From: a virus
DNA: 64,000 nucleotides
IMG/VR virus record: IMGVR_UViG_3300017767_002783
Span: 1,249-65,248 of that record
Reading direction: 5' to 3' (one strand)
A model generated the notes under the pieces. The model was not told the origin of the DNA, did not search any database, and saw nothing but the letters and a program-made list of their open reading frames with translations. Positions within the stretch are counted from its first letter, which is position 1. The number at the start of each line of letters is the position of its first letter. Positions 1 to 64,000 of this stretch are shown here, in pieces. The position numbers and the translations under genes were made by a program.

Positions 1-1227
1 ACGGATGATAATAAAGACACATCCAATATTTTTCAGTTATATTTACCGCCATATTTAATAGAAATGTTCGATAATTTTAAAATAGATTATAAGGCTGATT
101 CGGTTGATAACATTGAAAAAATGAATTTAAAACATAAATGGATTTATGTATTAGATGCACTTGGTGATCCTCGTGGTTGGTTAGGTAAATATTCTAAAGA
201 TGAAAATTCAATAAAGTCTGTATTTAGTGGTGTTAGTAAAAAGGCATTAAAACAGGTTCGAGACAATAAGGCCGTAATTATGATTTATCAGCCTATGGAA
301 GGTTACCCTACCAATTGGTTGGGTAATGATGTTTATGAAATAATTTATAAAGAAATTAAAAAATATAAATTAAATCCCAAAAATATTTTATATGTGACTG
401 GTAATTGGAAATTAAAAGAAGATTTCAAAAAGTGGAAACCCAAATCAAAATATTCTAAATCAGAAAATATTGTTGTATATAGTTTTAATAATGAAAGATA
501 TTTAGATTTTAGGAATAAATGGGAAGTTGCGGATTTAAATTCTAATAAAAAAAGAAGGGCATATTTTTTATGTTATAATAGGACACCACGAGGTCATAGA
601 ATGTATTTACTTTGTCTATTGCATGGTGCTGGTTTGATTCAAAAAGGATTTGTTTCATGTTCAGAAGTGCCTACGGATAAAAACTCACAAACTATTTTTA
701 GTGGGTTTCTACATAATTTAGGTGTTGGTGTCAATTTACGAAAAAATGCAATTCAACTAAGACAAGAATTTGCTAAAGGTTCACCCTACATAGTGGATGT
801 TGATGAATGGGGAACAAATCATTTTGATACATCACCACCTTGGCCATATGAAGAATCATTTTTTTCTGTAACCACTAATACTTTGTTTGAAGATGACGCA
901 TTATTTTTAGATGAAAAAATTTGGAAACCTATATTGAATTACCATCCTTTTATTTTTGTAGGATGTTATAATAGTTTAGAAAAACTCAAAGAGTTAGGGT
1001 TTAAAACATTTCATCCTTTTATAGACGAAAGTTATGATAAAGAAAAAAATCCTGTAAAGAGAATGTTAATGATTGTTAAAGAAATAGAAAGGTTGTGTAG
1101 TTATACGATGGAAGAAATGGAAAATTGGTATGAACAATTACTTCCAAGATTAAAATACAATCATCATCATTTATTTGATAGAAAAAACTTTAGTGAGTTT
1201 TTAAAAGTGATAAAACATGAAGTATAG
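1..1227 (+). CDS. DESYD-family glycosyltransferase-like protein, copy 1 (probably 5'-truncated by the window edge)
   Basis: C-terminal block SFFSVTTNT...DEKIWKP..YHPFIFVG...GFKTFHPFIDESYD. The frame is open from base 1 to the ATG at 64, so the true start may lie upstream of the window. Confidence 0.7.
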   Translation, partial: TDDNKDTSNIFQLYLPPYLIEMFDNFKIDYKADSVDNIEKMNLKHKWIYVLDALGDPRGWLGKYSKDENSIKSVFSGVSKKALKQVRDNKAVIMIYQPMEGYPTNWLGNDVYEIIYKEIKKYKLNPKNILYVTGNWKLKEDFKKWKPKSKYSKSENIVVYSFNNERYLDFRNKWEVADLNSNKKRRAYFLCYNRTPRGHRMYLLCLLHGAGLIQKGFVSCSEVPTDKNSQTIFSGFLHNLGVGVNLRKNAIQLRQEFAKGSPYIVDVDEWGTNHFDTSPPWPYEESFFSVTTNTLFEDDALFLDEKIWKPILNYHPFIFVGCYNSLEKLKELGFKTFHPFIDESYDKEKNPVKRMLMIVKEIERLCSYTMEEMENWYEQLLPRLKYNHHHLFDRKNFSEFLKVIKHEV

Positions 1228-2386
1228 TTTTATTTTTGATGATGATAATACATCTATGGGATTTCTTGAAAATGTAAGATTTGCAGGAATTGATATCAAT
1301 AGAAAATCAATTGACAATATAAAAGATGATTTAAATTATTATGTAATGTGGAGTGGTAGTGGGAATAGCATCGATAAGTCAAAGGTTGAGTTAATCAATC
1401 AAGGTAAAATGAAATTACTTTTGATTTCGGATGGTGAGGCGTTACAAGAAATGACATTAAATTGGGCCGTAGATGTTATTAAAGATTTTAAAATAGATTC
1501 AAAACAAGTTATTTTTATGTCTTATGATTTAAGAAGTGATGAAACATATAAGTTATTATTAAAAGAATTTTCTAAATTTAGAAAATATCCATTAAGTGTT
1601 ATTGGGATGGATACATATTGTTTTGAATCTCATTCAAATTTTGGTGATTTACCGCTACCAAATAAAGATAAAAAACCATACAAATATGTTTGTTATAATG
1701 CAAACGCAAAAGAATATAGAATGTTTATGGTTACTGAACTATTTAGACGAGGACTTGATAAACAAGGATTGATTTCTCTACTATTTAGATATGGTTCACC
1801 ACAACAGATGAGTAGTGATTTTGTAAGTGAATTAGGATTTAATACAAATAAAGAATTTGGTAAATTGGTTGATAGTTACGCTAAAACAGAAATGACTAAA
1901 CGAGTACCTTTAATTCTTGACCAAACTGTAAAACAAGTTGATAAAAATGATAGACCTGTTTCAGTTAATCATATAGAAAATTCATATTTTAATATAATAA
2001 CAGAAAGTTATATGTACAACAAATCATTACCACAATCTCATAAAACGATTTTTGAAATGAGTGAAAAAACATATAAGGCACTTATATGTCAACCATTTAT
2101 CCATTTGGGTAGTTATGGAGTTTTAGAGTATATGAAATCAATGGGATATAAAACTTTTCCTGAATTATTTGATGAAAGTTATGATGGTATAATAAATCAT
2201 ACAGATAGATTGTTAGCAGTTGTGAATTCGGTAGAAAAGGCCTGTAAAATTGATGATAGTGAATTTCATCATATTTATTGTAATGAAATTATACCAAAAG
2301 TTATTCACAATAGAAAATTGGCTAAATCTAAAAAAATTAAAGAAAAAATATGGAATAAGTTTATATCGGAGTTAGTAAAGTTATGA
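1217..2386 (+). CDS. DESYD-family glycosyltransferase-like protein, copy 2
   Basis: SYFNIITES...SEKTYK...PFIHLG...GYKTFPELFDESYD. Confidence 0.7.
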   Translation: MKYSFIFDDDNTSMGFLENVRFAGIDINRKSIDNIKDDLNYYVMWSGSGNSIDKSKVELINQGKMKLLLISDGEALQEMTLNWAVDVIKDFKIDSKQVIFMSYDLRSDETYKLLLKEFSKFRKYPLSVIGMDTYCFESHSNFGDLPLPNKDKKPYKYVCYNANAKEYRMFMVTELFRRGLDKQGLISLLFRYGSPQQMSSDFVSELGFNTNKEFGKLVDSYAKTEMTKRVPLILDQTVKQVDKNDRPVSVNHIENSYFNIITESYMYNKSLPQSHKTIFEMSEKTYKALICQPFIHLGSYGVLEYMKSMGYKTFPELFDESYDGIINHTDRLLAVVNSVEKACKIDDSEFHHIYCNEIIPKVIHNRKLAKSKKIKEKIWNKFISELVKL

Positions 2387-2904
2387 ATGATGATTGTACT
2401 GGATATTTAAAACCATTTTGGGATGATGAATACAAACATTTGAAGTATAAAAAAATGCCATTTAATAGTAAATATGATGTATCCAAATGGAGAGAAAAGG
2501 GTTATACACAAGATGAAAAATACTTTACAGGAGAAATGTGTAATTACAACGAAAAACAACCAAGTTGGAATGAAACATTTATTTCTTGGGCTAGATATCA
2601 ACACGGATTACATGATATTGGGTGTTGTTATTATCGTATGGTAACAAATGAAATATTACCAGTACACGGAGATGATTACAAACTTTATAGAGAAAAATTT
2701 AAAGTAGAACTTGTTGATTGTTATAGAATTTTAGTATTTTTAGAAGATTGGAAAAGTGGTCATTATTTTGAATTTAATAATAGGCCAGTAGTTGATTGGA
2801 AAAGTGGTGATTATTTTATATGGAATGATAAAGTTCCACATATGGCAGCAAATATTGGTATAGATGATAGATATACCTTACAAATAACAGGACATAAAAA
2901 ATGA
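2383..2904 (+). CDS. 2OG-Fe(II) oxygenase / cupin-like hydroxylase
   Basis: HxD (PVHGDD), distal His (PHMAANIG), RYTLQITG; double-stranded beta-helix pattern. Confidence 0.6.
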   Translation: MNDDCTGYLKPFWDDEYKHLKYKKMPFNSKYDVSKWREKGYTQDEKYFTGEMCNYNEKQPSWNETFISWARYQHGLHDIGCCYYRMVTNEILPVHGDDYKLYREKFKVELVDCYRILVFLEDWKSGHYFEFNNRPVVDWKSGDYFIWNDKVPHMAANIGIDDRYTLQITGHKK

Positions 2905-3635
2905 AAGTTTATAATCTTACAACCGAAAAATGTGCATCTAGATCTGTCGGTGGTGCCATAGAGGTTATATTGGGTGATAAGTATTTAAAAACTTATCCTG
3001 AAAAACATTCAAAAATATTTCCTAAATTTATACAATCTTATTATCATCTTACAACAGACGATTGGAATAATTTTGATAAATTATGTGATGATAATTATGT
3101 TTTTCAATTTGTGAGAAATCCGTTTGATAGATTTGTTTCTTCTTTTATAATGGCATATGGTGGAGATGAGGGACATAATTTTATAGCTGACGATATACCA
3201 AAACTTAGAAATCCAATATCAAAAGAAAATCAATTACTCTGTTTTAAAGATTTTTGTAAAAGAGTATCTGATAGTTTTAATGGTGGAAATTTTAATATGA
3301 ATTCACACGTCATGTTACAAACTGATTGTTTAAGTTTTACTGCTAGAACTCCGAAACATAATATTATGGAGTTTGATATATGTGATTATATTGAAAGAAA
3401 AAAATATAATATTTTTAAAGTAGAAAATTATGATGAAAGTCTTGAAACACTCACATCTGATTTTGAAAAAAATAATTTTGTTACTTTTAAATTTCTTAAA
3501 AATATTGGTAAAATAGGAGATAGGTCATCGAAGAAATTCAGTACTGATTATAGAGATTGGTATAATGATGAAACATATAATTTAATGAGTCCTCATTTTA
3601 AAAAAGAAATGGAGTTATTTAATTATGAATTTTAA
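2901..3635 (+). CDS. Sulfotransferase family protein (Sulfotransfer_2-like)
   Basis: PAPS-binding motifs EKCASRS (5'PSB) and FVRNPFDRFVSS (3'PB). Confidence 0.75.
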   Translation: MKVYNLTTEKCASRSVGGAIEVILGDKYLKTYPEKHSKIFPKFIQSYYHLTTDDWNNFDKLCDDNYVFQFVRNPFDRFVSSFIMAYGGDEGHNFIADDIPKLRNPISKENQLLCFKDFCKRVSDSFNGGNFNMNSHVMLQTDCLSFTARTPKHNIMEFDICDYIERKKYNIFKVENYDESLETLTSDFEKNNFVTFKFLKNIGKIGDRSSKKFSTDYRDWYNDETYNLMSPHFKKEMELFNYEF

Positions 3636-4923
3636 CAAAATATATTTACAAAATTTGTTTATAGAAAATCCACCACACACTTCTGCAGAATTACTTTTTG
3701 AATGGGATAGGCCTCCAGATAATTCTTTTCAAATGAGCCTATATTCTGAAATAGAAACTGCAAAAGAAACTAATAAGTATATATTATTAATTAATGTTAA
3801 CTTTGATCCTTGGTATCAATTTACAGAAAATAAAGATGTACGAGATGGAGTTTTAAAATCACTAAAAGAATTTTCAAATAAAGATGAAAGATTTAAAAAA
3901 TATGTCAAGGATGTGAAAAATAAAAAAGCCTTAATATGTTTTATATGTTATGAGCCGAGTAATTTTTACTTCGAACCATATACTGAATTATTTTTAAATT
4001 TTTGTAATTACTTAAAAGTAAATCAGAAAAGTACATTTTTTATGGTGCCAGAAGATTATCATGTAGATATAGAAACTAATGGGTTTGATGTAATATTTTA
4101 TCCAGGTCATACACCAAGAGGATTAGAAAATTATGAAGAATTAGATGAGTATGTAAACTTTTACAGGTTTTACAATAAACATACAAGAGATATGTACAGA
4201 GATAAACATTTTATTTCTACAAATAATGGTGGAAGAATAGGACGAACAAACATTTATAAAATCGTAGACGATAATAATTTATACGAAAAGGGGTATTTTT
4301 CATATCTACATACAGGAGATGATACCCTTGAAGGTTTAAAACAAAATTTAAATTGGTTTGGGCCAATTCAATGGTCACCACAATATTGGGATTATAAAGA
4401 AGAAAATAATTTAAAGTATGAAGAATTTGATGATGATTATGTACAGAAATTATATGACAAATTACCTATTGTATTAGATATAGAAAGAATAGCTTCAGGT
4501 GAAAAATATTATTTACAACCAGGTTTTTTAAATTCTTATTTTAATATAAATTGTGAGAGTTTTGAACAAAATGATGAGTGGAGTTATTGTAGTGAAAAAT
4601 CATTTAAACCATTAATTTCTTGTCAACCATTTATATTAGTGGCAGGACAAAATCATTTAAAAACTTATAAAAAGTGGGGATATAAAACTTTTCATCCTTA
4701 TATTGATGAGAGTTATGATGATGAACCAGATTACCATATACGGATGAAAATGATTGAAAATGAAATTTTAAGATTGTGTTCTTTTACTAAAAAAGAAATA
4801 CATGAATGGTATTGGAATATGAATGATATACTATTACACAATTTAAATAATTTTAAAAAAACTATAACTACCGATTCACAAAAACGATATAAGAAAATTG
4901 AGGACAAGTGGAAAAATATATAA
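3625..4923 (+). CDS. DESYD-family glycosyltransferase-like protein, copy 3
   Basis: SYFNINCES...SEKSFKP...QPFILVAG...GYKTFHPYIDESYD. Confidence 0.7.
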   Translation: MNFNKIYLQNLFIENPPHTSAELLFEWDRPPDNSFQMSLYSEIETAKETNKYILLINVNFDPWYQFTENKDVRDGVLKSLKEFSNKDERFKKYVKDVKNKKALICFICYEPSNFYFEPYTELFLNFCNYLKVNQKSTFFMVPEDYHVDIETNGFDVIFYPGHTPRGLENYEELDEYVNFYRFYNKHTRDMYRDKHFISTNNGGRIGRTNIYKIVDDNNLYEKGYFSYLHTGDDTLEGLKQNLNWFGPIQWSPQYWDYKEENNLKYEEFDDDYVQKLYDKLPIVLDIERIASGEKYYLQPGFLNSYFNINCESFEQNDEWSYCSEKSFKPLISCQPFILVAGQNHLKTYKKWGYKTFHPYIDESYDDEPDYHIRMKMIENEILRLCSFTKKEIHEWYWNMNDILLHNLNNFKKTITTDSQKRYKKIEDKWKNI

Positions 4924-5687
4924 TAACAAGTGGATGTAGTTATTCTGATGTTTCAATGGGAGCGTGGCCTAAACACATTGATGAATTTTTTCCTAATGTA
5001 ATTGTCAAGAATTATGGTTCTTGTGCAAGAGGAAATGACTACATTAGTCGAACAATAATATCATCAGTGCAAAAGTTGTTAGATGATGGTGTAAAACCAA
5101 ATAATATTTTTGTTTTGGGGTGTTGGTCTGGATTACAAAGACGAGATATATTAATAAATAAAGAAAGTGTTAAACAGCATTTTTCTTTATCTCATCATAC
5201 AAAAAAACAAAATGAGTTGGGATTTACAAATAAATTACCAATAGGTGAGTGGGAAGGATTTAACGAGGAATGGTGGAAACTTATATCAGAAGAACAAGGT
5301 ATAATAATTTCACTTGAGAATATTTTGAGAACAGAGTGGTTTTTAAGAGATAAAAAAATAAATTATAAATTTTTCAGTTTTGTTAATATTTTTGTAGATT
5401 CACATTACTTTGAGGAATGGAATCCAAAATATAATACAGAATCTAATACAAAAATTATTGAAAAATATCCAAATACTAAATATCTTTGGGATATGATAGA
5501 TTGGGATAAATGGTGGTTTTGGAAAAATTATGGTGGAGTCGGTAATTGGATATTAGAAAATGTTAAGGGTGGATATGATAAAGATGAGATTGGTGGAATG
5601 TTAGGACATAACCATCCAACTGAAAAAGGTCATAAAGAGTTTGCAGAAAAAATAGTATCTATTTTTATAAATGATACTTATAATTAA
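4908..5687 (+). CDS. SGNH/GDSL-like hydrolase or acyltransferase, copy 1
   Basis: N-terminal TSGCSYS, ARGNDYISR block, C-terminal NHP; GTG start. Confidence 0.6.
   Translation: MEKYIITSGCSYSDVSMGAWPKHIDEFFPNVIVKNYGSCARGNDYISRTIISSVQKLLDDGVKPNNIFVLGCWSGLQRRDILINKESVKQHFSLSHHTKKQNELGFTNKLPIGEWEGFNEEWWKLISEEQGIIISLENILRTEWFLRDKKINYKFFSFVNIFVDSHYFEEWNPKYNTESNTKIIEKYPNTKYLWDMIDWDKWWFWKNYGGVGNWILENVKGGYDKDEIGGMLGHNHPTEKGHKEFAEKIVSIFINDTYN
5674..5682 (+). promoter_or_regulatory. ATACTTATA candidate promoter motif
   Basis: Variant of the ATATTTATA motif seen repeatedly upstream of genes; 18 nt before an SD-led ATG. Confidence 0.35.
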
Positions 5688-5700
5688 CAAAGGAGTTATT

Positions 5701-5805
5701 ATGATAAAATATTTTAAATATCTTTGGTTTAAAGTTAAAGCTTGGTATCTTTACAAGAAGAAAATCAAAGAAATTAGAAAACGAGATCCGTTTATTTACA
5801 AATAA
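5701..5805 (+). CDS. Small basic hypothetical protein (34 aa, MIKYFKYLWFKVKAWYLYKKKIKEIRKRDPFIYK)
   Basis: Not in the ORF track. AGGAG at 5691-5695; exactly fills the gap between two genes. Confidence 0.6.
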   Translation: MIKYFKYLWFKVKAWYLYKKKIKEIRKRDPFIYK

Positions 5806-5806
5806 A

Positions 5807-6469
5807 ATGGAAATTATAGGTTTTGGTGATAGTTGGGTTGCTGGACACGGAGTAGAAGCTGACGAGAAGTATTCTGATGTTCCTAATGAAAAAGTACCTG
5901 ATGAGATATTAAAAATTCGTTTAAATGGTTCTTTAATTTCACAACTGGCAAATAAAGTAGATTGTACATGGAAAAACTATGGGTTATGTGGTGCAAGTAA
6001 TAGTGAGATTTATAATTCTTTTTTAGAATGGTATAATAGTGTAAAAGTTAATAGTAGATATGTAGTTATTGTTGGATTTACAGTTACAAGTCGTGATGTT
6101 ATACCATCTAAAACTGAAAAAGAACGAGGAATTAATCGAGAATTAATAGATGAATCTGATCAGATTAGACATTTACTACTTATTTATGATAAAATTTTAA
6201 AGTTATGTAAAGATAAAAATATTAATTGTATTTTTTTCAACGCGTGGGATTCAAGTTTGGATGATAAGTATGAAAACTTTTGGAAACCATCAGATACTAT
6301 GGCTAATTTTTTATTAAATAAAGAGAAGAATGTGTGGCAATATGATTGGGGAAAAAATAATTATTATAAACTTGTTGGTACACGAGGTGGTTGGCATCCA
6401 AATATTAAAGGTTATAAATACATTACAGAAGAATTATATAATTTTGGAGTGAAATTAAAAATATGGTAA
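5807..6469 (+). CDS. SGNH/GDSL-like protein, copy 2
   Basis: GFGDSWVAG, GASNSEIY, GGWHPN. Confidence 0.65.
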   Translation: MEIIGFGDSWVAGHGVEADEKYSDVPNEKVPDEILKIRLNGSLISQLANKVDCTWKNYGLCGASNSEIYNSFLEWYNSVKVNSRYVVIVGFTVTSRDVIPSKTEKERGINRELIDESDQIRHLLLIYDKILKLCKDKNINCIFFNAWDSSLDDKYENFWKPSDTMANFLLNKEKNVWQYDWGKNNYYKLVGTRGGWHPNIKGYKYITEELYNFGVKLKIW

Positions 6470-7338
6470 ATAGGTTATTAACAATGGGATGTAGTTTTAG
6501 TTGTAATTCTTATCCTGAAATTTTACAAAACATAATGGGTGATATAGAAGTTCATAATTGGTCACGACATTCTTGTGGAAACGAACACATAATGAGGTCG
6601 GTTATATTTGGTTGTCAACAACATTATCAACAATATAAAACTTATGATAATTTATATGTTATTGTACAATGGTCAGGATTGCATAGGGTAGAAAAATTAG
6701 TTACTAAAAAAGAAACCATAGAGTTTGATGATTATTTAGAAAATGCCGAAGTTACACCAATAGTAAATTGGGATGATGATTGGGAGAGTGGTAAAAAAAG
6801 AGAATCGGGTTGGTTGTTTGGAACGGGCTGGTTTCATTTACCAATTTGGAAAAAGTGGTTTCAAACCATAGAAACTGATGAACTTGCCTTTATTAGAACT
6901 ATGGAATGTATTTTAACACTACAACACTTTTTTAAATCAAATAATATAAATTATAAAATGATAAAGATGGAAAATATTTTTAATGATTATTCGGTTGATT
7001 ATTTAAAGGGGGCCACGATATCAGAACCCGATTCACAAGATTCTGGTGTGTTATGGAATCATTTGAGCACTTTAGATACCATTAAAAATGTTTCAAAGAA
7101 TACACCATTACTTAAAGATAAGTTTCCAAACGCCACTCATTTGTGGGATATGATTGATTGGTCTAAATGGTTTTTATATAAAAATGATTTGGTTGAGAAT
7201 GGTGGAATTTCAGAGTGGACTTTATTTGAGGGAAGTCGGCCTTGGTCTACCGAAGATGATGTACAACATCCAAGTATGGAAAATAGAGAATTATTTACAA
7301 GAAAAGTTTTATTAGAGGATATTGAGAAATGGAAATAA
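6463..7338 (+). CDS. SGNH/GDSL-like protein, copy 3
   Basis: TMGCSFS, SCGNEHIMR, VQWSG, DVQHPS (DxxH). Confidence 0.6.
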   Translation: MVNRLLTMGCSFSCNSYPEILQNIMGDIEVHNWSRHSCGNEHIMRSVIFGCQQHYQQYKTYDNLYVIVQWSGLHRVEKLVTKKETIEFDDYLENAEVTPIVNWDDDWESGKKRESGWLFGTGWFHLPIWKKWFQTIETDELAFIRTMECILTLQHFFKSNNINYKMIKMENIFNDYSVDYLKGATISEPDSQDSGVLWNHLSTLDTIKNVSKNTPLLKDKFPNATHLWDMIDWSKWFLYKNDLVENGGISEWTLFEGSRPWSTEDDVQHPSMENRELFTRKVLLEDIEKWK

Positions 7339-8291
7339 AAATTAAAGGAATTGATAGACATATTATAACAGGTGGTTGTAGTTTTACAAATTGTGCAAAA
7401 TCTTGGCCATATCATATAGACCAAGAAAAATATGGGTGGGTACACAATGTTGCAACACCAGGTGCTGGGCAGGCATTTATATCTCGTAGTGTTATTTACG
7501 AAATTGAACAGATGATAGGCAATGGTATCCGTACTGAAGATATTGATGTATTTGTAATGTGGTCAGGAATAGATAGGTATGAAATACTATCTACTCAAAA
7601 AGAAACGCCGATGCATCAACTCTATATAGAGGGTAATGATATGAATTGGTTAGAAAATTTTGTTTATAGAGATGGTGACAGAATTCCTTTTGAGGAATCT
7701 TGTTGGTTAAAAAGTTCGACTCGTGGTATGCAGTGGGAAAATAAACCTGTTGTTAAATTATTTGATACTTATTTTAAACACTTCCACACGGAAGAAGAAA
7801 GTTTTGTTAGAAGTCTTGAAAATATTTTAAGATTACAATGGTATCTTGAAAGTAAAGGTATAAACTACAAATTTATGTGTTGGCAAAACATCTTTAATAA
7901 ATATAGTTTTACCGTACCTAAAGGTTTTCCATCGGCAGGTGAAGTTAATGAAGGACATAATATTTGGTGTATGGGTTGGTTTGACAATTATCATTGGTCA
8001 CCAAATAGAATTTTTCCGAAGGATGTAACTTGTAAACTATCAAAAGATACACCTTTATTAAAAGACTTATATGAAAATTCAACTCATCTGTGGGATATGT
8101 TAGATTTAAACAGATGGTGGTTTTATGAAGATAATCAAATAGAATATGGTGGTTTGGCAGAATGGATTGTTTTGGGTAAACGACATCCTTTTGGAAATGG
8201 TCGTGAGGATCCAGGACATCCATCCGAAAAATCTCACGGAGTTTTTACAGAAGAAGTTATTTATAAATTATTAGAGGAGTTAAGAGGATGA
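7329..8291 (+). CDS. SGNH/GDSL-like protein, copy 4
   Basis: TGGCSFT, GAGQAFISR, VMWSG, DPGHPS (DxxH). Confidence 0.6.
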   Translation: MEIKIKGIDRHIITGGCSFTNCAKSWPYHIDQEKYGWVHNVATPGAGQAFISRSVIYEIEQMIGNGIRTEDIDVFVMWSGIDRYEILSTQKETPMHQLYIEGNDMNWLENFVYRDGDRIPFEESCWLKSSTRGMQWENKPVVKLFDTYFKHFHTEEESFVRSLENILRLQWYLESKGINYKFMCWQNIFNKYSFTVPKGFPSAGEVNEGHNIWCMGWFDNYHWSPNRIFPKDVTCKLSKDTPLLKDLYENSTHLWDMLDLNRWWFYEDNQIEYGGLAEWIVLGKRHPFGNGREDPGHPSEKSHGVFTEEVIYKLLEELRG

Positions 8292-9394
8292 AACATATAG
8301 TTACATCAGGTTGTAGTTTTTCAGAAGATACACACACTTGGTCTACGTTTGTTAGGTTATATAGTGAAGAATACCATCCATCAGAAAAAATAAAAGTTTG
8401 GAATTATGGATGTGGTTCTCGTGGAAATTTTTGGATTAGAAGGTCAATTAGTAGTAAGGTATTTGATTTACTACAAGAAGGTGTTAATCCAAGTGATATT
8501 TACGCTATAGCATCTTGGTCAACTTCATCAAGAATAGAAACACCATTTGACCACACTAAATGGCCAATAGATCCAGATATGGGTAATTTTGATCCATCTG
8601 ATGAGACCAAACCAGGTAGAGGACTTGAAAGATTCGGTGAAGTTAGATATCATAGGTATTTAGTATCAGACTTTGCTAGTAAATTCCATGACGGAAGTTC
8701 TTATGATGGTGGAGAAACATTTTGGACTTGCTGTCATCCTACTGTATATAAAACTCACGAAGAAGAAATGTTAAAATTCAATCAACATAAATATGCATCT
8801 TCGTTAGAAATAATAAATTATTATGACCAAATTTTATTCTTACAAAATTATTTAGATGTAAATAAAGTTAATTATATGTTTATGAGTATGAGAAATTTAA
8901 GACAAAATATATTTGGAGATGATTCTCTGAGTAATGAAGATTGGTGGTGTAAACAATTTAAGTGGAATGAAGATTCTAAATTTGAAATAAATAATTGTAA
9001 GTGTAGTCATTGTGAAGATTATAGAAGAAATGGTCATTGGTTAAAACCACAATATTCTCGAATGATTACTCCAAATGTCAAGGAATGTCCTATGATTGAA
9101 GAATCACTACCACATTTAAAACCAACCATTAAACAAATAAATTGGGATAAGTTTTGGTTTTATAAAAATGAACGAAACGATTATGGTGGTAATTTAGAAT
9201 GGACACATGAAAATACTGATTTTTGTTCTCCTAATCCAGAACCACATCATCCAATGCCACACTCTTGGTTAGAGTTCTTTTGGAATATTTTGAAACCAAG
9301 ATTAGAAAAAGATAAAGTTTATGTTAAAGGAGATGATAGTTTTTATGTAGATTTAACAACTCAATGGGGCAAATTTAAAGGAGATAATATATGA
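8288..9394 (+). CDS. SGNH/GDSL-like protein, copy 5
   Basis: TSGCSFS, SRGNFWIRR, ASWS, HHP. Confidence 0.55.
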   Translation: MKHIVTSGCSFSEDTHTWSTFVRLYSEEYHPSEKIKVWNYGCGSRGNFWIRRSISSKVFDLLQEGVNPSDIYAIASWSTSSRIETPFDHTKWPIDPDMGNFDPSDETKPGRGLERFGEVRYHRYLVSDFASKFHDGSSYDGGETFWTCCHPTVYKTHEEEMLKFNQHKYASSLEIINYYDQILFLQNYLDVNKVNYMFMSMRNLRQNIFGDDSLSNEDWWCKQFKWNEDSKFEINNCKCSHCEDYRRNGHWLKPQYSRMITPNVKECPMIEESLPHLKPTIKQINWDKFWFYKNERNDYGGNLEWTHENTDFCSPNPEPHHPMPHSWLEFFWNILKPRLEKDKVYVKGDDSFYVDLTTQWGKFKGDNI

Positions 9395-10878
9395 AAATAT
9401 TAGGGATAAACGGATTAAATCACGACGCTGCAGTGGCCCTTATAGAAGATGGTGAAGTATTATTTGCTGGTCATAGTGAGAGATATAGTGGGGTTAAAAA
9501 CGATTCTGATTTAAACAATGAGTTGATGGCTGATTGTTATCGATATGGTAGACCAGACAAAATTGCATATTTTGAACGACCATACTTAAAAAAACTTAGA
9601 CAATTAAAGGCAGGTCAGTATAGTGAAGTTCTTTCTACTAAAAATATTCCATATAATTATTTAAAAAAATGGATAGGAAATACTCCAATTGAATATGTTC
9701 AACATCATCAATCTCATGCAGCAGCAGGATACTACACGAGTCCTTATGAAGAATCTGCAATCGTAGTAATAGATGCAATAGGAGAGTTTGAGACTTGTAC
9801 GATTTGGTATGCTTGGGGAAGTCATTTTGAAAAACGATATAGTTTAAAATATCCAAAATCACTTGGTCTTTGGTATTCAGCAATGACTCAACGATTAGGA
9901 TTAAAACCGCAAGAAGATGAATACATCCTTATGGGAATGGCTGGTTGGGGGACGGTTAATGAGGAATTAAAACAAAACATACGAAATGATTTCTTTAACG
10001 ATAGTGATAAACTGATTGACCTAAAGAATAATTTACACAGAGGTTGTTTAGATTGGAATCCTGAATACTACAAAGATGATGATAGTGAACAATGGAAATT
10101 TGATATTGCAGCAAATGTCCAATCAATTTGTGAAGAAGAAATCGTAAAGGTATTTGAGTTGACAAAACAATTAGTACCCGAAACAGATAATTGTGTTTAC
10201 ATGGGTGGAGTTGCATTAAATTGTGTAGCAAACTCAATTATAGCCCGTGACCACTATCCTAATTTATGGATATTACCAAATCCAGGTGATGCAGGTTCAT
10301 CATTAGGTTCTGCAGCATATGTATTTGGTGAACACGTGAATTGGACTTCACCATTTACAGGTTATGATATAAAAGGAAAATATCCAACCACAAAAGTATT
10401 AAATGAATTGTTGAGGGGGAATATAGTAGGAGTGGCAAATGGTAGAGCAGAATTTGGGCCACGAGCTTTGGGTAATAGAAGTTTGTTGGCAGATCCAAGA
10501 GGTAAGAATATTAAAGACCAAATGAATGAAATTAAAAATAGACAAAAGTTTCGTCCCTTTGCACCATCGGTGCTGGAAGAGCACGCCCACGAAATATTTG
10601 ATATGCCAGTTCGTAAGTCTCAGTTTATGCAATTTACTGCACCTTGTAAATTTCCTAAGAAGTATCCAGCAATATGCCATGTTGATAATACTTCAAGAGT
10701 TCAAACCGTCAGTAAAGATGATAATCCTGGATATTATAAATTGATAAAAAGATTTTATGAGAAAACAGGATGTCCAATGGTTTTAAATACAAGTTTAAAC
10801 ATAAAAGGACAACCGATTGTAAACTCATATCATGATGGAGTAGAATTTACTAAAAAGTATAATGTGAAGGTGTTTTAA
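9391..10878 (+). CDS. Carbamoyltransferase (NodU/CmcH/TobZ family)
   Basis: ILGINGLNHDAAVAL, HSERYS..K.D, HHQSHAAAG, DAIGE, GGVALNC, AEFGPRALGNRS, LNTSLN. Confidence 0.92.
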   Translation: MKILGINGLNHDAAVALIEDGEVLFAGHSERYSGVKNDSDLNNELMADCYRYGRPDKIAYFERPYLKKLRQLKAGQYSEVLSTKNIPYNYLKKWIGNTPIEYVQHHQSHAAAGYYTSPYEESAIVVIDAIGEFETCTIWYAWGSHFEKRYSLKYPKSLGLWYSAMTQRLGLKPQEDEYILMGMAGWGTVNEELKQNIRNDFFNDSDKLIDLKNNLHRGCLDWNPEYYKDDDSEQWKFDIAANVQSICEEEIVKVFELTKQLVPETDNCVYMGGVALNCVANSIIARDHYPNLWILPNPGDAGSSLGSAAYVFGEHVNWTSPFTGYDIKGKYPTTKVLNELLRGNIVGVANGRAEFGPRALGNRSLLADPRGKNIKDQMNEIKNRQKFRPFAPSVLEEHAHEIFDMPVRKSQFMQFTAPCKFPKKYPAICHVDNTSRVQTVSKDDNPGYYKLIKRFYEKTGCPMVLNTSLNIKGQPIVNSYHDGVEFTKKYNVKVF

Positions 10879-11552
10879 TGAAAAGTATTGATATAATAAA
10901 AGAACTTGAAAAGTGGATAGTTGATAAAGGAAGTGGTGGATATACTGAAGGAGTAGATTCATATACTGAATATTATTCTGGTACAAATCCAATAGAAGGT
11001 ATTCAGCAAACTAAACAAGAAATAAAAGAGTTTGTAGAATATTTAAATGATAAATTTAATGGTGGTATTATTTTGGAAGTTGGATTGGGATATTTTGGTA
11101 GTACTCATTTTATATGGAGAATGATTTTTGATAAAGTTATCACAATTGAAAATCAAAATGATAGAATTAAAGAATTTGGTTTGAACACTCAAAAATATTA
11201 TAATAAGTGGATTTTAAATGATGGAAAAAGTTTCTTTATACATGGAGATTCGAATAGTCCAGGCACCGTAGGTGATTTATACAACTTAACTCAAAACGAA
11301 GAAATAGATATTGTGTTTATAGATGCTTTACATACTTATGAAGCAGTATTAACTGATTGGTTGGTTTATAGTCCACGAGTCAAGAGAGGTGGAATTGTGG
11401 CATTCCATGATTGTGAGAAAAGATTTCCACATCGTAAAGGAGTTGCGGATTTTATAGATGAATTAGAAAATGGAAACATAGATGGTAAAAAATATAAAAT
11501 GAATAAGATTGTACATTCAGCTGAACAAGGAATTTGTTGGTATATAAAATGA
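10878..11552 (+). CDS. Class I SAM-dependent methyltransferase (Methyltransf_24-like)
   Basis: LEVGLGYFGST motif I, FIDALHTYE, GGIVAFHD. Confidence 0.8.
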   Translation: MKSIDIIKELEKWIVDKGSGGYTEGVDSYTEYYSGTNPIEGIQQTKQEIKEFVEYLNDKFNGGIILEVGLGYFGSTHFIWRMIFDKVITIENQNDRIKEFGLNTQKYYNKWILNDGKSFFIHGDSNSPGTVGDLYNLTQNEEIDIVFIDALHTYEAVLTDWLVYSPRVKRGGIVAFHDCEKRFPHRKGVADFIDELENGNIDGKKYKMNKIVHSAEQGICWYIK

Positions 11553-12946
11553 ATTTATTTATATTTTTATCACAGATGGGTTCAAATCACCATTTTCGTA
11601 ATTTTGACAATATGGGTGATTGGAAAAAATATGCACACAATTGGGATTTTGATCTTTCCCATATAGCAAAAATAAAAAATGATAATTTAGATGTTGGATT
11701 ATTAGAATGGAAATTTGATTATCATCATAATCTTTTTAATAATTTTGCATTAGAGTCTAATATATTGGACAACCTTGATGGGGATAGACCTTGTGTTATT
11801 TTATGGGAATGTCGAGATGAAATTGGTGAATTAGTAAGATGGGAACAAAACAAAGACCATCCTTTAATAAAAAATTTATTTAGAAAATTAAAAAATAAAC
11901 AATCAAAATTGGTATTTTTTAATTGTGATGTCGGTCATGTTTATAATAAGGGAACTGAAAAGGACTTAGAGGATCCAGATTGGATGTATATAAAGGATTT
12001 CTTAAAAAGATATAATATTTCAGGTGAACAATTATCAATAATCGGGCCTGACAAATATGTCATTAGGGAAGATAGAGATAAGGTTGATAATGAAGGAGTA
12101 ACTTTTTATAATTTTCACAGACAGGCAGCATATCAAAAAATTTATAATTTTGATTATTATAAAAATTTTAACAAAGTGGTTCAGAGTACAAGACCATTTC
12201 TCAGACAAAAGAAATATCTATGTTTAAATAATAGTACAAGAGAACATAGAGCAGATATATTTACCTTTTTACATCAGAATAATTTTATGTCAGATGGTTA
12301 TCTTTCATATGGTTCATTTTACGGAGATACAGGTCCGAATAATCAAATATCTGCTGGGGTTTTATCAGAAAGTCAAATAGAAGATGTTTGGCACGATTTT
12401 AAAAATTTAAAATATAAAAAAAATAAAATAAAAGAAACTTTTAAACTTATTCCAAGACTTGTGGATAAGAAAGTAAATTGGACAGAAAATTTTGATGGTG
12501 ATATAGGTACGGTAATTAATCCATCATTATATTTAAGTTCATATTTTAACATTGTCACAGAAACAGATTTTGATATGGATTGGAGAGATATACAAATTAC
12601 ACATCTTACAGAAAAAACAATAAAACCCATTCATATGTTTCATCCTTTTATTATAATCGGGCCTTACAAATCATTAGAAGTTCTTAGAGATTATGGTTTT
12701 AAAACATTTAGTCCACATATTGACGAGAGTTATGATGATTGTAAAAATGCACACGAGAGGATGGAGTTAATCAAAAAAGAAATTTTAAGATTAAATTCTA
12801 TGAGTATAGAAGAATTAGATGTTTGGTATTGGAATATGTTCAATATTTTAAACCATAATTATAAACACTTACGACATCATAGTAGAAAACAGGTTACTAA
12901 TTTAGTAAATATTTTGGAGGAAAAATGGAAAAGCTTGATAAAATAA
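11549..12946 (+). CDS. DESYD-family glycosyltransferase-like protein, copy 4
   Basis: SYFNIVTET...TEKTIKP..FHPFIIIG...GFKTFSPHIDESYD; start placed at the ATGA overlap 11549. Confidence 0.7.
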   Translation: MNLFIFLSQMGSNHHFRNFDNMGDWKKYAHNWDFDLSHIAKIKNDNLDVGLLEWKFDYHHNLFNNFALESNILDNLDGDRPCVILWECRDEIGELVRWEQNKDHPLIKNLFRKLKNKQSKLVFFNCDVGHVYNKGTEKDLEDPDWMYIKDFLKRYNISGEQLSIIGPDKYVIREDRDKVDNEGVTFYNFHRQAAYQKIYNFDYYKNFNKVVQSTRPFLRQKKYLCLNNSTREHRADIFTFLHQNNFMSDGYLSYGSFYGDTGPNNQISAGVLSESQIEDVWHDFKNLKYKKNKIKETFKLIPRLVDKKVNWTENFDGDIGTVINPSLYLSSYFNIVTETDFDMDWRDIQITHLTEKTIKPIHMFHPFIIIGPYKSLEVLRDYGFKTFSPHIDESYDDCKNAHERMELIKKEILRLNSMSIEELDVWYWNMFNILNHNYKHLRHHSRKQVTNLVNILEEKWKSLIK

Positions 12947-13758
12947 AATATCTTTATGTTGGTGGAGATAGTTGGTCTCGTGGTGATGATTTACCAGAAG
13001 ATGAAACTTTAGCTGATTATCCTGATGGTCCTATGGGTAGACCAATTGGTAGGTATAGTGATGTTCTCGGTGAAAAAATTGGATGGGAAGTTATAAATGA
13101 ATCTCAAGGTGGTGGAAGTAACGATAGAACGGTTAGAAAAATGATTGATTGGTTTGCAAAAAATAAAGACAAGTGGGAAGAAACTTTCGTAGTTATTTGT
13201 TGGACACAATATACACGAGAAGAACTTTGGAATGATGTGATGGGAGAATATGAAACTCAACAATTCCAATCAACAGATTTAGACAAGAGAGAAGGTAAGT
13301 GGTTTGGTGAACAGGCAGATGAAATGTTAATCCAATCAGATGCTGGTTTAAAACCAACAAAAAAATGGTGGGAAACATATCTGATAAATTTTTATAATTT
13401 CGATAAGCGTTCACAAAACATGATTAGACAAATTATATTCTTACAGAGTTTTTTAAAGGCAAATAATATCCCTTATTATTTTCACAACGCATTTTCTAAT
13501 GATGCATACACACATAGTTCTTGGTTGATGTCGGAGTGGAGCGTTGATTATGATGAAGAAAAGTGGAAAGAAATAACAAGTATGATTGATTATAATTTTT
13601 ATCACCCAAATTCTTTTATGACTTGTATACAAGATTGGGAAGAAGATGGATTGATTGAAGAAGATAAGGGTTTATATCCAAATGGTGGACATCCTACATC
13701 TGTATCACATAAATTATTTGCAGATGAACTCTATAACGCAATAAAAAACAAATATTAA
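12925..13758 (+). CDS. SGNH/GDSL-like protein, copy 6
   Basis: VGGDSWS, GGSNDRTVR, ICWT, GGHPT. Confidence 0.65.
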   Translation: MEKLDKIKYLYVGGDSWSRGDDLPEDETLADYPDGPMGRPIGRYSDVLGEKIGWEVINESQGGGSNDRTVRKMIDWFAKNKDKWEETFVVICWTQYTREELWNDVMGEYETQQFQSTDLDKREGKWFGEQADEMLIQSDAGLKPTKKWWETYLINFYNFDKRSQNMIRQIIFLQSFLKANNIPYYFHNAFSNDAYTHSSWLMSEWSVDYDEEKWKEITSMIDYNFYHPNSFMTCIQDWEEDGLIEEDKGLYPNGGHPTSVSHKLFADELYNAIKNKY

Positions 13759-13760
13759 AG

Positions 13761-14483
13761 TTGGTTAAGTATACAAATATAAAAGATATACCTTGGTATA
13801 ATTTTACTCTTTTAAGATCGTCACATAGTGATAAAGATAGGGGGTGGAATGGTATTACATTTGCAAAACGAATGTATATAGATAATGAGAACAATCTTTT
13901 ATACACACTTTCTTCTGAAACTACTTTTTTACAAAAGGTGGCCGAAAGTAATATAGTAGAAAGAATGTCATACGGAGGTCTTACTGAAGCCAGAAGTTAT
14001 TGTGTTGAATCGTTTATAACAAATAACAATGAAGTTGTTGGTTATGTTCAAAAAATGTATGGTGGTGTGGACACTACTATATTTAACCTACTAATTGATA
14101 GTAAATATTCTCGATTGGCAGTTGATTTTATAAACCGATGGAAACGGGCAGTTAATAAATGTGATTTTTTTTGGGATTTGAGTGAAGTTAGAATTGATTC
14201 GGATGGAAATATACAACCTATTGATTTAGACGAAGGAATATTGAGTAGTGATAGAGGAGAGTGGCCATGGTGGACTCAGTTTAAAGGTTATTGGACTGAA
14301 CCTATGCAATTTCAAGAAACATTAGCCCGAAGTGGTATATTCCTCGGCCCAAAATTTGATTACGAAACTTATAAACAAACTCAATCACATAGATTTCAAG
14401 ATAAGTTTGCTGGATATTTAATTCCTATACCAAAATATAATTGGAAAAATTATCTTATCGAAATGAAAAAGAATAAAAAATGA
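13761..14483 (+). CDS. Hypothetical protein (weak kinase/phosphotransferase-like hints)
   Basis: 240 aa ORF with TTG start in operon context; GYVQKM and IQPIDLD loosely recall kinase hinge and DFG-like segments. Confidence 0.45.
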   Translation: MVKYTNIKDIPWYNFTLLRSSHSDKDRGWNGITFAKRMYIDNENNLLYTLSSETTFLQKVAESNIVERMSYGGLTEARSYCVESFITNNNEVVGYVQKMYGGVDTTIFNLLIDSKYSRLAVDFINRWKRAVNKCDFFWDLSEVRIDSDGNIQPIDLDEGILSSDRGEWPWWTQFKGYWTEPMQFQETLARSGIFLGPKFDYETYKQTQSHRFQDKFAGYLIPIPKYNWKNYLIEMKKNKK

Positions 14484-15496
14484 AAAAGATAATAGTAAAT
14501 CATGCAGGATTACTTGCACAATATAATAATGTTATACTATCAGTTTTAGAAGAATGTCCGACAGAAGAAGAATTTGAATTTGTATTCGATGATTTCTGGC
14601 CAAGTCCATTTGAACCAAAAGGAAATATTTTTTACAATGATAAGAGTATTTCGTGTAGTGATATAGGAGATTTAACAAATTTAAATCAAAATAAATCACG
14701 ATTAGATTTGGAAAAAACACAATTGATGTTATCTCGAAAATTTGTACCTTTGGATATTGTAAAACATTATAATAAAATAATAGATAAGTTCTTCAATCCA
14801 ACCGAAAAGTTAAATCAATCTTTTTCTAATATGTTAAATAAATACAAAATAGATACAACGAAAACTATTTTTGCATATTTTAGAGGAACAGATGGGGCAT
14901 ATGAAAGACCAGCTGGTTCTTTTCCAGTTTGGGGATATATGCCAATTTTAGATAAGATTTTAAACTCGGATACCGAGATAGACACAATAGTATTACAAAG
15001 TGATGCTGGTCACTTTTATTTTTATATACAAGACTATCTATGGAAAACTTATCCAAACATACGAGTTGTAATCATTGATGATGTGAATTTACCCAATACA
15101 ACTTGGGAATTTATATCAGAAAAAACAAATGATCATCCTTTTTACGGAAATGAACACGAGGATAGGATTAAAAAACATTCAGTATGGGTAACTGAACCAC
15201 AAACACATACTGAACATTTAGAGAGTGGGTTTTATGAAAGTCCAAATCAGTTCAGTTTATTTTGGACATCCATATCAATAATTTCATCAAAGTGTAAATA
15301 CTTTATTGGTAATAAAAGTAATTTTTCTTTGTTTAGTAATTTATATAGAAAAAATAGCAAAAATACGGCAATACTTGACGCACAACTTAAAGTAAAATTA
15401 AATTCGGATATAATGAGTGAAGAAGAATTTCAAGATAGTGATTATATGAAAACTAACTTTCCAGCAAGGAATAGGAATATATGGAAAACACAGTAA
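14480..15496 (+). CDS. NodZ/GT23-like (fucosyl)transferase
   Basis: FAYFRGTD (cf. GxHxRxxD), VLQSD, SKCKYFIGNKSNFS. Confidence 0.55.
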   Translation: MKKIIVNHAGLLAQYNNVILSVLEECPTEEEFEFVFDDFWPSPFEPKGNIFYNDKSISCSDIGDLTNLNQNKSRLDLEKTQLMLSRKFVPLDIVKHYNKIIDKFFNPTEKLNQSFSNMLNKYKIDTTKTIFAYFRGTDGAYERPAGSFPVWGYMPILDKILNSDTEIDTIVLQSDAGHFYFYIQDYLWKTYPNIRVVIIDDVNLPNTTWEFISEKTNDHPFYGNEHEDRIKKHSVWVTEPQTHTEHLESGFYESPNQFSLFWTSISIISSKCKYFIGNKSNFSLFSNLYRKNSKNTAILDAQLKVKLNSDIMSEEEFQDSDYMKTNFPARNRNIWKTQ

Positions 15497-16026
15497 AGGG
15501 TAGGTTCGATTCTGTAAATGAAACTTATCAACCTTATGTTAAAAAACATTTAGGTGAAAATTCATTACAAAATATTTTAACTTGTGGTGGTTCTGATGGT
15601 GCAGTAAATGTAGAACTTGAGCGTCACAAAGAATTTACTTATGAAAATATTTTTCACTATGAATTTAAAGATAGAGAAATTCATTTTGATGTAGTAATAA
15701 AAGATAATATTTTATGTCCTGAAGTCCCTATTGAATCTGTAAATTTGATTTATGCAGATGTTGGTGGACCAGGTTGTTATGATATGATAATGAAAGATGA
15801 CATAAAAAGTGGTGTTCTTAAAATACTTGAGGCTGGATTATATCAAAATAAACTTGGAATATTAGTTTTTTTATATTTTGACGGAGTAGGAATTGAACCT
15901 TTTTTAAATAGACAATATGGTGATTATAAATCAAAAGATTTTTTTAGTAAAGATGTTACTTGGTATGATAAATATAACAAGGGAACATATTCTCAAAGAT
16001 TAGATGGTGTGGTTTTTTATAAATGA
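15481..16026 (+). CDS. Hypothetical protein
   Basis: 181 aa ORF overlapping its neighbours in the operon; no motif recognised. Confidence 0.5.
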   Translation: MENTVKGRFDSVNETYQPYVKKHLGENSLQNILTCGGSDGAVNVELERHKEFTYENIFHYEFKDREIHFDVVIKDNILCPEVPIESVNLIYADVGGPGCYDMIMKDDIKSGVLKILEAGLYQNKLGILVFLYFDGVGIEPFLNRQYGDYKSKDFFSKDVTWYDKYNKGTYSQRLDGVVFYK

Positions 16027-17105
16027 GAAAGTATATTATAGTACGGAAATGGGCATGGACGAGTTTTTGGGATATTAGTTTTGGTAATCGAATAAGATTT
16101 TGGGAATTTGCACAGACCATTAATAAAATAAATAATTATAAATACACCCTTTTAGTACAGAGTGAAAACGTGGATGTGTGGGGTGAAAGTTATTTTATTA
16201 ATTATCCAAATACTATTGTAGTTAGATCATTTCCAACTATCAGTAATAAGAAGGTAAGACTTATTGATAATGCAAAGAATTATCATGAAGGAACTTTTGT
16301 ATTCGATGACGATGTTATTGATATAACACCATCCGTAGATAATTGGAACTATGTGAGACCTTTATGGGATGAGAATAATAGTAAAGTATCAACAAAAACC
16401 GACAATGTTGTTGCACAGGAATACCAAAAAACTGGTCATAGACCAATATTTGATATTGAAATATATGATAAAAAATTAGAAACTATTATTAAAGAAGAAG
16501 TTAAAGGTCGTGTGGGATTACACTTGAGGGGTGATACTCCAAATGGTCAATGGGATATTTACAAAAAACAACACCCAAATTCAAGAAAAGAATATATTAA
16601 ACAAGAACTTGATAAAATAGTGGATAGTGGATTTGACAAATTTTATTTATCTACTGATATTTTTGTTAAGCCTACTCAAAGGTTGATTAAAAAAGATTTT
16701 GTTAATTTTCATAAAGGTGTTTTGACAGACTTTGATGAAACCCATTGGAGTGAAGATTTAATAAATAAAGATGAGTATATTTGGAATGATGCATTTTATG
16801 AATATGATAAAGAAGAATATTTGTGGATAAATAGATTAAATACACCTGCGGATATAATGAAAGGAATTGGTGGTGAAAAACAATATAATTGGGTAAAAGA
16901 ATTATATGATGAGTATGATATAATTGATTATAGGAGTATTCTCAGTAAATATGATACTTTTTTAAATAATTGGAAAAAATTAAGATGTATTGATATAATT
17001 GATTTGTGGAGTTTGATTTATAGTGAAAAGTTTAGTGACCAAATGGGTAATAATGCTGGAACATTTTCTCGATTTGTCACTAATTACAGGAAAAAATTTG
17101 AATAG
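16023..17105 (+). CDS. NodZ/O-fucosyltransferase-like GT-B protein
   Basis: VGLHLRGD, KFYLSTD, IDLWSL...GTFSRF. Confidence 0.55.
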   Translation: MRKYIIVRKWAWTSFWDISFGNRIRFWEFAQTINKINNYKYTLLVQSENVDVWGESYFINYPNTIVVRSFPTISNKKVRLIDNAKNYHEGTFVFDDDVIDITPSVDNWNYVRPLWDENNSKVSTKTDNVVAQEYQKTGHRPIFDIEIYDKKLETIIKEEVKGRVGLHLRGDTPNGQWDIYKKQHPNSRKEYIKQELDKIVDSGFDKFYLSTDIFVKPTQRLIKKDFVNFHKGVLTDFDETHWSEDLINKDEYIWNDAFYEYDKEEYLWINRLNTPADIMKGIGGEKQYNWVKELYDEYDIIDYRSILSKYDTFLNNWKKLRCIDIIDLWSLIYSEKFSDQMGNNAGTFSRFVTNYRKKFE

Positions 17106-17120
17106 TTTTTAATTTTGTTT

Positions 17121-17129
17121 ATACTTATA
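17121..17129 (+). promoter_or_regulatory. ATACTTATA candidate promoter motif
   Basis: In the only sizeable intergenic gap of the glycan island, 7 nt before a structured leader. Confidence 0.4.
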
Positions 17130-17136
17130 TATAAGA

Positions 17137-17251
17137 AGTCTTGTAGAGATAACACGGGTAACCAATCCTGAAAGTCCAAACCCTCTACAAAGTAGACTAT
17201 AAACATGGGTGGCATCAAAGTAATTGGTGTCTCCGTTAAGGAGATTTTTTT
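17137..17251 (+). ncRNA. Candidate structured cis-regulatory 5' leader of the gmd-like gene
   Basis: agtc-ttgtagag (17137-17148) pairs with ctctacaa-[agta]-gact (17183-17198). Hairpin gtctcc/ggagat (17229-17245) buries the AGGAG SD and is followed by a T-run ending directly at the ATG. Confidence 0.45.
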
Positions 17252-18283
17252 ATGCGAGTTTTAATAACAGGTATTACAGGTTTTGTTGGTAGTCATATGG
17301 CTGACTATCTAATTGAAAATATTCCAAATGTAGAAATATTTGCTATCAGAAGATGGAGAAGTCGTGATGATAATATCAGACATTTGTACTCTGCTGGTAA
17401 ATATGGTGATGATAAACAAGACCATGTTCAATTTATTGAGGCAGATTTAGGTGATAGGGGAAGCTTGTCAAATGCGATAAAAATATCTAAACCAGATATT
17501 GTTTATCATTTTGCGGCTCAAAGTTTTCCTGAATCAAGTTTTCTCACGCCAGTTAGTACCCTTACAACAAATGTAATTGGTACTACCAATCTTTTAGAAG
17601 AATTAAAATTGGCAAAGGATAGAAATTATTGTAATCCTACAATAATAAGTGTTTCCTCATCCGAGGTATATGGTAATCCAAAGGAAGATGAAGTTCCAAT
17701 AACAGAAGATAACTGTATTAGAGCAGCCAATCCATACTCAATATCAAAAGTAGGACATGATTTAATGTCACAATATTATGCAAATGCATACGATATGAAA
17801 ATCATAATAACTCGTATGTTTTCCCATGAGGGTTCTCGTAGAGGAAAACGATTTGCACTATCGTGGTTTGCATATCAGATAGTAATGGCAGAAAAAGATG
17901 AAAACTTTCCACCATATGCCCCAAGTTTCCCAACACATCCTATTAAACACGGAAATCTCGATTCCGTTAGAACTTATAATCATATAGAAGATGCAGTTCA
18001 TGCCTATTGGTTGGCCGTAGATAAGTGTGATTCTGGTGAAGTTTATAATATAGGTGGTGATTACACTTGTACGGTTGGAGATGCATTAGATATGTTAATA
18101 TCAAAATCAATAAATCCTAAAGCCTTTATAAAAGAACTTGATCCTGCAAGAGTTAGACCAACTGATATTACATTACAAATACCAAGTAGTGATAAATTCC
18201 GAGAGAAAACAGGTTGGAAACCAATAAAAGGATTAGAAGAAATTTGTGATGATTTATTAAATTATTGGAGAAAAGTTTTATGA
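17252..18283 (+). CDS. gmd: GDP-mannose 4,6-dehydratase-like SDR
   Basis: LITGITGFVGSH, HFAAQSFP, SSSEVYG, NPYSISK (YxxxK), HGNLDSVR. Confidence 0.8.
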   Translation: MRVLITGITGFVGSHMADYLIENIPNVEIFAIRRWRSRDDNIRHLYSAGKYGDDKQDHVQFIEADLGDRGSLSNAIKISKPDIVYHFAAQSFPESSFLTPVSTLTTNVIGTTNLLEELKLAKDRNYCNPTIISVSSSEVYGNPKEDEVPITEDNCIRAANPYSISKVGHDLMSQYYANAYDMKIIITRMFSHEGSRRGKRFALSWFAYQIVMAEKDENFPPYAPSFPTHPIKHGNLDSVRTYNHIEDAVHAYWLAVDKCDSGEVYNIGGDYTCTVGDALDMLISKSINPKAFIKELDPARVRPTDITLQIPSSDKFREKTGWKPIKGLEEICDDLLNYWRKVL

Positions 18284-18756
18284 TTGAAGGATTAGAGACT
18301 TTTGAAATAGATGCTTGGGAAGATTTCAGAGGTGATATTTACACAACTTGGGATAGTGAAAAATATCCAAGACTAAATTGGAGACTTGATAAATTTTCAC
18401 ATTCACGAAAAAATACACTACGAGGTTTACACGGAGATGATAAAACTTGGAAACTTATAAATTGTGTACAAGGAGAATTTTACCTTATAGTTGCAGATAA
18501 TCGACCTAGCTCACCATCATATAGAGATTGGGATTCGTTTGTATTATCAGCTAAAAACAGAAAACAAGTTTTAGTTCCACCTGGTTGTGCAAATGGACAC
18601 TTTGTTCTAAGTGATGATTGTACATTTCATTACAAACAGGCATTTGATGGGAATTACAATGATATAGATAAACAATTTGTCATAAAATGGGATGATGAGA
18701 TGTGGTCATTCGAATGGCCCCACAACAATCCAACTTTATTTGGGAGAGACAGATGA
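18280..18756 (+). CDS. rmlC: dTDP-4-dehydrorhamnose 3,5-epimerase-like cupin
   Basis: DFRG, LRGLHG, VPPGCANGH, W.D...EWP; start at the ATGA overlap. Confidence 0.85.
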   Translation: MIEGLETFEIDAWEDFRGDIYTTWDSEKYPRLNWRLDKFSHSRKNTLRGLHGDDKTWKLINCVQGEFYLIVADNRPSSPSYRDWDSFVLSAKNRKQVLVPPGCANGHFVLSDDCTFHYKQAFDGNYNDIDKQFVIKWDDEMWSFEWPHNNPTLFGRDR

Positions 18757-19382
18757 ATATACCATACACATTAGAAAAAGTAAGAGATATTAAAATAACA
18801 GAATCCGATTTAATCGAATTTGAAGAAGAAGTCAAAGAGAAGTATGAAAATACTGAAATAAAAGCTCCTGTTCATTTAACTAAAAATAACGAAAAGGAAT
18901 TGATAGAAATATTTCAATATGTACATCCTGATGATTGGGTTTTTTGTGGACATAGAAATCACCATCATGCACTTTTACATGGTGTTCCACGAGACACACT
19001 AATGGATTTGGTAGTTCGTGGTAGAAGTATGAGTGTACATTCTAAAAAACCTAAGCTTTACTCATCTTCTATTGTGGGTGGAACTATATCTATTGCACTT
19101 GGTACGGCACTATCTTTAAAACGGAAGGGTTCTAAACAAAAGGCTTGGTGTTTTATAGGAGATATGGCCTTTGAAACGGGTATCTTTTATGAGGCACATA
19201 AATACGCAACTAATTTTGATTTACCATTACAATTTGTTGTTGAGGATAATAATATGAGTACCAATACACCAACAGATGAAACTTGGAATTATAAAAAAAG
19301 AGATATCCCATATGGTGTAATTTACTATCAATATGACAGAGGATTTCCACATCATGGAACAGGAAATTGGGTATTATTTTAA
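18753..19382 (+). CDS. ThDP-dependent dehydrogenase E1 alpha-like subunit (short)
   Basis: DWVFCGHRNHHHALLHG, SSIVGG, GDMAFETG...VEDNN ThDP motif; start at the ATGA overlap. Confidence 0.8.
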   Translation: MNIPYTLEKVRDIKITESDLIEFEEEVKEKYENTEIKAPVHLTKNNEKELIEIFQYVHPDDWVFCGHRNHHHALLHGVPRDTLMDLVVRGRSMSVHSKKPKLYSSSIVGGTISIALGTALSLKRKGSKQKAWCFIGDMAFETGIFYEAHKYATNFDLPLQFVVEDNNMSTNTPTDETWNYKKRDIPYGVIYYQYDRGFPHHGTGNWVLF

Positions 19383-19383
19383 T

Positions 19384-20127
19384 ATGAAATATTTGTATGT
19401 TGGTGGAGATAGTATGTCTGATGGTTCTTGTTTAATTGAATATTCTGATGAACGGATAAAAAGATTAAAATTAAAACACACGGAGTGGGATATTGGATTT
19501 GATGAGAGGTGGAGTAAATTACTTTCAGATAAACTTAATTTAGAAGAAATAAATCAGGCCAGACATGGTAATTCAAATGATAAAATATTTAGAACTACTA
19601 TGGATTGGGCACTTAACCATATTGAAGATTTAAGTGAAACTTTATTTGTTATTGGTTGGACAGGCTATGATAGATTTGAGTTTTATGATAATTACTTGGA
19701 TAGATATGTACAAGTTTCAAATGGAGAACCTACTCATAATGATAGGGATGACAAGAGATTACAAAAATATGTAATTCAGTATTGGAAAGAACATCACAAC
19801 AAAAAAGAAGTTAAGGATAATTACTTACGAAAAATAATTTCATTACAATCTTTTTTTCAATCAAATAATATATCTTACTTATTTTTTGATGCAATTGGAT
19901 TACAAGTTGATGTAATTAAAGAAAATAAATATAAGTTGTTTCTTGATAAAAATCATTGGTGGAATTATAATAAATCAATTAATAGTTTTCATCATATAGC
20001 AGAAAAATTAAAAAGTTTTGGAATTGATTTTAAAGATGACGAACACGGATATCACGGACATCCTGGTATTGAAGCACACGAGAAATTATCAGAAGAACTT
20101 TATGTAAAGGTTAAAAATATATTATGA
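19384..20127 (+). CDS. SGNH/GDSL-like protein, copy 7
   Basis: MKYLYVGGDSMS, GNSNDKIFR, IGWT, HGHPG. Confidence 0.65.
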   Translation: MKYLYVGGDSMSDGSCLIEYSDERIKRLKLKHTEWDIGFDERWSKLLSDKLNLEEINQARHGNSNDKIFRTTMDWALNHIEDLSETLFVIGWTGYDRFEFYDNYLDRYVQVSNGEPTHNDRDDKRLQKYVIQYWKEHHNKKEVKDNYLRKIISLQSFFQSNNISYLFFDAIGLQVDVIKENKYKLFLDKNHWWNYNKSINSFHHIAEKLKSFGIDFKDDEHGYHGHPGIEAHEKLSEELYVKVKNIL

Positions 20128-20654
20128 AATACAAAGATGAATTAATAAGAAGTATGGAGTGGTTGAGTGAGAAAGATGATACAGTTTTTCTTGGACAATC
20201 AGTTTTATATAGTGGTAATGCCATTTATAATACATTAAATACTTTACCATCAGAGAAAATGATAGAACTTCCTGTTTTTGAGGAAGTTCAAATGGGAATG
20301 AGTACAGGATTAGCATTAGATGGATATGTTCCAATTAGTTGTTTTCCACGATTTGATTTCTTAATGAGGTGTATGGATGCATTAATGAACCATTTAGACA
20401 AGGTTAAATATATGACAGAAAATATATTTCAACCAAAGGTCATTATTAGAACTTCCATTGGGGCTAAATTTCCATTGGATGGTGGGATACAACACACACG
20501 AGATTACACTCAGATGATGAAAGATAATTTAACAGAAATTGATGTAGTTTTATTAAATGAGCCTGAAGAAATATTTCCTGCATTTAAAAAGGCTTACGAA
20601 AACGAAGGTTCTACAATGATTGTGGAACAAGGAGATTTTTATAATGAAAAATAA
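20124..20654 (+). CDS. E1 beta / transketolase pyrimidine-binding-domain protein (short)
   Basis: FLGQSV, PVFEEVQMGMSTGLAL, PRFDFL, HLDK, QHTRD. Confidence 0.8.
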   Translation: MKYKDELIRSMEWLSEKDDTVFLGQSVLYSGNAIYNTLNTLPSEKMIELPVFEEVQMGMSTGLALDGYVPISCFPRFDFLMRCMDALMNHLDKVKYMTENIFQPKVIIRTSIGAKFPLDGGIQHTRDYTQMMKDNLTEIDVVLLNEPEEIFPAFKKAYENEGSTMIVEQGDFYNEK

Positions 20655-21555
20655 AAGTGTATTAGTAACAGGTGGTGGTGGAATGGTGGCACATTTTTTA
20701 ATAAAATTATTAAAAGATTTAGATGCTAATGTTACAAGAGTAGATTTACCAACTTCACAATTACCCGTTGATATCGAAGGTGATTTAAGAAGTAGAAAAT
20801 TTTGTGAAGAAATATGTGAAGGTAAAGATTTTATTTTTAATCTCGCCGGACTTAAAGGTTCACCAAAACGAGTGATAGAATCTCCAGCGACATTTAGTGT
20901 TCCACAAGTTCAGTTTGGTGCAAATATGGCTGAAGCAGCTTTTAATTCTAAATGTAAGTGGTATTTATACACAAGTTCAGTAGGTGTGTACCATCCCGCA
21001 GAAGTTTTTTACGAGGATGACGTATGGGAAACATTTCCGTCAAAACACGATTGGTATCCTGGCTGGGCAAAAAGAATGGGAGAATTAAATGTTCAATCGT
21101 ATATGGAAGAAACCAACAATAAAAATTGTTCAATAGTTAGACCTGCTAATGTATATGGTCCTTATGATAATTTTGGTGAATGGTCTATGGTTGTTCCATC
21201 ATTAATTAAAAAGGCCTTTGAAAATGATGTATTGGAAGTGTGGGGTGATGGTTCACCTATAAGAGATTTAATTTATGCTGAAGATGTGGCACGTGGAATG
21301 TTACATATGGTACAGAACGAAGTAAATGAACCAGTTAATCTTGCAAGTGGAACAGGAGTAACCATCAAGGAAGTTGCAGAAATAGTTTCTAAATATTTTG
21401 GTAAAGAGATTAAGTGGGATACTACAAAACCTATGGGTGATATGAAAAGAATAATGAGTACAGAACGTGCAGAAAGTTATGGGTTTACACCAAATGTATC
21501 TTTAACAGAAGGAATACATAATACCATTGAGTGGTATTTAAAAATCAATGAGTGA
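20644..21555 (+). CDS. NAD-dependent epimerase/reductase (GDP-fucose synthase-like SDR)
   Basis: VLVTGGGGMVA, YTSSVGVY, GWAKRMGE, RPANVYGPYDNF, WGDGSPIRDLIY. Confidence 0.8.
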   Translation: MKNKSVLVTGGGGMVAHFLIKLLKDLDANVTRVDLPTSQLPVDIEGDLRSRKFCEEICEGKDFIFNLAGLKGSPKRVIESPATFSVPQVQFGANMAEAAFNSKCKWYLYTSSVGVYHPAEVFYEDDVWETFPSKHDWYPGWAKRMGELNVQSYMEETNNKNCSIVRPANVYGPYDNFGEWSMVVPSLIKKAFENDVLEVWGDGSPIRDLIYAEDVARGMLHMVQNEVNEPVNLASGTGVTIKEVAEIVSKYFGKEIKWDTTKPMGDMKRIMSTERAESYGFTPNVSLTEGIHNTIEWYLKINE

Positions 21556-22612
21556 TGTAATAACACTAAAACGGATATTAGATGGTGGTAGAGGTTTGCC
21601 AACTCAAAAGGATCCGTATGATTGGTATAGGTGGTATAGTAAAATTGATTTCAATAAAAGAACACTTATTTTAACTCGTCACGAAGCTTCAGATGCTCTA
21701 AGAATAAAAAAATTGTTGGAAGTAATGAAAGATAGATATAACATGACTAAAGATGATTTTGTTATTATAGAGGGTAATCTTAATCTTCCACTTGATTTTG
21801 TTGAGAATTGGGATGAGTATTTATATTGTCCACTTGGAGATGGAGTAGGTTGGGAATATTATAAGAAATTTTTATTTCAAGAAAATGATAATAAACTTAA
21901 AACAAAGAAATTTTTATGTATGAACGGTTCATTTCAACCACATAGAGTAGTATTATTAGATGATTTATACAAAAATAATTGTTTAGAAGATTCTCATTAT
22001 TCAAATAATTTTGGTGGTGAGGAGTTTTATGATTGGGTTAAAAAACAAATAAAAATAGATTGGAACGCTGTATGGGCAAAAGTAGAACTTTCAAAGGATT
22101 TTTGGTCTGGTAACAAAAAAAGATTAGATGGTGCTGATGAAAGTGATGAACATCTGTCAATACAAACACATATTAAATATTTTCAAGATTCATATTTTTC
22201 TGTTGTTACGGAAACTTGGTTTAATAGTCAGATACCAGAGGAGTTAGTAAAAGATTATCCAAACACACCATTAAAAATAACTGAGAAAACTTGGAGAGCT
22301 TTATTTTTTCATCCATTTATAGTTTTGGGATGTCCTTATACATTAAGGTATTTAAAAGGTTTAGGATTTAAAACTTTTCCTGAATTTTTTGATGAGTCTT
22401 ATGATGAGATAGAAGATGTTCGTGGACGATATGATGCAGTATTAAATAACATTTTAGAACTTAATAAAAAATCTTTAGAAGAATTAAAAGAAATGTATGA
22501 TTCCGTTTACGATAAGATACTATACAATCAACGACTTTTTCATGATTGGGATAGAGACAAATTAGTATCGGATTTATATGAAAAAATTATGAAAAATCCA
22601 AATGAATTATAA
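21548..22612 (+). CDS. DESYD-family glycosyltransferase-like protein, copy 5
   Basis: SYFSVVTET...ITEKTWR..FHPFIVLG...GFKTFPEFFDESYD. Confidence 0.7.
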   Translation: MSDVITLKRILDGGRGLPTQKDPYDWYRWYSKIDFNKRTLILTRHEASDALRIKKLLEVMKDRYNMTKDDFVIIEGNLNLPLDFVENWDEYLYCPLGDGVGWEYYKKFLFQENDNKLKTKKFLCMNGSFQPHRVVLLDDLYKNNCLEDSHYSNNFGGEEFYDWVKKQIKIDWNAVWAKVELSKDFWSGNKKRLDGADESDEHLSIQTHIKYFQDSYFSVVTETWFNSQIPEELVKDYPNTPLKITEKTWRALFFHPFIVLGCPYTLRYLKGLGFKTFPEFFDESYDEIEDVRGRYDAVLNNILELNKKSLEELKEMYDSVYDKILYNQRLFHDWDRDKLVSDLYEKIMKNPNEL

Positions 22613-23255
22613 AATAAAATATAATAAAAACGGATATGTGGTAATTGATGATTTTTTACCTATTGATATTTACAATGAGATAGTAGATATTTTTCAAGAA
22701 GGTGAGTATGAAGAAATTGCACAATCATTTGATGATAGATATGAATTGTGGAATAGTGGTGATGAATATTTCCCATCAGTAGATGAGGTGTATACAAATC
22801 ATTTTTATGGAAGTCAAGGTGTATCTCATAGTCCACGAGTTTTGGAGATTTATAAAAAATATATAAAACCTATTATTGAATCTATTACGGATGGGAAGTC
22901 TGGCAAAGGTAGACATCAGGCAACAAAGTATAATAGAAATGGTAAAGATTTTTTAAGAACCCATGTAGATGATTATATGGGTTATATTGGATATGTGATG
23001 CATTTTCAAAAAGAAACTTGGAAATATGATTGGGGTGGATTACTACATATGTCAATTGATAATGATATTAAAACTATTTTACCACAACCAAACAGATTAG
23101 TGATACATAATCATTCTATGGGTATACCTCATTGGGTTACACCGACAAATAATTGGTCAAAGGAAAGTAGATATACACTTACTGGTTTTTGTATTAAAAA
23201 TGATGATAAGTTGCCCGAAACTTGGAGAAGTAGAGATGACTATTCCATACTTTGA
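22602..23255 (+). CDS. 2OG-Fe(II) oxygenase (prolyl-hydroxylase-like)
   Basis: THVDD (HxD), WKYDWGGLL, PQPNRLVI, HWVTP, RYTLTGF. Confidence 0.8.
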   Translation: MNYKIKYNKNGYVVIDDFLPIDIYNEIVDIFQEGEYEEIAQSFDDRYELWNSGDEYFPSVDEVYTNHFYGSQGVSHSPRVLEIYKKYIKPIIESITDGKSGKGRHQATKYNRNGKDFLRTHVDDYMGYIGYVMHFQKETWKYDWGGLLHMSIDNDIKTILPQPNRLVIHNHSMGIPHWVTPTNNWSKESRYTLTGFCIKNDDKLPETWRSRDDYSIL

Positions 23256-24111
23256 TGAAATAGAGTCGTGGGCTCGAAGAAAGTATATTAGAGAAGAACT
23301 TAGTGAAAAATCTTCTCTAAGTAAAATATTAGGATCTGATATGAATTTCGTAAAAAACGAAATTGAAAAACCCTTTTATGATTTTTTTATTAGAATTATG
23401 GAAAAGAATAATATTGAACACGATGATTTAGAAAAACTTCATAAACAATTTCCAAAAAGTTATTTTACTTTTGAGGGTGATGGTTATAAATCTGCTGTTA
23501 ATAAAGTAGGTGAATTATTATATAATCAAGATGAAAAATTTAAAAAAGAATATGTTGAGAAAGTATTAAAAAAGATTTATAAATTATTGGGAAAAGATTT
23601 TTATTTTCAATCCGTACCTAATTTTAGAGTTCATTTTCCTAATATGGAAAGTAGTATTTTTCCTATGTGGCATTCAGATTGGATGAACGGTCACCACACA
23701 CGAGAAATAAATATTTGGTGTCCTATTACACAAAATAAAGATTTAGGATTTAGAGTATTAGATTTAAAAACTTCTAAGAAAATTCTTTCTAAATATAATC
23801 ACGATTCTGAATACTTTTCTAAAAATAGAGAGGATACTGATTTAAAAAAATATTTACATAGTAAATCAAATAATCTTAAAGGATTAAAAGATGTTATGAT
23901 TTTTAATGGGTATTGTCTACACACGACTATGGACAGACCTAAAAATGATTTGACCACAAGAGTTTCGGTGGATTTTAGGCTAGTTTTATGTGATGATTAT
24001 CATTCAACACCCTATTTATTTAGGGGAGATGAACGATTTGCAAGAAAACAGGCAATATTTTCACCAGGAGGAAAATTTGGTTATGATCAGCATCCAATTA
24101 GTTATTATTAA
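23236..24111 (+). CDS. StrG/PhyH-like 2OG-Fe(II) oxygenase
   Basis: FQSVPNFRVHFP, WHSD (HxD), EINIWCP, LHTT, TRVSVDFR. Confidence 0.6.
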   Translation: MTIPYFDEIESWARRKYIREELSEKSSLSKILGSDMNFVKNEIEKPFYDFFIRIMEKNNIEHDDLEKLHKQFPKSYFTFEGDGYKSAVNKVGELLYNQDEKFKKEYVEKVLKKIYKLLGKDFYFQSVPNFRVHFPNMESSIFPMWHSDWMNGHHTREINIWCPITQNKDLGFRVLDLKTSKKILSKYNHDSEYFSKNREDTDLKKYLHSKSNNLKGLKDVMIFNGYCLHTTMDRPKNDLTTRVSVDFRLVLCDDYHSTPYLFRGDERFARKQAIFSPGGKFGYDQHPISYY

Positions 24112-24125
24112 AAAGGAGTTACAAA

Positions 24126-25052
24126 ATGCCAGCAGATAGTAGAACAAAAACTACAATAATAAAATTAAGAAAACATAAGAGAACAAAAGAAAAAACTTGT
24201 CTTGTTACCGCTTATGATTATCCACAATCACTAATAGCAGATAAGGCAGGTGTTGATGCAATACTTGTAGGTGATTCTTGTGGGATGACAACACACGGAT
24301 ACAAAACAACTATACCCGTTACAATGGATGAGATGATAAACCATTGTGAATCAGTATCACGAGGAGCAAAAGATGCTTTCTTAATCGGTGATATGCCTTA
24401 TATGTCCTACCAAGAATCAAATGAATTGGCAGTTAGAAACGCTGGAAGATTCATAGTTGCTGGTATGGATATGGTAAAGGTTGAGGGAGCAATGGTTGAT
24501 AGAATCAAGGCAATATGTGATTCAGGTATTATGGTTATGAGTCATTTGGGATTAACACCACATACTCGTGCTAAACTTGGTGGATATAAAGTTCAAGGTA
24601 AAACAGCAAAGAGTGCTGAGATAGTGTTAGACCAAGCAAAAAGATTACAAGATGCTGGATGTTCAGCATTATTATTAGAAGCAATGCCAACCGAACCAGC
24701 AGGAATAATAGCAGAAACACTTGATATACCAGTTTATGGTATTGGTGCAGGAGATAGAGTTGATGGACAACTTGTTATTCTTCACGATTTAGTAGGATTG
24801 TTTTGGGAGTTTAAATCTAAGTTTGTAAAGAGATATTGTGAAGCAGGTCAGTTGATACAATCGGCACTTGAAGATTATAAATCAGAAGTAAAGGGTGGTC
24901 AGTTTCCAGCAGAAGAAAACTTTTATGAAATTAAAGAAGAAGAACTTGAAAAACTACTTGGTGATACATCTTGGAAGTATGAAAAAGATAGGGTTGAGAA
25001 TTTAGCAAAACCCAAACATAGTGTTACACCAATAACTACAAAGAGGGATTAA
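24126..25052 (+). CDS. panB: 3-methyl-2-oxobutanoate hydroxymethyltransferase-like
   Basis: VTAYDYP, ILVGDS, GDMPYMSY, VKVEG, HLGLTP, GIGAG..DGQLVILHD; AGGAG SD at 24114-24118. Confidence 0.9.
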   Translation: MPADSRTKTTIIKLRKHKRTKEKTCLVTAYDYPQSLIADKAGVDAILVGDSCGMTTHGYKTTIPVTMDEMINHCESVSRGAKDAFLIGDMPYMSYQESNELAVRNAGRFIVAGMDMVKVEGAMVDRIKAICDSGIMVMSHLGLTPHTRAKLGGYKVQGKTAKSAEIVLDQAKRLQDAGCSALLLEAMPTEPAGIIAETLDIPVYGIGAGDRVDGQLVILHDLVGLFWEFKSKFVKRYCEAGQLIQSALEDYKSEVKGGQFPAEENFYEIKEEELEKLLGDTSWKYEKDRVENLAKPKHSVTPITTKRD

Positions 25053-26908
25053 TGAAAGTAGCAGATTATATAATAAACCATCTATCCGATATAGGGGTAA
25101 AAGAAATATTCGTTGTGTATGGACACGCTAACGGAGATTTAGTTGATGGATTTACGAGAAATGATAACATACGATACATAGCAACTATGCACGAACAAGG
25201 TGGTGGTTTTGCTGCCGAAGGTTATTCAAAAGTTAGTGGTGATATAGGAGTTGCAATGTCTACAAGTGGTCCTGGTGGAATGAATCTTGTCACACCAATC
25301 GGAAATTGTTTTTACGATAGTGTTCCGTGTTTATTTATAACTGGTCAAATTAATTCTCAGTTTATGAGACCTAATGAAAGTATCAGACAGATAGGATTTC
25401 AAGAGACAGATATAGTTGGAATAGTAGAACCTATTACAAAATATGCAAAGATGATAACAGATAAAAATGATGTTAAGTATGAACTTGAATATGCTATACA
25501 TAAAGCAAAAGAAGGTCGTCCTGGTCCTGTATTGTTAGATATACCATTAAATATTCAAAAACAAGATATAGAAGATGTTGATAGTTTGGTTGGATTTGAA
25601 GATACGGTTGGGGATACATATAATGTTTCTAAAATTGAGGAACAAGTTGATAACTTCATTAAAGATTTTAAAAATAGTGAAAGACCTTGTTTGATGATTG
25701 GTGGTGGAGTTAGATTAAGTGGTGCCATTGATGAATTATTACAACTCGGTAAAACTTTAAAGATTCCTATGTTTCCAACTTGGAACGCACTTGATGTTGT
25801 ATGTGATGATTATGAATATTTTGGTGGTAGGATTGGAACTTATGGTGGAAAAGGAAGAAACTTTGGAATCCAAAATTCTGATTTATTATTAGCAATAGGT
25901 AGTAGGATATCAGGTAGAATTACTGGTGGTAACATACATAGTTTTGCTAGAAATGCTAAAAAATATACGGTAGATGTTGATATACCTGGATTACAAAAGA
26001 AACTACAGCAAGTTCCATTTGATGAATGTATTTACTCAGATGCAAAATTATTTATTAATATTTTACAGAAAAAGTTATTAATTTTAGAGAGAACGGAAAC
26101 TTTACCTGATTTTACTTGGTGGGTAGATAGAGTAAAAGGTTGGAGAGATAAATATGATCCTGTAACAAAGGATATGTTTAAACCAACCAAGTATGTACAT
26201 CCATATGCATTTACTCGTATTCTATCAGAAGAAATGAAAAGTAATGATATATTCTGTGGTGATTGTGGGGGTAACATTGTGGTTACTAATCACGCATTTG
26301 AAACAAAAACTGGTCAAAGATACTTTACAAATAATGGAAACTCACCTATGGGATTCTCGTTTGCTGGTGGACTTGGAGCAGCAGTAGCAGCAGATAAATC
26401 ACAAAATGTAGTTTGTGTGATTGGTGATGGTGGATTCAATATGAATATACAAGAACTACAAACTTTATTAAATTATGACATTCCCTTAAAAACTATCATT
26501 ATGAATAATCATATTTATGGTATAACTAAGGCATTCCAAGAAACTAATTTTGAGGGTAGGATGGAAGCATGTGGGCCTATAGGATACAATCCACCAAACT
26601 TTAAAGATATTGTTGAGGCGTATAAAATACCTACGATGATAGTGGACGATGGTTCAGATTATGAAAAAGTCCGAGAACAGATTAGAGAGTTTTTGAATCA
26701 CGAAGGTCCTATTGTTATGGATTTAAATTGTCATGAATATCATAATTATAATCCAAAGATAATCGGTTGGGAAACACCAATCGAGGATATGTATCCTTAT
26801 TTAGAGGAAGATGAGTTCAGTTCAAATATGTATATTGAACCAATCAAATATCAAAATGGAAGATTTTATCCATCCAATACGAATGATGAAGAATGGGGTA
26901 ATGATTAA
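25052..26908 (+). CDS. Acetolactate-synthase-like ThDP enzyme (YerE-like)
   Basis: MHEQGGGFAAEGY, TSGPGGMN, FITGQ, RPGPVLLDIP, GDGGFNMNIQEL...NNHIYG. Confidence 0.85.
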   Translation: MKVADYIINHLSDIGVKEIFVVYGHANGDLVDGFTRNDNIRYIATMHEQGGGFAAEGYSKVSGDIGVAMSTSGPGGMNLVTPIGNCFYDSVPCLFITGQINSQFMRPNESIRQIGFQETDIVGIVEPITKYAKMITDKNDVKYELEYAIHKAKEGRPGPVLLDIPLNIQKQDIEDVDSLVGFEDTVGDTYNVSKIEEQVDNFIKDFKNSERPCLMIGGGVRLSGAIDELLQLGKTLKIPMFPTWNALDVVCDDYEYFGGRIGTYGGKGRNFGIQNSDLLLAIGSRISGRITGGNIHSFARNAKKYTVDVDIPGLQKKLQQVPFDECIYSDAKLFINILQKKLLILERTETLPDFTWWVDRVKGWRDKYDPVTKDMFKPTKYVHPYAFTRILSEEMKSNDIFCGDCGGNIVVTNHAFETKTGQRYFTNNGNSPMGFSFAGGLGAAVAADKSQNVVCVIGDGGFNMNIQELQTLLNYDIPLKTIIMNNHIYGITKAFQETNFEGRMEACGPIGYNPPNFKDIVEAYKIPTMIVDDGSDYEKVREQIREFLNHEGPIVMDLNCHEYHNYNPKIIGWETPIEDMYPYLEEDEFSSNMYIEPIKYQNGRFYPSNTNDEEWGND

Positions 26909-28092
26909 TGTTTAAATGGCAACTTATAAACGATAGTATAACTCAAGAAGATAAACAACAACTTATTGATTACATCAGTATCGATAATGCAAGATTTACT
27001 CAAGGAAGTAAAGTAAAAGAGTTTGAAAATGTTTGGTCGGAATGGTTAGATGTGAAACATAGTGTTTTTGTAAATTCAGGAGCCTCAGCAAATTACATAA
27101 TGGTTTCTATTATGAAAGAAATGAGGGGAGTTGGTGAAGTTATAGTTCCAACTTTAGGTTGGGTGAGTGATGTATCACCTATCGTGAATCTTGGATTAAA
27201 GCCAGTTTTTGTAGATGTTTCTTTGGAAACCTTTTCTACTGATTTAGAAAAGATAAAATCTTTGGTAAATAAAAATACAATTGGAGTTACACTTGTTCAT
27301 TGTTTGGGTTTCAACGCAATAACACACGAGTTGGTAAAATATTGTAAGGACAATGATTTATTCTTAATTGAGGATTGTTGTGAATCTCATGGTGCAACAT
27401 ACGAAGGTAATAAAATAGGAACTTTTGGTGATGTGTCTAATTTTTCATTTTATTTTGGACACCACATGACAACAATCGAAGGTGGTATGGTTTGTACAAA
27501 TGATGATGAAATATATCAATATGCAAAAATGTTTCGTTCACACGGAATGACTCGATTGGATTATTTACAAAATGATGAATTGGGAAGAAAATTACAAAAA
27601 AAATACGAAATATCACATCCTGATTTAAACCCACTTTTTACTTTTGCAGTACCAGGTTATAATATGAGAAATCAAGAATTAAATGCAATACTTGGTTTAT
27701 CTCAAATAAAAAGATTAGATTATAATATAGATAAACGAGTAGATAATTTATATCTTTGGTTAGGTAAATTAGATTCGTCTGTGTTCAAAACTGATTATCA
27801 AACAGATGGAAATAGTAATTTTGCACTACCATTAATAGTTTTAAACAATGATAAAGACAGATTTATTAGAGTATGTGATATATTAGAAGATAACCAAGTA
27901 GAATACAGAGTAGGAACTGCTGGTGGTGGTAATCAGGCTAAACAACCATATTTAGAAAAATATGATTACTATGCTGGTGATTTACCAAATTCTGATTACA
28001 TACATCAGTTTGGATTGTATGTTGGGAATCATCCTGAATTAAAAGAAAATCAAATAATAGAATTATGTACTAAATTAAATGAGGAGTCATAA
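26908..28092 (+). CDS. DegT/DnrJ-fold PLP enzyme of ColD/RfbH type (NDP-4-keto-6-deoxyhexose 3-dehydrase-like)
   Basis: VNSGASAN, IEDCCESHG, SFYFGHHMTTIEGG with His (27460-27462) at the usual PLP-Lys position. Confidence 0.8.
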   Translation: MFKWQLINDSITQEDKQQLIDYISIDNARFTQGSKVKEFENVWSEWLDVKHSVFVNSGASANYIMVSIMKEMRGVGEVIVPTLGWVSDVSPIVNLGLKPVFVDVSLETFSTDLEKIKSLVNKNTIGVTLVHCLGFNAITHELVKYCKDNDLFLIEDCCESHGATYEGNKIGTFGDVSNFSFYFGHHMTTIEGGMVCTNDDEIYQYAKMFRSHGMTRLDYLQNDELGRKLQKKYEISHPDLNPLFTFAVPGYNMRNQELNAILGLSQIKRLDYNIDKRVDNLYLWLGKLDSSVFKTDYQTDGNSNFALPLIVLNNDKDRFIRVCDILEDNQVEYRVGTAGGGNQAKQPYLEKYDYYAGDLPNSDYIHQFGLYVGNHPELKENQIIELCTKLNEES

Positions 28093-29043
28093 ATGTTTTA
28101 TAAAGATAAAAAAATTGTTGTAACGGGTGGAAGTGGTTTCGTAGGAACAAACTTTATACTTGAACTACTTGAAAGAGGTGCCGATGTTACCACTCACACT
28201 CATGTTAGACCTATGGAAATAGAAGATGATAGAATTAAAGTTATAGAAAATATAGATTTATTTAAACTTGAAGATTGTATTAAACTATTAGAAGGTGCTG
28301 ACTATGTTATTCATTGTGGTGGTTACATAACAAATCCATCAGAAGTAAGAACTAATGTTCAAGTATTGTTACATAACATTAATAGTACTGCAAATGTTTT
28401 AGAGGCCGCAGCAAAATGTGAACTTAAAGGTTATTTGGATATAAATAGTTCTACTGGTTATCCAGATAAACGATATCCAATTACAGAAGATGAATATTGG
28501 GATGAAGAACCACATGAATCTTACTTTGGTTATGGGTGGATGAGAAGGTATAGAGAAAAACTAATGGAGTTTGTAAGTGGATTTTCCAATTTAAAAATAG
28601 CCTTAGCAAGAGGAACTGCAATGTATGGGCCATTTGACAACTTTAATCCTAAAACTTGTCATGTAGTTCCTGCACTAATTAACAGAGTTTTAAGTGGTGA
28701 GGATCCGTTTGTGGTTTGGGGAACATCAGATGTTGTTAGGGATTTTTTATATGTCAGAGATGTAGTTGATGGTGGATTGTTAGTTTTAGAAAAGGGAGAA
28801 TCTATGAGACCATATAATGTTGGGGCTGGAACAGCAATTACAGTTGGTGATATTGTAGATGCAGTTTTAAAGGCCACAAATAAAAATCCAAAAGTACAAT
28901 ATGATGAAACAAAACCAACCACGATACCTTTTAGAATGGTAAGTACCGAAAGAATTAAAGATGAACTTGGATTTGAACCAAAGTGGTCTTTTGAAGAAGG
29001 AATTAAAAAAACTGTGGATTGGTATGTTAACAATAGGAGTTGA
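28093..29043 (+). CDS. NAD-dependent epimerase/reductase (WcaG/ColC-like SDR)
   Basis: VVTGGSGFVG, SSTGYP, YGWMRR, YGPFDNF, WGTSDVVRDFLY. Confidence 0.8.
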   Translation: MFYKDKKIVVTGGSGFVGTNFILELLERGADVTTHTHVRPMEIEDDRIKVIENIDLFKLEDCIKLLEGADYVIHCGGYITNPSEVRTNVQVLLHNINSTANVLEAAAKCELKGYLDINSSTGYPDKRYPITEDEYWDEEPHESYFGYGWMRRYREKLMEFVSGFSNLKIALARGTAMYGPFDNFNPKTCHVVPALINRVLSGEDPFVVWGTSDVVRDFLYVRDVVDGGLLVLEKGESMRPYNVGAGTAITVGDIVDAVLKATNKNPKVQYDETKPTTIPFRMVSTERIKDELGFEPKWSFEEGIKKTVDWYVNNRS

Positions 29044-30379
29044 TAAATTTTCAGATGAAGGCCCACCAAGAGTAACTACACAAGGAAGATTCACACCGAT
29101 AGATAATTGTATTGAGTATAAATCATTTGACTACTTCCCTTGTGATTCTGGTTTTGTAATTGGTGAATATTTTGAAAATCAAGATGTAGATATTAAATTA
29201 GTATCGAAAATAAAAAATGAAAAATATGTATATCCTGTATGTGTGAGAAATTTTGGACATTCGATAGGTATAGATATTTGGTCTAATAAGGATGTCAACA
29301 CATCATTTTTAGATTTTATTCCGAATACAACTTTAGAACATCTTCGTAATAATCAAGCAAAATTATTAGTATATTATGGATATGAAGAAGATTCTATACA
29401 TGGTGATTCTTTATTTAGATTGTATGATGAGTTTGTAAAAAAACTATTAAAAAAAGAAATACCATTAAAAAATGTAATATATAGTGATGCTAATGTATTG
29501 TTGAATGAAGAATCAGATATTAATGATATTAAAATGGTAGTTTCTAATTATTGTACTAATACCGTTGATAGATTTAATAACGAACATAAAAATAATTTAT
29601 ATCATGGTGGACATTCAAGAAGTATAGAAAATAGAGAAAAATGGGAAGATGGTGAGAATAATGTAAGAAGTAAATATTTTTTATGCTATAACAGACTTCC
29701 CAAAGAACATAGAGCATTAGTAGTTTTATCTTTAGATATCAATAATAATTTAGATAAAGGTATAGTATCATTTCCTGATTATGGTATGAGTAGTTGGGAT
29801 GTTGTTGACAAAGAGGAAGATTATTTAAAGTCGCAACATTACGGATATCTTTTAAATGATAAAGAGGTAGAAAGTAAGTACGAAAATGGGGCCGATGATC
29901 TCAAGAAAAAACTACCTTTAGTTTTAGATAAAAAAGATTTTACAGTATGTCATTCAGTTATTAATAATATTATTCCACATTATTTAGATACATATTTTAC
30001 TATATGTACAGAATCACATTTTGAAACACGAGAGAAAAATGGTAATTCAATAGGATTTACAGAAAAGACTTGGAAACCTATTCTCAATTTTCATCCGTTT
30101 GTTTATGTAGGTAACGCTGGTAGTTTGAAAAAATTAAAGGAATATGGTTTTAAAACATTTGAACCTTTTATTGATGAGTCATATGATAACATTGATGATA
30201 CAGGACAAAGATTTCTGGCTATAGAAAAAGAGATTAATAAATTATGTGAGAAATCATTAGAAGAATTACATGAATGGTATTGGTCAATAAAAGATATATT
30301 GAAACACAATTATAAGCACTTTTATAAAGTATACTCGGTGGAACAACGAAATAATTTTTTAAATGAAATATCCATATAG
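29024..30379 (+). CDS. DESYD-family glycosyltransferase-like protein, copy 6
   Basis: TYFTICTES...TEKTWKP..FHPFVYVG...GFKTFEPFIDESYD; likely start at ATG 29024. Confidence 0.7.
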   Translation: MLTIGVDKFSDEGPPRVTTQGRFTPIDNCIEYKSFDYFPCDSGFVIGEYFENQDVDIKLVSKIKNEKYVYPVCVRNFGHSIGIDIWSNKDVNTSFLDFIPNTTLEHLRNNQAKLLVYYGYEEDSIHGDSLFRLYDEFVKKLLKKEIPLKNVIYSDANVLLNEESDINDIKMVVSNYCTNTVDRFNNEHKNNLYHGGHSRSIENREKWEDGENNVRSKYFLCYNRLPKEHRALVVLSLDINNNLDKGIVSFPDYGMSSWDVVDKEEDYLKSQHYGYLLNDKEVESKYENGADDLKKKLPLVLDKKDFTVCHSVINNIIPHYLDTYFTICTESHFETREKNGNSIGFTEKTWKPILNFHPFVYVGNAGSLKKLKEYGFKTFEPFIDESYDNIDDTGQRFLAIEKEINKLCEKSLEELHEWYWSIKDILKHNYKHFYKVYSVEQRNNFLNEISI

Positions 30380-31832
30380 ACAATTTATACCTAAAGATTG
30401 TAGTTTAGAACCTTGTGTAAATTGGGAAATACATTACAAAACTAATAATCCATTTTTCGAAAATCCTATAACGAAATATGAAGATTTAAGTGATGAATAT
30501 ACAAATTTATTTTTTGTTAATATTCCGCCTTGGAATTTTGTAACTAAATCTATTGATTTTGATTGGTCTAATTACGAAAGAGTAAAAGATTTAGTAAACC
30601 AAAATAAATTAATATTGATATTAGATAGAAGAACTGAGCAAGTTTTACTTACGGTTCGTATTTACCTATTTGATTTATTTGAGAAAAGGGGATTTAACAC
30701 GGATAATATTTATATTTTTGATGGTAATATTAATTTCAAAATAAAAGATAAAGGAAATTGTTCGTTACCACTTGAAAATAATTTAACAATTGATTGGGCA
30801 CCATATAGATATTCAGAATGTTATTTGAAAATGTTTGATGATGTAGTTCCATACGATGAAAATCAAACTAATTATTTAACAAAGTATAGAAAGCCATTTA
30901 AGTATGTGACATTCAATGGTACATTACATCCATACCGAGCTGGATTAATTGCATATTTACTTCAACATAAACTTGATGAATATGGTTTAATATCTTGTGG
31001 TTCTTGTAAAGACCAACCAGACGAACTTGAAGATTTTATATATGAGTTTTTTGGTGTATTAAATTTAACAATATCTCAAGAAGAAGTCAAGGATTTTTTA
31101 TCAAAACTTCCTTTGTTATTAGACAAAGGTGCAACACATTCAAAACACGCTGATATCGATGAGGCACAATTATCACATATAACACATAAAGATTTTATTT
31201 TACCAAAAAATATAAAAAGAGTTTGGGAAAAATATGATTTGAGTGATGAGAAAATAGTTGATGAGATAGATAACATAGATGAAAAACGAATTGTTCAACA
31301 ATGGTTTGCTGGAAAAGATGCTGAATATCGACACGATAGAACAATTCAAAAATTTGGTTATGCACCATATGGTGGTTCAATAGTAGAAAATACTCCAGGA
31401 TATATAAATTATAAAAACTCTTATTTTTCAATTGTTACTGAAAGTCCACCGATAGATTTTATTGAACACGATCCTTATCTTGACGATAATATACATAGTA
31501 CTATTCATAAAAGTACAGACAAAACAATACAATCTTTGATGTTTCATCCGTGTATTTTTTATACAGCACCTTATCATTTAAAATATCTTAGGGGGCTGGG
31601 GTTTAAAACTTTTCCTGAATTGTTTGACGAGAGTTATGATGAAATAGAAGATTATGTAGAAAGGATTAAATTTGTAACATTAGAAGTACATAGAGTAATT
31701 AATATGTCATTTGATGAGTTACATGATATTTATATACAGTTATTACCAACAATTAAACACAATCAATCAGTTATGGAAAAAATTGACAAAGAACAGATAG
31801 TTTTAAATTCGTTACAGGAAATTAAAGTATGA
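30363..31832 (+). CDS. DESYD-family glycosyltransferase-like protein, copy 7
   Basis: SYFSIVTES...TDKTIQ..FHPCIFY...GFKTFPELFDESYD. Confidence 0.7.
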   Translation: MKYPYRQFIPKDCSLEPCVNWEIHYKTNNPFFENPITKYEDLSDEYTNLFFVNIPPWNFVTKSIDFDWSNYERVKDLVNQNKLILILDRRTEQVLLTVRIYLFDLFEKRGFNTDNIYIFDGNINFKIKDKGNCSLPLENNLTIDWAPYRYSECYLKMFDDVVPYDENQTNYLTKYRKPFKYVTFNGTLHPYRAGLIAYLLQHKLDEYGLISCGSCKDQPDELEDFIYEFFGVLNLTISQEEVKDFLSKLPLLLDKGATHSKHADIDEAQLSHITHKDFILPKNIKRVWEKYDLSDEKIVDEIDNIDEKRIVQQWFAGKDAEYRHDRTIQKFGYAPYGGSIVENTPGYINYKNSYFSIVTESPPIDFIEHDPYLDDNIHSTIHKSTDKTIQSLMFHPCIFYTAPYHLKYLRGLGFKTFPELFDESYDEIEDYVERIKFVTLEVHRVINMSFDELHDIYIQLLPTIKHNQSVMEKIDKEQIVLNSLQEIKV

Positions 31833-32950
31833 TTTTACATAAACCTTGGCCAGACGGATGGAACTATGGTGGAGTCGAAGTAATTAATAATTATTTTGAA
31901 AGACATTATGATAAGAAATTTGTAATCATACAATTTCCTTGGCCGTGTTATGACCAAGAGGAATATTGGAAATGTAGTTTTAAAGATAATTCTAATCATT
32001 CATCTTGGGTTAGTGCAAAACAGGCCTTATTAGAAGTTGAATTTGATTATCTTGTAATATATGAACCTGTGGAGTGGATGTTTCATAAAGATACCATTAA
32101 AGATTATTACAATTTTTTTAAGTGGTGTAACATACCAATGGAAAAAATAATATATCAAGGGCCAAATCATGGAATGTATAAATACTATGACCACATCAAT
32201 CTTGATAAGAAAATGAGATTTAATAGTGTTTCCTTTAACCATTGTTTAATATCATCTTTGGATACTCATAAGAATACACTTAACGATTATACAGAAGAAG
32301 TAAAATTTGACGGAAGTAAATTATTTATCTGTCCTATGAGTAGTAAAGGAGATCATCGTGAATTATTATATTATAAATTAAAAGAAAATAATTTGTTAAA
32401 GGATGGTCATGTTTCTGCAAGATGGAAAGAAGTTTATCTTGATGATTTGGGATTGGGCCCACACCGTGGTATCCATCAACAAGAAACATCACATTTAAGT
32501 TCAGTTCATTCCATACTTCCTTATTATAAAGATGCATTTTGTAGTGTAGTTACAGAATCAGAATATCATAAATTTAATATAAGATTTACAGAAAAATTTT
32601 ATTTTCCAATAATGTACAATCAACCATTTATGGTTTTGGGTTCACCAAGTCTATTAAAGTGGATTAAAAAATATGGATTTGAAACTTTTCCTGAATTGTT
32701 TGATGAGAGTTATGATGAAGAAAATGATTTGAAAAAACGGACAGAAATTATTATAGATAATTTAAAAAAACTACAAGACAAGTCAAATCAAGAATTACAA
32801 GATTTATTAGAAATGGTTAAACCTAAGATTATTCACAATAAAAAAATATTAAAAAAATACGCAAATTGTAATATAAATCAACATTCCTATACTGAATTAC
32901 TCAATGTTATGAAGTTGGCAATGGATGAACAAATTAGGAATGTGTTATGA
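31829..32950 (+). CDS. DESYD-family glycosyltransferase-like protein, copy 8
   Basis: AFCSVVTES...TEKFYFP..NQPFMVLG...GFETFPELFDESYD. Confidence 0.7.
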   Translation: MILHKPWPDGWNYGGVEVINNYFERHYDKKFVIIQFPWPCYDQEEYWKCSFKDNSNHSSWVSAKQALLEVEFDYLVIYEPVEWMFHKDTIKDYYNFFKWCNIPMEKIIYQGPNHGMYKYYDHINLDKKMRFNSVSFNHCLISSLDTHKNTLNDYTEEVKFDGSKLFICPMSSKGDHRELLYYKLKENNLLKDGHVSARWKEVYLDDLGLGPHRGIHQQETSHLSSVHSILPYYKDAFCSVVTESEYHKFNIRFTEKFYFPIMYNQPFMVLGSPSLLKWIKKYGFETFPELFDESYDEENDLKKRTEIIIDNLKKLQDKSNQELQDLLEMVKPKIIHNKKILKKYANCNINQHSYTELLNVMKLAMDEQIRNVL

Positions 32951-33756
32951 AATATTTATATACAAATGGTTGTAGCTTTGTTTGGGGAGATGAATTACAA
33001 AATCCAAATGATAGTAATTGGCAATTTACCCATCGATGGAGTAAAGTACTTTCAGATAAAATGGGAGTTGAAGAAATAAACCATTCACAAAATGGAAGTT
33101 CTAATAATAGAATTTATAGGACAACAAAAGATTGGATTTTTAATAATAAAGATAAGTTGAAAGATACTTTTATAGTTTTAGGTTGGTCACAATCGGTAAG
33201 AACAGAAAGGTATAATGATATTGCTAATATGTATGAATCAATAAATTTTGCTGTTCAACCAGAATATATGTCTGCTTCCAATAATAATGGAATGGATGCT
33301 AGTGGAGATCCCGCAGGTAATAAAGACCACGGCCCATTTTTAGGTATGTCACCATCACAAAACTTTTGGGAACAATATGTAAAGTATTATTTTGATGATA
33401 ATTATTTTAACGAAGAAACTGCCCTACGAGTATTTGCAATGCAACAATTATTAGAAAAATATAATATAAAATACTACTTTTATTTTTCTATGGAGAATAA
33501 TGTATTACATCACATACAAGGTAATTATGAAAATTTGTATAACCTTGATAAAATTTACCATCAATGTCAAGAAGATTGGATAATGGATGAGGTGAAAAAG
33601 AAAACAGGTGGTATTCTTGAGTGGGATAATAAAGTAAATACATTTAAAAATACTAAGGGTGGATGGAGTGGATTTAATGGTTCACATCCTGATGAAAAAT
33701 CACATTCATTATGGGCAGATTTTTTATATAAAGAATTTAGAAGGTTATACAAATGA
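32947..33756 (+). CDS. SGNH/GDSL-like protein, copy 8
   Basis: TNGCSFVWG, GSSNNRIYR, LGWS, GSHPD. Confidence 0.65.
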   Translation: MKYLYTNGCSFVWGDELQNPNDSNWQFTHRWSKVLSDKMGVEEINHSQNGSSNNRIYRTTKDWIFNNKDKLKDTFIVLGWSQSVRTERYNDIANMYESINFAVQPEYMSASNNNGMDASGDPAGNKDHGPFLGMSPSQNFWEQYVKYYFDDNYFNEETALRVFAMQQLLEKYNIKYYFYFSMENNVLHHIQGNYENLYNLDKIYHQCQEDWIMDEVKKKTGGILEWDNKVNTFKNTKGGWSGFNGSHPDEKSHSLWADFLYKEFRRLYK

Positions 33757-36677
33757 CGGATGTACTATTTATAAATCCTGCGAGTTCAAAAGAGGTATAT
33801 CAAAATCTTTCAAATGAATATTCTGCCATAGGAACACCATATTGGGCCTTATTATTAGCAGAATCTTGTCGTTCTAAAAAACACAAAGTAAAGATAATTG
33901 ATGTATTGGCAGAAAAACTTGATGATGATACATTCATTAAACGTGTTTTTGATATAAATCCAAAATTAATAGTCTTTTGTGTATATGGAGAAAATGTAAA
34001 TGGTGGAACTGCACAAATGGAAGGTGCACTTCGATTGTCTAAGTTATTAAAAGCAAAAGAATGGATACATCCGAGAGCTCCGATATCCTTTTTGGGTTCT
34101 CATGTACAGGCATTGCCTACTAAAGTTTTGAGAGAAGAATTGAGTGTTGATATTGTTTTTACAAACGAAGGTGTTTATTCTTTGTGGGAAATTTTAAAAC
34201 TAGATCGTGAAGAAATTTGGATTACGGATTATTTACAAAAAGTAAAAGGTATTGGTTATAGGATAGATGAATCACATAAAAAAACACAAATATTAACAGA
34301 ACCACAACAAGTTGTACCACAAGAAAGAATGGATATAGATTTACCTGGATATGCTTGGGATTTATTACCATATAAAGAAAAACCTTTTGATTTGTATCGT
34401 TCACCAATGTGGCATGCAGAATACGATGAGAAAAAAAGAACACCTTATGCTTCTATATACACATCGTTAGGTTGTGTATTTCAATGTGAATTTTGTATGA
34501 TTAATATGATTAATAGGGATGATAATGAAGAAATAGGTGTTGCCGGTAACTATAATAAAATGAGGTTTTGGTCAACTGAGTTTATATTAAAACAATTTGA
34601 TAAGTTGGTAGGGATGGGAGTAAAAACTATTAGAATTATTGATGAGATGTTTTTACTTAATCCAAAATATTATGTACCTTTATGTGAGGGATTGATAGAA
34701 AGAGGATATGGTTCTGAATTAATAATGTGGGCATATTCAAGAGTAGATACTATTAAAAAACCAAAAGTTTTAAAATTATTAAGAGATGCAGGAATAAGAT
34801 GGTTGGCACTTGGTATTGAAAGTTCACAGAAAAGTATAAGGTTAGAAGTTTCTAAAGGTAAATTTGAAGATGTAGACATTAAGGATGTGGTTAAAAAAGT
34901 AGAAGATGCCAATATTCATGTTATGGCAAATTATATCTTTGGTTTACCAACCGATACCTTAGATACTATGAAAGAAACCTTAGAGTTTAGTAAAGAATTA
35001 AATACCGTTGGGTGGAATGCCTACCCTGCAATATCATTGCCTGGTACTCAATGGTACAAAGATAGTTCAGATTACTTTTTAAATAAAAAATATAGTTCGT
35101 ATTCGTTTCACTCATACGATACAAAACCAACAACTTCAAAACAATTATCATCTGATGAAATATTAAAATTTAGAGATTCTGCGTGGAAAGAGTATCATAC
35201 TGATGAATTATTTTTAGATAAAATAGAGAATAAACTCGGTAAGGTTGCACGAAATAATATTGAAGAAATGAGTAAAGTTACTCTTGATAGAAAAGATAAC
35301 AAAGTACCAACTCGATTTGATGTTATAGAAATTATATGTGAAACTGGTGGATTTTGGAATAGTACAGACGACAGATTTCCATCACCAATTTTTAATCATT
35401 ATGAATATGGTGGAGCATATCCTAAAATCAATGATTATATAGGTGATGATTCTGCTGCTATAAAAGATGCAAGTTATAATAATGAGGGGGAACATTATGA
35501 TTCACCCATGATAACCAATCAAACTAATTTTAATGATTCTCAGTTTGATCAGAAAACACATAGTTATAAAAATTCAAATATAAAATATCCTTTGATATTA
35601 AATCATCATGGTGAAATATTAGAGAGGTGGATGGTAAATAAAATATTAAACGATTTAGAAAAAGTTGGGGTTGAATCAGGCAAAGTAAAAATTTTAGATA
35701 GTAATACTGCAAAAAATCTTCATCCTAATGTTGTTGGGGTAGATTCGGAATTTTATCAAATTGAATTTCTTGTTAGAAAAAAATATTTATTTGGTAACAA
35801 GATACCTTATACAGATGAGTATTTTAAATTTTTAGAAAATCATAGAAAACCAAAAACATATATTGCACTCTGTTCTACTTTGCACATACATAGAAAGTTT
35901 TCTTTAAATGAAATATTTAGAAGAAATATTTTAGATAAGGGGTATGTTTCAGCATACTTTGGAAATCAAGATGAAATTGATTATCATAATTCTTTGAAAA
36001 GTGCAGAAGAAATGAATAAAGCATATAATTCAACTGATACTGCAGTAGAAAATAATTGGTATCCAAATTCCTTTGAATATGAGGAATGGAAAAAACTTCC
36101 ATTAGTTTTAGATATGGTACAGCATATAAATCCAAGTGGAAAATTTACAGAAATGACCGATTCAACTGCCAGATTTGTAAATTTAGATGAATTTGATGAA
36201 ACAGAAATAAGGGCGTCTCTTGATAATAAATGGCCAATATTAGAGGATAAAAAGGCGATTCCACATAAGTATTTTGAGAATAGTTATTTTTCATTCGTAA
36301 TGGATTCAGTACTTGGTAGTGGTTTTGATAGTCCAAATGAATTTAAATTTATAACAGAAAAAGTTTATAGAACTATGCTATTACACCCTATGATTTTATT
36401 GGGATGTGCATATACATTAAAACATTTACGGAGTAGAGGATTTGAAACTTTTCCAGAAATGTTTGATGAAAGTTATGATGAAATTGAAAACGATAAGGAA
36501 AGATTTTTCTTTATAATGAACGAAGTAGAAAGAGTGTGTAATTTACCTAAAGAAGAATTACACGAAAAATATGTTTCTGTTTTACCTAAAATAAAACATA
36601 ATCAAGAAATTTTTTATAATTCAAAAGAACTTATTCATAAAGAGATGGATGAGTTAGAAAAGGAGTTAGTATCATGA
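33753..36677 (+). CDS. B12-binding radical SAM protein fused to a C-terminal DESYD-family domain (copy 9)
   Basis: N-terminal cobalamin-binding-like domain, CxxxCxxC (CVFQCEFC, 34473-34496), LGIES, NYIFGLP; C-terminus TEKVYR..LHPMILLG..GFETFPEMFDESYD. Confidence 0.8.
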   Translation: MTDVLFINPASSKEVYQNLSNEYSAIGTPYWALLLAESCRSKKHKVKIIDVLAEKLDDDTFIKRVFDINPKLIVFCVYGENVNGGTAQMEGALRLSKLLKAKEWIHPRAPISFLGSHVQALPTKVLREELSVDIVFTNEGVYSLWEILKLDREEIWITDYLQKVKGIGYRIDESHKKTQILTEPQQVVPQERMDIDLPGYAWDLLPYKEKPFDLYRSPMWHAEYDEKKRTPYASIYTSLGCVFQCEFCMINMINRDDNEEIGVAGNYNKMRFWSTEFILKQFDKLVGMGVKTIRIIDEMFLLNPKYYVPLCEGLIERGYGSELIMWAYSRVDTIKKPKVLKLLRDAGIRWLALGIESSQKSIRLEVSKGKFEDVDIKDVVKKVEDANIHVMANYIFGLPTDTLDTMKETLEFSKELNTVGWNAYPAISLPGTQWYKDSSDYFLNKKYSSYSFHSYDTKPTTSKQLSSDEILKFRDSAWKEYHTDELFLDKIENKLGKVARNNIEEMSKVTLDRKDNKVPTRFDVIEIICETGGFWNSTDDRFPSPIFNHYEYGGAYPKINDYIGDDSAAIKDASYNNEGEHYDSPMITNQTNFNDSQFDQKTHSYKNSNIKYPLILNHHGEILERWMVNKILNDLEKVGVESGKVKILDSNTAKNLHPNVVGVDSEFYQIEFLVRKKYLFGNKIPYTDEYFKFLENHRKPKTYIALCSTLHIHRKFSLNEIFRRNILDKGYVSAYFGNQDEIDYHNSLKSAEEMNKAYNSTDTAVENNWYPNSFEYEEWKKLPLVLDMVQHINPSGKFTEMTDSTARFVNLDEFDETEIRASLDNKWPILEDKKAIPHKYFENSYFSFVMDSVLGSGFDSPNEFKFITEKVYRTMLLHPMILLGCAYTLKHLRSRGFETFPEMFDESYDEIENDKERFFFIMNEVERVCNLPKEELHEKYVSVLPKIKHNQEIFYNSKELIHKEMDELEKELVS

Positions 36678-37954
36678 ATGTAGGATTTATAGGATTGGGT
36701 AAACTTGGTTTACCTTGTGCTTTGGCAGTAGAATCGAGAGGTCATAAAGTAGTAGGTTATGATCCTTCAGAACAAGTTAAAGAAATTGTCGATACAAAGA
36801 AACTTCAATATCAGGAAATATGGGCTCAAGACCATTTAGATAAAAGTAAGATAGAAATAAAATCGATAAGAGAAGTTGTACAGGAATCTGATATTATTTT
36901 CGTTCCGATTCAGACACCACACGGAGATGAATTTGAAGGAATTACACGGATACCAAAGCATAGAAAAGATTTTGATTACACTTATTTAAAACAAGGTATT
37001 AAAGATTTAGAAATAGAAATATGGGATGAACAGCGACCAAAAGTGGTTATTATTATTTCTACGGTTTTACCTGGTACAATCCGTAAAGAAATTAAACCAA
37101 TTATAGACCACAATCCATATTTTAAATTGTGTTACAATCCATTCTTTATTGCTATGGGAACAACAATGAGAGATTTTTTACATCCTGAATTTATTTTATT
37201 TGGTCAAGATGATGATTGGGCATTAAAAACTGCAAGAAAGTTTTACAAAACAATAACACATGCTCCTGTGTTTGAAACTACAATTGAAAATGCCGAATTG
37301 ATTAAGGTTTCTTACAATACTTTTATATCTACAAAATTATCTTTTGCAAATACCGTAATGGAAATGTGTCATAAACTACCTAATACCAATTGTGATGATG
37401 TGATGAATGCGTTATCACTTGGTACTAAAAGAATATTAGCCGAATCCTATTGGTCAGGTGGTATGGGAGATGGTGGTGGATGTCACCCAAGAGATAACAT
37501 AGCACTTAGTTGGTTATCACAAGAGTTAGATTTATCTCATGATTGGTTTGATAATATAATGAAACAACGAGAAAATCAAACTGATTGGTTAGCCGATTTG
37601 ATAGAAAAACATGCTGAAGATAGAGGAATAAATATACTCGGAAAATCTTTCAAACCTGAAACCAACATTGCAACAGGCAGTCCATCCATCTTATTACAGA
37701 ATATATTAGAAGAAAGAGGACATGGAGTATTTATATGGGATCCGTATGTTGATGAGCCTTGGGAAAAAATAAAGGAAATGTACGATGATAGTGAAACTGA
37801 GAATCATTCTCAATTATATTTTATCGGAACTAAACATCCTGAATTTACAAGTTTTCCGTTTGAAAAAGGTTCAGTAATAATTGATCCTTGGAGATACATT
37901 CCTACATCAGAGGACTATAAAGTTATTCACATCGGTATAGGCGAATCCATCTAA
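36674..37954 (+). CDS. ugd: UDP-glucose/GDP-mannose 6-dehydrogenase family
   Basis: GFIGLGKLG, FVPIQTP, STVLPGT, YNPFF, AELIKVSYN, GGGCHPRD, GKSFKPET. Confidence 0.88.
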   Translation: MNVGFIGLGKLGLPCALAVESRGHKVVGYDPSEQVKEIVDTKKLQYQEIWAQDHLDKSKIEIKSIREVVQESDIIFVPIQTPHGDEFEGITRIPKHRKDFDYTYLKQGIKDLEIEIWDEQRPKVVIIISTVLPGTIRKEIKPIIDHNPYFKLCYNPFFIAMGTTMRDFLHPEFILFGQDDDWALKTARKFYKTITHAPVFETTIENAELIKVSYNTFISTKLSFANTVMEMCHKLPNTNCDDVMNALSLGTKRILAESYWSGGMGDGGGCHPRDNIALSWLSQELDLSHDWFDNIMKQRENQTDWLADLIEKHAEDRGINILGKSFKPETNIATGSPSILLQNILEERGHGVFIWDPYVDEPWEKIKEMYDDSETENHSQLYFIGTKHPEFTSFPFEKGSVIIDPWRYIPTSEDYKVIHIGIGESI

Positions 37955-37979
37955 TAACTTCTAAAATTTTCCTTTTCTT

Positions 37980-37988
37980 ATATTTATT
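37980..37988 (+). promoter_or_regulatory. ATATTTATT candidate promoter motif
   Basis: Intergenic, at the boundary between the glycan island and the leader-motif genes. Confidence 0.4.
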
Positions 37989-38020
37989 AGTGAATCATTA
38001 CACCTAAACGGAGTTTGCTT

Positions 38021-38809
38021 ATGATAAAATTGGTAGATTTACTAAACGAAGGAGTTCGAGATCCAGGTATCTTTAAAGGTATATTCTTGGCTGGAGGACC
38101 TGGTAGTGGTAAATCCTATGTTGCAAAGGGTTTATTCGGTATTCCTGAAAAAATAAATGTTTCCAAGTATGGATTAAAAATGGTTAATCAAGACCAAGAA
38201 TTAGAAATGCTTTTAAAGAAATTTTATGGGCAAGATTCATCCGTAGATTACCTTAACATTCAAAAGTTTCCTGACGAATTATTTAAACAACTTACAGATC
38301 CAGATTATGCAGGATATAGTGGTTTACGAGGTTATGCTAAATCACTAAATAAACAGAGAATGGCACAATACTTGGAAGGTCGTTTGGGCGTTATTATCGA
38401 TGGAACTGGTCATAAATTTAAATCCGTACAAAAGAAAAGAAAAAGATTGATAGATTTAGGTTATGATACTTATATGGTTTTCGTAACAACCTCATTAGAA
38501 GTTGCACAGCAAAGAAACGAAACAAGACCACGAGTATTACCAGCAGATGTGGTAGAGGATAGTTGGAAAGATGTTCAGAAAAATATGGCATTCTTTCAAG
38601 GGTTGTTCGGTGGTAGTAATTTTTTAATTGTGGATAACAATAAACACTTAGAACCAAAACAGGCAGAAAAGAAATTTAAGATGTTAGTTGGTCAAGGAAT
38701 TGATAAGTTTATGAAAAAACCAGTTAAAAATAAAATAGCAAAAAAATGGATGAAACAACAAAGTTTAGTACCAAAAAAAGATTTAAAGCAAATGTTAAAA
38801 AGGAGTTAA
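38021..38809 (+). CDS. P-loop kinase (zeta-toxin/AAA_33/PNK-like) with MIKLVDLLNE leader
   Basis: Walker A LAGGPGSGKS, VIIDGTG, lid RNETRPR; GGAG precedes ATG 38021. Confidence 0.8.
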   Translation: MIKLVDLLNEGVRDPGIFKGIFLAGGPGSGKSYVAKGLFGIPEKINVSKYGLKMVNQDQELEMLLKKFYGQDSSVDYLNIQKFPDELFKQLTDPDYAGYSGLRGYAKSLNKQRMAQYLEGRLGVIIDGTGHKFKSVQKKRKRLIDLGYDTYMVFVTTSLEVAQQRNETRPRVLPADVVEDSWKDVQKNMAFFQGLFGGSNFLIVDNNKHLEPKQAEKKFKMLVGQGIDKFMKKPVKNKIAKKWMKQQSLVPKKDLKQMLKRS

Positions 38810-38810
38810 A

Positions 38811-39113
38811 ATGGCGTTTATAATAGTAGAACCTTGTGTGGGTACTTGCGATACAGCTTGTGTAGAAGTTTGTCCTGTTGATTGTATTCACGGACCTGAT
38901 GACAGAGAAGGTAGAGGAGATGAGGCAAAGGCAGATGGATTTAATCCTGACGGAAAACAACTTTACATCGATCCAGAAGAATGTATCGATTGTGGGGCTT
39001 GTGAGCCTGAATGTCCAGTTGAGGCGATTTTTGAAGAAGATGATGTTCCTGAAGAATGGGAAAAGTATACAAAATTAAATTATGAATTTTTTGGTAGAGA
39101 GTTCAATGATTAA
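38811..39113 (+). CDS. Dicluster (7Fe/8Fe, FdxA-like) ferredoxin
   Basis: CVGTCDTACVEVCPVDC and CIDCGACEPECP; AGGAG SD at 38801-38805. Confidence 0.92.
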   Translation: MAFIIVEPCVGTCDTACVEVCPVDCIHGPDDREGRGDEAKADGFNPDGKQLYIDPEECIDCGACEPECPVEAIFEEDDVPEEWEKYTKLNYEFFGREFND

Positions 39114-39465
39114 ACTTGTGGATATACTTAATGAGTATTCACATAACAACGGTTCAACGGGCGGTTCGGATGCGGGAGAACCCGAAACAGGTTGGACGAA
39201 TCCACGAAGAAAACGAAAGTTGGGAGTGGATAGTAGTAAACCCGAGCCTTGGTTTGAGAAGGGTAGATATACTCAACTTCATTTTCCAAAGGCGGATAAT
39301 CCATATGATGCAGCAAAAGGTAGAGGTGATGATAAGAGTATTCAGAGAGTTCAAGTGATAAAGAGAGTTATTAATACTGGACTTAAATATGAAGATTTTT
39401 ATGACACTATAGCAAGTTGGGATAAATATGGTGGTCAAGATTATTCAACGGATTTTGAGAAATAG
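39106..39465 (+). CDS. Hypothetical protein with MIKLVDILNE leader
   Basis: Start moved to ATG 39106, overlapping the ferredoxin stop. Confidence 0.6.
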   Translation: MIKLVDILNEYSHNNGSTGGSDAGEPETGWTNPRRKRKLGVDSSKPEPWFEKGRYTQLHFPKADNPYDAAKGRGDDKSIQRVQVIKRVINTGLKYEDFYDTIASWDKYGGQDYSTDFEK

Positions 39466-39466
39466 T

Positions 39467-40381
39467 ATGATTAAATTAAAACAATTATTAACAGAAGATT
39501 GGTTAGACGATAATAAGTGGTATCCTGCTCATACAAGAAAAACATTAGATAATATAAAATATGGGGATAAGATAGCACTCTATCCTAAATTACACGAAAA
39601 GATGTTTGGTAAAATACCTATTAGTTCATTTCATGTTACTAATCCAGACCACATAAAAACAATTGGTAAGATAATAGGTAAGAAAAAATCCATATCAACA
39701 TTCACTCGTGCTAACAATGACTCACCACTTGCTAAAGGTAGAGGTATTCAAACAGGTACGGGTGGAGTTATATTTTATGTTAGGGGAAACTTACTTGCTA
39801 AACGATACATGGACTTCGATACAGTACCCGATAAGACTGGTCGTAGATGGATAGAATCACATTACATAACTGGTGATAGAATGATTTTTAAAAATGCTAT
39901 GAAAAGAGCTGGATTCTTTAAGAAACTTGAAACAATGGAAAATAAAATTAGACGAATAGATGCGGTATTTCATGACTTATGGATGACAGATGATGAAATT
40001 GAATATGATGAATATAAAAAATTAACAGTAAAAGAAGCAGGACCTTATATTAGTAAATTTATAAAAGAGTGGTTTGATTGGCAAAACAAGTGGTTGGTAA
40101 AGAATAAATCAAAAATAAAGAAGAATCTTATAAATCCAGAAGATAAACCATCGGCATGGTGGAATGAAATTCTTATATATAATCCTAAGATTATAGATGT
40201 TTTTGTAATGGAGAGGATTACAAGGGATGGATATTGGATGCAACAATGGGGAGACAATAAACCAGGACCTTGGCAAAAAGAAATTCTCAAATATGTCCCC
40301 AAGAACAAAATAACAATCGGTACACCAGCAAAATTTAGAAAATGGTACAAGGACAGAGAAGGAATAATAGACCAAGTATGA
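39467..40381 (+). CDS. Hypothetical protein with MIKLKQLLTE leader
   Basis: Start moved to ATG 39467, one base after the upstream stop. Confidence 0.65.
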   Translation: MIKLKQLLTEDWLDDNKWYPAHTRKTLDNIKYGDKIALYPKLHEKMFGKIPISSFHVTNPDHIKTIGKIIGKKKSISTFTRANNDSPLAKGRGIQTGTGGVIFYVRGNLLAKRYMDFDTVPDKTGRRWIESHYITGDRMIFKNAMKRAGFFKKLETMENKIRRIDAVFHDLWMTDDEIEYDEYKKLTVKEAGPYISKFIKEWFDWQNKWLVKNKSKIKKNLINPEDKPSAWWNEILIYNPKIIDVFVMERITRDGYWMQQWGDNKPGPWQKEILKYVPKNKITIGTPAKFRKWYKDREGIIDQV

Positions 40382-41964
40382 TTTATCTTTCTAATTTAAT
40401 TCCGTTGAATGAGTATTCTAAATTTAGGCTCAACATCCCCTCTGACATCAGGAAGATACACAAGCTTTTTAAGAAAAACAAGAAAAAACTTTTTGTTGTG
40501 GGTGGAGCAGTAAGGGATGCAATATTAGGAAAGAGTCCAAAAGATTTTGATTTAGCCACCGATGCTAAACCCGATGAGGTATTACAAATAGCAAAAAAAG
40601 GTGGATTGAAAACCGTAGAGGTTGGAAAACAATTCGGTGTCGTGATAGTTGGTGGACACGAAATAGCAACATTCAGAAAGGATATTGGTAAAGGGAGACG
40701 CCCAAGTTCAGTTGATTATACCGACATCGAGGGTGATGTAAAAAGAAGGGATTTGACCATAAATGCGTTGTTCTACGATATGGATAGGGGTGAAATTGTA
40801 GACTTGGTTGGTGGTATAGCAGATTTAAAAAAGAAGAAGATTCGAACCGTTGGAAATGCTGTCGAAAGATTTGATGAAGATCCGTTAAGAAAGATGAGGG
40901 CATTAAGATTTCAAGGTGCACTCGGTGGTAAGTTAGGTAAGGAAACTGAAAGGGCACTAAGACAGAATCCAAGTCTTAAAGGTGTGAGTAAAGAAAGAAT
41001 CAGAGATGAGTTTGTCAAGTCGATTAGAAAGGCAAAATCACCCAAGAGGTATTTACAGCTTGCTGATTCGTTAGGATTTACAAAACAGATATTACCTGGA
41101 TTACAAGTTAAGATTCCATACATAAATGAAAACGATTATATTTTATTTTTAGCTTGGATTTTACGAAAAAATGATGTAAATTCAATAAGGAAATTAAATG
41201 GTTTAGCCTATCCTACTCAAGAAATAATTGATATTCAGTTTTTAAATTCATTACAGAATTTTAAACCTGAGAATATTTTTTTGATTAAAAAGTTTCAAGA
41301 AAAGACCAAATTGAGTAAAGGTCAAATTCTTAAATGGGGTAAGTACATTGGAAAAGATTTTAAAAAATTAATTAGATTTAAACTATCGGTAAGGGGTAGT
41401 GATGTTTCAAGTGATTTAAAAGGAAGGGACATCGGTAAAGCAATACAAAATATGGAAAAAGATAAATTCTTAAATGAAATAGCAGTTCGGAAAAAACCGA
41501 AGAAATTCAAAGACATTTATAACGCGTTACCAAGTGACTTGAAGAAACGCGTGTATAATCTAAAAAACTACGACCAGAGGAGAGATGCACATCCTGAAGG
41601 TAATGTTTTAAAACATACTATTGCTGTTACGAATAGGGCACTTAAAACAGGTGATATAGACTTCGCTCTATCAGCATTGTTTCACGATATAGGAAAAGAC
41701 TCAACTGCTAAATTACATCCAAAGAAAGGGTTTTGGACTCATTATGGACATGAGCATGTATCAGCTAAATTGGTTAAGAAATACGCCAAGTGGATAAAAT
41801 CAATGGGTGGTAATCCACTTGATATTTATTGGATAGTAAAACAACACATGAGAATGAAAGTATTTGATAAGATGAAATGGACAAAACAAGAAAAGATGAA
41901 AAAATTTAGAGCATTTGATAAGTTAAAGAAATTTACAACCTTCGATAAAGGTGGGAGAGTATAA
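40378..41964 (+). CDS. cca: Class II tRNA nucleotidyltransferase (CCA-adding / poly(A) polymerase family) with C-terminal HD domain
   Basis: VGGAVRDAILG, DFDLAT, RRDLTINAL, EDPLRKMRALRF; C-terminal HPEGNVLKHT and LFHDIGK; ATGA overlap start. Confidence 0.85.
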   Translation: MIYLSNLIPLNEYSKFRLNIPSDIRKIHKLFKKNKKKLFVVGGAVRDAILGKSPKDFDLATDAKPDEVLQIAKKGGLKTVEVGKQFGVVIVGGHEIATFRKDIGKGRRPSSVDYTDIEGDVKRRDLTINALFYDMDRGEIVDLVGGIADLKKKKIRTVGNAVERFDEDPLRKMRALRFQGALGGKLGKETERALRQNPSLKGVSKERIRDEFVKSIRKAKSPKRYLQLADSLGFTKQILPGLQVKIPYINENDYILFLAWILRKNDVNSIRKLNGLAYPTQEIIDIQFLNSLQNFKPENIFLIKKFQEKTKLSKGQILKWGKYIGKDFKKLIRFKLSVRGSDVSSDLKGRDIGKAIQNMEKDKFLNEIAVRKKPKKFKDIYNALPSDLKKRVYNLKNYDQRRDAHPEGNVLKHTIAVTNRALKTGDIDFALSALFHDIGKDSTAKLHPKKGFWTHYGHEHVSAKLVKKYAKWIKSMGGNPLDIYWIVKQHMRMKVFDKMKWTKQEKMKKFRAFDKLKKFTTFDKGGRV

Positions 41965-43694
41965 TGGATAAATTAACAAGAGAATTGATAAGAGATTTAC
42001 TACCCGAAGAAGATAGACCTAAGATTAAAAAGATTGTAGGAATCTATGGTGGTAGGTATCAACCATTTGGCCCACATCACTTAAAAACTTACAAGTGGTT
42101 AAAGTCAAAGGTAGATGATGCTTACATCACCACATCAGACATCAAAAAACCACCAAAACACCCTATGAATTACAGAGAAAAACTTCGTCATATGGTAAAG
42201 ATGGGTGTTCCTAAGAATCGTATTATAAAGGAAAAAGTTCCATTAGTGGCAAATAATGTGCTAAAAAAATACGATTCCGAGACTACAGCCGTGATATATA
42301 TATTTGGAGCTAAGGATGCTGGTAGATTGGCAGGTGGTAAAAAGAAAAGTGGTGGTTTATCGTATTTCCAAGATTATAGAAAACACAAGAATAATCTAAA
42401 AGGATATGAGGAACACGGATACTTTATGGTAGCTCCACATCAATCAGTTAGGGTTGGTGGAAAAGAAGTTAGTGGAACGGTAATGAGAGAATTACTCGGT
42501 TCACCTAAAATAGATGATAAAGAAAGACCTAAATTATTTAAACAGGCATTTGGTTATTTCGATAAAGGTGTTTATCAAATGATGACCAACAAGTTTAGAA
42601 AGTTATTTGAGATCAAAGAAAATTTACTTACAGAAAGATTAGTAGCCGCTAGAAACAAAGGACACTTGAAGAATGGTGGTAAGACAGCACTAACCACAGG
42701 TGGAATAATTTCAAAGTTTAAAGGTAGGGGGGATATATCGGACGCATTTAGTTTTGCTATGAAGGATTTGGAAAAGGCCATCGGTTCTCTTTCTGAAAAA
42801 CAAAGAAACAGAATATTCAAGAATGGTAAGGCTTGGATGAATCTTGAGGTTATGTGGCCAAAGTCATCTAATGTGATAAATTATGACAAGGCAGAAATCG
42901 TATTTCACGGAGCACTCGAATATGATGATGAAGGAAATGCAATTGGAGAGGTCAAAGATAGTGCAAGAATGTTAGCTGGTATGATTAAACAAGTCAACCA
43001 AAACATACAGAAACGATATAAGATTGGAAAACCTAATTTTTTAACCGTACCTAAACATCAAAATTTTGAAAAGAAGAAAAAGTATTTTATAAATAAGTTA
43101 AATAGATTACAGAAACAATATAACTTAAAAGATAGTGATTCACTTTCAGTATATCACCAAACCTATTGGGAAGAATTTATATTTAATGCAGCAAAACAAC
43201 ACGGATTTACAATTCCAAAGGCACCATTAAAAAAATTAACTAAAAGATGGGCATTTTTTGATAAGTCGTATAAAGTTCCAATGATTAAAAAAGATTTTAA
43301 AAATCATCCTGAATTTTTAGATTGGGTATTGACTACGGATAAAGTAGACCACGCAAAAATGGTTAAAAAGAATATGAAACCATTTGAGGAATTGTTCTTT
43401 GAAGTTGGTGCAGAAATAATGACAAATGTAAGTGGTTGGTTAGCAGCAAATCCTGACTCTACGGTTCAACGAGTAAAGAAACAATTAGATGCAGCAATTA
43501 AAGATGTGAGAAGTAAAAAGGATTTGAAAAAACTTAACACATTAAAATTACAATTGGATAAATTAAATAAGATTGGTGGTCTGAAGGCAATAGTTCCAAG
43601 TGAAGGAATAGTTTTTAAATACAACGGAAAGACATTTAAATTTACAGGAGCATTTGCACCTATTAATCAAATAACAGGATTGATGACATTCTAA
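41964..43694 (+). CDS. Cytidyltransferase-like (HIGH-type) domain fused to the C-terminal half of a ligase-like domain
   Basis: YGGRYQPFGPHH, HPMN, GAKDAGRL, SGTVMRELL; after LLTE comes RLVAARNKGHL...MNLEV...IVFHG...PSEGIVF...KFTGAFAPINQ. Confidence 0.65.
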   Translation: MDKLTRELIRDLLPEEDRPKIKKIVGIYGGRYQPFGPHHLKTYKWLKSKVDDAYITTSDIKKPPKHPMNYREKLRHMVKMGVPKNRIIKEKVPLVANNVLKKYDSETTAVIYIFGAKDAGRLAGGKKKSGGLSYFQDYRKHKNNLKGYEEHGYFMVAPHQSVRVGGKEVSGTVMRELLGSPKIDDKERPKLFKQAFGYFDKGVYQMMTNKFRKLFEIKENLLTERLVAARNKGHLKNGGKTALTTGGIISKFKGRGDISDAFSFAMKDLEKAIGSLSEKQRNRIFKNGKAWMNLEVMWPKSSNVINYDKAEIVFHGALEYDDEGNAIGEVKDSARMLAGMIKQVNQNIQKRYKIGKPNFLTVPKHQNFEKKKKYFINKLNRLQKQYNLKDSDSLSVYHQTYWEEFIFNAAKQHGFTIPKAPLKKLTKRWAFFDKSYKVPMIKKDFKNHPEFLDWVLTTDKVDHAKMVKKNMKPFEELFFEVGAEIMTNVSGWLAANPDSTVQRVKKQLDAAIKDVRSKKDLKKLNTLKLQLDKLNKIGGLKAIVPSEGIVFKYNGKTFKFTGAFAPINQITGLMTF

Positions 43695-43957
43695 TGGAAG
43701 ATTTCGAAGATATACAAGAAATCTTTAAGATGAAAAAAATGAATAATATTAAATTTATTATTAATATTATTGGTTTGGTAGGTGCATTAGGTGGTGGATG
43801 GTACAAGTTAGAAAATAGAGTATCAACATTAGAAACACAGATAGAACAAGAAAATAGTGTTAAGGCAATACAAGCCGAATTAGAATTAATGAAAAGAGAT
43901 CAAGAACTTGAGGACTTAAAATTTAAGTTTAAACTTGATTCGTTACAAAGGAGTTAG
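43694..43957 (+). CDS. Small membrane-anchored coiled-coil protein
   Basis: Hydrophobic IKFIINIIGLVGALGGGWY followed by a heptad-rich tail. Confidence 0.55.
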   Translation: MEDFEDIQEIFKMKKMNNIKFIINIIGLVGALGGGWYKLENRVSTLETQIEQENSVKAIQAELELMKRDQELEDLKFKFKLDSLQRS

Positions 43958-43960
43958 AGT

Positions 43961-44557
43961 ATGAGTGATAGTATTTTATCAACTAATCACAGAGAACGAG
44001 AAAGACAAATAGAAAATATTAAGCGTGTTGCTCGTGGTGATAAAGTTGAGAAAAAGATTTATGTTCAGATGGAAGATTTGGACGAAAAGAAAAAAAGAGA
44101 AGAAGAAGTAAGATTAGAACGAGAAAAGAAAAATGAACGCTCAGCTGCATTAAAGGATGCTAGAATGCCTTGGTTTTGTCCTAAGTGTAAAAAGGTAATG
44201 AAAAAACGATTAGATGATAAGATGTATAGATTACATCAACATTGTTTTGATTGTCAAATAACATTTGAAAATAAACTTCGTATCGAAGGAAAATACGAGA
44301 AGTGGGAAGAAAGTAAGGTGTTAAACAACCAACTTTCTTATATACGAGACCAAATTTCAAGTATAGAAGATTGGAAAGTAGAGGCTTCTAAACCAGTAGA
44401 GATTTATGATTCGGTTGGTGTTAAAGAAATAGAACTACAACAAGAAAAGTGGAGTCAGAATAAGGAACAAGTTGAAAAAATGTCTACCGAGGCCCTCGAA
44501 GAATTAAATAAAATTAAAGAAGAAGTTGAAGAAAAACTCAATAGTTTAGAAGTTTAA
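43961..44557 (+). CDS. Zinc-ribbon-containing hypothetical protein
   Basis: FCPKC...HQHCFDC. Confidence 0.65.
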   Translation: MSDSILSTNHRERERQIENIKRVARGDKVEKKIYVQMEDLDEKKKREEEVRLEREKKNERSAALKDARMPWFCPKCKKVMKKRLDDKMYRLHQHCFDCQITFENKLRIEGKYEKWEESKVLNNQLSYIRDQISSIEDWKVEASKPVEIYDSVGVKEIELQQEKWSQNKEQVEKMSTEALEELNKIKEEVEEKLNSLEV

Positions 44558-44565
44558 TATTTATA
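44557..44565 (+). promoter_or_regulatory. ATATTTATA candidate promoter motif
   Basis: Intergenic, 31 nt before the GTG at 44597. Confidence 0.45.
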
Positions 44566-44596
44566 TGTGTGAAACTATATATATCGGAGAAAATAA

Positions 44597-44857
44597 GTGA
44601 TTAAAATGAAGAAAATATTAGAAGAAAAGGTAGACCTTGATGATATTTCTATGAATCACCAAAAATTACTAAGGGTTGGAAGTAATTACATTTATAAGGC
44701 ACGAGATGGGAAACTTTGGTATGAACTTGAGGATGATATTAAAAAGAGTAAGAATAGAACTTTAATGAGATACTTTAAAAAATATGATGAAGCTCGTCTT
44801 AAACTTCAAAATGCTGGTGCAATGTTAACCAGGGCATTTGATTTGGAAAAAAGATGA
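44597..44857 (+). CDS. Hypothetical protein with MIKMKKILEE leader
   Basis: GGAG SD, GTG start. Confidence 0.6.
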   Translation: MIKMKKILEEKVDLDDISMNHQKLLRVGSNYIYKARDGKLWYELEDDIKKSKNRTLMRYFKKYDEARLKLQNAGAMLTRAFDLEKR

Positions 44858-45408
44858 TTAAATTAAAAGAATTAATAGTAGAACGAATTGTAACACATAG
44901 TGACTTTCATAAAGTCATAAATATGGCTAAAAAGGCAACTGGCGCTAAACCTAAAATACCATCAAAAACAATAAAACTTTGTAAAGAAGTAATGAAAGAT
45001 GGTTTTCATAAATTAGATTATAGAGGTAAGCCTGGTAAGAAAAGACAACCTACTAACTTAATGTATCAGTATTACGCTTATGTACAAGGATGGGGACATT
45101 CTAAATACAAAAATGATTGGGATTGGAGAAGTGATAAAGGTGATAAGATTTTAAATTGGGTTCAAACATCAGGATATAATGATGGTATATTTGATTATGA
45201 TTATTTAAAGTACCATGTAAATACTGATATGCAAGCATCGCAAGTTGTAGGAAATATCAGACCTGGTTCAAAAGATGAAGAACCAGCTTACTATTTAGTT
45301 AAAGATTATTTAAATAGTTTTAGTGCAAGACGAGGTGGTAGAGATGAGGATATGTTAGTTGCTAAAGTTCAATGGTGGTTAGATAAAAACAAAGTTGAAA
45401 CAAGATGA
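44854..45408 (+). CDS. Hypothetical protein with MIKLKELIVE leader
   Basis: ATGA overlap; leader motif. Confidence 0.6.
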   Translation: MIKLKELIVERIVTHSDFHKVINMAKKATGAKPKIPSKTIKLCKEVMKDGFHKLDYRGKPGKKRQPTNLMYQYYAYVQGWGHSKYKNDWDWRSDKGDKILNWVQTSGYNDGIFDYDYLKYHVNTDMQASQVVGNIRPGSKDEEPAYYLVKDYLNSFSARRGGRDEDMLVAKVQWWLDKNKVETR

Positions 45409-46154
45409 GAGATTACTTAAAAGAATTTAGTGATGATGTCATTGGTGATTTTTTAGTTGAGAATGATATTAAAGATATTTTAAATGAGGCTGGTTCGGCA
45501 ACAAATAATGCACCAACTGATGACGGGCCACCTACATTTTACAAATCTTTGGGACAATACAAATCCGAGTCTGAAGATTGGATACAATCATTACAGAATG
45601 ATTTAGGTTGGAAAGTAATTGATTATATACTAAGTGATGGAGCAATGGATCCAGAAGAAGATTACACTATGTCACATAGAGCAACAAATCCAATATCTCA
45701 CGGAGAGGTAAAAAAGTATAAAAAAACTTTACGGAATGTAATGGATAATTTGGGTTGGAAAGTCATGAAGTGGATGGGAGTTGATAAAGACCAACAAATG
45801 GCCGGCCCACCTATAGCATCAGGAATTGATGCTAAAACTCGTAAAGAAAATAACGAAGCAGATACTGATTTAGCGGCAAAGAAAACAAAAAAGAAATTTA
45901 AAGGTGGTCGTCCAAGACTTCATGTTGAGAAATATTCACCACTTTCAAAAGATTGGTGGGATGATGAACTTAGAGAATTAATCACAGAAGGTGGAGCATA
46001 CGGACATATGGCACATCCTTTTGATGATAAAAATTTAACATTTAAAGATTTAAAAAATATCATAGAAAGAGGTTTAGGTGGTCAGTTAGATAGGGAAGAT
46101 AATGTAACTGAAAAACTTGATGGACAAAACCTTATGATAAGTTGGAGAAATTAG
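45405..46154 (+). CDS. Modular protein ending in the N-terminal half of a ligase-like nucleotidyltransferase domain
   Basis: After LITE: GGAYGHMAHPF...TEKLDGQNLMISWRN*, with a KxDG motif-I-like sequence at 46110-46124. Confidence 0.6.
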   Translation: MRDYLKEFSDDVIGDFLVENDIKDILNEAGSATNNAPTDDGPPTFYKSLGQYKSESEDWIQSLQNDLGWKVIDYILSDGAMDPEEDYTMSHRATNPISHGEVKKYKKTLRNVMDNLGWKVMKWMGVDKDQQMAGPPIASGIDAKTRKENNEADTDLAAKKTKKKFKGGRPRLHVEKYSPLSKDWWDDELRELITEGGAYGHMAHPFDDKNLTFKDLKNIIERGLGGQLDREDNVTEKLDGQNLMISWRN

Positions 46155-46840
46155 TGAACATATTCGAAAAAGGATTGTGGAAATTAATTAACGAAGCTTC
46201 ACCAACGGGTACTTCAGGATATGGTGGATCTGGAATAACCACAGGAGATGCATGGCCCGATGGTTTATTTACCAAAAGAGGTGAAAGACGATATGTAGGA
46301 CCTGCAAGTTTAACTCGTGGAATGCAACAAGTTGATTTTCCAGCATCAGATAATATCTATGGGGGTCCTGATAGTCAGAATAATGAAAGACGGGCAAAAA
46401 GAGATGCAGGTAAACTTTACAAATATTTAAGTGATCCCGATGGTAATTCAGAAATTAAATCTGATGAGTTAAGAGATGACACACCACCATTATCACCGAG
46501 ACAAAGAACTTATGGAATACACGGATTTCACAGAAAACAAGAATATACCATTCCACCTGAAACAGCAAATTTTGTAACAACTGCTCAAACTTTAATTAAA
46601 CCAACAACACCACCAGAGGGAACAGAAAGTGGTGGAGTACCAGCAACACCTGAACCTGGTTCTAAGGAAATGGGAAGTGTAAGTGGATATAGACAAGCAC
46701 AGCAAGGTGGAGAATCGGTATTTGCAGGTAATAAAAAATTATGGAATAAATGGAAAGACCACAGAATAATGGGTGCAGTTAAAGGTAGAGAATGGAAAGG
46801 TGGTAAGTTAGTTGATTTGTTACCTAAAGGAGTTAAATAA
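46154..46840 (+). CDS. Gly/Pro/Thr-rich hypothetical protein (MNIFEKGLWKLINE leader)
   Basis: GTG start overlapping the upstream TAG; the track's TTG at 46142 is also possible. Confidence 0.55.
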   Translation: MNIFEKGLWKLINEASPTGTSGYGGSGITTGDAWPDGLFTKRGERRYVGPASLTRGMQQVDFPASDNIYGGPDSQNNERRAKRDAGKLYKYLSDPDGNSEIKSDELRDDTPPLSPRQRTYGIHGFHRKQEYTIPPETANFVTTAQTLIKPTTPPEGTESGGVPATPEPGSKEMGSVSGYRQAQQGGESVFAGNKKLWNKWKDHRIMGAVKGREWKGGKLVDLLPKGVK

Positions 46841-47127
46841 TGGCCATTACAATAGATATAAATGTTGGAGATACCATCTTAGGTGGTAGATTTAAAAACA
46901 AAAAAATTAAAGTAAAAGAAATTGGTAAAGATGATTATGGAATGCCAACAATAAACGGAAGAAAGGTAGTTAATTTTAGAATACCAAAACCCGTTGATGA
47001 AAAAATGGTTAGGGATAAGGACGGATTCGGAAAATATAAAAAAAATGATGATAGTGATTTTGATGAACCAGCTAAAACTAAAAAATTAGAGGGTAAATCT
47101 ACATACAAACAAATAATGGAGATGTAA
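46840..47127 (+). CDS. Small conserved-looking hypothetical protein
   Basis: VGDTILGGRFKNKKIKVKEIG..PTING; TAATG coupling. Confidence 0.6.
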   Translation: MAITIDINVGDTILGGRFKNKKIKVKEIGKDDYGMPTINGRKVVNFRIPKPVDEKMVRDKDGFGKYKKNDDSDFDEPAKTKKLEGKSTYKQIMEM

Positions 47128-47129
47128 AT

Positions 47130-47444
47130 ATGGACTTTTTAAAGAAACTCATAGTTGGTATTTTAGGACTTTTTGGATTAAGTACTATTTTAAGTGCTAA
47201 AAAATCAAAAGAAGTAGAGGAACTTGGTAAAGTAATTAAAGAACAGAAGAAAAAAGAAAAAGAAGTTGCAAAGGAAGTGGAAAAATTAGAAGAAAATAAA
47301 ACCAAAAACAAAAAAGAAATAACAAATTTAAAAAGAAAACTTACTCGTACTAAGAACGAGGTAAAAAAGATGGAAGTAACTTTCGAAAAGGATGCCGTAG
47401 ACGATGCAGCAGCTTTTTTAAGAAAGTTTTCAAAATCTAAATAA
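47130..47444 (+). CDS. N-terminal membrane anchor plus Lys/Glu-rich coiled coil (i-spanin-like?)
   Basis: LIVGILGLFGLSTIL followed by a charged heptad region. Confidence 0.55.
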   Translation: MDFLKKLIVGILGLFGLSTILSAKKSKEVEELGKVIKEQKKKEKEVAKEVEKLEENKTKNKKEITNLKRKLTRTKNEVKKMEVTFEKDAVDDAAAFLRKFSKSK

Positions 47445-47468
47445 TTATATATATAAGGAGAAAACAAT

Positions 47469-47735
47469 ATGAGCATGCACAGAGCAACACCTACAATTCG
47501 TGCAACTGGCGATTATAATAGAATAACAAAAGTTCCTTCTTCAACAACATTTCATGCGACTGGTTCAAATGCTGGTGCAGCATTTATATGTGAAGTAGTA
47601 ACTAATGTTGTTATTCATGCCGCAAATGGTGGAGTGATACCAGGAACATCTTTGTCAGCAGATACACTATATCCGATTGGAACAAAGAAAGTAGTGATTG
47701 GTGGAAGTGGTATAGTTTATGTATTACACAGATAG
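47469..47735 (+). CDS. Hypothetical beta-rich small protein
   Basis: AGGAG SD at 47456-47460; ATAATTATA variant upstream. Confidence 0.6.
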   Translation: MSMHRATPTIRATGDYNRITKVPSSTTFHATGSNAGAAFICEVVTNVVIHAANGGVIPGTSLSADTLYPIGTKKVVIGGSGIVYVLHR

Positions 47736-47738
47736 GTA

Positions 47739-48119
47739 ATGAATATGAAACACTTATGGATATTATTGTTATCCATACCATTGTTTGCACAAACAACTTT
47801 AACAGACGAACAGGTATTGGGAATAGCAAATCAAATTAAAGAATTACAATATTCTGATAGTACTAAATCAGCTCAGATTAAAATCTACGAAGGCTTAGTA
47901 ACGGAATATGAGGAACAGATGGAGTTAGATTCTTTACTACTTGTAGCAAAAGATAAACAGATTGTCTCGATAAAGGCACAAAATGAGGCTTACATAAAAA
48001 AGGCAAAACTGGCAAAACCGAGTTGGTACGAAAATAAATGGCTATACTTTACATATGGGGTGGCATCAGTAACCATTCCCACTTACTTTGGAATTAAAAT
48101 ATTGGATATAGCAGATTAA
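47739..48119 (+). CDS. Signal-peptide coiled-coil protein with C-terminal hydrophobic segment
   Basis: MKHLWILLLSIPLFAQ signal; C-terminal WLYFTYGVASVTIPTYFG. Confidence 0.6.
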   Translation: MNMKHLWILLLSIPLFAQTTLTDEQVLGIANQIKELQYSDSTKSAQIKIYEGLVTEYEEQMELDSLLLVAKDKQIVSIKAQNEAYIKKAKLAKPSWYENKWLYFTYGVASVTIPTYFGIKILDIAD

Positions 48120-49696
48120 TGACTGATAATAATAAAATAAAAGAAGTAATCAAAAAAGAGTATTTAAAATGTGCTAAAGATCCAGTATATTTTTTGAAAA
48201 AGTATGCTGTCATTCAGCATCCAATGAAAGGTAAAGTTCCATTTGAGTTATACCCATTTCAAGAAGCATCATTAAAAGATTTTAAGAATCATAATTATAA
48301 TGTTATTTTGAAAGCTCGTCAGTTAGGTATATCAACATTAACTGCTGGATACTCTTTATGGATGATGACATTTCAATCAGATAAGAACATATTGGTTATA
48401 GCAACCAAACAAGATACCGCTAAGAATTTGGTTACGAAGATTCGAGTGATGCATGCAAACCTACCGAGTTGGGTAAGGTCACAATGTGTTGAGGATAACA
48501 AACTCTCACTTAGATATTCAAATGGTTCACAAGTAAAGGCCGTATCATCTACTGAGGATGCAGGTCGTTCAGAGGCACTATCCTTACTCGTTATGGATGA
48601 GGCAGCATTTATCGATAAGATTGATACAATATGGACTGCTGCACAAAGTACATTATCTACTGGTGGTCAATGTATTGCACTATCCACACCAAATGGTGTT
48701 GGTAATTGGTTTCATAAAACTTGGGTTGGTGCAGAAAATGGAACTAATGATTGGAATATGATAAAACTTCATTGGACGGTTCATCCTGAACGAGAACAAG
48801 ATTGGAGAGATGAACAGGATAAGTTATTAGGACCAAGTGGAGCCGCACAAGAATGTGATTGTGACTTCATCACTTCTGGTCGTGGTGTTATTGATGCTAG
48901 AATTTTAGAAGAATATAAAAATACTTTAATTGAAAAACCAATCGAAAAAAGAGGAATGGATAGTAACTTGTGGATATACAGACAACCTAATTATACAAAG
49001 AATTATGTAGTTGCTGCTGATGTTGCTCGTGGTGATGGACAAGACTTTTCTGCATTTCATGTAATAGAAATAGAAAATATGGAACAAGTTGCAGAATACA
49101 AGGGAAAGATTTCTACCAAAGATTTTGGTAATTTATGTATGAATACCGCTCAAGAGTATAACAACGCATTACTTGTTATTGAGAACTCAAGTATTGGTTG
49201 GGCAGCAATTCAACAAGTAATTGATAGGGAATACGAAAACCTATTTTATACAAGTAAAGATTTAAGGTATGTTGATGTCGCAAGACAAGTAACAAACCGA
49301 TATAGAAATTCCGAAAGACAAATGGTTCCTGGATTCAGTATGACTATGAAAACAAGACCATTAGTAATCGCGAAATTAGAAGAATATTTTAGAGAAAAAT
49401 CTATCATCGTTCATTCAGATAGATTAATCGATGAATTATTTGTATTTATTTATCATAATAATAGAGCTGAGGCTATGGAAGGGTACAATGATGACCTTAC
49501 AATGAGTCTAGCAATAGGATTATGGGTAAGGGATACAGCACTTCGATTAAATGCCGAAGGAATGGCATTACAAAAAACAGTCTTAAATAAAATGTTAGAT
49601 TATGAAGCAGTTTACACACCATCAGATAACAAAACAGATGATTGGGTGATGGAAACTGGAAATACAAAAGAAGATCTAACTTGGTTAGTAAAATAA
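48119..49696 (+). CDS. terL: Large terminase subunit (T4 gp17-like)
   Basis: KARQLGISTL, Walker B LLVMDEAAF, LSTPNG, nuclease VAADVARGDG.DFS, GYNDDL. Confidence 0.95.
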   Translation: MTDNNKIKEVIKKEYLKCAKDPVYFLKKYAVIQHPMKGKVPFELYPFQEASLKDFKNHNYNVILKARQLGISTLTAGYSLWMMTFQSDKNILVIATKQDTAKNLVTKIRVMHANLPSWVRSQCVEDNKLSLRYSNGSQVKAVSSTEDAGRSEALSLLVMDEAAFIDKIDTIWTAAQSTLSTGGQCIALSTPNGVGNWFHKTWVGAENGTNDWNMIKLHWTVHPEREQDWRDEQDKLLGPSGAAQECDCDFITSGRGVIDARILEEYKNTLIEKPIEKRGMDSNLWIYRQPNYTKNYVVAADVARGDGQDFSAFHVIEIENMEQVAEYKGKISTKDFGNLCMNTAQEYNNALLVIENSSIGWAAIQQVIDREYENLFYTSKDLRYVDVARQVTNRYRNSERQMVPGFSMTMKTRPLVIAKLEEYFREKSIIVHSDRLIDELFVFIYHNNRAEAMEGYNDDLTMSLAIGLWVRDTALRLNAEGMALQKTVLNKMLDYEAVYTPSDNKTDDWVMETGNTKEDLTWLVK

Positions 49697-49708
49697 TAAG
49701 AGGATAAA

Positions 49709-51589
49709 ATGGCACAAACAAGCTTAAGAGCAAGATTAACACGACTTTTTTCTACAAATGTAATCGTAAGACATGCAGGTGGTAGAAAGTTAAAGATTGC
49801 CGATACAGACAGAGTACAAAGTGCTCAGAAAAATAGTCTTGTAGATAGGTGGTCAAGACTACACACCAATATGAATACTGGTGGGTACGGAGCATCACAG
49901 GCAATTAGTTTTCAAGCCCAAAGATTGGCTTTATTTAGAGATTACGAAGAAATGGATAACGATGCTATCATATCAAGTGCGTTAGATATTTACTCTGATG
50001 AATCAACAATGAAAAATGAGTATGGTAAAGTATTAGATATTCAAACTGAAAATGAGAATATTCATGATATTCTACATAATTTATTTTATGATGTATTGAA
50101 TATAGAATTTAATCTTTGGCCGTGGGTTCGTAACCTATGTAAGTATGGAGATTTTTATCTCTACTTAGATATAAAAGAAAAGTATGGAGTTACCAATGTA
50201 GTACCACTTTCAGCATATGATGTTACTCGTGTTGAGGGAGAAGATCCAGAAAATCCGTATAGAACAAAGTTTATTGTTGAGGATGGAGATTCGAGACATA
50301 GTTCTTCAATGAGTCAAAATAAGGAAATGGAAAATTTTGAAATTGCACATTTTCGTTTGTTATCAGATGCAAATTTTATACCATATGGTAAAGGTATGAT
50401 AGAAGGTGGTCGTAAGATTTGGAAACAATTATCTCTTATGGAAGATGCTATGTTGATTCATAGAATTATGAGAGCACCAGAAAAGAGAGTGTTTAAGATT
50501 GACATTGGAAATATTCCACCCGCAGAAGTCGAAAATTTTATGCAAAAGATTGTTAATAAAATGAAAAAGGCTCCTGTCATAGATACCACAACTGGTGATT
50601 ATAATTTAAAATACAACATACAAAATCTTACAGAAGATTTTTTCCTACCTGTTCGAGGTGGAGATAGTGGAACACAGATTGATAGTTTAGCAGGACTAAC
50701 ATATGAGGCAGTAGATGATATTGAATACCTAAGAAATAAATTAATGGCATCCCTAAAGATACCAAAGGCCTTTCTTGGTTATGATGAAGCCGCTGGTAGT
50801 AAGGCAACATTAGCAGCAGAAGATGTAAGGTTTGCAAGAACAATTGAAAGAATACAGAGAATCGTTACGAGTGAATTAACAAAGATTGCAATAGTTCATT
50901 TGTATTCACAAGGATATACAGATGCAGACCTTGTTGATTTTGAATTAAATTTAAAAAATCCATCTACGATTTACGAAGAAGAAAAGATTGAGTTGTGGAA
51001 TAACAAACAGAGTCTTGCTTCAAGTCTAATGGATTCTAAAATAGCAGACACAGAGTGGATTTATGATAATGTGTTTAAATTTTCAGAAGAAGAAAAAGAA
51101 AAAGTCAGACTTGGATTACTAAAAGACCAAAAACGGAAATTTAGATGGTCACAGATTGAAATGGAAGGTAATGATCCTGTTCAAAGTGAAGAAGCAGTTG
51201 GAACTCAAGGGGCGATGATGAATAATATGGGTGATGGAGAAGGACAGAGATTTTCTGGACCTCAACCACCAGGAGCAAGAACAGGAAGAACAAGTCGTGA
51301 ATTAGATATGGATATACCAGAAGATGGTTGGCCAGGAAGTGGTCGTCCAAAGGAAGGACCTAAACACAAGAAGGATTCAAGTGTAAGAGGTCGTGATCCA
51401 TTAGGTTCTCACGATAAGAGAAAAGGTAGTAGTGGTAGTCCAAAGTACGGACTTGCACTAGCTCACCTTGATAAATTAAAACAAGATTTAGGTAAAGTCA
51501 GTAAAGAAGAAGTAAAAATAATTACAGAAACTTCTGATGTAGAACAAGAATATAAGAATGAAGTATCATCGGGTAAAAGTGATACTTAA
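49709..51589 (+). CDS. gp20: Portal protein (T4 gp20-like)
   Basis: LMEDAMLIHRIMRAPEKRVFKIDIGNIP, EDFFLPVRGG..GTQIDSL, DIEYL..KL..SLKIPK. Confidence 0.93.
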   Translation: MAQTSLRARLTRLFSTNVIVRHAGGRKLKIADTDRVQSAQKNSLVDRWSRLHTNMNTGGYGASQAISFQAQRLALFRDYEEMDNDAIISSALDIYSDESTMKNEYGKVLDIQTENENIHDILHNLFYDVLNIEFNLWPWVRNLCKYGDFYLYLDIKEKYGVTNVVPLSAYDVTRVEGEDPENPYRTKFIVEDGDSRHSSSMSQNKEMENFEIAHFRLLSDANFIPYGKGMIEGGRKIWKQLSLMEDAMLIHRIMRAPEKRVFKIDIGNIPPAEVENFMQKIVNKMKKAPVIDTTTGDYNLKYNIQNLTEDFFLPVRGGDSGTQIDSLAGLTYEAVDDIEYLRNKLMASLKIPKAFLGYDEAAGSKATLAAEDVRFARTIERIQRIVTSELTKIAIVHLYSQGYTDADLVDFELNLKNPSTIYEEEKIELWNNKQSLASSLMDSKIADTEWIYDNVFKFSEEEKEKVRLGLLKDQKRKFRWSQIEMEGNDPVQSEEAVGTQGAMMNNMGDGEGQRFSGPQPPGARTGRTSRELDMDIPEDGWPGSGRPKEGPKHKKDSSVRGRDPLGSHDKRKGSSGSPKYGLALAHLDKLKQDLGKVSKEEVKIITETSDVEQEYKNEVSSGKSDT

Positions 51590-51612
51590 ATGATGAATTA
51601 TTAGAAGTTTTT

Positions 51613-51621
51613 ATATTTATA
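51613..51621 (+). promoter_or_regulatory. ATATTTATA candidate promoter motif
   Basis: Intergenic, upstream of AGGAG at 51642-51646. Confidence 0.45.
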
Positions 51622-51647
51622 GATGAAGAAATATACAATTTAGGAGC

Positions 51648-52520
51648 ATGAATATGGCCCAACGTGTCAAACACTCGAAAATAAAGAATACAGGAATACT
51701 CTTTGAGTTAATATCTCGTCAAATCACCGTAGATATAATGAATGGTGATGAAAAGAGTAAATCAGTAGAAATGCTAAAAAAATTCTTTAATGAGAATACA
51801 GAACTTGGTAAAGAGAATCAACTCTATCAAGTTTTACTTAAAGAAAATTACAATTCTACCCGCAAGGCAGAAAAATTAGTAGAGGCTGTCTTAAAGTCAA
51901 GAGAAAAATTACAGAATAAAAGACTGCGTACTGAAAAATATAATCTTATTAGAGAGATTAAATCAAATTATAACGTAGAGGATTTTTTTAGAGCAAGAAT
52001 ACCTAATTATAAGGTTTATGCTTCTATATATAAATCATTTATTAGTGAAACTACACCAATATTTGATCCAGTAAATGAAGTTGAAAGTAACTTTTCTATC
52101 ATAGAACACATTACTCGTAATAAAGTTAAGTCTAAAAATAAAGATAGTAAGGTCATTTCTGAATTTAAGAACGAAGATAAAGATTTAAGATTACTTTCTT
52201 ATCAGTTAATGGTAGATAACTTCAACGGTAAGTATAAAAAGTTAAACTCTATGCAAAGAAATCTTCTAAAAGAGTACATTAATAACATTTCTAATACTAA
52301 TTCTCTTAGAGAATTCGTAAATGGTGAAATTATAAAGGTAAAACAAATTCTAAGTAAGATTTTACCTAAAGTCTCAGATGATATCACAAAAATTAAATTA
52401 TCGGAGGCTATAAATCAAGTAGACTCTATAACAAAAGGTAAGATAGTTAAGGATAAACAAGTTGTTGCACTAATGAGGTATTATGAACTTATAAAGGAGT
52501 TGAGGAATGTCGCGTCCTAA
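51648..52520 (+). CDS. Conserved hypothetical head-module protein
   Basis: KHSKIKNTGILFEL; sits between portal and protease; SD present. Confidence 0.7.
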   Translation: MNMAQRVKHSKIKNTGILFELISRQITVDIMNGDEKSKSVEMLKKFFNENTELGKENQLYQVLLKENYNSTRKAEKLVEAVLKSREKLQNKRLRTEKYNLIREIKSNYNVEDFFRARIPNYKVYASIYKSFISETTPIFDPVNEVESNFSIIEHITRNKVKSKNKDSKVISEFKNEDKDLRLLSYQLMVDNFNGKYKKLNSMQRNLLKEYINNISNTNSLREFVNGEIIKVKQILSKILPKVSDDITKIKLSEAINQVDSITKGKIVKDKQVVALMRYYELIKELRNVAS

Positions 52521-53223
52521 CGGAGATACACTTCTTAATTTAATTCGTGAGTTAATTAAAAACGAATTGGATGAGGCAAATTCTACTGCAACAGCCGGTG
52601 GTGAATATCAAACACCACTTGCATTTAAAGGTGAGAAAAGAAAGGCGGGTAAGAAAAAGAAAAAGGCTGGATTTGATGGTGGACACCACGATCCGACCAT
52701 CGGTACTGATAATTTCGAACCAGAGGACCCTAAGTTAAGAAAAGAATCGGTAGTAAGTGAAGAAAAGAAAAATTCTAATAATCTTTACTTAGAATTTACT
52801 GATGCTCTACAAGATTTCAATGACAAATGTATTAAGATAGCTGATAAAATCACTAAATTAAAAGGTGATAAGACCGATGGAAAAATTTTAATGAAAAATG
52901 TTAAAAAACATCTTATACCACTTAGTAAGTTAATGAATAGTTGGAACAGAGGAGCTCAAAGTAATCCACATTTAACTACTGAAGGTAGATATCACGCTTG
53001 GAGAAATGATAATACCTTAACACCCAAGCAAAAAATTGGAATGGCAATGAGAGAGACTCGTGATAATCTATCAGAGTTAGAACGAGTTGTCAAGTATAAT
53101 GTAAAATTAAAAAATGAGTTAAATGTTGACTCAAGGTCATATTGGAAGAATACACATAAGGCTTTAAGTAAAATAAGTGAGAGATTAGTTAATTTAGCTA
53201 ATAAGGTTGGACAACTACATTAA
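52507..53223 (+). CDS. Hypothetical modular protein (ELDE|ANSTATAGGEYQTPLAF)
   Basis: LxE-punctuated modules; operon context. Confidence 0.65.
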   Translation: MSRPNGDTLLNLIRELIKNELDEANSTATAGGEYQTPLAFKGEKRKAGKKKKKAGFDGGHHDPTIGTDNFEPEDPKLRKESVVSEEKKNSNNLYLEFTDALQDFNDKCIKIADKITKLKGDKTDGKILMKNVKKHLIPLSKLMNSWNRGAQSNPHLTTEGRYHAWRNDNTLTPKQKIGMAMRETRDNLSELERVVKYNVKLKNELNVDSRSYWKNTHKALSKISERLVNLANKVGQLH

Positions 53224-53228
53224 AGATT

Positions 53229-53417
53229 ATGACATTCGAACAGAACAAAAAGTCTTTTATGGACTCTTTGTTCAGTATTTCAACGATGCTAAAGAGATGG
53301 CATACTGAAATACAGAGCAAAGATGTTGATAAAAACTATATGATTGAAAAGTTAACTGCGTGGATTAAAAAACTTGAAGAATTAAGACACGATATTATGA
53401 TGAGGAAAGATAAGTGA
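53229..53417 (+). CDS. Small hypothetical protein
   Basis: 62 aa, fills the gap, GTGA overlap with the next gene. Confidence 0.55.
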   Translation: MTFEQNKKSFMDSLFSISTMLKRWHTEIQSKDVDKNYMIEKLTAWIKKLEELRHDIMMRKDK

Positions 53418-53752
53418 TAAAACTCGGAGATTTATTAACAGAGGCAAGTATTTCGGAAGAAATGGGAGAGCTAAAACTCTACATTGACAACGATTCGAGT
53501 CTATATAGACAAAGATACATGCCAATATTGAAAAATTTGTCAAAAAAGAAGAAAAAGGGTAATTATCGTAAAACATTAGCCCAAAAAGCATTCATGTATC
53601 TAATTGACGATGGTGCAAAACGATATGTTAGGTCATACGGTGGAAATCACTTAGATGTTTTCCCAAAAAGACAAAGAAAGCAGTTAGCAAAGGATTATGT
53701 AGAAGAATTTGAACAAATTTTTAAAAATCAAGAATATGATTTTATGAGATAG
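53414..53752 (+). CDS. Hypothetical protein with MIKLGDLLTE leader
   Basis: GTG start; ELKLYIDND..LY.Q...NL.KK..KG.Y block. Confidence 0.65.
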   Translation: MIKLGDLLTEASISEEMGELKLYIDNDSSLYRQRYMPILKNLSKKKKKGNYRKTLAQKAFMYLIDDGAKRYVRSYGGNHLDVFPKRQRKQLAKDYVEEFEQIFKNQEYDFMR

Positions 53753-53761
53753 GAGATTAGC

Positions 53762-54562
53762 GTGTCAAAATTTAAAAAAATAATTAAAGAAGATTGGTGG
53801 AGTGATTTAAGTCCTGAAGGACAGGCAAAATACTTAAAAAGTAATCCTAATTCGAAAAAAGCACAATCGGCAAAAAAGAAAAAGAAAGATGAACCATCTG
53901 CAGCACCAAGTTGGACTGCTGATGATATGGATTCTATTTTTGGAACAAGAAATCAAAGTGGTGGGGGATGGCAAAAACCTCGTAATGATGCTGATAGAGC
54001 AGCTGATGATGAAGCAGATGATATGAAAACTCAAGACGCACAAGATTCAAGAGATGCGGAAGATAGAAAAGATGCAGGTATAAAACCAATTAAAGACGAT
54101 AAAGATACACAAAGAATGGGATCCAGTGTATTAAGTAAAATCGGTGGTACTCAAGATCCAGATAGATTAGAATTACAAGGTACACAAGAAGCAGATAATG
54201 GTCAAACTATTATTCAATGGAAAGACAAAGAAGATGGAATGATGGTGGGTGTAGATGCACAAGGTAACATTTATCAAGATGGTGATAGGCAAAATTATGG
54301 TATACAAGTTAGCACACAAAGTGATGTGTTTGGAGATGACCAAAATGCACAATTATTGTATAAACAAAAGAAAGCCCGTGAAACTGGAGGTACAGATCCA
54401 TATACAGGTAAAAAATATGATAAACCAACTGGAAGAACTGGAAAAGAATTAGACCAAGAAACTCTTACAATAGATGGTAAAGAATATCGTAAAATCAATG
54501 AAAGTGTAGAATCAAAACCAAAATATCAATTTTCAGAATTCTACCAAAGATTAAAGAGATAG
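53762..54562 (+). CDS. Low-complexity acidic hypothetical protein with MSKFKKIIKE leader
   Basis: AGGAG SD, GTG start; D/Q/G-rich body. Confidence 0.65.
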   Translation: MSKFKKIIKEDWWSDLSPEGQAKYLKSNPNSKKAQSAKKKKKDEPSAAPSWTADDMDSIFGTRNQSGGGWQKPRNDADRAADDEADDMKTQDAQDSRDAEDRKDAGIKPIKDDKDTQRMGSSVLSKIGGTQDPDRLELQGTQEADNGQTIIQWKDKEDGMMVGVDAQGNIYQDGDRQNYGIQVSTQSDVFGDDQNAQLLYKQKKARETGGTDPYTGKKYDKPTGRTGKELDQETLTIDGKEYRKINESVESKPKYQFSEFYQRLKR

Positions 54563-54572
54563 GAGTAATATA

Positions 54573-55193
54573 ATGTCAAAACAATTAATAGTAGATTATT
54601 TACCTTTTGAGATTTCAAGAGAACAGATAAACGAATCAATTAAACAGAATAATGGTCGTTTAGTGGTTCATGGTGTATTGCAGAGGTCAGATGCTAAGAA
54701 TCAAAATGGTAGAGTCTATCCACATGAGATTTTGGCAAGAGAATCGAGTAAGTATGATGAGGGTTTCATCAAACAGAAACGTGCAATGGGTGAGTTAGAC
54801 CATCCTGAATCATCAGTAGTTAATTTACAGAATGTATCTCATAATATTACCGAAATGCATTGGGAAGGTAAGAACTTAGTCGGTACGGTCGAGGTTCTTG
54901 GAACACCAAGTGGTAATATATTAACAGAATTATTTAAAGCAGGTATTAAGTTGGGTATCAGTTCTCGTGGAATGGGTTCAGTTCAACCAATGAGTGAGGG
55001 TGATGGACAACAAGTAGGAGATGATTTCGAATTAATAGCTTTTGATTTCGTATCAAATCCATCCACACACGGAGCTTTCTTATATCCTATGAAAGAAAGT
55101 GTTGGAAACGAAATACCAATTACCGAAGGTAGAACCTGTGGTAAGTATTGTAAAGTTGAAAGTATTATAAACGACATAATTAGAGGAGAGTAA
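54573..55193 (+). CDS. gp21: Prohead maturation protease (T4 gp21-like)
   Basis: [31 protein letters not shown]. Confidence 0.93.
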
Positions 55194-55194
55194 A

Positions 55195-55677
55195 ATGGCC
55201 AAACTAACAAAATTAATAAGTGAGAGTAAAGTCCTCAAACGAGAGTTTGGTGAAGCACTTCCTACTTTCAGTAGTGTAATGAAAAAACACCAAGAGAATA
55301 AATTTAAAGAAGATTTAGATGCTGTCGGTAAAGAGGATGATGATGTGGATAACGATGGTGATTCAGATAAAACTGATGATTATCTAAAAAATCGTAGAAA
55401 AGTAGTTGCTAAAGCTATCAAGAAGGATTCTGTAAAAGAAGATGCAATTCGTAAGCTTGTTCGTAACGAAATTAAAAATATAGTAGAGGCTGATGAGTTT
55501 GACCAACCTGTACCTGCACAAATAGAAAGATATTTAAAGAAATTTCTTAACGCAGTACAAGGTGCTAGACTTAATCGTAGAAGGGTAACAGCAATACTTG
55601 GTCGTGTTGTTAAACAGCTAAATATAGAACCAAGTGAATTGATGAGATATGTTAGAAAAGTCAAAAAGGGATTATAA
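55195..55677 (+). CDS. Hypothetical protein with [10 protein letters not shown] leader and DxDxDG-like motif
   Basis: AGGAG SD; [14 protein letters not shown]. Confidence 0.65.
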
Positions 55678-55865
55678 TGAATAAAGCTGATACATTTAAA
55701 ATGAACAAAAATTGGAGAAAGTTTAGACTTCAAACTAATGAAGAGCAAAAAACAGAATCTAAAATTAAATCCATTGTCAATTCAGTAAATGAACAAAATT
55801 TAAAGAACTTATCGGAAGAAGAATTAAATAAATTCTACACCGAGGTTAAAAAAATTATAAAATAA
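55677..55865 (+). CDS. Small hypothetical protein
   Basis: TAATG coupling at both ends. Confidence 0.55.
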   Translation: MNKADTFKMNKNWRKFRLQTNEEQKTESKIKSIVNSVNEQNLKNLSEEELNKFYTEVKKIIK

Positions 55866-55918
55866 TGAAAGATGGCCACCATACTTGACCATATAGTGGT
55901 GAAGAACATCCAGTTTGG

Positions 55919-57313
55919 ATGAAACACGAGGAAGAACCTTTGGACGATTACAATAAGCGTATGAAAGAATACATTAATGATATAGTCAAACAAGAAATTG
56001 TTAGTCTCGGTGAGGAAAAGAAACGAGATTACAAAAAAGAGTATGCTAAATATGGTTCATCCACTAAGGCTAAAAAATACAGAGCAGAATTAAATAAGTA
56101 CAATCGTAAGAAAGGTACTTATGGAAATGGTGATGGTAAAGATGCCTCACACAAAGGGGGAAAGATAGTGGGATTTGAATCACAATCTAAAAACAGAGGA
56201 CGAGCAGAAAAAAGTCGTTTGAAGAAAGAAGATATAAAAGAGAAATCAATACCACACGCAAATCCAAATTACAATATGGAAAAGACGATGCAAAAATTAG
56301 CAAAGTCATTAGGTATAAAATCCGTTGTGAGTATGTATACTGGTAGTGGTAGTTTGAGTTATTTTTTAGATGATGATAGAGAAGCAAAGAAACTACAAAA
56401 ATTTTTAAAAAGGTCATTCAAGAGAGTTCGACTAATACCATTAGACAAATCAAAAGGTGATGACGCAAATTGGGTAGTAGCGGCAGATATGTTAGGATTT
56501 GAATCCATAAATGAATCGGAACAAGATAAGATAAAACAATATTTGATGAAAAAAGGTGATAATGAAAAAGACGCCACAGAAAAATTAAGATATTACGATA
56601 TGGTTACAAAGATGTACAAGAAAGCCAACTCCACCAAAAAGGCTGAAATAATGTCATCATTATGGGCTAATGAAAATGTAGCACCTAATCACGATGGTAA
56701 ATCAGCACCATATGGTAGTGGGTATGAAGAAATGGACGAAGGTAGGTCTATAAAAGAAAATCTAATACCATTTTACAAATACATGGGTGATTTCTACGGA
56801 AAAAAAGGTATTTATCCTGATAAGAAAGGTAGAGATTTGAAAGTTGGAGATATAAACAAAGCCCTTTCAGTTTATCTCAAAAAGTATTCAAATGACACTT
56901 TCACGGGCGATAGTATTGATAGAGAAAGAATCCGTGATATTCTAATCAAGATGAGAAAGTTAGATCCTGATTACTCTAAAAAAGAATCCGTAAACGAGGG
57001 TGTTAGTCAATCTCAGGCACAAGAGATAATGAAACAACTTGGTGGTAGAAAATTTGAAATGTTAATGGGTGTGAAATCAAAGGGTATCGGTAAAGATGGA
57101 TTAATCCTACATATCGGTAGAAATTCAAAGAGAGTATCACACATCATTATTGATTTAGACAGAGGTAGAGATTTATACAACTTAACATTTGGAAAGATAT
57201 ACAAGTATCAATTCAAGGTCATAAAGAAACTTAAAGGTATATATGTAGACCAATTACATGATATGATTGAAAAGTATACTGGATTATACACAACATTTGG
57301 GAGTAGAAGATGA
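55919..57313 (+). CDS. Multi-module protein with a degenerate HNH-like module; may start at 55865 through an in-frame TGA
   Basis: RDYKKEY...DASH...S.NRG (HNH-like); modules separated by INE/VNE/IKE; final KQLGGRKF...DQL...YTGLY module. Confidence 0.65.
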   Translation: MKHEEEPLDDYNKRMKEYINDIVKQEIVSLGEEKKRDYKKEYAKYGSSTKAKKYRAELNKYNRKKGTYGNGDGKDASHKGGKIVGFESQSKNRGRAEKSRLKKEDIKEKSIPHANPNYNMEKTMQKLAKSLGIKSVVSMYTGSGSLSYFLDDDREAKKLQKFLKRSFKRVRLIPLDKSKGDDANWVVAADMLGFESINESEQDKIKQYLMKKGDNEKDATEKLRYYDMVTKMYKKANSTKKAEIMSSLWANENVAPNHDGKSAPYGSGYEEMDEGRSIKENLIPFYKYMGDFYGKKGIYPDKKGRDLKVGDINKALSVYLKKYSNDTFTGDSIDRERIRDILIKMRKLDPDYSKKESVNEGVSQSQAQEIMKQLGGRKFEMLMGVKSKGIGKDGLILHIGRNSKRVSHIIIDLDRGRDLYNLTFGKIYKYQFKVIKKLKGIYVDQLHDMIEKYTGLYTTFGSRR

Positions 57314-57777
57314 AAATATCAAGACTAAGAGAAATAATTAAAGAAGAAGTTCAAAGTGTTCTTACAGAGGGAACTCGTTGGTTGGTTGGTATTGAACAAC
57401 CAAATGGTAAAATTCTATCCACATACGGACATTACGATGGTTATCCTGAATGGGCAGGTAAACACTTGAAAAAGTATTATAGAAATCCGGCAGTAGTAAA
57501 ACAACTTTTAAAACTTGGAAGTGCAGGAATTTCTACAATTGGTAAGAAGATTAAAGGAAGTAAAGACCATTCATTTGAAAAACCTGAAAAAGATGTAACC
57601 GTATTTTATGGTAGAGATAGAGGTGAAAAGGGTAGAATGACAAGTAATTGGAGAAACAGAGACGCTGTAAAATTTGATAGTGGTGAGGAATATGCTTATA
57701 TCTACAATATGAAAGAGAAGAAATGGTATTACAAATCACGATATTCAAACCCAAGAGATTGGACGGAGTTAAGATAG
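57310..57777 (+). CDS. Hypothetical protein (TR..GI...G.I.S.YGHYDGYP type) with MKISRLREIIKEE leader
   Basis: ATGA overlap; HYDGYP motif. Confidence 0.65.
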   Translation: MKISRLREIIKEEVQSVLTEGTRWLVGIEQPNGKILSTYGHYDGYPEWAGKHLKKYYRNPAVVKQLLKLGSAGISTIGKKIKGSKDHSFEKPEKDVTVFYGRDRGEKGRMTSNWRNRDAVKFDSGEEYAYIYNMKEKKWYYKSRYSNPRDWTELR

Positions 57778-58178
57778 TGAAAAAATTAAAAGAAATATTA
57801 CACGAGAGTAAGTACCTTAAAAGAGAGTTCGGTGATAAATTACCGACATTGAATAGTGTGACGAAACAACATCAAGATTCTAAAGAACCAATTAACGAAT
57901 CTAAACTTCCTCAGTTTGGAAAACTAAGTGATGTATCCGATTATCACCGTAAGTGGGGAGATATGTTTAACGAGTTAGAAAGATTTAGAGATTACGGCCC
58001 AACAGAATCCGATATGTATGATTGGAATGATAGAAGTCATTACAACAATGTAACAAAAGAATTTCACGCTCATATGGATAAGGTAGGTAAGAAACTCAAT
58101 TCCGCATTAAGAGATATGGAAAATTCTTGGAAGGTGTGGGATACAATTTTAAAGAAACATCGTAAGAAAGACAAATAA
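57777..58178 (+). CDS. Hypothetical protein with MKKLKEILHE leader
   Basis: GTG at 57777 overlaps the upstream TAG; N-terminus resembles that of 55195. Confidence 0.6.
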   Translation: MKKLKEILHESKYLKREFGDKLPTLNSVTKQHQDSKEPINESKLPQFGKLSDVSDYHRKWGDMFNELERFRDYGPTESDMYDWNDRSHYNNVTKEFHAHMDKVGKKLNSALRDMENSWKVWDTILKKHRKKDK

Positions 58179-58191
58179 TTAGGAGAAAGTA

Positions 58192-58542
58192 ATGGCAAAA
58201 TTAGATGCATATTTAAACTTAGATTCAGCAACTGGAAGTTTATGGACACATTATGATGGGGCAAAGTTCAATCAGTTAACTGGTTCAGCATTAGATACAC
58301 AATTAGGATCATATGGGGCATTTGTATCAAATTCCGTCTATACTGGTCAGTATTCAGCATCAGATGGTTGGTCAGATACAAACAAGCAAAAATTAGCAGA
58401 ATGGTGTAGTGAAACTGATTTAGTAACTTGGACACATAAAAATAATATTAGAGGTGTAACACCACCAGCAGTACCAAGATATCAAGAAGCACACACAGCT
58501 TCGATATGGTTAGAGAGCTGGGATAATAACGATAATGTATAA
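58192..58542 (+). CDS. Hypothetical protein
   Basis: AGGAG SD; 116 aa. Confidence 0.6.
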   Translation: MAKLDAYLNLDSATGSLWTHYDGAKFNQLTGSALDTQLGSYGAFVSNSVYTGQYSASDGWSDTNKQKLAEWCSETDLVTWTHKNNIRGVTPPAVPRYQEAHTASIWLESWDNNDNV

Positions 58543-58546
58543 TTAG

Positions 58547-59563
58547 ATGCCTTTTAAATCTGAAAAACAAAGAAGATGGATGCACGCTAACAAACCTAAA
58601 ATGGCTAAAAAGTGGGAAAAAGAGGAGGCTCTAAAGGAAAAGATTCGTGGTATTATTAAACGAGAATTAGAGGCAACAAATTCTTCTGCAATACCAGTTT
58701 ATAAAACACCTATGGCATTTAAAAAATCTACATTTAAGGCAATTGGTATAGATGATGAAGATGATAGTGATGAATTATTAGGTGGGTTAAAGGATGTAAG
58801 AAAGAAAAACTCTAAGAAAGATAAAGAACAAAAAAAAATGAAAGAAATAAAAGACCACGAAGGTAAGATGGCAAAATCACAATTGGAAAGATCTATGAAG
58901 TATTCTAAGATGATTTACAATATGATACAGAATGTCGATAAGGGTAAGGGAGTTGAGTTTCCAGCTTGGGTTCAATCCAAACTAACTAAGGCAGAAGATT
59001 ACTTACAGAGTGTTTTTAATTATTTAGATGGTAAAGACGGATTAGAGGATAAATTTCAAGAGGGTGTAACCATAAAAACAATTGTAGAGGGTGTTAGAGT
59101 AAGAAATGGTGAATCAGCCAAACCAGGTATGTGGGAAGTTTTTGACAACCATTCAGGTAAAAGTATTAAAGTGGTTAAAACAGCATCATCAGCTACAAGG
59201 TTAATGAATAGGTTGATGAATAGTGGTCAGTATAACGAAATTGCAACCAAATGGGTAGGTGAAACAGTAGATGAAGCTATGCCTATGAAGATGAAACCAT
59301 TTAGTTCATCAGAGGCAAGACAACTTGTTAACCAAGACATTAAAAAGATGTCAAAACATTTAGGTAAAGCATCACAACAATCTATTAAACTTATGATGAA
59401 TGGTGTAAAGGGTGGTAAATATACTGCAATGGATATATCAAGAGGTTTAAAAGAAGGACCCGCCGGTAGAACACATTTCGGAGAACTTGGTTTTCTACAA
59501 CAATTGTGGAACAAAGTTCGTGATGGATTTAGAAGATATTCAAAAGAAAAAAAACTCAGTTAG
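58547..59563 (+). CDS. Multi-module hypothetical protein (MPFKSEKQRRWMHANKP...; HEGKMAKSQL...WVQSK)
   Basis: Several short modules separated by xxE junctions. Confidence 0.65.
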   Translation: MPFKSEKQRRWMHANKPKMAKKWEKEEALKEKIRGIIKRELEATNSSAIPVYKTPMAFKKSTFKAIGIDDEDDSDELLGGLKDVRKKNSKKDKEQKKMKEIKDHEGKMAKSQLERSMKYSKMIYNMIQNVDKGKGVEFPAWVQSKLTKAEDYLQSVFNYLDGKDGLEDKFQEGVTIKTIVEGVRVRNGESAKPGMWEVFDNHSGKSIKVVKTASSATRLMNRLMNSGQYNEIATKWVGETVDEAMPMKMKPFSSSEARQLVNQDIKKMSKHLGKASQQSIKLMMNGVKGGKYTAMDISRGLKEGPAGRTHFGELGFLQQLWNKVRDGFRRYSKEKKLS

Positions 59564-59566
59564 TAT

Positions 59567-59575
59567 ATATTTATA
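59567..59575 (+). promoter_or_regulatory. ATATTTATA candidate promoter motif
   Basis: Intergenic, 21 nt before ATG 59597 (AGGAG at 59584-59588). Confidence 0.45.
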
Positions 59576-59596
59576 GTTGATTAAGGAGAATCAAAA

Positions 59597-60262
59597 ATGG
59601 CTAAATTAAAAGATTTAATTAAAGAAAACGCAATGTTAGGTGGAGTCGTATCTAAACCTGCATTCTCAAATCTCAATATGGGATTTAGAACACAAAAAAG
59701 TTCCACAAAACTTACTGATATAGTAGAGGATGTTTACGGACAATCTACTCAAAAAGTAAATGTAAAGGAATTTGTACAAGAAATTGGACAATACAATTCC
59801 TATGGTAATGAGATTTATCGTGAAGGTAATCTTAAAGAATTAGCAAATAAACTTTCTCGTTTAGCAGAAACTGCAAAACAACATACTTTACAAGAAACCG
59901 AAGATTGGTTTGATAAAATCACGGTAAATCGTAATATGAAAGAACTAACTGGTCTCTCTGGTCAATTTAAGAAAGTTGCTACTGAGGCACAGGCATTACA
60001 AGAAAGAATGAGTGGTCTATATGAAGATATGGGACATATTCTTGGTAGATATTATGAAATTAATGAATCTAATCCTACTGATACTAACGAAAGTAATGGA
60101 GTGGAGGCAGACACAGTAAAAGAAGGTTCTTACGAAGATTTCTTTCAGTCAGCAATGAAAAAATTTAATATAAGTTCACCAGATGAACTTGATGATGATG
60201 AAAAAGTAAAATTTTTCAATTATGTAGATAAAAATTATTCTGCAAAATCAGAAACAGACTAA
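59597..60262 (+). CDS. Hypothetical head-associated protein with MAKLKDLIKE leader
   Basis: Coiled-coil middle; C-terminal Y..FF..A.KKF...SP..L...FFNYVDKNY module. Confidence 0.65.
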   Translation: MAKLKDLIKENAMLGGVVSKPAFSNLNMGFRTQKSSTKLTDIVEDVYGQSTQKVNVKEFVQEIGQYNSYGNEIYREGNLKELANKLSRLAETAKQHTLQETEDWFDKITVNRNMKELTGLSGQFKKVATEAQALQERMSGLYEDMGHILGRYYEINESNPTDTNESNGVEADTVKEGSYEDFFQSAMKKFNISSPDELDDDEKVKFFNYVDKNYSAKSETD

Positions 60263-60276
60263 AAAACGGAGGTTAC

Positions 60277-60540
60277 TTGGAAGTAAAAGTAAAAAAGAAT
60301 AATGTAGAGTTCGCTCTTAGGTTATTAAAAAGAAAAATTAAAGATAGTGGTTTAATGGTAGAGTTGAGAGAAAGACAATACTATAAAAAACCATCAGCAA
60401 AAAAGTCAGAACAGAGAAAGTTGGGAAAGGTTCGTAATTGGATTAAACAACACCAAATGAATCCAGATTGGTGTGGAGAACCACCAACAGCAGGACTAAA
60501 AGAAAAAATTAAGAAAGAACGATTACAATACAAAAAATAA
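60277..60540 (+). CDS. rpsU: Phage-encoded ribosomal protein bS21 homologue
   Basis: VKVKKNNVEFALRLLKRKIKDSG...ELRERQYYKKPS; GGAGG SD, TTG start. Confidence 0.85.
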   Translation: MEVKVKKNNVEFALRLLKRKIKDSGLMVELRERQYYKKPSAKKSEQRKLGKVRNWIKQHQMNPDWCGEPPTAGLKEKIKKERLQYKK

Positions 60541-60559
60541 CCGTTTTTCTAAGTTTTAT

Positions 60560-60568
60560 ATATTTATA
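60560..60568 (+). promoter_or_regulatory. ATATTTATA candidate promoter motif for the scaffold-capsid operon
   Basis: Intergenic, 10 nt before the first leader hairpin. Confidence 0.45.
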
Positions 60569-60578
60569 TACACAAGAA

Positions 60579-60676
60579 TATATCGTTCAATCGCATACGA
60601 TATACCGACTAATGTAAACCACATTAAAGTTCCTAATAACTTTATTAATTCCATTCCAAGTTTTTATGCTTGGGAT
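60579..60676 (+). promoter_or_regulatory. Four-hairpin structured 5' leader of the scaffold gene
   Basis: tatatcgt/acgatata (60579-60604), taatgt/acatta (60610-60626), taaagtt/aacttta (60625-60644), attccaag/cttgggat (60653-60676). Confidence 0.4.
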
Positions 60677-60696
60677 AAACTCTTAGGAGAAAAATA

Positions 60697-62058
60697 ATGG
60701 ATGATCTTTTAAAAGACGCAATAGCAGATGCTAAAGCAGTCAGAGAGACCGCACTTGCAAACGCTAAAATAGCTCTTGAAGAAGCATTTACTCCAAGGAT
60801 TCAATCTATGCTTTCAAAGAAGATTCAGTCTGAAATCGAAGATGAGGAAACTCCTCATGATGAAGATGAAATGGCTGGAGAAGAAGTACCTGAAGCACCT
60901 GAAGCACCTGCAGAAGAAGAACCTGAAGTGGCAGTAGAGCCAGAAGTTGGTGAAGAACCATCTGATGAAATAGCTGTAGCTGATGAAGAAGAAGATGCAC
61001 CTCACGATGAAATCGCTGATGCTGATGAAATGGCTATGGACGCCGATGAAATCGCTGATGCTGATGAAGGTGAAGGACACGATGCTGATGAAGGTGAAGA
61101 AGATGTGATTGAAATCAATGGTGTAAAGTACGCCCCAGTAGTATCTGAGGAAGAAGAAGAAGATGCTGACGAAATGTATAAAGAGGAAGAAGAAGTTGAT
61201 GAAGATGAACTCGACCTTGAATCTATTCTTAAAGAACTCGAAGATGAAGCCGATGAAGGTGAAGATGACGATGTTAATGAAGAATATGATGAAAATGCAG
61301 TCGGTGACGGACATGATTCAGACGAAGTTAAAACAGCTGATGAAGCTGAATTAGCCGAGAATGATGTATCTTCCGATATAGGTGCTGGTGATAACAAAGT
61401 CAATGATGAAGCAAATGACTCGTCTAAAACAGGAGCACAAGGTCCTGAAGGTGAAGGAAGTGATTCTGAATCTGGAAAAGAAGATGACAATCTTGAAGTA
61501 GTTGATGACTTAGTTGAAGTAAATGGGCAAAAGTATCGTGCAATTAAAGAAGAAGATGAGGAAGAAGTCAATGAAGAAGATGACAAAGACATCGACCTTG
61601 AAGAAATCTTAAAAGCACTTTCAGAAGGTGATGATGATGTAGATGAAGAAGAAGCAGAAAAGAAAGACGAAGCAATTTCTAAACTCACATCTGAACTTAA
61701 TGAACATCGCAATGTTGTTAAGTATCTTCGTTCAAAATTGAATGAAGTTAATCTACTTAATGCTAAACTCTTGTTTACTAACAAATTATTCCGTGCACAC
61801 GGTTTAAATAACGAACAGAAGTTAAAAGTGGTGGAAACTTTCGATAGAGCTAAAAACCTTAGAGAAGTCAAGTTGGTATTTTCAACTTTGGCAGAATCTT
61901 TTGGTAGCAAAACCGCAAAGCAGTCTAAACCAATTAAAGAGAGTAAAGGTTCAGCCTCTAAAGCAGTAGCTTCAACCAAACCTAAATCATCACCACAAGT
62001 GATTGAAGAAGGATTTGATATGAAGAAACGCTTTCAGAAGTTAGCTAATATTCTGTAA
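60697..62058 (+). CDS. Prohead scaffolding/core protein (gp22-like role)
   Basis: LLKDAIADAKAVRETALANAKIALEEAF N-terminus, long D/E-rich middle, LNEVNLLNAKLLF C-terminal coil; directly upstream of the capsid gene. Confidence 0.8.
   Translation: MDDLLKDAIADAKAVRETALANAKIALEEAFTPRIQSMLSKKIQSEIEDEETPHDEDEMAGEEVPEAPEAPAEEEPEVAVEPEVGEEPSDEIAVADEEEDAPHDEIADADEMAMDADEIADADEGEGHDADEGEEDVIEINGVKYAPVVSEEEEEDADEMYKEEEEVDEDELDLESILKELEDEADEGEDDDVNEEYDENAVGDGHDSDEVKTADEAELAENDVSSDIGAGDNKVNDEANDSSKTGAQGPEGEGSDSESGKEDDNLEVVDDLVEVNGQKYRAIKEEDEEEVNEEDDKDIDLEEILKALSEGDDDVDEEEAEKKDEAISKLTSELNEHRNVVKYLRSKLNEVNLLNAKLLFTNKLFRAHGLNNEQKLKVVETFDRAKNLREVKLVFSTLAESFGSKTAKQSKPIKESKGSASKAVASTKPKSSPQVIEEGFDMKKRFQKLANIL
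61006..61068 (+). repeat. 24-bp direct repeat (DEIADADE x2) inside the scaffold gene
   Basis: gatgaaatcgctgatgctgatgaa at 61006-61029 and 61045-61068. Confidence 0.7.
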
Positions 62059-62097
62059 TAGTAAAGTAATTAATAACAATTTTTTTGGAGAAAAAAA

Positions 62098-63714
62098 ATG
62101 GCAGACAATTTAAGTTCCATCGAAAATTTGATGGAATCATACGATTCTCAGAGAAGCCGTTTGGCAGAGACTCAAAAGTTAGTCAGTAAGTGGGAGCCTA
62201 CTGGACTACTTGAAGGTCTTACCGATACAAACAAACAGCATGGAATGGCTGTTCTTCTTGAAAATCAGGCACGTCAGTTAATTGATGAATCATCAAAGAC
62301 TGGTACTGCTTCGAATTCAGAAGAATGGAGTGGTGTTGCTTTACCATTGGTTCGTAGAATCTTTGGTGAATTAGCAGCTCAAGACTTTGTTAGTGTTCAA
62401 CCTATGAACCTACCAAGTGGTCTTATATTCTATCTTGATTTCAAGTATGGTACAGCCCAAACTGGTAATCATAACAAGAACTCGTTCATTCATGGTAATA
62501 CTTCAGCATCTAACGCAGACGCTAGTGGTGGTTTATATGGAGCAGGTAAATTTGGATATTCAATCAATGACCAAGCAACTGCAACGATAGCACCAACCGT
62601 AGCATCCGCTTCTTGGAAAGAAGTAGAATTTGAACAATCATTATCCGCATCAATTGCAACAACAGCATCTGATCAGATTATTAAAGGTACGGTCGCAAGG
62701 TCTAACTTTACTAACCCTGATGTTGAAGGTGTTCGTTCTTTTGTACTAAGTGGATCTGATATTACAGCAACCTACCCAGCTTATACATATTATGATGATA
62801 CTAATGTATATTTCTATTTTAAGACTGGTGATGGTGAATTAAATAGTGGTGTTGGTATTAAGTACCATTCACAACCAACTGATATCACTCGTGGTGATTT
62901 CGAACAAGATTCATTTACAACACCTGCACCTAACAGTGCTGATGATGTAGATATTCCTGAAATCGATATCGCACTTCGTTCAGTATCTATTGTTGCTAAG
63001 ACTCGTAAGTTAAAAGCAATATGGACTCCTGAACTAGCTCAAGACCTTAACGCTTATCATAGTGTTGATGCAGAAGCTGAATTGACTTCAATGTTAAGTG
63101 AGTACATCTCAATGGAAATTGATTTGGAAATCCTTGATATGTTGAAGCAAAACGCAAATGCAAAACACGAATATTGGTCAGCTAAAGTTGGATTTGAGTT
63201 TGATTCAGTAAGCAATGTCTTTAGTGAAGTTAGTGGTAACTCTAACGCTTACACTAAAGGTGAGTGGTTCCAGACTCTTGGTAACAAGATGCAGTCTGTT
63301 TCCAACGCAATCCATCAGAAAACTCTACGTGGTGGAGCTAATTTCATAGTGATTTCACCTGAAACAGCTACAATCATAGAGAGTATTCCTGGATACGCCG
63401 CTGATACCGATGGTGACGCGACTAATAACTCATATGCAATGGGTGTACAAAAAGTAGGTGCATTGAATAACAGATATACGGTTTATAAGAACCCTTATAT
63501 GTTAGAAAACGATGTCCTTATGGGTTTCAGAGGAAGTAACTTCCTTGAAACTGGAGCTGTATACGCACCATATGTACCATTAATCATGACTCCTCTTGTT
63601 TACGATCCTGTTAACTTTACACCAAGAAAAGGTGTGATGACAAGATACGCTAAGAAGATGGTAAGACCTGAATTCTATGGTAAAGTAATCGTCGCTGATA
63701 CACAATTTGTTTAA
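62098..63714 (+). CDS. gp23: Major capsid protein (T4 gp23-like)
   Basis: LPLVRR.FG.L.AQDFVSVQPMNLPSGLIFYLDF, AKTRKLKAIWTPELAQDL, YAPYVPL, PRKGVMTRYA. Confidence 0.95.
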   Translation: MADNLSSIENLMESYDSQRSRLAETQKLVSKWEPTGLLEGLTDTNKQHGMAVLLENQARQLIDESSKTGTASNSEEWSGVALPLVRRIFGELAAQDFVSVQPMNLPSGLIFYLDFKYGTAQTGNHNKNSFIHGNTSASNADASGGLYGAGKFGYSINDQATATIAPTVASASWKEVEFEQSLSASIATTASDQIIKGTVARSNFTNPDVEGVRSFVLSGSDITATYPAYTYYDDTNVYFYFKTGDGELNSGVGIKYHSQPTDITRGDFEQDSFTTPAPNSADDVDIPEIDIALRSVSIVAKTRKLKAIWTPELAQDLNAYHSVDAEAELTSMLSEYISMEIDLEILDMLKQNANAKHEYWSAKVGFEFDSVSNVFSEVSGNSNAYTKGEWFQTLGNKMQSVSNAIHQKTLRGGANFIVISPETATIIESIPGYAADTDGDATNNSYAMGVQKVGALNNRYTVYKNPYMLENDVLMGFRGSNFLETGAVYAPYVPLIMTPLVYDPVNFTPRKGVMTRYAKKMVRPEFYGKVIVADTQFV

Positions 63715-63740
63715 ATTGTAATTAATCAGTAGATCATATA

Positions 63741-63771
63741 AAAGAGGGGAGATTTATTTCTCCCCTTTTTT
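63741..63771 (+). terminator. Rho-independent terminator after the major capsid gene
   Basis: aggggaga/tctcccct 8-bp stem (63745-63766), 6-nt loop, T-tract. Confidence 0.8.
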
Positions 63772-63780
63772 ATTGCCGTT

Positions 63781-63789
63781 ATATTTATA
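63781..63789 (+). promoter_or_regulatory. ATATTTATA candidate promoter motif
   Basis: Immediately after the terminator, 31 nt before ATG 63821. Confidence 0.5.
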
Positions 63790-63820
63790 GATGACAAAGA
63801 ATATCCTTTAGGAGAATAAT

Positions 63821-64000
63821 ATGGAAGCTATATGGCCAGGAAGTGGTTCAGCAGTTAGTGGAAATACACCATTTGCACTATACGACAACGACACAACATT
63901 TCAATCAGATTCACCAAAATTTGCTAATTGGTGTGCAAAGAGACTTGGTTATCCAATTATGGCAATTGAATTACAAGATTCTCAATTTTATGCTTGTTTT
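63821..64000 (+). CDS. Neck/head-tail adaptor-like protein (gp13-like), 3'-truncated by the window
   Basis: AGGAG at 63810-63814; MEAIWPGSGS...KRLGYPIMAIELQDSQFYACF; RLGYP...EL pattern and position after the capsid gene. Confidence 0.6.
   Translation, partial: MEAIWPGSGSAVSGNTPFALYDNDTTFQSDSPKFANWCAKRLGYPIMAIELQDSQFYACF

Follow-up and report, generated by a model that had tools for sequence, protein, structure and literature searches.

Can one enzyme domain be encoded as two pieces, in separate genes and in reversed order, and, if so, how would the pieces come together? The question is raised by a locus in a 64,000-nucleotide stretch (the window) of IMG/VR record IMGVR_UViG_3300017767_002783, a metagenome-assembled contig, 56% complete, whose source is an uncultured marine T4-like myovirus. 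The original prediction took the end of ORF 45405-46154 and a part of the upstream ORF 41964-43694 for the N- and C-terminal parts of one ligase-type domain, released by a prohead protease and reassembled in trans. As a whole this interpretation is partly supported; the split ligase-like gene itself is confirmed.

The split gene and its intact relatives

ORF 41964-43694 encodes 576 aa and starts with the leader-like sequence MDKLTRELIRDLLPE. Its N-terminal domain has weak matches to PF01467 and to TIGR00125/NMNAT, and Foldseek comparison of an AF2 model of the ORF gives NadM NMNAT, NaMNAT and PPAT as best matches (E 4e-5 to 1e-3). The protein then reads ENLLTE followed by RLVAARNKGH, the codon of R225 starting at 42636, and continues into the C piece (Table 1). 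In family numbering, this piece carries R65 (AARNKG), E130, H150, a helical insert and, near the C-terminus, E382-G383 and K394. ORF 45405-46154 encodes 249 aa and ends in LITE followed by GGAYGHMAHPFDD...TEKLDGQNLMISWRN and a stop codon. The X region of this carrier is located, in intact relatives, between the nucleotidyltransferase (NT) domain and the ligase domain, and small DUF6267-labelled clusters are the closest language-model neighbours of the ORF. The N piece comprises GGAYGHMxHPFDD, a helix, motif I (EKLDGQN) with a nucleophile-type lysine and the first hairpin strand, and it terminates after ISWRN; its stop falls at the identical residue in all split relatives. As had been pointed out from the sequence, the terminal TAG (46152-46154) overlaps the GTG (46154-46156) of the next gene.

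Table 1. Features of the split locus and of its surroundings, in window coordinates.
Feature	Coordinates	Strand	Remarks
Upstream leader-bearing genes	38015..41964	+	Include P-loop kinase (38021-38809) and CCA-adding enzyme with HD domain (40342-41964)
NMN/NaMN-adenylyltransferase-like (HxGH-superfamily) nucleotidyltransferase domain	41964..42623	+	N-terminal part of ORF 41964-43694, the C-piece carrier
LLTE junction motif, candidate gp21-type (L/I)xE cleavage site	42624..42635	+	Abuts C piece
C piece, ligase-like domain, 352 aa	42636..43694	+	Family residues 60-411
Four intervening genes, C piece to N piece	43694..45408	+	43694-43957, 43961-44557 (zinc-ribbon-like), 44597-44857, 44854-45408
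X region of ORF 45405-46154	45405..45977	+	Poorly conserved carrier; closing linker KYSPLSKDWWDDELRE
LITE motif, family pre-domain (L/I)(L/I)xE	45978..45989	+	Abuts N piece
N piece, 54 aa plus stop	45990..46154	+	Coding 45990-46151; TAG 46152-46154
Next gene	46154..46840	+	GTG overlaps N-piece TAG; leader-like MNIFEKGLWKLINE
T4 gp21-type prohead core protease, candidate processing enzyme	54573..55193	+	PF03420 Peptidase_S77 3e-26, phrog_207 9e-51

Most members of the large, unnamed phage family that includes this domain carry it as one piece of ~407 residues, usually C-terminal in a multi-enzyme protein (NMNAT-like, X, ligase). A 421-aa intact homologue matches both the C piece (E=2.3e-76) and the N piece (E=2.5e-22), a similarity well above chance level, and searching the window contig with it gave no third copy of the domain. 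In the family alignment the N piece corresponds to residues 1-58 and the C piece to residues 60-411, with only the turn residue G59 absent and no duplication. The two stretches are accordingly the N and C parts of one domain in reversed order, as predicted. The continuous form of related proteins on which the prediction drew was found, as EKxDGQN..SWKxGKLxAARNKGH, in Mel-JY01 (WWT39297), LR756508 and LR756500 as well as in 75 IMG/VR loci with a continuous domain (153 loci were classified).

More than 40 metagenome datasets contributed the ~50 distinct IMG/VR contigs (61 loci) in which the window-type split occurs. A second split layout, found in 15 contigs that form a sister group, encodes the N piece as a stand-alone gene of ~80 residues with no carrier domain and only a ~26-residue leader. 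Both pieces are present in every contig long enough for the region, and an intact copy is absent from the window contig and from five other split-type records of 27-81 kb. In a TerL phylogeny the two split types group together in a single clade (SH-aLRT 99) that branches from among intact forms; this tree and that of the C piece conflict on the order of events between the two layouts. The split is thus a derived state common to a clade, which bears out the view that it evolved and is not an artefact.

Predicted fold and relation to RNA ligases

The AF2 model of an intact relative (pLDDT 92.7, pTM 0.87) shows an RNA-ligase fold, with strands 50-57 and 60-64 on either side of the break. The break is placed ~12 residues past the catalytic lysine, in the turn of a beta-hairpin that is a variable, indel-tolerant spot flanked by two conserved blocks. 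Because it falls inside this turn, and because the homologues are single continuous domains, the pieces are not two independent domains, a possibility that had been raised against the original prediction. Foldseek gave Trl1-LIG, T4 Rnl1 and Rnl2 as best matches of the intact model, and nearly all of the top 36 PDB matches were ligases, with weak E-values (7e-3 to 0.6). VIA returned 5cot (Z 8.7), Trl1 (8.1), REL1 (8.0) and Rnl1 (7.9); among its top 12 matches, those aligning over more than 170 residues were all ligases (Z 6.5-8.7). With two aligners, then, RNA-ligase nucleotidyltransferase domains are the best structural matches (Z 7.7-8.7 over 182-200 residues). The scores are moderate and the argument for a nucleotidyltransferase-domain fold is their consistency across matches; the window domain is predicted to be a covalent nucleotidyltransferase with an RNA-ligase fold.

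The family shares the invariant KxDG of motif I with the ATP-dependent RNA ligases (T4 Rnl1, fungal Trl1-LIG, T4 Rnl2, T. brucei REL1, Naegleria Rnl). K46, D48 and G49 are invariant among 50 diverse family members and lie inside the RNA-ligase fold, so that the reading of KxDG as motif I stands. We tentatively assign the invariant or near-invariant R65, E130, Y142/H150, E382-G383 and K394 to motifs Ia, III, IIIa, IV and V, whose expected order they follow; on this assignment R, E, EG and K would succeed one another as motifs Ia, III, IV and V do in the RNA ligases.

Unlike RNA ligases, the family has a helical module of ~175 residues that follows the motif III region and comes before, not after, the EG...K strands, an extra conserved N-terminal GGxxGHxxHPFDD motif and a domain that is usually fused behind an NMNAT-like domain and in the window exists as two pieces. 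Comparison with ligase Pfam and PDB entries gave no significant sequence match: PF09414 (RNA_ligase) reached only E=0.045 around motif I (14 bits, cutoff 27), and PF09511 (Rnl1 family, T4 RnlA) gave no HMM match. Membership in Rnl1 was rejected, since the helical domain expected after motif V is not found there and the helices of the model (203-377) come before the EG...K strands (383-395); the chain ranges that VIA matched in Rnl1 end within the nucleotidyltransferase domain. The whole fold including the helical module is matched by Atlas clusters partly annotated as DUF6267 (PF19782), an uncharacterised phage family (TM 0.69-0.71 over 352-358 residues). The DUF6267 HMM found no match above cutoff in the window, the intact relatives, or the homologous genes of Mel-JY01 and LR7565xx, and DUF6267 is at best a sister family.

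Selection on the pieces and the motif that precedes them

Both reading frames are open in ~50 contigs with protein divergence up to ~22%. In the window-type clade dN/dS is 0.045 for the N piece and 0.11 for the C piece; the corresponding values are 0.023 and 0.075 in the second split type and 0.072 and 0.103 in an intact control clade. The X region yields 0.26-0.52. All 70 family columns conserved at 90% or more are kept in the split pieces. Purifying selection on both pieces is therefore as strong as in intact genes.

Across the family the domain is preceded by (L/I)(L/I)xE, which stands 0-4 residues ahead of both pieces in the split relatives; ahead of the N piece, 13 codon spellings preserve it over 48 loci of the split clade. 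Of 125 family representatives, 95 have E at position -1, alongside L/I/V at -4 and -3, and 27 have M or C in place of the E. With M or C in about one-fifth of the family, the motif might serve some purpose other than Glu-specific cleavage, and its hydrophobic residues could be structural. It is the least confident segment (pLDDT<50) of both models, that of the intact relative and that of ORF 41964, where residues 218-224, covering the LLTE junction, are the sole such segment. The original prediction had the C piece begin exactly after an LxE. This holds for the window and five relatives; 17 other split relatives have (E/G)ITE and then ATGG, and because their candidate site lies 4 residues upstream, the exact fit of a cut at residue 60 is not general. 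Split relatives as a whole keep the junction as NL(L/I)TE or as ITE plus ATGG.

A dozen unrelated genes beside the gp21-type protease gene likewise have short leaders that end in the (L/I)xE motif, and leaders of this kind are commoner near the head module (12 of 35 ORFs versus 4 of 37). In a polyprotein relative of more than 2352 aa the module borders bear the motif where the window has leader-bearing gene starts; the LLTE junction corresponds to the NT/X module border (..KELINE) of the L052 polyprotein. Cleavage after Glu is known for T4 gp21 and for its homologues in giant phages, and T4 internal proteins carry a capsid-targeting sequence (PMC5694885, PMC3012670). In cyanophage virion proteomes cytidylyltransferases have been detected (PMC10665884). 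Release of both pieces by the prohead protease is plausible from the sequence, and by analogy with T4 the ligase-like pieces may be packaged into capsids.

A probable two-piece enzyme and its alternatives

Dozens of related phages retain both pieces intact under selection, so a reassembled two-piece protein is the probable working form of the enzyme; from this purifying selection and the complete retention of conserved residues we infer reassembly in trans. We consider it moderately probable that the split and selected pieces dock into one enzyme, are released by the gp21-type protease and are delivered by the capsid. In the window's clade the coding sequence was broken in the hairpin turn, ~12 residues past the motif I lysine, and adjacent blocks were exchanged, most simply via a presumed tandem duplication and then reciprocal deletions; the N piece, accompanied by X or not, now follows the C piece at a distance of ~1.7 kb. 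The tail of ORF 45405 supplies the 54-residue N piece with the lysine, and the 352-residue C piece is made behind the NMNAT-like domain of ORF 41964; the two may dock non-covalently by beta-sheet complementation, rebuilding one active site as what would in effect be a nicked enzyme. Less firmly, the gp21-type protease may cut both precursors after the Glu of LLTE and LITE, with a new N-terminus at residue 60 adjoining the C-terminus at residue 58. This would place the enzyme in a leader-tagged, capsid-delivered set of RNA and nucleotide enzymes (kinase, CCA-adding enzyme, NMNAT-like domain and ligase-like domain).

It is very improbable that the layout is an assembly artefact or chimeric contig, or that cis-rejoining (DNA rearrangement, intein, splicing) restores one chain, even though the window is an incomplete metagenome assembly and a split intein does rejoin a distant member of the family. 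Contigs from 4 runs in 4 studies cross 42630-42645 and 46140-46160 without gaps, and Logan contigs and independent assemblies span both junctions with 0-3 mismatches; as ~50 contigs also have the same layout, the misassembly at the breakpoints that had been considered a risk is rejected. Moreover, 99% of sampled words were present in 14 DNA runs from 11 studies, and Logan contigs contained no joint linking 46151 to 42636. Contigs from RNA libraries cover both genes and may be DNA carry-over. With the pieces in reversed order along one strand, neither deletion nor read-through can bring them into one chain. ORF 41964 and ORF 45405 gave no Hint/intein Pfam match, a stop directly follows ISWRN in the N piece, and the NT domain and LLTE stand ahead of RLV in the C piece; without intein parts, trans-splicing of the pieces is impossible. 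The interrupted domain, the absent G59 and the want of a sequence-level rejoining element might also suggest pseudogene fragments left behind by a disrupted, decaying gene, to which we give a negligible probability: the frames stay open across the ~50 divergent contigs, dN/dS (0.02-0.11) is at the low level of intact relatives and all conserved positions persist, so gene decay is rejected.

The different carriers of the two pieces would fit a loss of ligase function in favour of separate new roles: the C piece might, for instance, serve the NMNAT-like enzyme as a module for RNA binding or regulation, with the N piece a functional tail of X, and X-N and NT-C might each be selectable for their other domains. 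We hold this to be improbable, because the strongest selection is on the N piece itself rather than on X, constraint equals that on intact genes, the catalytic-type residues are all kept (K46, D48, G49 in the N piece; R65, E130, H150, E382, G383, K394 in the C piece) and the two pieces always occur together in sufficiently long contigs. A further possibility, unlikely yet the most probable of the alternatives, is that the pieces work together without proteolysis, as an uncleaved heterodimer of NT-C and X-N in which (L/I)(L/I)xE would have a structural or linker role instead of being a cleavage site. The 27 representatives with M or C would agree with it; NT and X adjoin each other in the ancestral single protein and might keep the pieces in contact, much as tails do for the split NrdA of phage Aeh1 (PMC3045599). 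Against it stand the second layout, whose N piece has a leader in place of a carrier domain, the low model confidence of the motif and its recurrence at the leader ends of unrelated genes near the gp21-type protease gene.

Docking and proteolytic release, the reading we prefer, has partial precedents. In Aeromonas phage Aeh1, NrdA is encoded by two genes and non-covalent assembly restores activity with no RNA or protein splicing (PMC3045599). This too is a T4-like phage enzyme broken into two genes; there the break is occupied by mobE, a homing endonuclease gene, the pieces remain in order and assembly depends on new tails, whereas in the window the order is swapped and the partition is clean, at a hairpin turn. 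'Fractured genes' with split inteins (Dassa et al. 2009, PMC2677866) are phage enzyme genes that a break at a conserved site divides into two parts. This is exactly the layout of the distant ligase-like relative L154, which has its intein between the K and T of motif I, 12 residues before the position of the window break. Acinetobacter phage 133, a T4-related phage, has a gene annotated as 'split RnlA RNA ligase 1' (BFVD D9I6G0), with a weak fold match to the window family; it is an Rnl1 proper, of another ligase family, its split is known from annotation, and a literature search found no paper on it. With the processing of T4 internal proteins and Alt by gp21 and capsid targeting, and with the ejection proteins of phiKZ and SPN3US (PMC5694885, PMC3012670), the window has in common a gp21-family protease gene and leaders ending in (L/I)xE, a motif also found at internal module borders, and its enzymes are plausibly delivered with the DNA in the same way. 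Unlike in those phages, the motif here, as read from the genes, would also free two halves of one enzyme. We know of no such protease release for T4 or giant phages.

Family searches of the ORFs between the pieces recognised no mobile-element gene. The gene after the N piece is missing in some split relatives. In some relatives the kinase and CCA-adding genes are fused with the NT, X and ligase domains into one giant open frame. Where relatives have the intact ligase-like gene, a homologue of gene 43961 is found directly 3' of it.

Two genes for one ligase-like domain

The residues of the ligase-like domain are distributed over two ORFs of the window. The 249-aa ORF 45405 ends in LITE, followed by GGAYGHMAHPFDD and finally TEKLDGQNLMISWRN; these terminal residues (the N piece) are preceded by a poorly conserved carrier region, X, and the stop codon overlaps a GTG. 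The 576-aa ORF 41964 starts with an NMNAT-like domain (NT) and runs through ENLLTE directly into RLVAARNKGH, the beginning of the C piece. Re-reading both ORFs and their junctions confirmed every coordinate of the original prediction for the two pieces. The continuous form that it described is also real: Microcystis phage Mel-JY01 encodes NT-N-C as a single protein of 639 aa, in the uncultured huge phage LR756508 a 915-aa protein comprises NT-X-N-C, and LR756500 has N-C as a stand-alone 421-aa protein. Searched against the whole 65.8-kb contig, the LR756500 protein matched the C piece (E=2.3e-76) and the N piece (E=2.5e-22) and nothing besides.

Window features and their positions
Feature	Position	Remark
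Leader-tagged P-loop kinase	38021-38809	weakly PSTK/polynucleotide-kinase-like, E=3e-5
CCA-adding enzyme	40342-41964	with HD domain
ORF 41964 (NT-C)	41964-43694	576 aa
GRYQPFGPHH in the NMNAT-like domain	42036-42065	ORF 41964 residues ~25-40
LLTE	42624-42635	
C piece	42636-43694	352 aa
ORF 45405 (X-N)	45405-46154	249 aa
LITE	45978-45989	
N piece	45990-46151	54 aa
TAG stop of ORF 45405	46152-46154	
GTG overlapping the stop	46154-46156	
TerL	48119	T4-type head module
gp20 portal	49709	T4-type head module
gp21-type protease	54573-55193	PF03420, 3e-26
gp23 capsid protein	62098	T4-type head module

Two IMG/VR scans yielded 148 related loci. Three loci from the phage database and two own-genome loci brought the set to 153, all of which were mapped with the window gene segments. 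The window arrangement, NT-C, three to four genes and then X-N, is seen at 61 loci, which come from over 40 metagenome datasets and, counted by hand from the two scans, represent about 50 distinct contigs. Fifteen contigs have a second type of split, and 75 loci carry intact forms (NT-X-N-C, X-N-C, NT-N-C or N-C). Five further split-type records of 27-81 kb hold exactly these two pieces and no intact copy.

DNA near-identical to the window is present in 14 DNA runs from 11 studies. Misassembly, which the original prediction had named as grounds for refutation, does not account for the arrangement: contigs from four independent runs (four studies) cross 42630-42645 and 46140-46160 without gaps and with 0-3 mismatches. 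Two joints reported in the contig search had one side of just 20-21 letters and derive from other sequences; they are not counted as evidence. Contigs from RNA libraries span both ORFs as well, although such contigs cannot prove transcription.

Selection was assessed by pairwise Nei-Gojobori dN/dS. In the window-type clade, values were 0.045 for the N piece (35 sequences), 0.11 for the C piece and 0.26-0.52 for the X region; the second split type gave 0.023 and 0.075 for the N and C pieces, and an intact control clade 0.072 and 0.103. These estimates show no relaxation of constraint since the split. The window retains each of the 70 family columns with ≥90% conservation, and the N piece ends at the identical residue in all split relatives, ISW(R/K)x and then a stop. 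Decay of the pieces is ruled out by the dN/dS values, the retained columns and the uniform stop. That each piece has taken on a separate new function is unlikely, because the conserved residues on both pieces are of catalytic type. We regard it as virtually certain that the split is real and under selection.

A short high-depth contig from run X2, of the same seawater sample, shares 46110-46146 with the window and diverges at 46146 into the intact reading ISW-KDGKLI. It belongs to a co-occurring phage with the intact gene, so that intact- and split-version phages share the sample.

Position of the break and identity of the domain

In the family alignment, residues 1-58 belong to the N piece and residues 60-411 to the C piece, with G59 alone missing. 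The close intact relative L042:437-1669, which shares 81% identity with the window across the N piece and 72% across the C piece, was modelled by AF2 with a pLDDT of 92.7 and a pTM of 0.87. According to the DSSP string of this model, residues 50-57 and 60-64 form consecutive strands joined by a D58-G59 turn, right after the motif I strand (44-46). The turn varies in sequence although the blocks on either side are conserved, and it carries additional residues in two family members. Because the break falls inside the hairpin turn of one domain, the halves are not independent domains, the other alternative that had been raised at the outset; the lysine-bearing strand and its hairpin partner lie on separate polypeptides.

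The family comprises 1,942 cluster representatives at E≤1e-3, nearly all with an unbroken domain at the C-terminus, and source databases name its members only 'hypothetical' or 'cytidylyltransferase-like'. Searches of both ORFs and an intact relative against Pfam, PHROGs and NCBIfam returned no family for the ligase-like part, the sole match being to PF09414 with 14 bits at motif I. Against PDB sequences, neither a single protein nor a 50-sequence profile rose above chance level; the hits were RNA polymerase beta and ribosomal protein eS6.

The leading Foldseek hits in the PDB were Trl1-LIG, T4 Rnl1, Rnl2, Rnl3 and DNA ligases; their E-values were weak but their content was near-uniform. An independent VIA fold search was led by Naegleria Rnl (Z 8.7), Trl1 (8.1), REL1 (8.0), T4 Rnl1 (7.9) and Rnl2 (7.7), each aligning 182-200 residues that span model residues 1-411. 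BFVD and ESM Atlas searches concurred and added DUF6267-labelled clusters (TM ~0.7); the DUF6267 HMM finds nothing at the homologous genes, so this lead comes solely from fold and language-model similarity. Invariant in 50 diverse members are G5, H10, F22, G35, K46, D48, G49, R65, F120, G123, N138, Y142, H150, G383 and K394, which read as a ligase-type motif series, and a helical module (about residues 203-377) is inserted ahead of the EG...K strands. From the fold matches and this motif series with its helical insert, we therefore predict an RNA-ligase-fold covalent nucleotidyltransferase outside Rnl1 and every named family.

Two layouts and their origin

The second layout occurs in a sister group (L028-L040, L043 and L078; e.g. 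L028:3717-4013 and L028:1-3153). Its first gene encodes NT-X-C as one protein that retains X, with the junction NELLSEG followed by KLIAARNKGH. The N piece is a stand-alone protein of about 80 residues with its own leader, reading KYSPLTKEWWDDVVQRELLNE followed by GGAYGHM and ending in ISWRED and a stop, and its gene sits between the homologues of window genes 43961 and 46840. The intact loci L081 and L084 have the order NT-X-N-C, 43961 homologue, 46840 homologue, TerL; compared with this order, each split layout therefore amounts to two neighbouring blocks having changed places. The simplest route, we infer, would be a tandem duplication and then reciprocal deletions.

The two layouts have different left breakpoints, yet each lies immediately after an (L/I)(L/I)xE site, the motif that precedes the domain. 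The window LLTE is the former NT-X border: the relative L052 reads KELINE followed by FLVDVD at this border, and ORF 45405 retains DFLVEND. In a TerL tree rooted with Mel-JY01 and LR756508, the two split types jointly form one clade (SH-aLRT 99) nested within intact forms. The split is therefore derived, and old enough for diversification; members of this clade share 82% to 94% TerL identity with the window, and as little as 78% in the C piece. The second type falls inside the window-type clade in the TerL tree, whereas the C-piece tree, with an unresolved backbone, conflicts on how the two layouts are ordered.

Candidate processing motifs, probable reassembly and precedents

T4 gp21 and its giant-phage homologues cleave after Glu, and a short N-terminal sequence directs T4 internal proteins to the prohead core before gp21 removes it (PMC5694885; PMC3012670). 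In 95 of 125 family representatives, E stands at position -1 relative to the domain and L/I/V at positions -4 and -3; M or C, not E, precedes the domain in 27. Stand-alone members have leaders of 10-25 residues ending in an (L/I)(L/I)xE-type motif, and ITE+ATGG stands ahead of the C piece in 17 split relatives. The motif has pLDDT<50 in the models of L042 and ORF 41964, residues 218-224 being the sole such segment of the latter. A loose M(I/A)KLxxL(L/I)xE-like leader pattern is found in 12/35 ORFs from 38 kb on versus 4/37 upstream (Fisher p=0.02); the strict form occurs in 0/37 ORFs in 1-38 kb. A single open frame in L052:1-7056, longer than 2,352 residues, fuses the CCA enzyme with NT, X, other modules and the ligase domain, and L046:1735-7056 is a fusion of the same kind (1,774 aa). 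Both giant frames look like polyproteins with (L/I)(L/I)xE at module borders, which in L052 are the places where the window has separate leader-bearing genes.

The leaders resemble the T4 capsid-targeting sequence. The leader-bearing plus-strand ORFs around the head module (38015-60262), roughly a dozen, include 38021, 39106, 39467, 44597, 44854, 53414, 53762, 55195, 57310 and 59597. The virion proteins of the T4-like cyanophage S-CREM2 include a cytidylyltransferase, and the authors of that study remark that cyanophage virions often yield proteins of this kind (PMC10665884).

We hypothesize that the prohead protease would cut each part from its own precursor. A cut after LLTE would expose residue 60 as an N-terminus, adjoining the C-terminus at residue 58, a neat fit; the 27 representatives with M or C and the 17 split relatives with ITE+ATGG are caveats to it. 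The 54-residue lysine-bearing peptide and the 352-residue body would then assemble, in the capsid or en route to it, into a 'nicked' RNA-ligase-type enzyme, injected with the DNA in a leader-tagged RNA/nucleotide repair kit of kinase, CCA-adding enzyme, NMNAT-like enzyme and ligase. The split could serve as a safety catch, the enzyme being inactive until processing. That the two pieces function by non-covalent reassembly is probable; release by the prohead protease stands at about even chances, and the entire chain including capsid delivery is a tentative proposal. The main rival is reassembly without cleavage, possibly assisted by the carriers NT and X, although in the second layout the N piece stands alone, which argues that carriers are dispensable. 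Protease-catalysed rejoining by transpeptidation was rejected, as the acyl-enzyme at Glu would hold the upstream carrier, not the N piece.

Split phage enzymes are commonly broken by mobile elements, with the order of the pieces kept, and are rejoined by inteins or held by added tails. The Aeh1 NrdA pieces assemble non-covalently (PMC3045599), and 'fractured genes' carry split inteins (PMC2677866). A distant family member, L154:7140-9215 (also L155 and L156), is a fractured gene as in Dassa et al. 2009 (PMC2677866) with N-to-C order retained: its split intein separates the K of motif I from the T directly after it. The first gene (154 aa) holds a leader, an N-extein ending in QEK and a Hint piece that begins with Cys; next comes a free-standing ORF of 136 aa, and the last gene (404 aa) opens with an intein C piece of about 38 residues (NNILIHN, then TDGQN). 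Unlike such genes, the window pieces have no intein and a swapped order. They also differ from the usual split phage enzymes in the site of the break, which divides a ligase-type nucleotidyltransferase in its catalytic core, between the lysine motif and the one that follows, and from the precedents in their clean partition at a hairpin turn. Family searches recognised no mobile-element gene in the gap between the pieces, and a literature search on the 'split RnlA' of phage 133 found no paper. We rate the window split as a variant of a known split-enzyme theme within an unannotated enzyme family.

Kept under strong selection in two layouts of an abundant marine T4-like phage group, the split amounts to a natural experiment in ligase fragment complementation and could inform efforts to engineer split ligases or capping enzymes. 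A second implication is a large unannotated family of ligase-like proteins, with about 1,900 cluster representatives, in which fusion to an NMNAT-like domain is regular and a protease-type motif stands ahead of the domain; this makes capsid-delivered RNA-repair or NAD-related enzymes in marine phages a directly testable idea.

The P-loop kinase and CCA-adding enzyme genes lie just upstream, and with the ligase-like enzyme they look like an RNA end-repair set. In the NMNAT-like domain, GRYQPFGPHH corresponds to GRFQPFHxGH or TxGH in the canonical relatives LR756508 and LR756500; the first His of HxGH is replaced throughout the marine group (consensus GRFQPFGxHH), and activity or substrate may therefore differ. 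Most window-type relatives have an NT-C protein (P0014 and P0015, 941-944 aa) with an additional N-terminal module of about 370 residues that is missing in the window; the open frames of L011, L014, L016, L017, L022 and L027 reach 950-956 aa, the window's NT-C being a shorter variant.

Follow-up and report, generated by a model that had tools for sequence, protein, structure and literature searches.

We analyzed a 64,000-nucleotide stretch of viral DNA (the window; positions 1,249 to 65,248 of IMG/VR record IMGVR_UViG_3300017767_002783), in which a gene two genes after a prohead protease is interrupted close to its start by an in-frame TGA. Genes for portal, terminase and major capsid protein are close by. 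The locus has the following features.

54573–55193, plus strand: prohead protease (Peptidase_S77, T4 gp21 type), marking a head-module context, two genes upstream
55677–55865, plus strand: upstream gene of 62 amino acids, stop TAA at 55863–55865
55865–55867, plus strand: leader start ATG, in a TAATG overlap (55863–55867) with the upstream TAA
55865–55885, plus strand: codons 1–7, M-K-D-G-H-H-T, lacking a Shine-Dalgarno (SD) sequence and translationally coupled to the upstream gene
55886–55888, plus strand: in-frame TGA, residue 8, the candidate recoded codon
55889–55918, plus strand: P-Y-S-G-E-E-H-P-V-W, the ten codons that separate the UGA from the annotated ATG
55907–55921, plus strand: hairpin CATCCA-GTT-TGGATG, starting 18 nt after the UGA
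55907–55912, 55913–55915 and 55916–55921, plus strand: its 5′ arm, GUU loop and 3′ arm, the last including the ATG at 55919–55921
55919–55921, plus strand: ATG picked by ORF callers, codon 11 after the UGA
55928–55931 and 55940–55942, plus strand: GAGG and, after 8 nt, TTG (codon 18), a possible alternative internal start
55865–55996, plus strand: conserved 44-residue N-terminal leader domain, M1 to E44, ending I-V-K-Q-E
55919–57313, plus strand: ORF called from ATG 55919, 464 amino acids, own stop TGA
55865–57313, plus strand: complete frame if the UGA is decoded, 482 residues, stop TGA

Both ATGs and the TGA share one frame, and the ten codons after the TGA contain no in-frame start codon; ahead of them, the coupled ATG is the sole start in this frame. 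The initial annotation had described the TAATG overlap and a leader that runs through the TGA in frame into ATG 55919, and both its coordinates and its translation proved correct. It had also noted that ATG 55919 is without an SD, and indeed no canonical SD is found 5–13 nt upstream. Translational coupling was said to be used throughout the genome; one-base TAATG and four-base ATGA overlaps are common in the window. Two other routes into the frame were considered and rejected, i.e., a fusion with the upstream gene, since no more than 21 codons ahead of the UGA are open in this frame, and a prfB-type +1 frameshift, since the +1 frame runs into a stop after about 10 codons and conservation sits in frame 0.

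Relatives were collected with anchored searches that left the stop codon free, giving 85 distinct sequences from viral and marine metagenome contigs. TGA occupied the site in every one of them. We never found TGG, TGY or another sense codon there, nor TAA or TAG, even though genes of this genome end most often in TAA. Frame and spacing around the UGA were constant among the 85, and the UGA is codon 7 or 8 of the gene across this family of ocean T4-like phages. The base that follows was C in 79 of the 85, with A, G and T also occurring. The leader ATG or GTG overlaps or abuts an upstream stop in all relatives (TAATG, TAGTG, TAA-A-ATG), and the gene upstream of the leader is not the same one across relatives. 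Of the states that the initial annotation had envisaged for homologues, Cys, Trp or a conserved TGA, only the last occurred, and the codons upstream of 55919 were conserved in the 85 relatives. Cys forms exist for most selenoprotein families. A word search of 5.8 billion proteins and a profile search of 1.84 billion proteins recovered no Cys homologue here.

The uniformity of the TGA bears directly on whether the interruption is real. Such an interruption could stem from an error in sequencing, from a nonsense allele or pseudogene, or from a reassigned code in which TGA means Trp or Gly, and public protein sets do contain versions of the N-terminus with a W at this position (P0002–P0008, P0023–P0028). 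For three of these, P0002, P0005 and P0008, we traced the contigs. Their DNA has TGA and yields the protein only if TGA is read as W, i.e., they are code-4 calls on short contigs, and we take the other W proteins to be calls of the same kind. Apparent relatives lacking the TGA (P0033, P0034, P0038) came from error-prone polished long-read contigs with obvious indels. In the long-read contigs L176 and L177, which align over the site, the TGA is still present in the DNA; L175 carries one additional base here and differs in sequence downstream. With 85 independent assemblies agreeing on TGA, the nonsense mutation that the initial annotation had offered as an alternative is excluded. TGA was furthermore correctly described there as a normal stop, terminating 22 of 71 long ORFs in the window, this gene among them, which argues against code reassignment. 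Artefact or decay is thus extremely improbable. A separate look for genome-wide TGA reassignment or for other recoded genes showed that, over 1 Mb of family loci, long frames joined by TGA were not in excess. In bacterial genomes the anchor pattern had five matches, and the sole one inspected, L173, was without TGA at the family spacing; all five were left out of host assignment.

Judged by its substitution pattern, the sequence on both sides of the UGA evolves like coding sequence. In the leader codons before the UGA, parsimony changes were distributed over the three codon positions as 16/11/62. The His at −2 was invariant in the 85 relatives and the Thr at −1 was present in 84, with freely variable third codon positions, so that the upstream x-His-Thr peptide was retained despite saturated synonymous change. 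After the UGA, replacements were codon-wise and conservative (P/K/E/S/A, Y/F, S/D, G/N, E/K) and no indels were found among the relatives. Codons 1–5 after the UGA changed as 9/10/20, a third-position excess similar to that of the undoubted coding region further downstream. Frame 0 was the sole frame open past the UGA. Three invariant histidines, H6, H15 and H21, flank the UGA residue. Synonymous variation was strongly suppressed from the UGA to codon 17.

A structure model agrees with a continuous N-terminus. AlphaFold2 predicted the 49-residue N-terminus with a mean pLDDT of 91.6, as a β-hairpin that spans the UGA residue (pLDDT 88–92 there), with strands H5–T7 and E14–P16 paired across it, followed by a helix at about residues 26–47. 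The leader had no match in Pfam or among PDB sequences (best E = 0.27), and comparison of its fold likewise gave no match (Foldseek E ≥5, VIA-align Z ≤3.8). Substitution pattern and model together point, indirectly, to translation past the UGA.

Beyond the leader, relatives diverge into differing strings of modules. In the gene studied here, four small PHROGs (6437, 31711, 7799 and 9437) lie in series, and in relatives the same leader stands on bodies of 258 to more than 951 amino acids with shuffled modules. The gene product is best explained as a modular head-cargo polyprotein behind a conserved N-terminal domain. The order of protease, 160-amino-acid gene, small gene and leader gene was preserved in the related contig L025. 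The leader ends in V-[KR]-[EQ]-E, ahead of the variable cargo, and may later be cleaved off by the prohead protease. This arrangement resembles the T4 internal proteins and Alt, whose capsid targeting sequence is removed by gp21: a gene of the head module, two after a Peptidase_S77 protease, has a conserved N-terminal leader on variable cargo, its module joints end in Glu (ES[VI]NE-type), and genes adjoining it carry an M-x-K-L-x-x-L-L-x-E leader. Unlike in T4, the leader is 44 residues long, is predicted to form a β-hairpin plus helix and contains a UGA; cleavage and packaging are putative here.

The initial annotation had placed a hairpin at 55907–55921 with its loop 24 nt after the UGA, and the distance from UGA to loop G is exactly 24 nt. 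In the single sequence alone, so small a stem is weak evidence; folding of 101 nt gave z = −2.25, with 3 of 200 shuffles folding equally well. It is the relatives that lift the hairpin above chance, by TGA in 85 of 85, spacing that never changes, a stem that covaries and a loop that does not vary. The hairpin was the only consensus structure of the 93-nt alignment (−4.95 kcal/mol). Column pair 54–64 was C-G in 53 sequences, U-A in 19, U-G in 9 and unpaired in none, and its covariation score was reached by 0 of 500 shuffles. On a tree built without those columns, the pair underwent 14 joint-state changes. CCA and GTT were present in all 85 relatives, where the search pattern had left the third base free, and the loop bases A-GUU-U did not vary even where a change would be synonymous, a sign of sequence-specific recognition. 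The motif YCCAGTTTGGR was nearly restricted to this context, with 153 of 158 matches in 1 Mb of family loci. We conclude that selection acts on the hairpin. Another hairpin, placed around the UGA by the single-sequence fold, was discarded, as its pairs were broken in relatives and missing from the consensus fold. Rfam SECIS models, which cover bacterial SECIS poorly, gave no match, and an Rfam group I intron match at 55880–56004 was treated as chance (15.4 bits vs a gathering score of 50, E = 0.15).

Suppressed synonymous variation between the UGA and codon 17 is a nucleotide-level constraint and can also be read without any recoding. M-K-D-G-H-H-T would then be a coupled seven-codon uORF with a regulatory role that ends at the UGA, the next 30–51 nt would form a structured regulatory leader, and the hairpin would be an operator holding codon 11. 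The polyprotein would start at codon 11 (ATG/GTG) or at codon 18 (ATG/GTG/TTG behind GAGG/AAGGA), by reinitiation or by independent initiation. Codon 18 lends itself to this role. It was always NTG (ATG 56, GTG 19, TTG 10), with changes by position of 9/0/0, i.e., nine at the first and none at the third position, and GAGG or AAGGA stood 8 nt before it in about three quarters of the relatives, in a phage that uses an SD at 34 of 60 genes. Moreover, the leader ORF has no SD of its own, and the 3′ arm of the hairpin carries ATG or GTG; the MS2 replicase operator hairpin likewise carries a start codon in its 3′ arm. The MS2 operator and the split ribosome-binding sites of T4 genes 25 and 38 are alike in that a small hairpin holds or adjoins a candidate start behind a short coupled upstream ORF. 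They are unlike this locus, where the stop is fixed as UGA and evolution between stop and candidate starts is protein-like, which an operator does not require.

Codon 11 was GTG in 42 relatives, GTA in 23 and ATG in 20, and since GTA is a non-start, codon 11 cannot be the start in 27% of relatives. The SD-like GAGG before codon 18 was repeatedly degraded to GAGA (at least five changes, about a quarter of relatives), and NTG at codon 18 could also be obtained by single-step M/V/L changes from ATG. A uORF would further leave unexplained why the stop is invariably TGA and never TAA or TAG, why substitutions past it respect codons and are conservative, why frame 0 alone stays open and why AlphaFold2 confidently pairs residues before and after the stop. 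We therefore regard this explanation as unlikely. Codon 18, always NTG and often behind GAGG, is still a possible internal start and as such counts against decoding.

The evidence instead supports ATG 55865, not 55919, as the true gene start, with the UGA inside a translated, conserved N-terminus. This assignment rests on UGA conservation, codon-wise substitution on both sides, GTA at the equivalent of 55919 in a good quarter of relatives, the predicted β-hairpin, stem covariation and the invariant GUU loop. A conserved UGA in coding surroundings with a co-evolving hairpin suggests that the codon is read through on purpose, and we consider in-frame decoding of the UGA, be it as selenocysteine (Sec) or by leaky or suppressor readthrough, to be probable.

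The initial annotation had proposed Sec insertion. Of this proposal, the start at ATG 55865, the UGA within a translated, conserved N-terminus and a functional hairpin stood up, and Sec itself was not corroborated, with no Cys or Trp homologue and no tRNA-Sec, selB or selD on the phage fragments. That the inserted residue is Sec, directed by the SECIS-like hairpin, appears quite possible, if short of probable. Ribosomes would arrive at ATG 55865 by TAATG coupling from the upstream gene, translate M-K-D-G-H-H-T and, on reaching UGA 55886, decode rather than terminate. The downstream hairpin with its invariant GUU loop would act as a bacterial-type SECIS and recruit host SelB with Sec-tRNA(Sec) while the UGA occupies the A site. 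Sec would then lie at the start of the β-hairpin turn, beside H6, H15 and H21. This neighborhood suggests a metal site, and the histidines may bind metal.

In E. coli fdhF, the Moorella SelB-SECIS complex and bSECISearch, the SECIS signature is a G-U at the 5′ side of the apical loop, 16–37 nt after the UGA. The gap of 24 nt found here lies within this bSECISearch range. Like bacterial selenoprotein genes with an in-ORF SECIS, the gene family has a UGA conserved across homologues with coding continuing in frame, and a stem-loop within the coding sequence 3′ of the UGA, with G-U on the 5′ side of the loop at fixed distance and loop bases conserved beyond what the protein requires. It differs in its very short stem of 5–6 bp (about −5 kcal/mol), closed by a loop of 3 nt (or 5 nt), and in the distance from the UGA to the stem, 18 nt as against 11 nt for the minimal E. 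coli element. Moreover, this is a phage gene, with the UGA at codon 7 or 8 of a probably cleavable capsid-cargo leader, no known Cys homologue and no redox motif such as CxxU. A costly amino acid in a leader that is probably cleaved off is an odd location and counts against Sec.

Neither the window nor four related viral records, all of them fragments, contained tRNA-Sec (selC), another tRNA, selA, selB or selD; Sec insertion would draw on host SelB. Records of the clade are estimated to be 26–56% complete, except for one of 37 kb with a doubtful estimate of 97%. The phage bS21 was nearest to that of Pelagibacter phages (a weak match), whereas for the major capsid protein and terminase the closest sequences came from a Microcystis phage and from Flavobacterium phages (53–56% identity). 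The frequent use of SD sequences argues against an SD-poor host. Against Sec, Pelagibacter has been used as a control lacking selC; in its favor, complete Sec machinery has been reported for at least one abundant low-GC marine lineage, Actinomarina (both preprint 10.64898/2026.04.03.716425).

The evidence for in-frame translation fits equally well with programmed leaky readthrough that needs no selenium. Decoding, at low frequency, would fall to a near-cognate tRNA (in bacteria tRNA-Trp) or to an opal suppressor tRNA that the phage encodes outside the sequenced fragments. The UGA would then serve as a valve through which cargo polyprotein is made at a low, fixed ratio to the upstream product. 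Termination would be adjusted by H-T and by the base after the UGA, mostly C, with the hairpin either modulating termination or preventing internal starts. A strict UGA, the leakiest stop, never replaced by a sense codon suits a regulatory stop better than a catalytic residue. The C after the UGA in most relatives would add to the leak, since in E. coli UGA-C is reportedly the weakest of the RF2 signals (Poole, Brown and Tate, 1995), and the penultimate residues are conserved. Such a mechanism would work in any host, even one without Sec, which suits a globally distributed family. The Qβ A1 readthrough protein provides a precedent. There, too, a phage's leaky UGA, specifically retained, yields a small fixed fraction of a longer structural product, from coat protein to A1. 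Unlike in Qβ, the UGA here is at the 5′ end of its gene and would leave a short product of only seven residues, with conserved H-T; the phage, moreover, is a dsDNA T4-like one with a conserved downstream hairpin that Qβ does not need.

Several observations speak against leaky readthrough. That the loop sequence is invariant favors a specific binding partner, and the three invariant histidines nearby suggest a role for the residue itself. The position following the UGA is variable, and no tRNA was found on any family contig examined. To our knowledge, no bacterial readthrough signal uses a downstream hairpin, and a structure 18 nt away is too distant for the mRNA entry channel. Taken together, we judge this explanation rather unlikely, though to be taken seriously.

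Decoding of the UGA would mean that public annotations cut this gene family short, via an internal start or a wrong genetic code, and miss its most conserved domain. Should leaky readthrough be the mechanism, a hairpin-associated UGA valve would sit at the very start of a dsDNA-phage structural gene, a novel means of setting cargo stoichiometry. As for Sec, we found no report of a phage-encoded selenoprotein in the literature searched, and standard searches for Sec/Cys pairs would have missed a family that has no known Cys-using relatives. We tentatively entertain, at somewhat less than an even chance, a phage-only selenoprotein family in which Sec and three invariant histidines make up a metal-binding mini-domain on the cargo polyproteins of abundant ocean T4-like phages, served by host SelB and an unusually small in-ORF SECIS with a stem of 5–6 bp and a GUU loop. 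It would be a natural phage-encoded selenoprotein family and would enlarge the known range of bacterial-type SECIS elements. Moreover, assembly of the phage particle would depend on the selenium metabolism of the host, which would restrict host range and thereby make it predictable.

The UGA leader, i.e., the conserved 44-residue N-terminus starting at ATG 55865, runs through an in-frame TGA into the ORF annotated from position 55919. Re-reading of the sequence returned the TAA/ATG overlap (55863–55867), the TGA (55886–55888) and the continuation into the ORF just as the initial annotation had described them, and also the hairpin with 24 nt between UGA and loop. The gene is located in a T4-like head module together with large terminase, portal, Peptidase_S77 prohead protease and major capsid protein.

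Features at the UGA leader and in the head module (window positions)
54573–55193: Peptidase_S77 prohead protease, head module
55677–55865: upstream 62-aa gene, stop TAA 55863–55865 overlapping ATG 55865–55867
From ATG 55865–55867 up to the TGA: leader peptide M-K-D-G-H-H-T
55886–55888: in-frame TGA, followed by P-Y-S-G-E-E-H-P-V-W in frame into ATG 55919
55907–55921: inverted repeat CATCCA-GTT-TGGATG, UGA-to-loop distance 24 nt
55919–57313: 464-aa ORF, start as annotated at ATG 55919
60277–60540: phage-encoded ribosomal protein bS21, head module

TGA is otherwise a normal stop, as had been stated: it terminates 22 of 71 long ORFs in the window, including the UGA-leader gene itself. A weak Rfam group I intron match lies over the leader (55880–56004; 15.4 bits vs. 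a gathering score of 50, E = 0.15); we take it as chance because this stretch encodes protein and lacks the length of such an intron.

Relatives were collected with DNA anchors that set no condition on the stop codon, i.e., the post-stop peptide, W-[MV]-K-H..E-P and, in metagenome contigs, E-H-P-V-W-[MVI]-K-H. Among the matches listed were 85 distinct family sequences of 120 nt, which came from viral contigs and from contigs of marine metagenomes. The initial annotation had asked whether homologues show Cys, Trp or a conserved TGA at the candidate recoding codon; among these listed matches it was TGA in 85 of 85, and TGG, TGY, TAA, TAG or any other codon in none. Public Trp versions (proteins P0002–P0008 and P0023–P0028; loci L167–L169) were rejected as Trp homologues, since their Trp results from gene calling of short contigs under genetic code 4 over a real TGA, as traced for P0002, P0005 and P0008 and presumed for the others. 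Such calls are an annotation artefact and could mislead searches for Sec or Trp homologues. Three apparent TGA-less forms (P0033, P0034 and P0038) belong to long-read contigs riddled with indels; two of these contigs, L176 and L177, still show the TGA. When 1.84 billion representative proteins were searched with a profile, all matches belonged to the family; therefore, no Cys or Trp homologue is known.

The strongly conserved UGA is probably decoded. The proposal implied conservation upstream of 55919, and this is present: every relative has His at −2 and nearly every one has Thr at −1, third positions of these codons are saturated, and parsimony changes before the UGA fall 16/11/62 on the three codon positions. 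After the UGA, replacements (P/K/E/S/A, Y/F, S/D, G/N, E/K) respect codon boundaries, e.g., AGT-GGT-GAA becomes GAT-AAT-AAA with third bases kept. The family alignment contains no indels after the UGA and this frame alone is open. Codons 1–5 after the UGA changed 9/10/20 by position, a third-position excess like the one in the region whose coding status is beyond doubt (37/17/73), at lower absolute rates. Whichever gene lies upstream, in all cases the leader ATG or GTG overlaps its stop or directly adjoins it. No ATG, GTG or TTG occurs in frame between UGA and codon 11 (counted after the UGA). This codon, at which the annotation starts the ORF, is GTG in 42, GTA in 23 and ATG in 20 of the 85 relatives.

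Alternatively, the UGA could end the leader peptide as a real stop, with a possible internal start at codon 18 (TTG, 55940–55942) that would give a shorter product; several observations genuinely favour this. Codon 18 is ATG, GTG or TTG in every relative (changes by position 9/0/0) and often stands 8 nt downstream of an SD-like GAGG (55928–55931 in the window) or AAGGA; moreover, from the UGA through codon 17 synonymous variation is kept low. However, this SD is repeatedly degraded among relatives, and NTG can result from single-step M/V/L changes. A real stop also leaves unexplained why only UGA is used, why substitutions behind it are codon-wise and why the fold across it is confident: given 40 aligned sequences of the N-terminal 49 residues with Cys put at the UGA, AlphaFold2 predicted (mean pLDDT 91.6) β-hairpin strands H5–T7 and E14–P16 on either side of the UGA residue, then a helix. 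We regard termination as unlikely; the flanking coding signals and the predicted fold together make in-frame decoding the best reading, and we hold it to be likely.

The hairpin is the sole consensus structure within the 93-nt alignment, and it is under selection. Between the third base of the His codon and the first base of codon 11, C-G was found 53, U-A 19 and U-G nine times, C-A never. None of 500 shuffles reached the observed covariation, and on a tree built without these columns the pair changed its joint state 14 times, with U-A, U-G and C-G forms all present in nearly every leader subtype. CCA (Pro) and GTT (Val) are invariant (85 of 85), though the search pattern let their third base vary, and at neighbouring four-fold sites the base changes freely. 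The constraint on loop bases A-GUU-U hence acts on the RNA and suggests a partner that recognizes this sequence. Of 158 matches to the hairpin motif in 1 Mb of family loci, 153 lay in UGA-leader context. Folding of the single 101-nt sequence supports the hairpin weakly (z = −2.25).

Bacterial SECIS elements follow an in-frame UGA and have a small apical loop that opens with G-U, as in fdhF, the Moorella SelB–SECIS complex and the bSECISearch model. The phage hairpin resembles them in its loop G-U, which lies at a constant 24 nt from the conserved in-frame UGA, and the site is surrounded by three invariant histidines, as would befit a Sec or Cys metal ligand. Against the initially proposed Sec insertion in a His-rich motif, the hairpin has a very short stem (about −5 kcal/mol), the profile search gave no Cys homologue, Sec genes or tRNAs were not found on the window or four related viral fragments, and the UGA residue would probably lie in a leader that is later cleaved off. 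A literature phrase search found no paper describing a phage-encoded selenoprotein, and reviews and a database paper did not mention phages.

Clues to the host are weak and diverge. For capsid and terminase, the closest relatives are a Microcystis phage and Flavobacterium phages (53–56% identity). Flavobacterium and Microcystis lineages use SD sites little, whereas clear AGGAG-type sites precede 34 of 60 genes of the window, which argues against an SD-poor host. The only cultured-phage matches of bS21 are Pelagibacter phages HTVC008M and Mosig (E about 1e-5), a weak hint at a Pelagibacter host. Pelagibacter is treated as lacking selC, and full Sec machinery is reported for Actinomarina, like Pelagibacter an abundant low-GC marine lineage (preprint 10.64898/2026.04.03.716425). 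From these points for and against, we therefore consider Sec insertion a tentative assignment, and readthrough by a near-cognate Trp tRNA or an unseen suppressor tRNA somewhat less likely.

The window is a fragment of the virus record (estimated completeness 56%, GC about 30%). Its order of protease, 160-aa gene, small gene and UGA-leader gene is found again in L025, from the 37,016-bp record G004. CheckV assigns this record 97% completeness, yet it has the same T4-like head-module order (S77 protease, then a 951-codon UGA-leader gene), and the figure looks wrong. Along the 464-aa product four small PHROGs matched in series, and in relatives the N-terminus is the same and the bodies behind it range from 258 to >951 residues, their modules being shuffled, which fits a capsid-cargo polyprotein bearing a cleavable N-terminal leader. 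Joints between cargo modules of this ORF and its homologues in loci L001–L043 resemble ES[VI]NE. The product resembles a polyprotein that the prohead protease would cleave. In a different phage context (L007:2500–4398), the same cargo modules (PHROG 6437-like and others) follow the N-terminus M-P-A-K-S-K-A-Q-Q-R-F-M-G... without UGA leader; cargo modules are therefore not bound to it. The 1.4-kb metagenome contig L168 contains two UGA-leader genes (57–149 and 1147–1239) with a 62-aa gene between them, and leader, UGA and hairpin are therefore a reusable module that serves more than one cargo gene.
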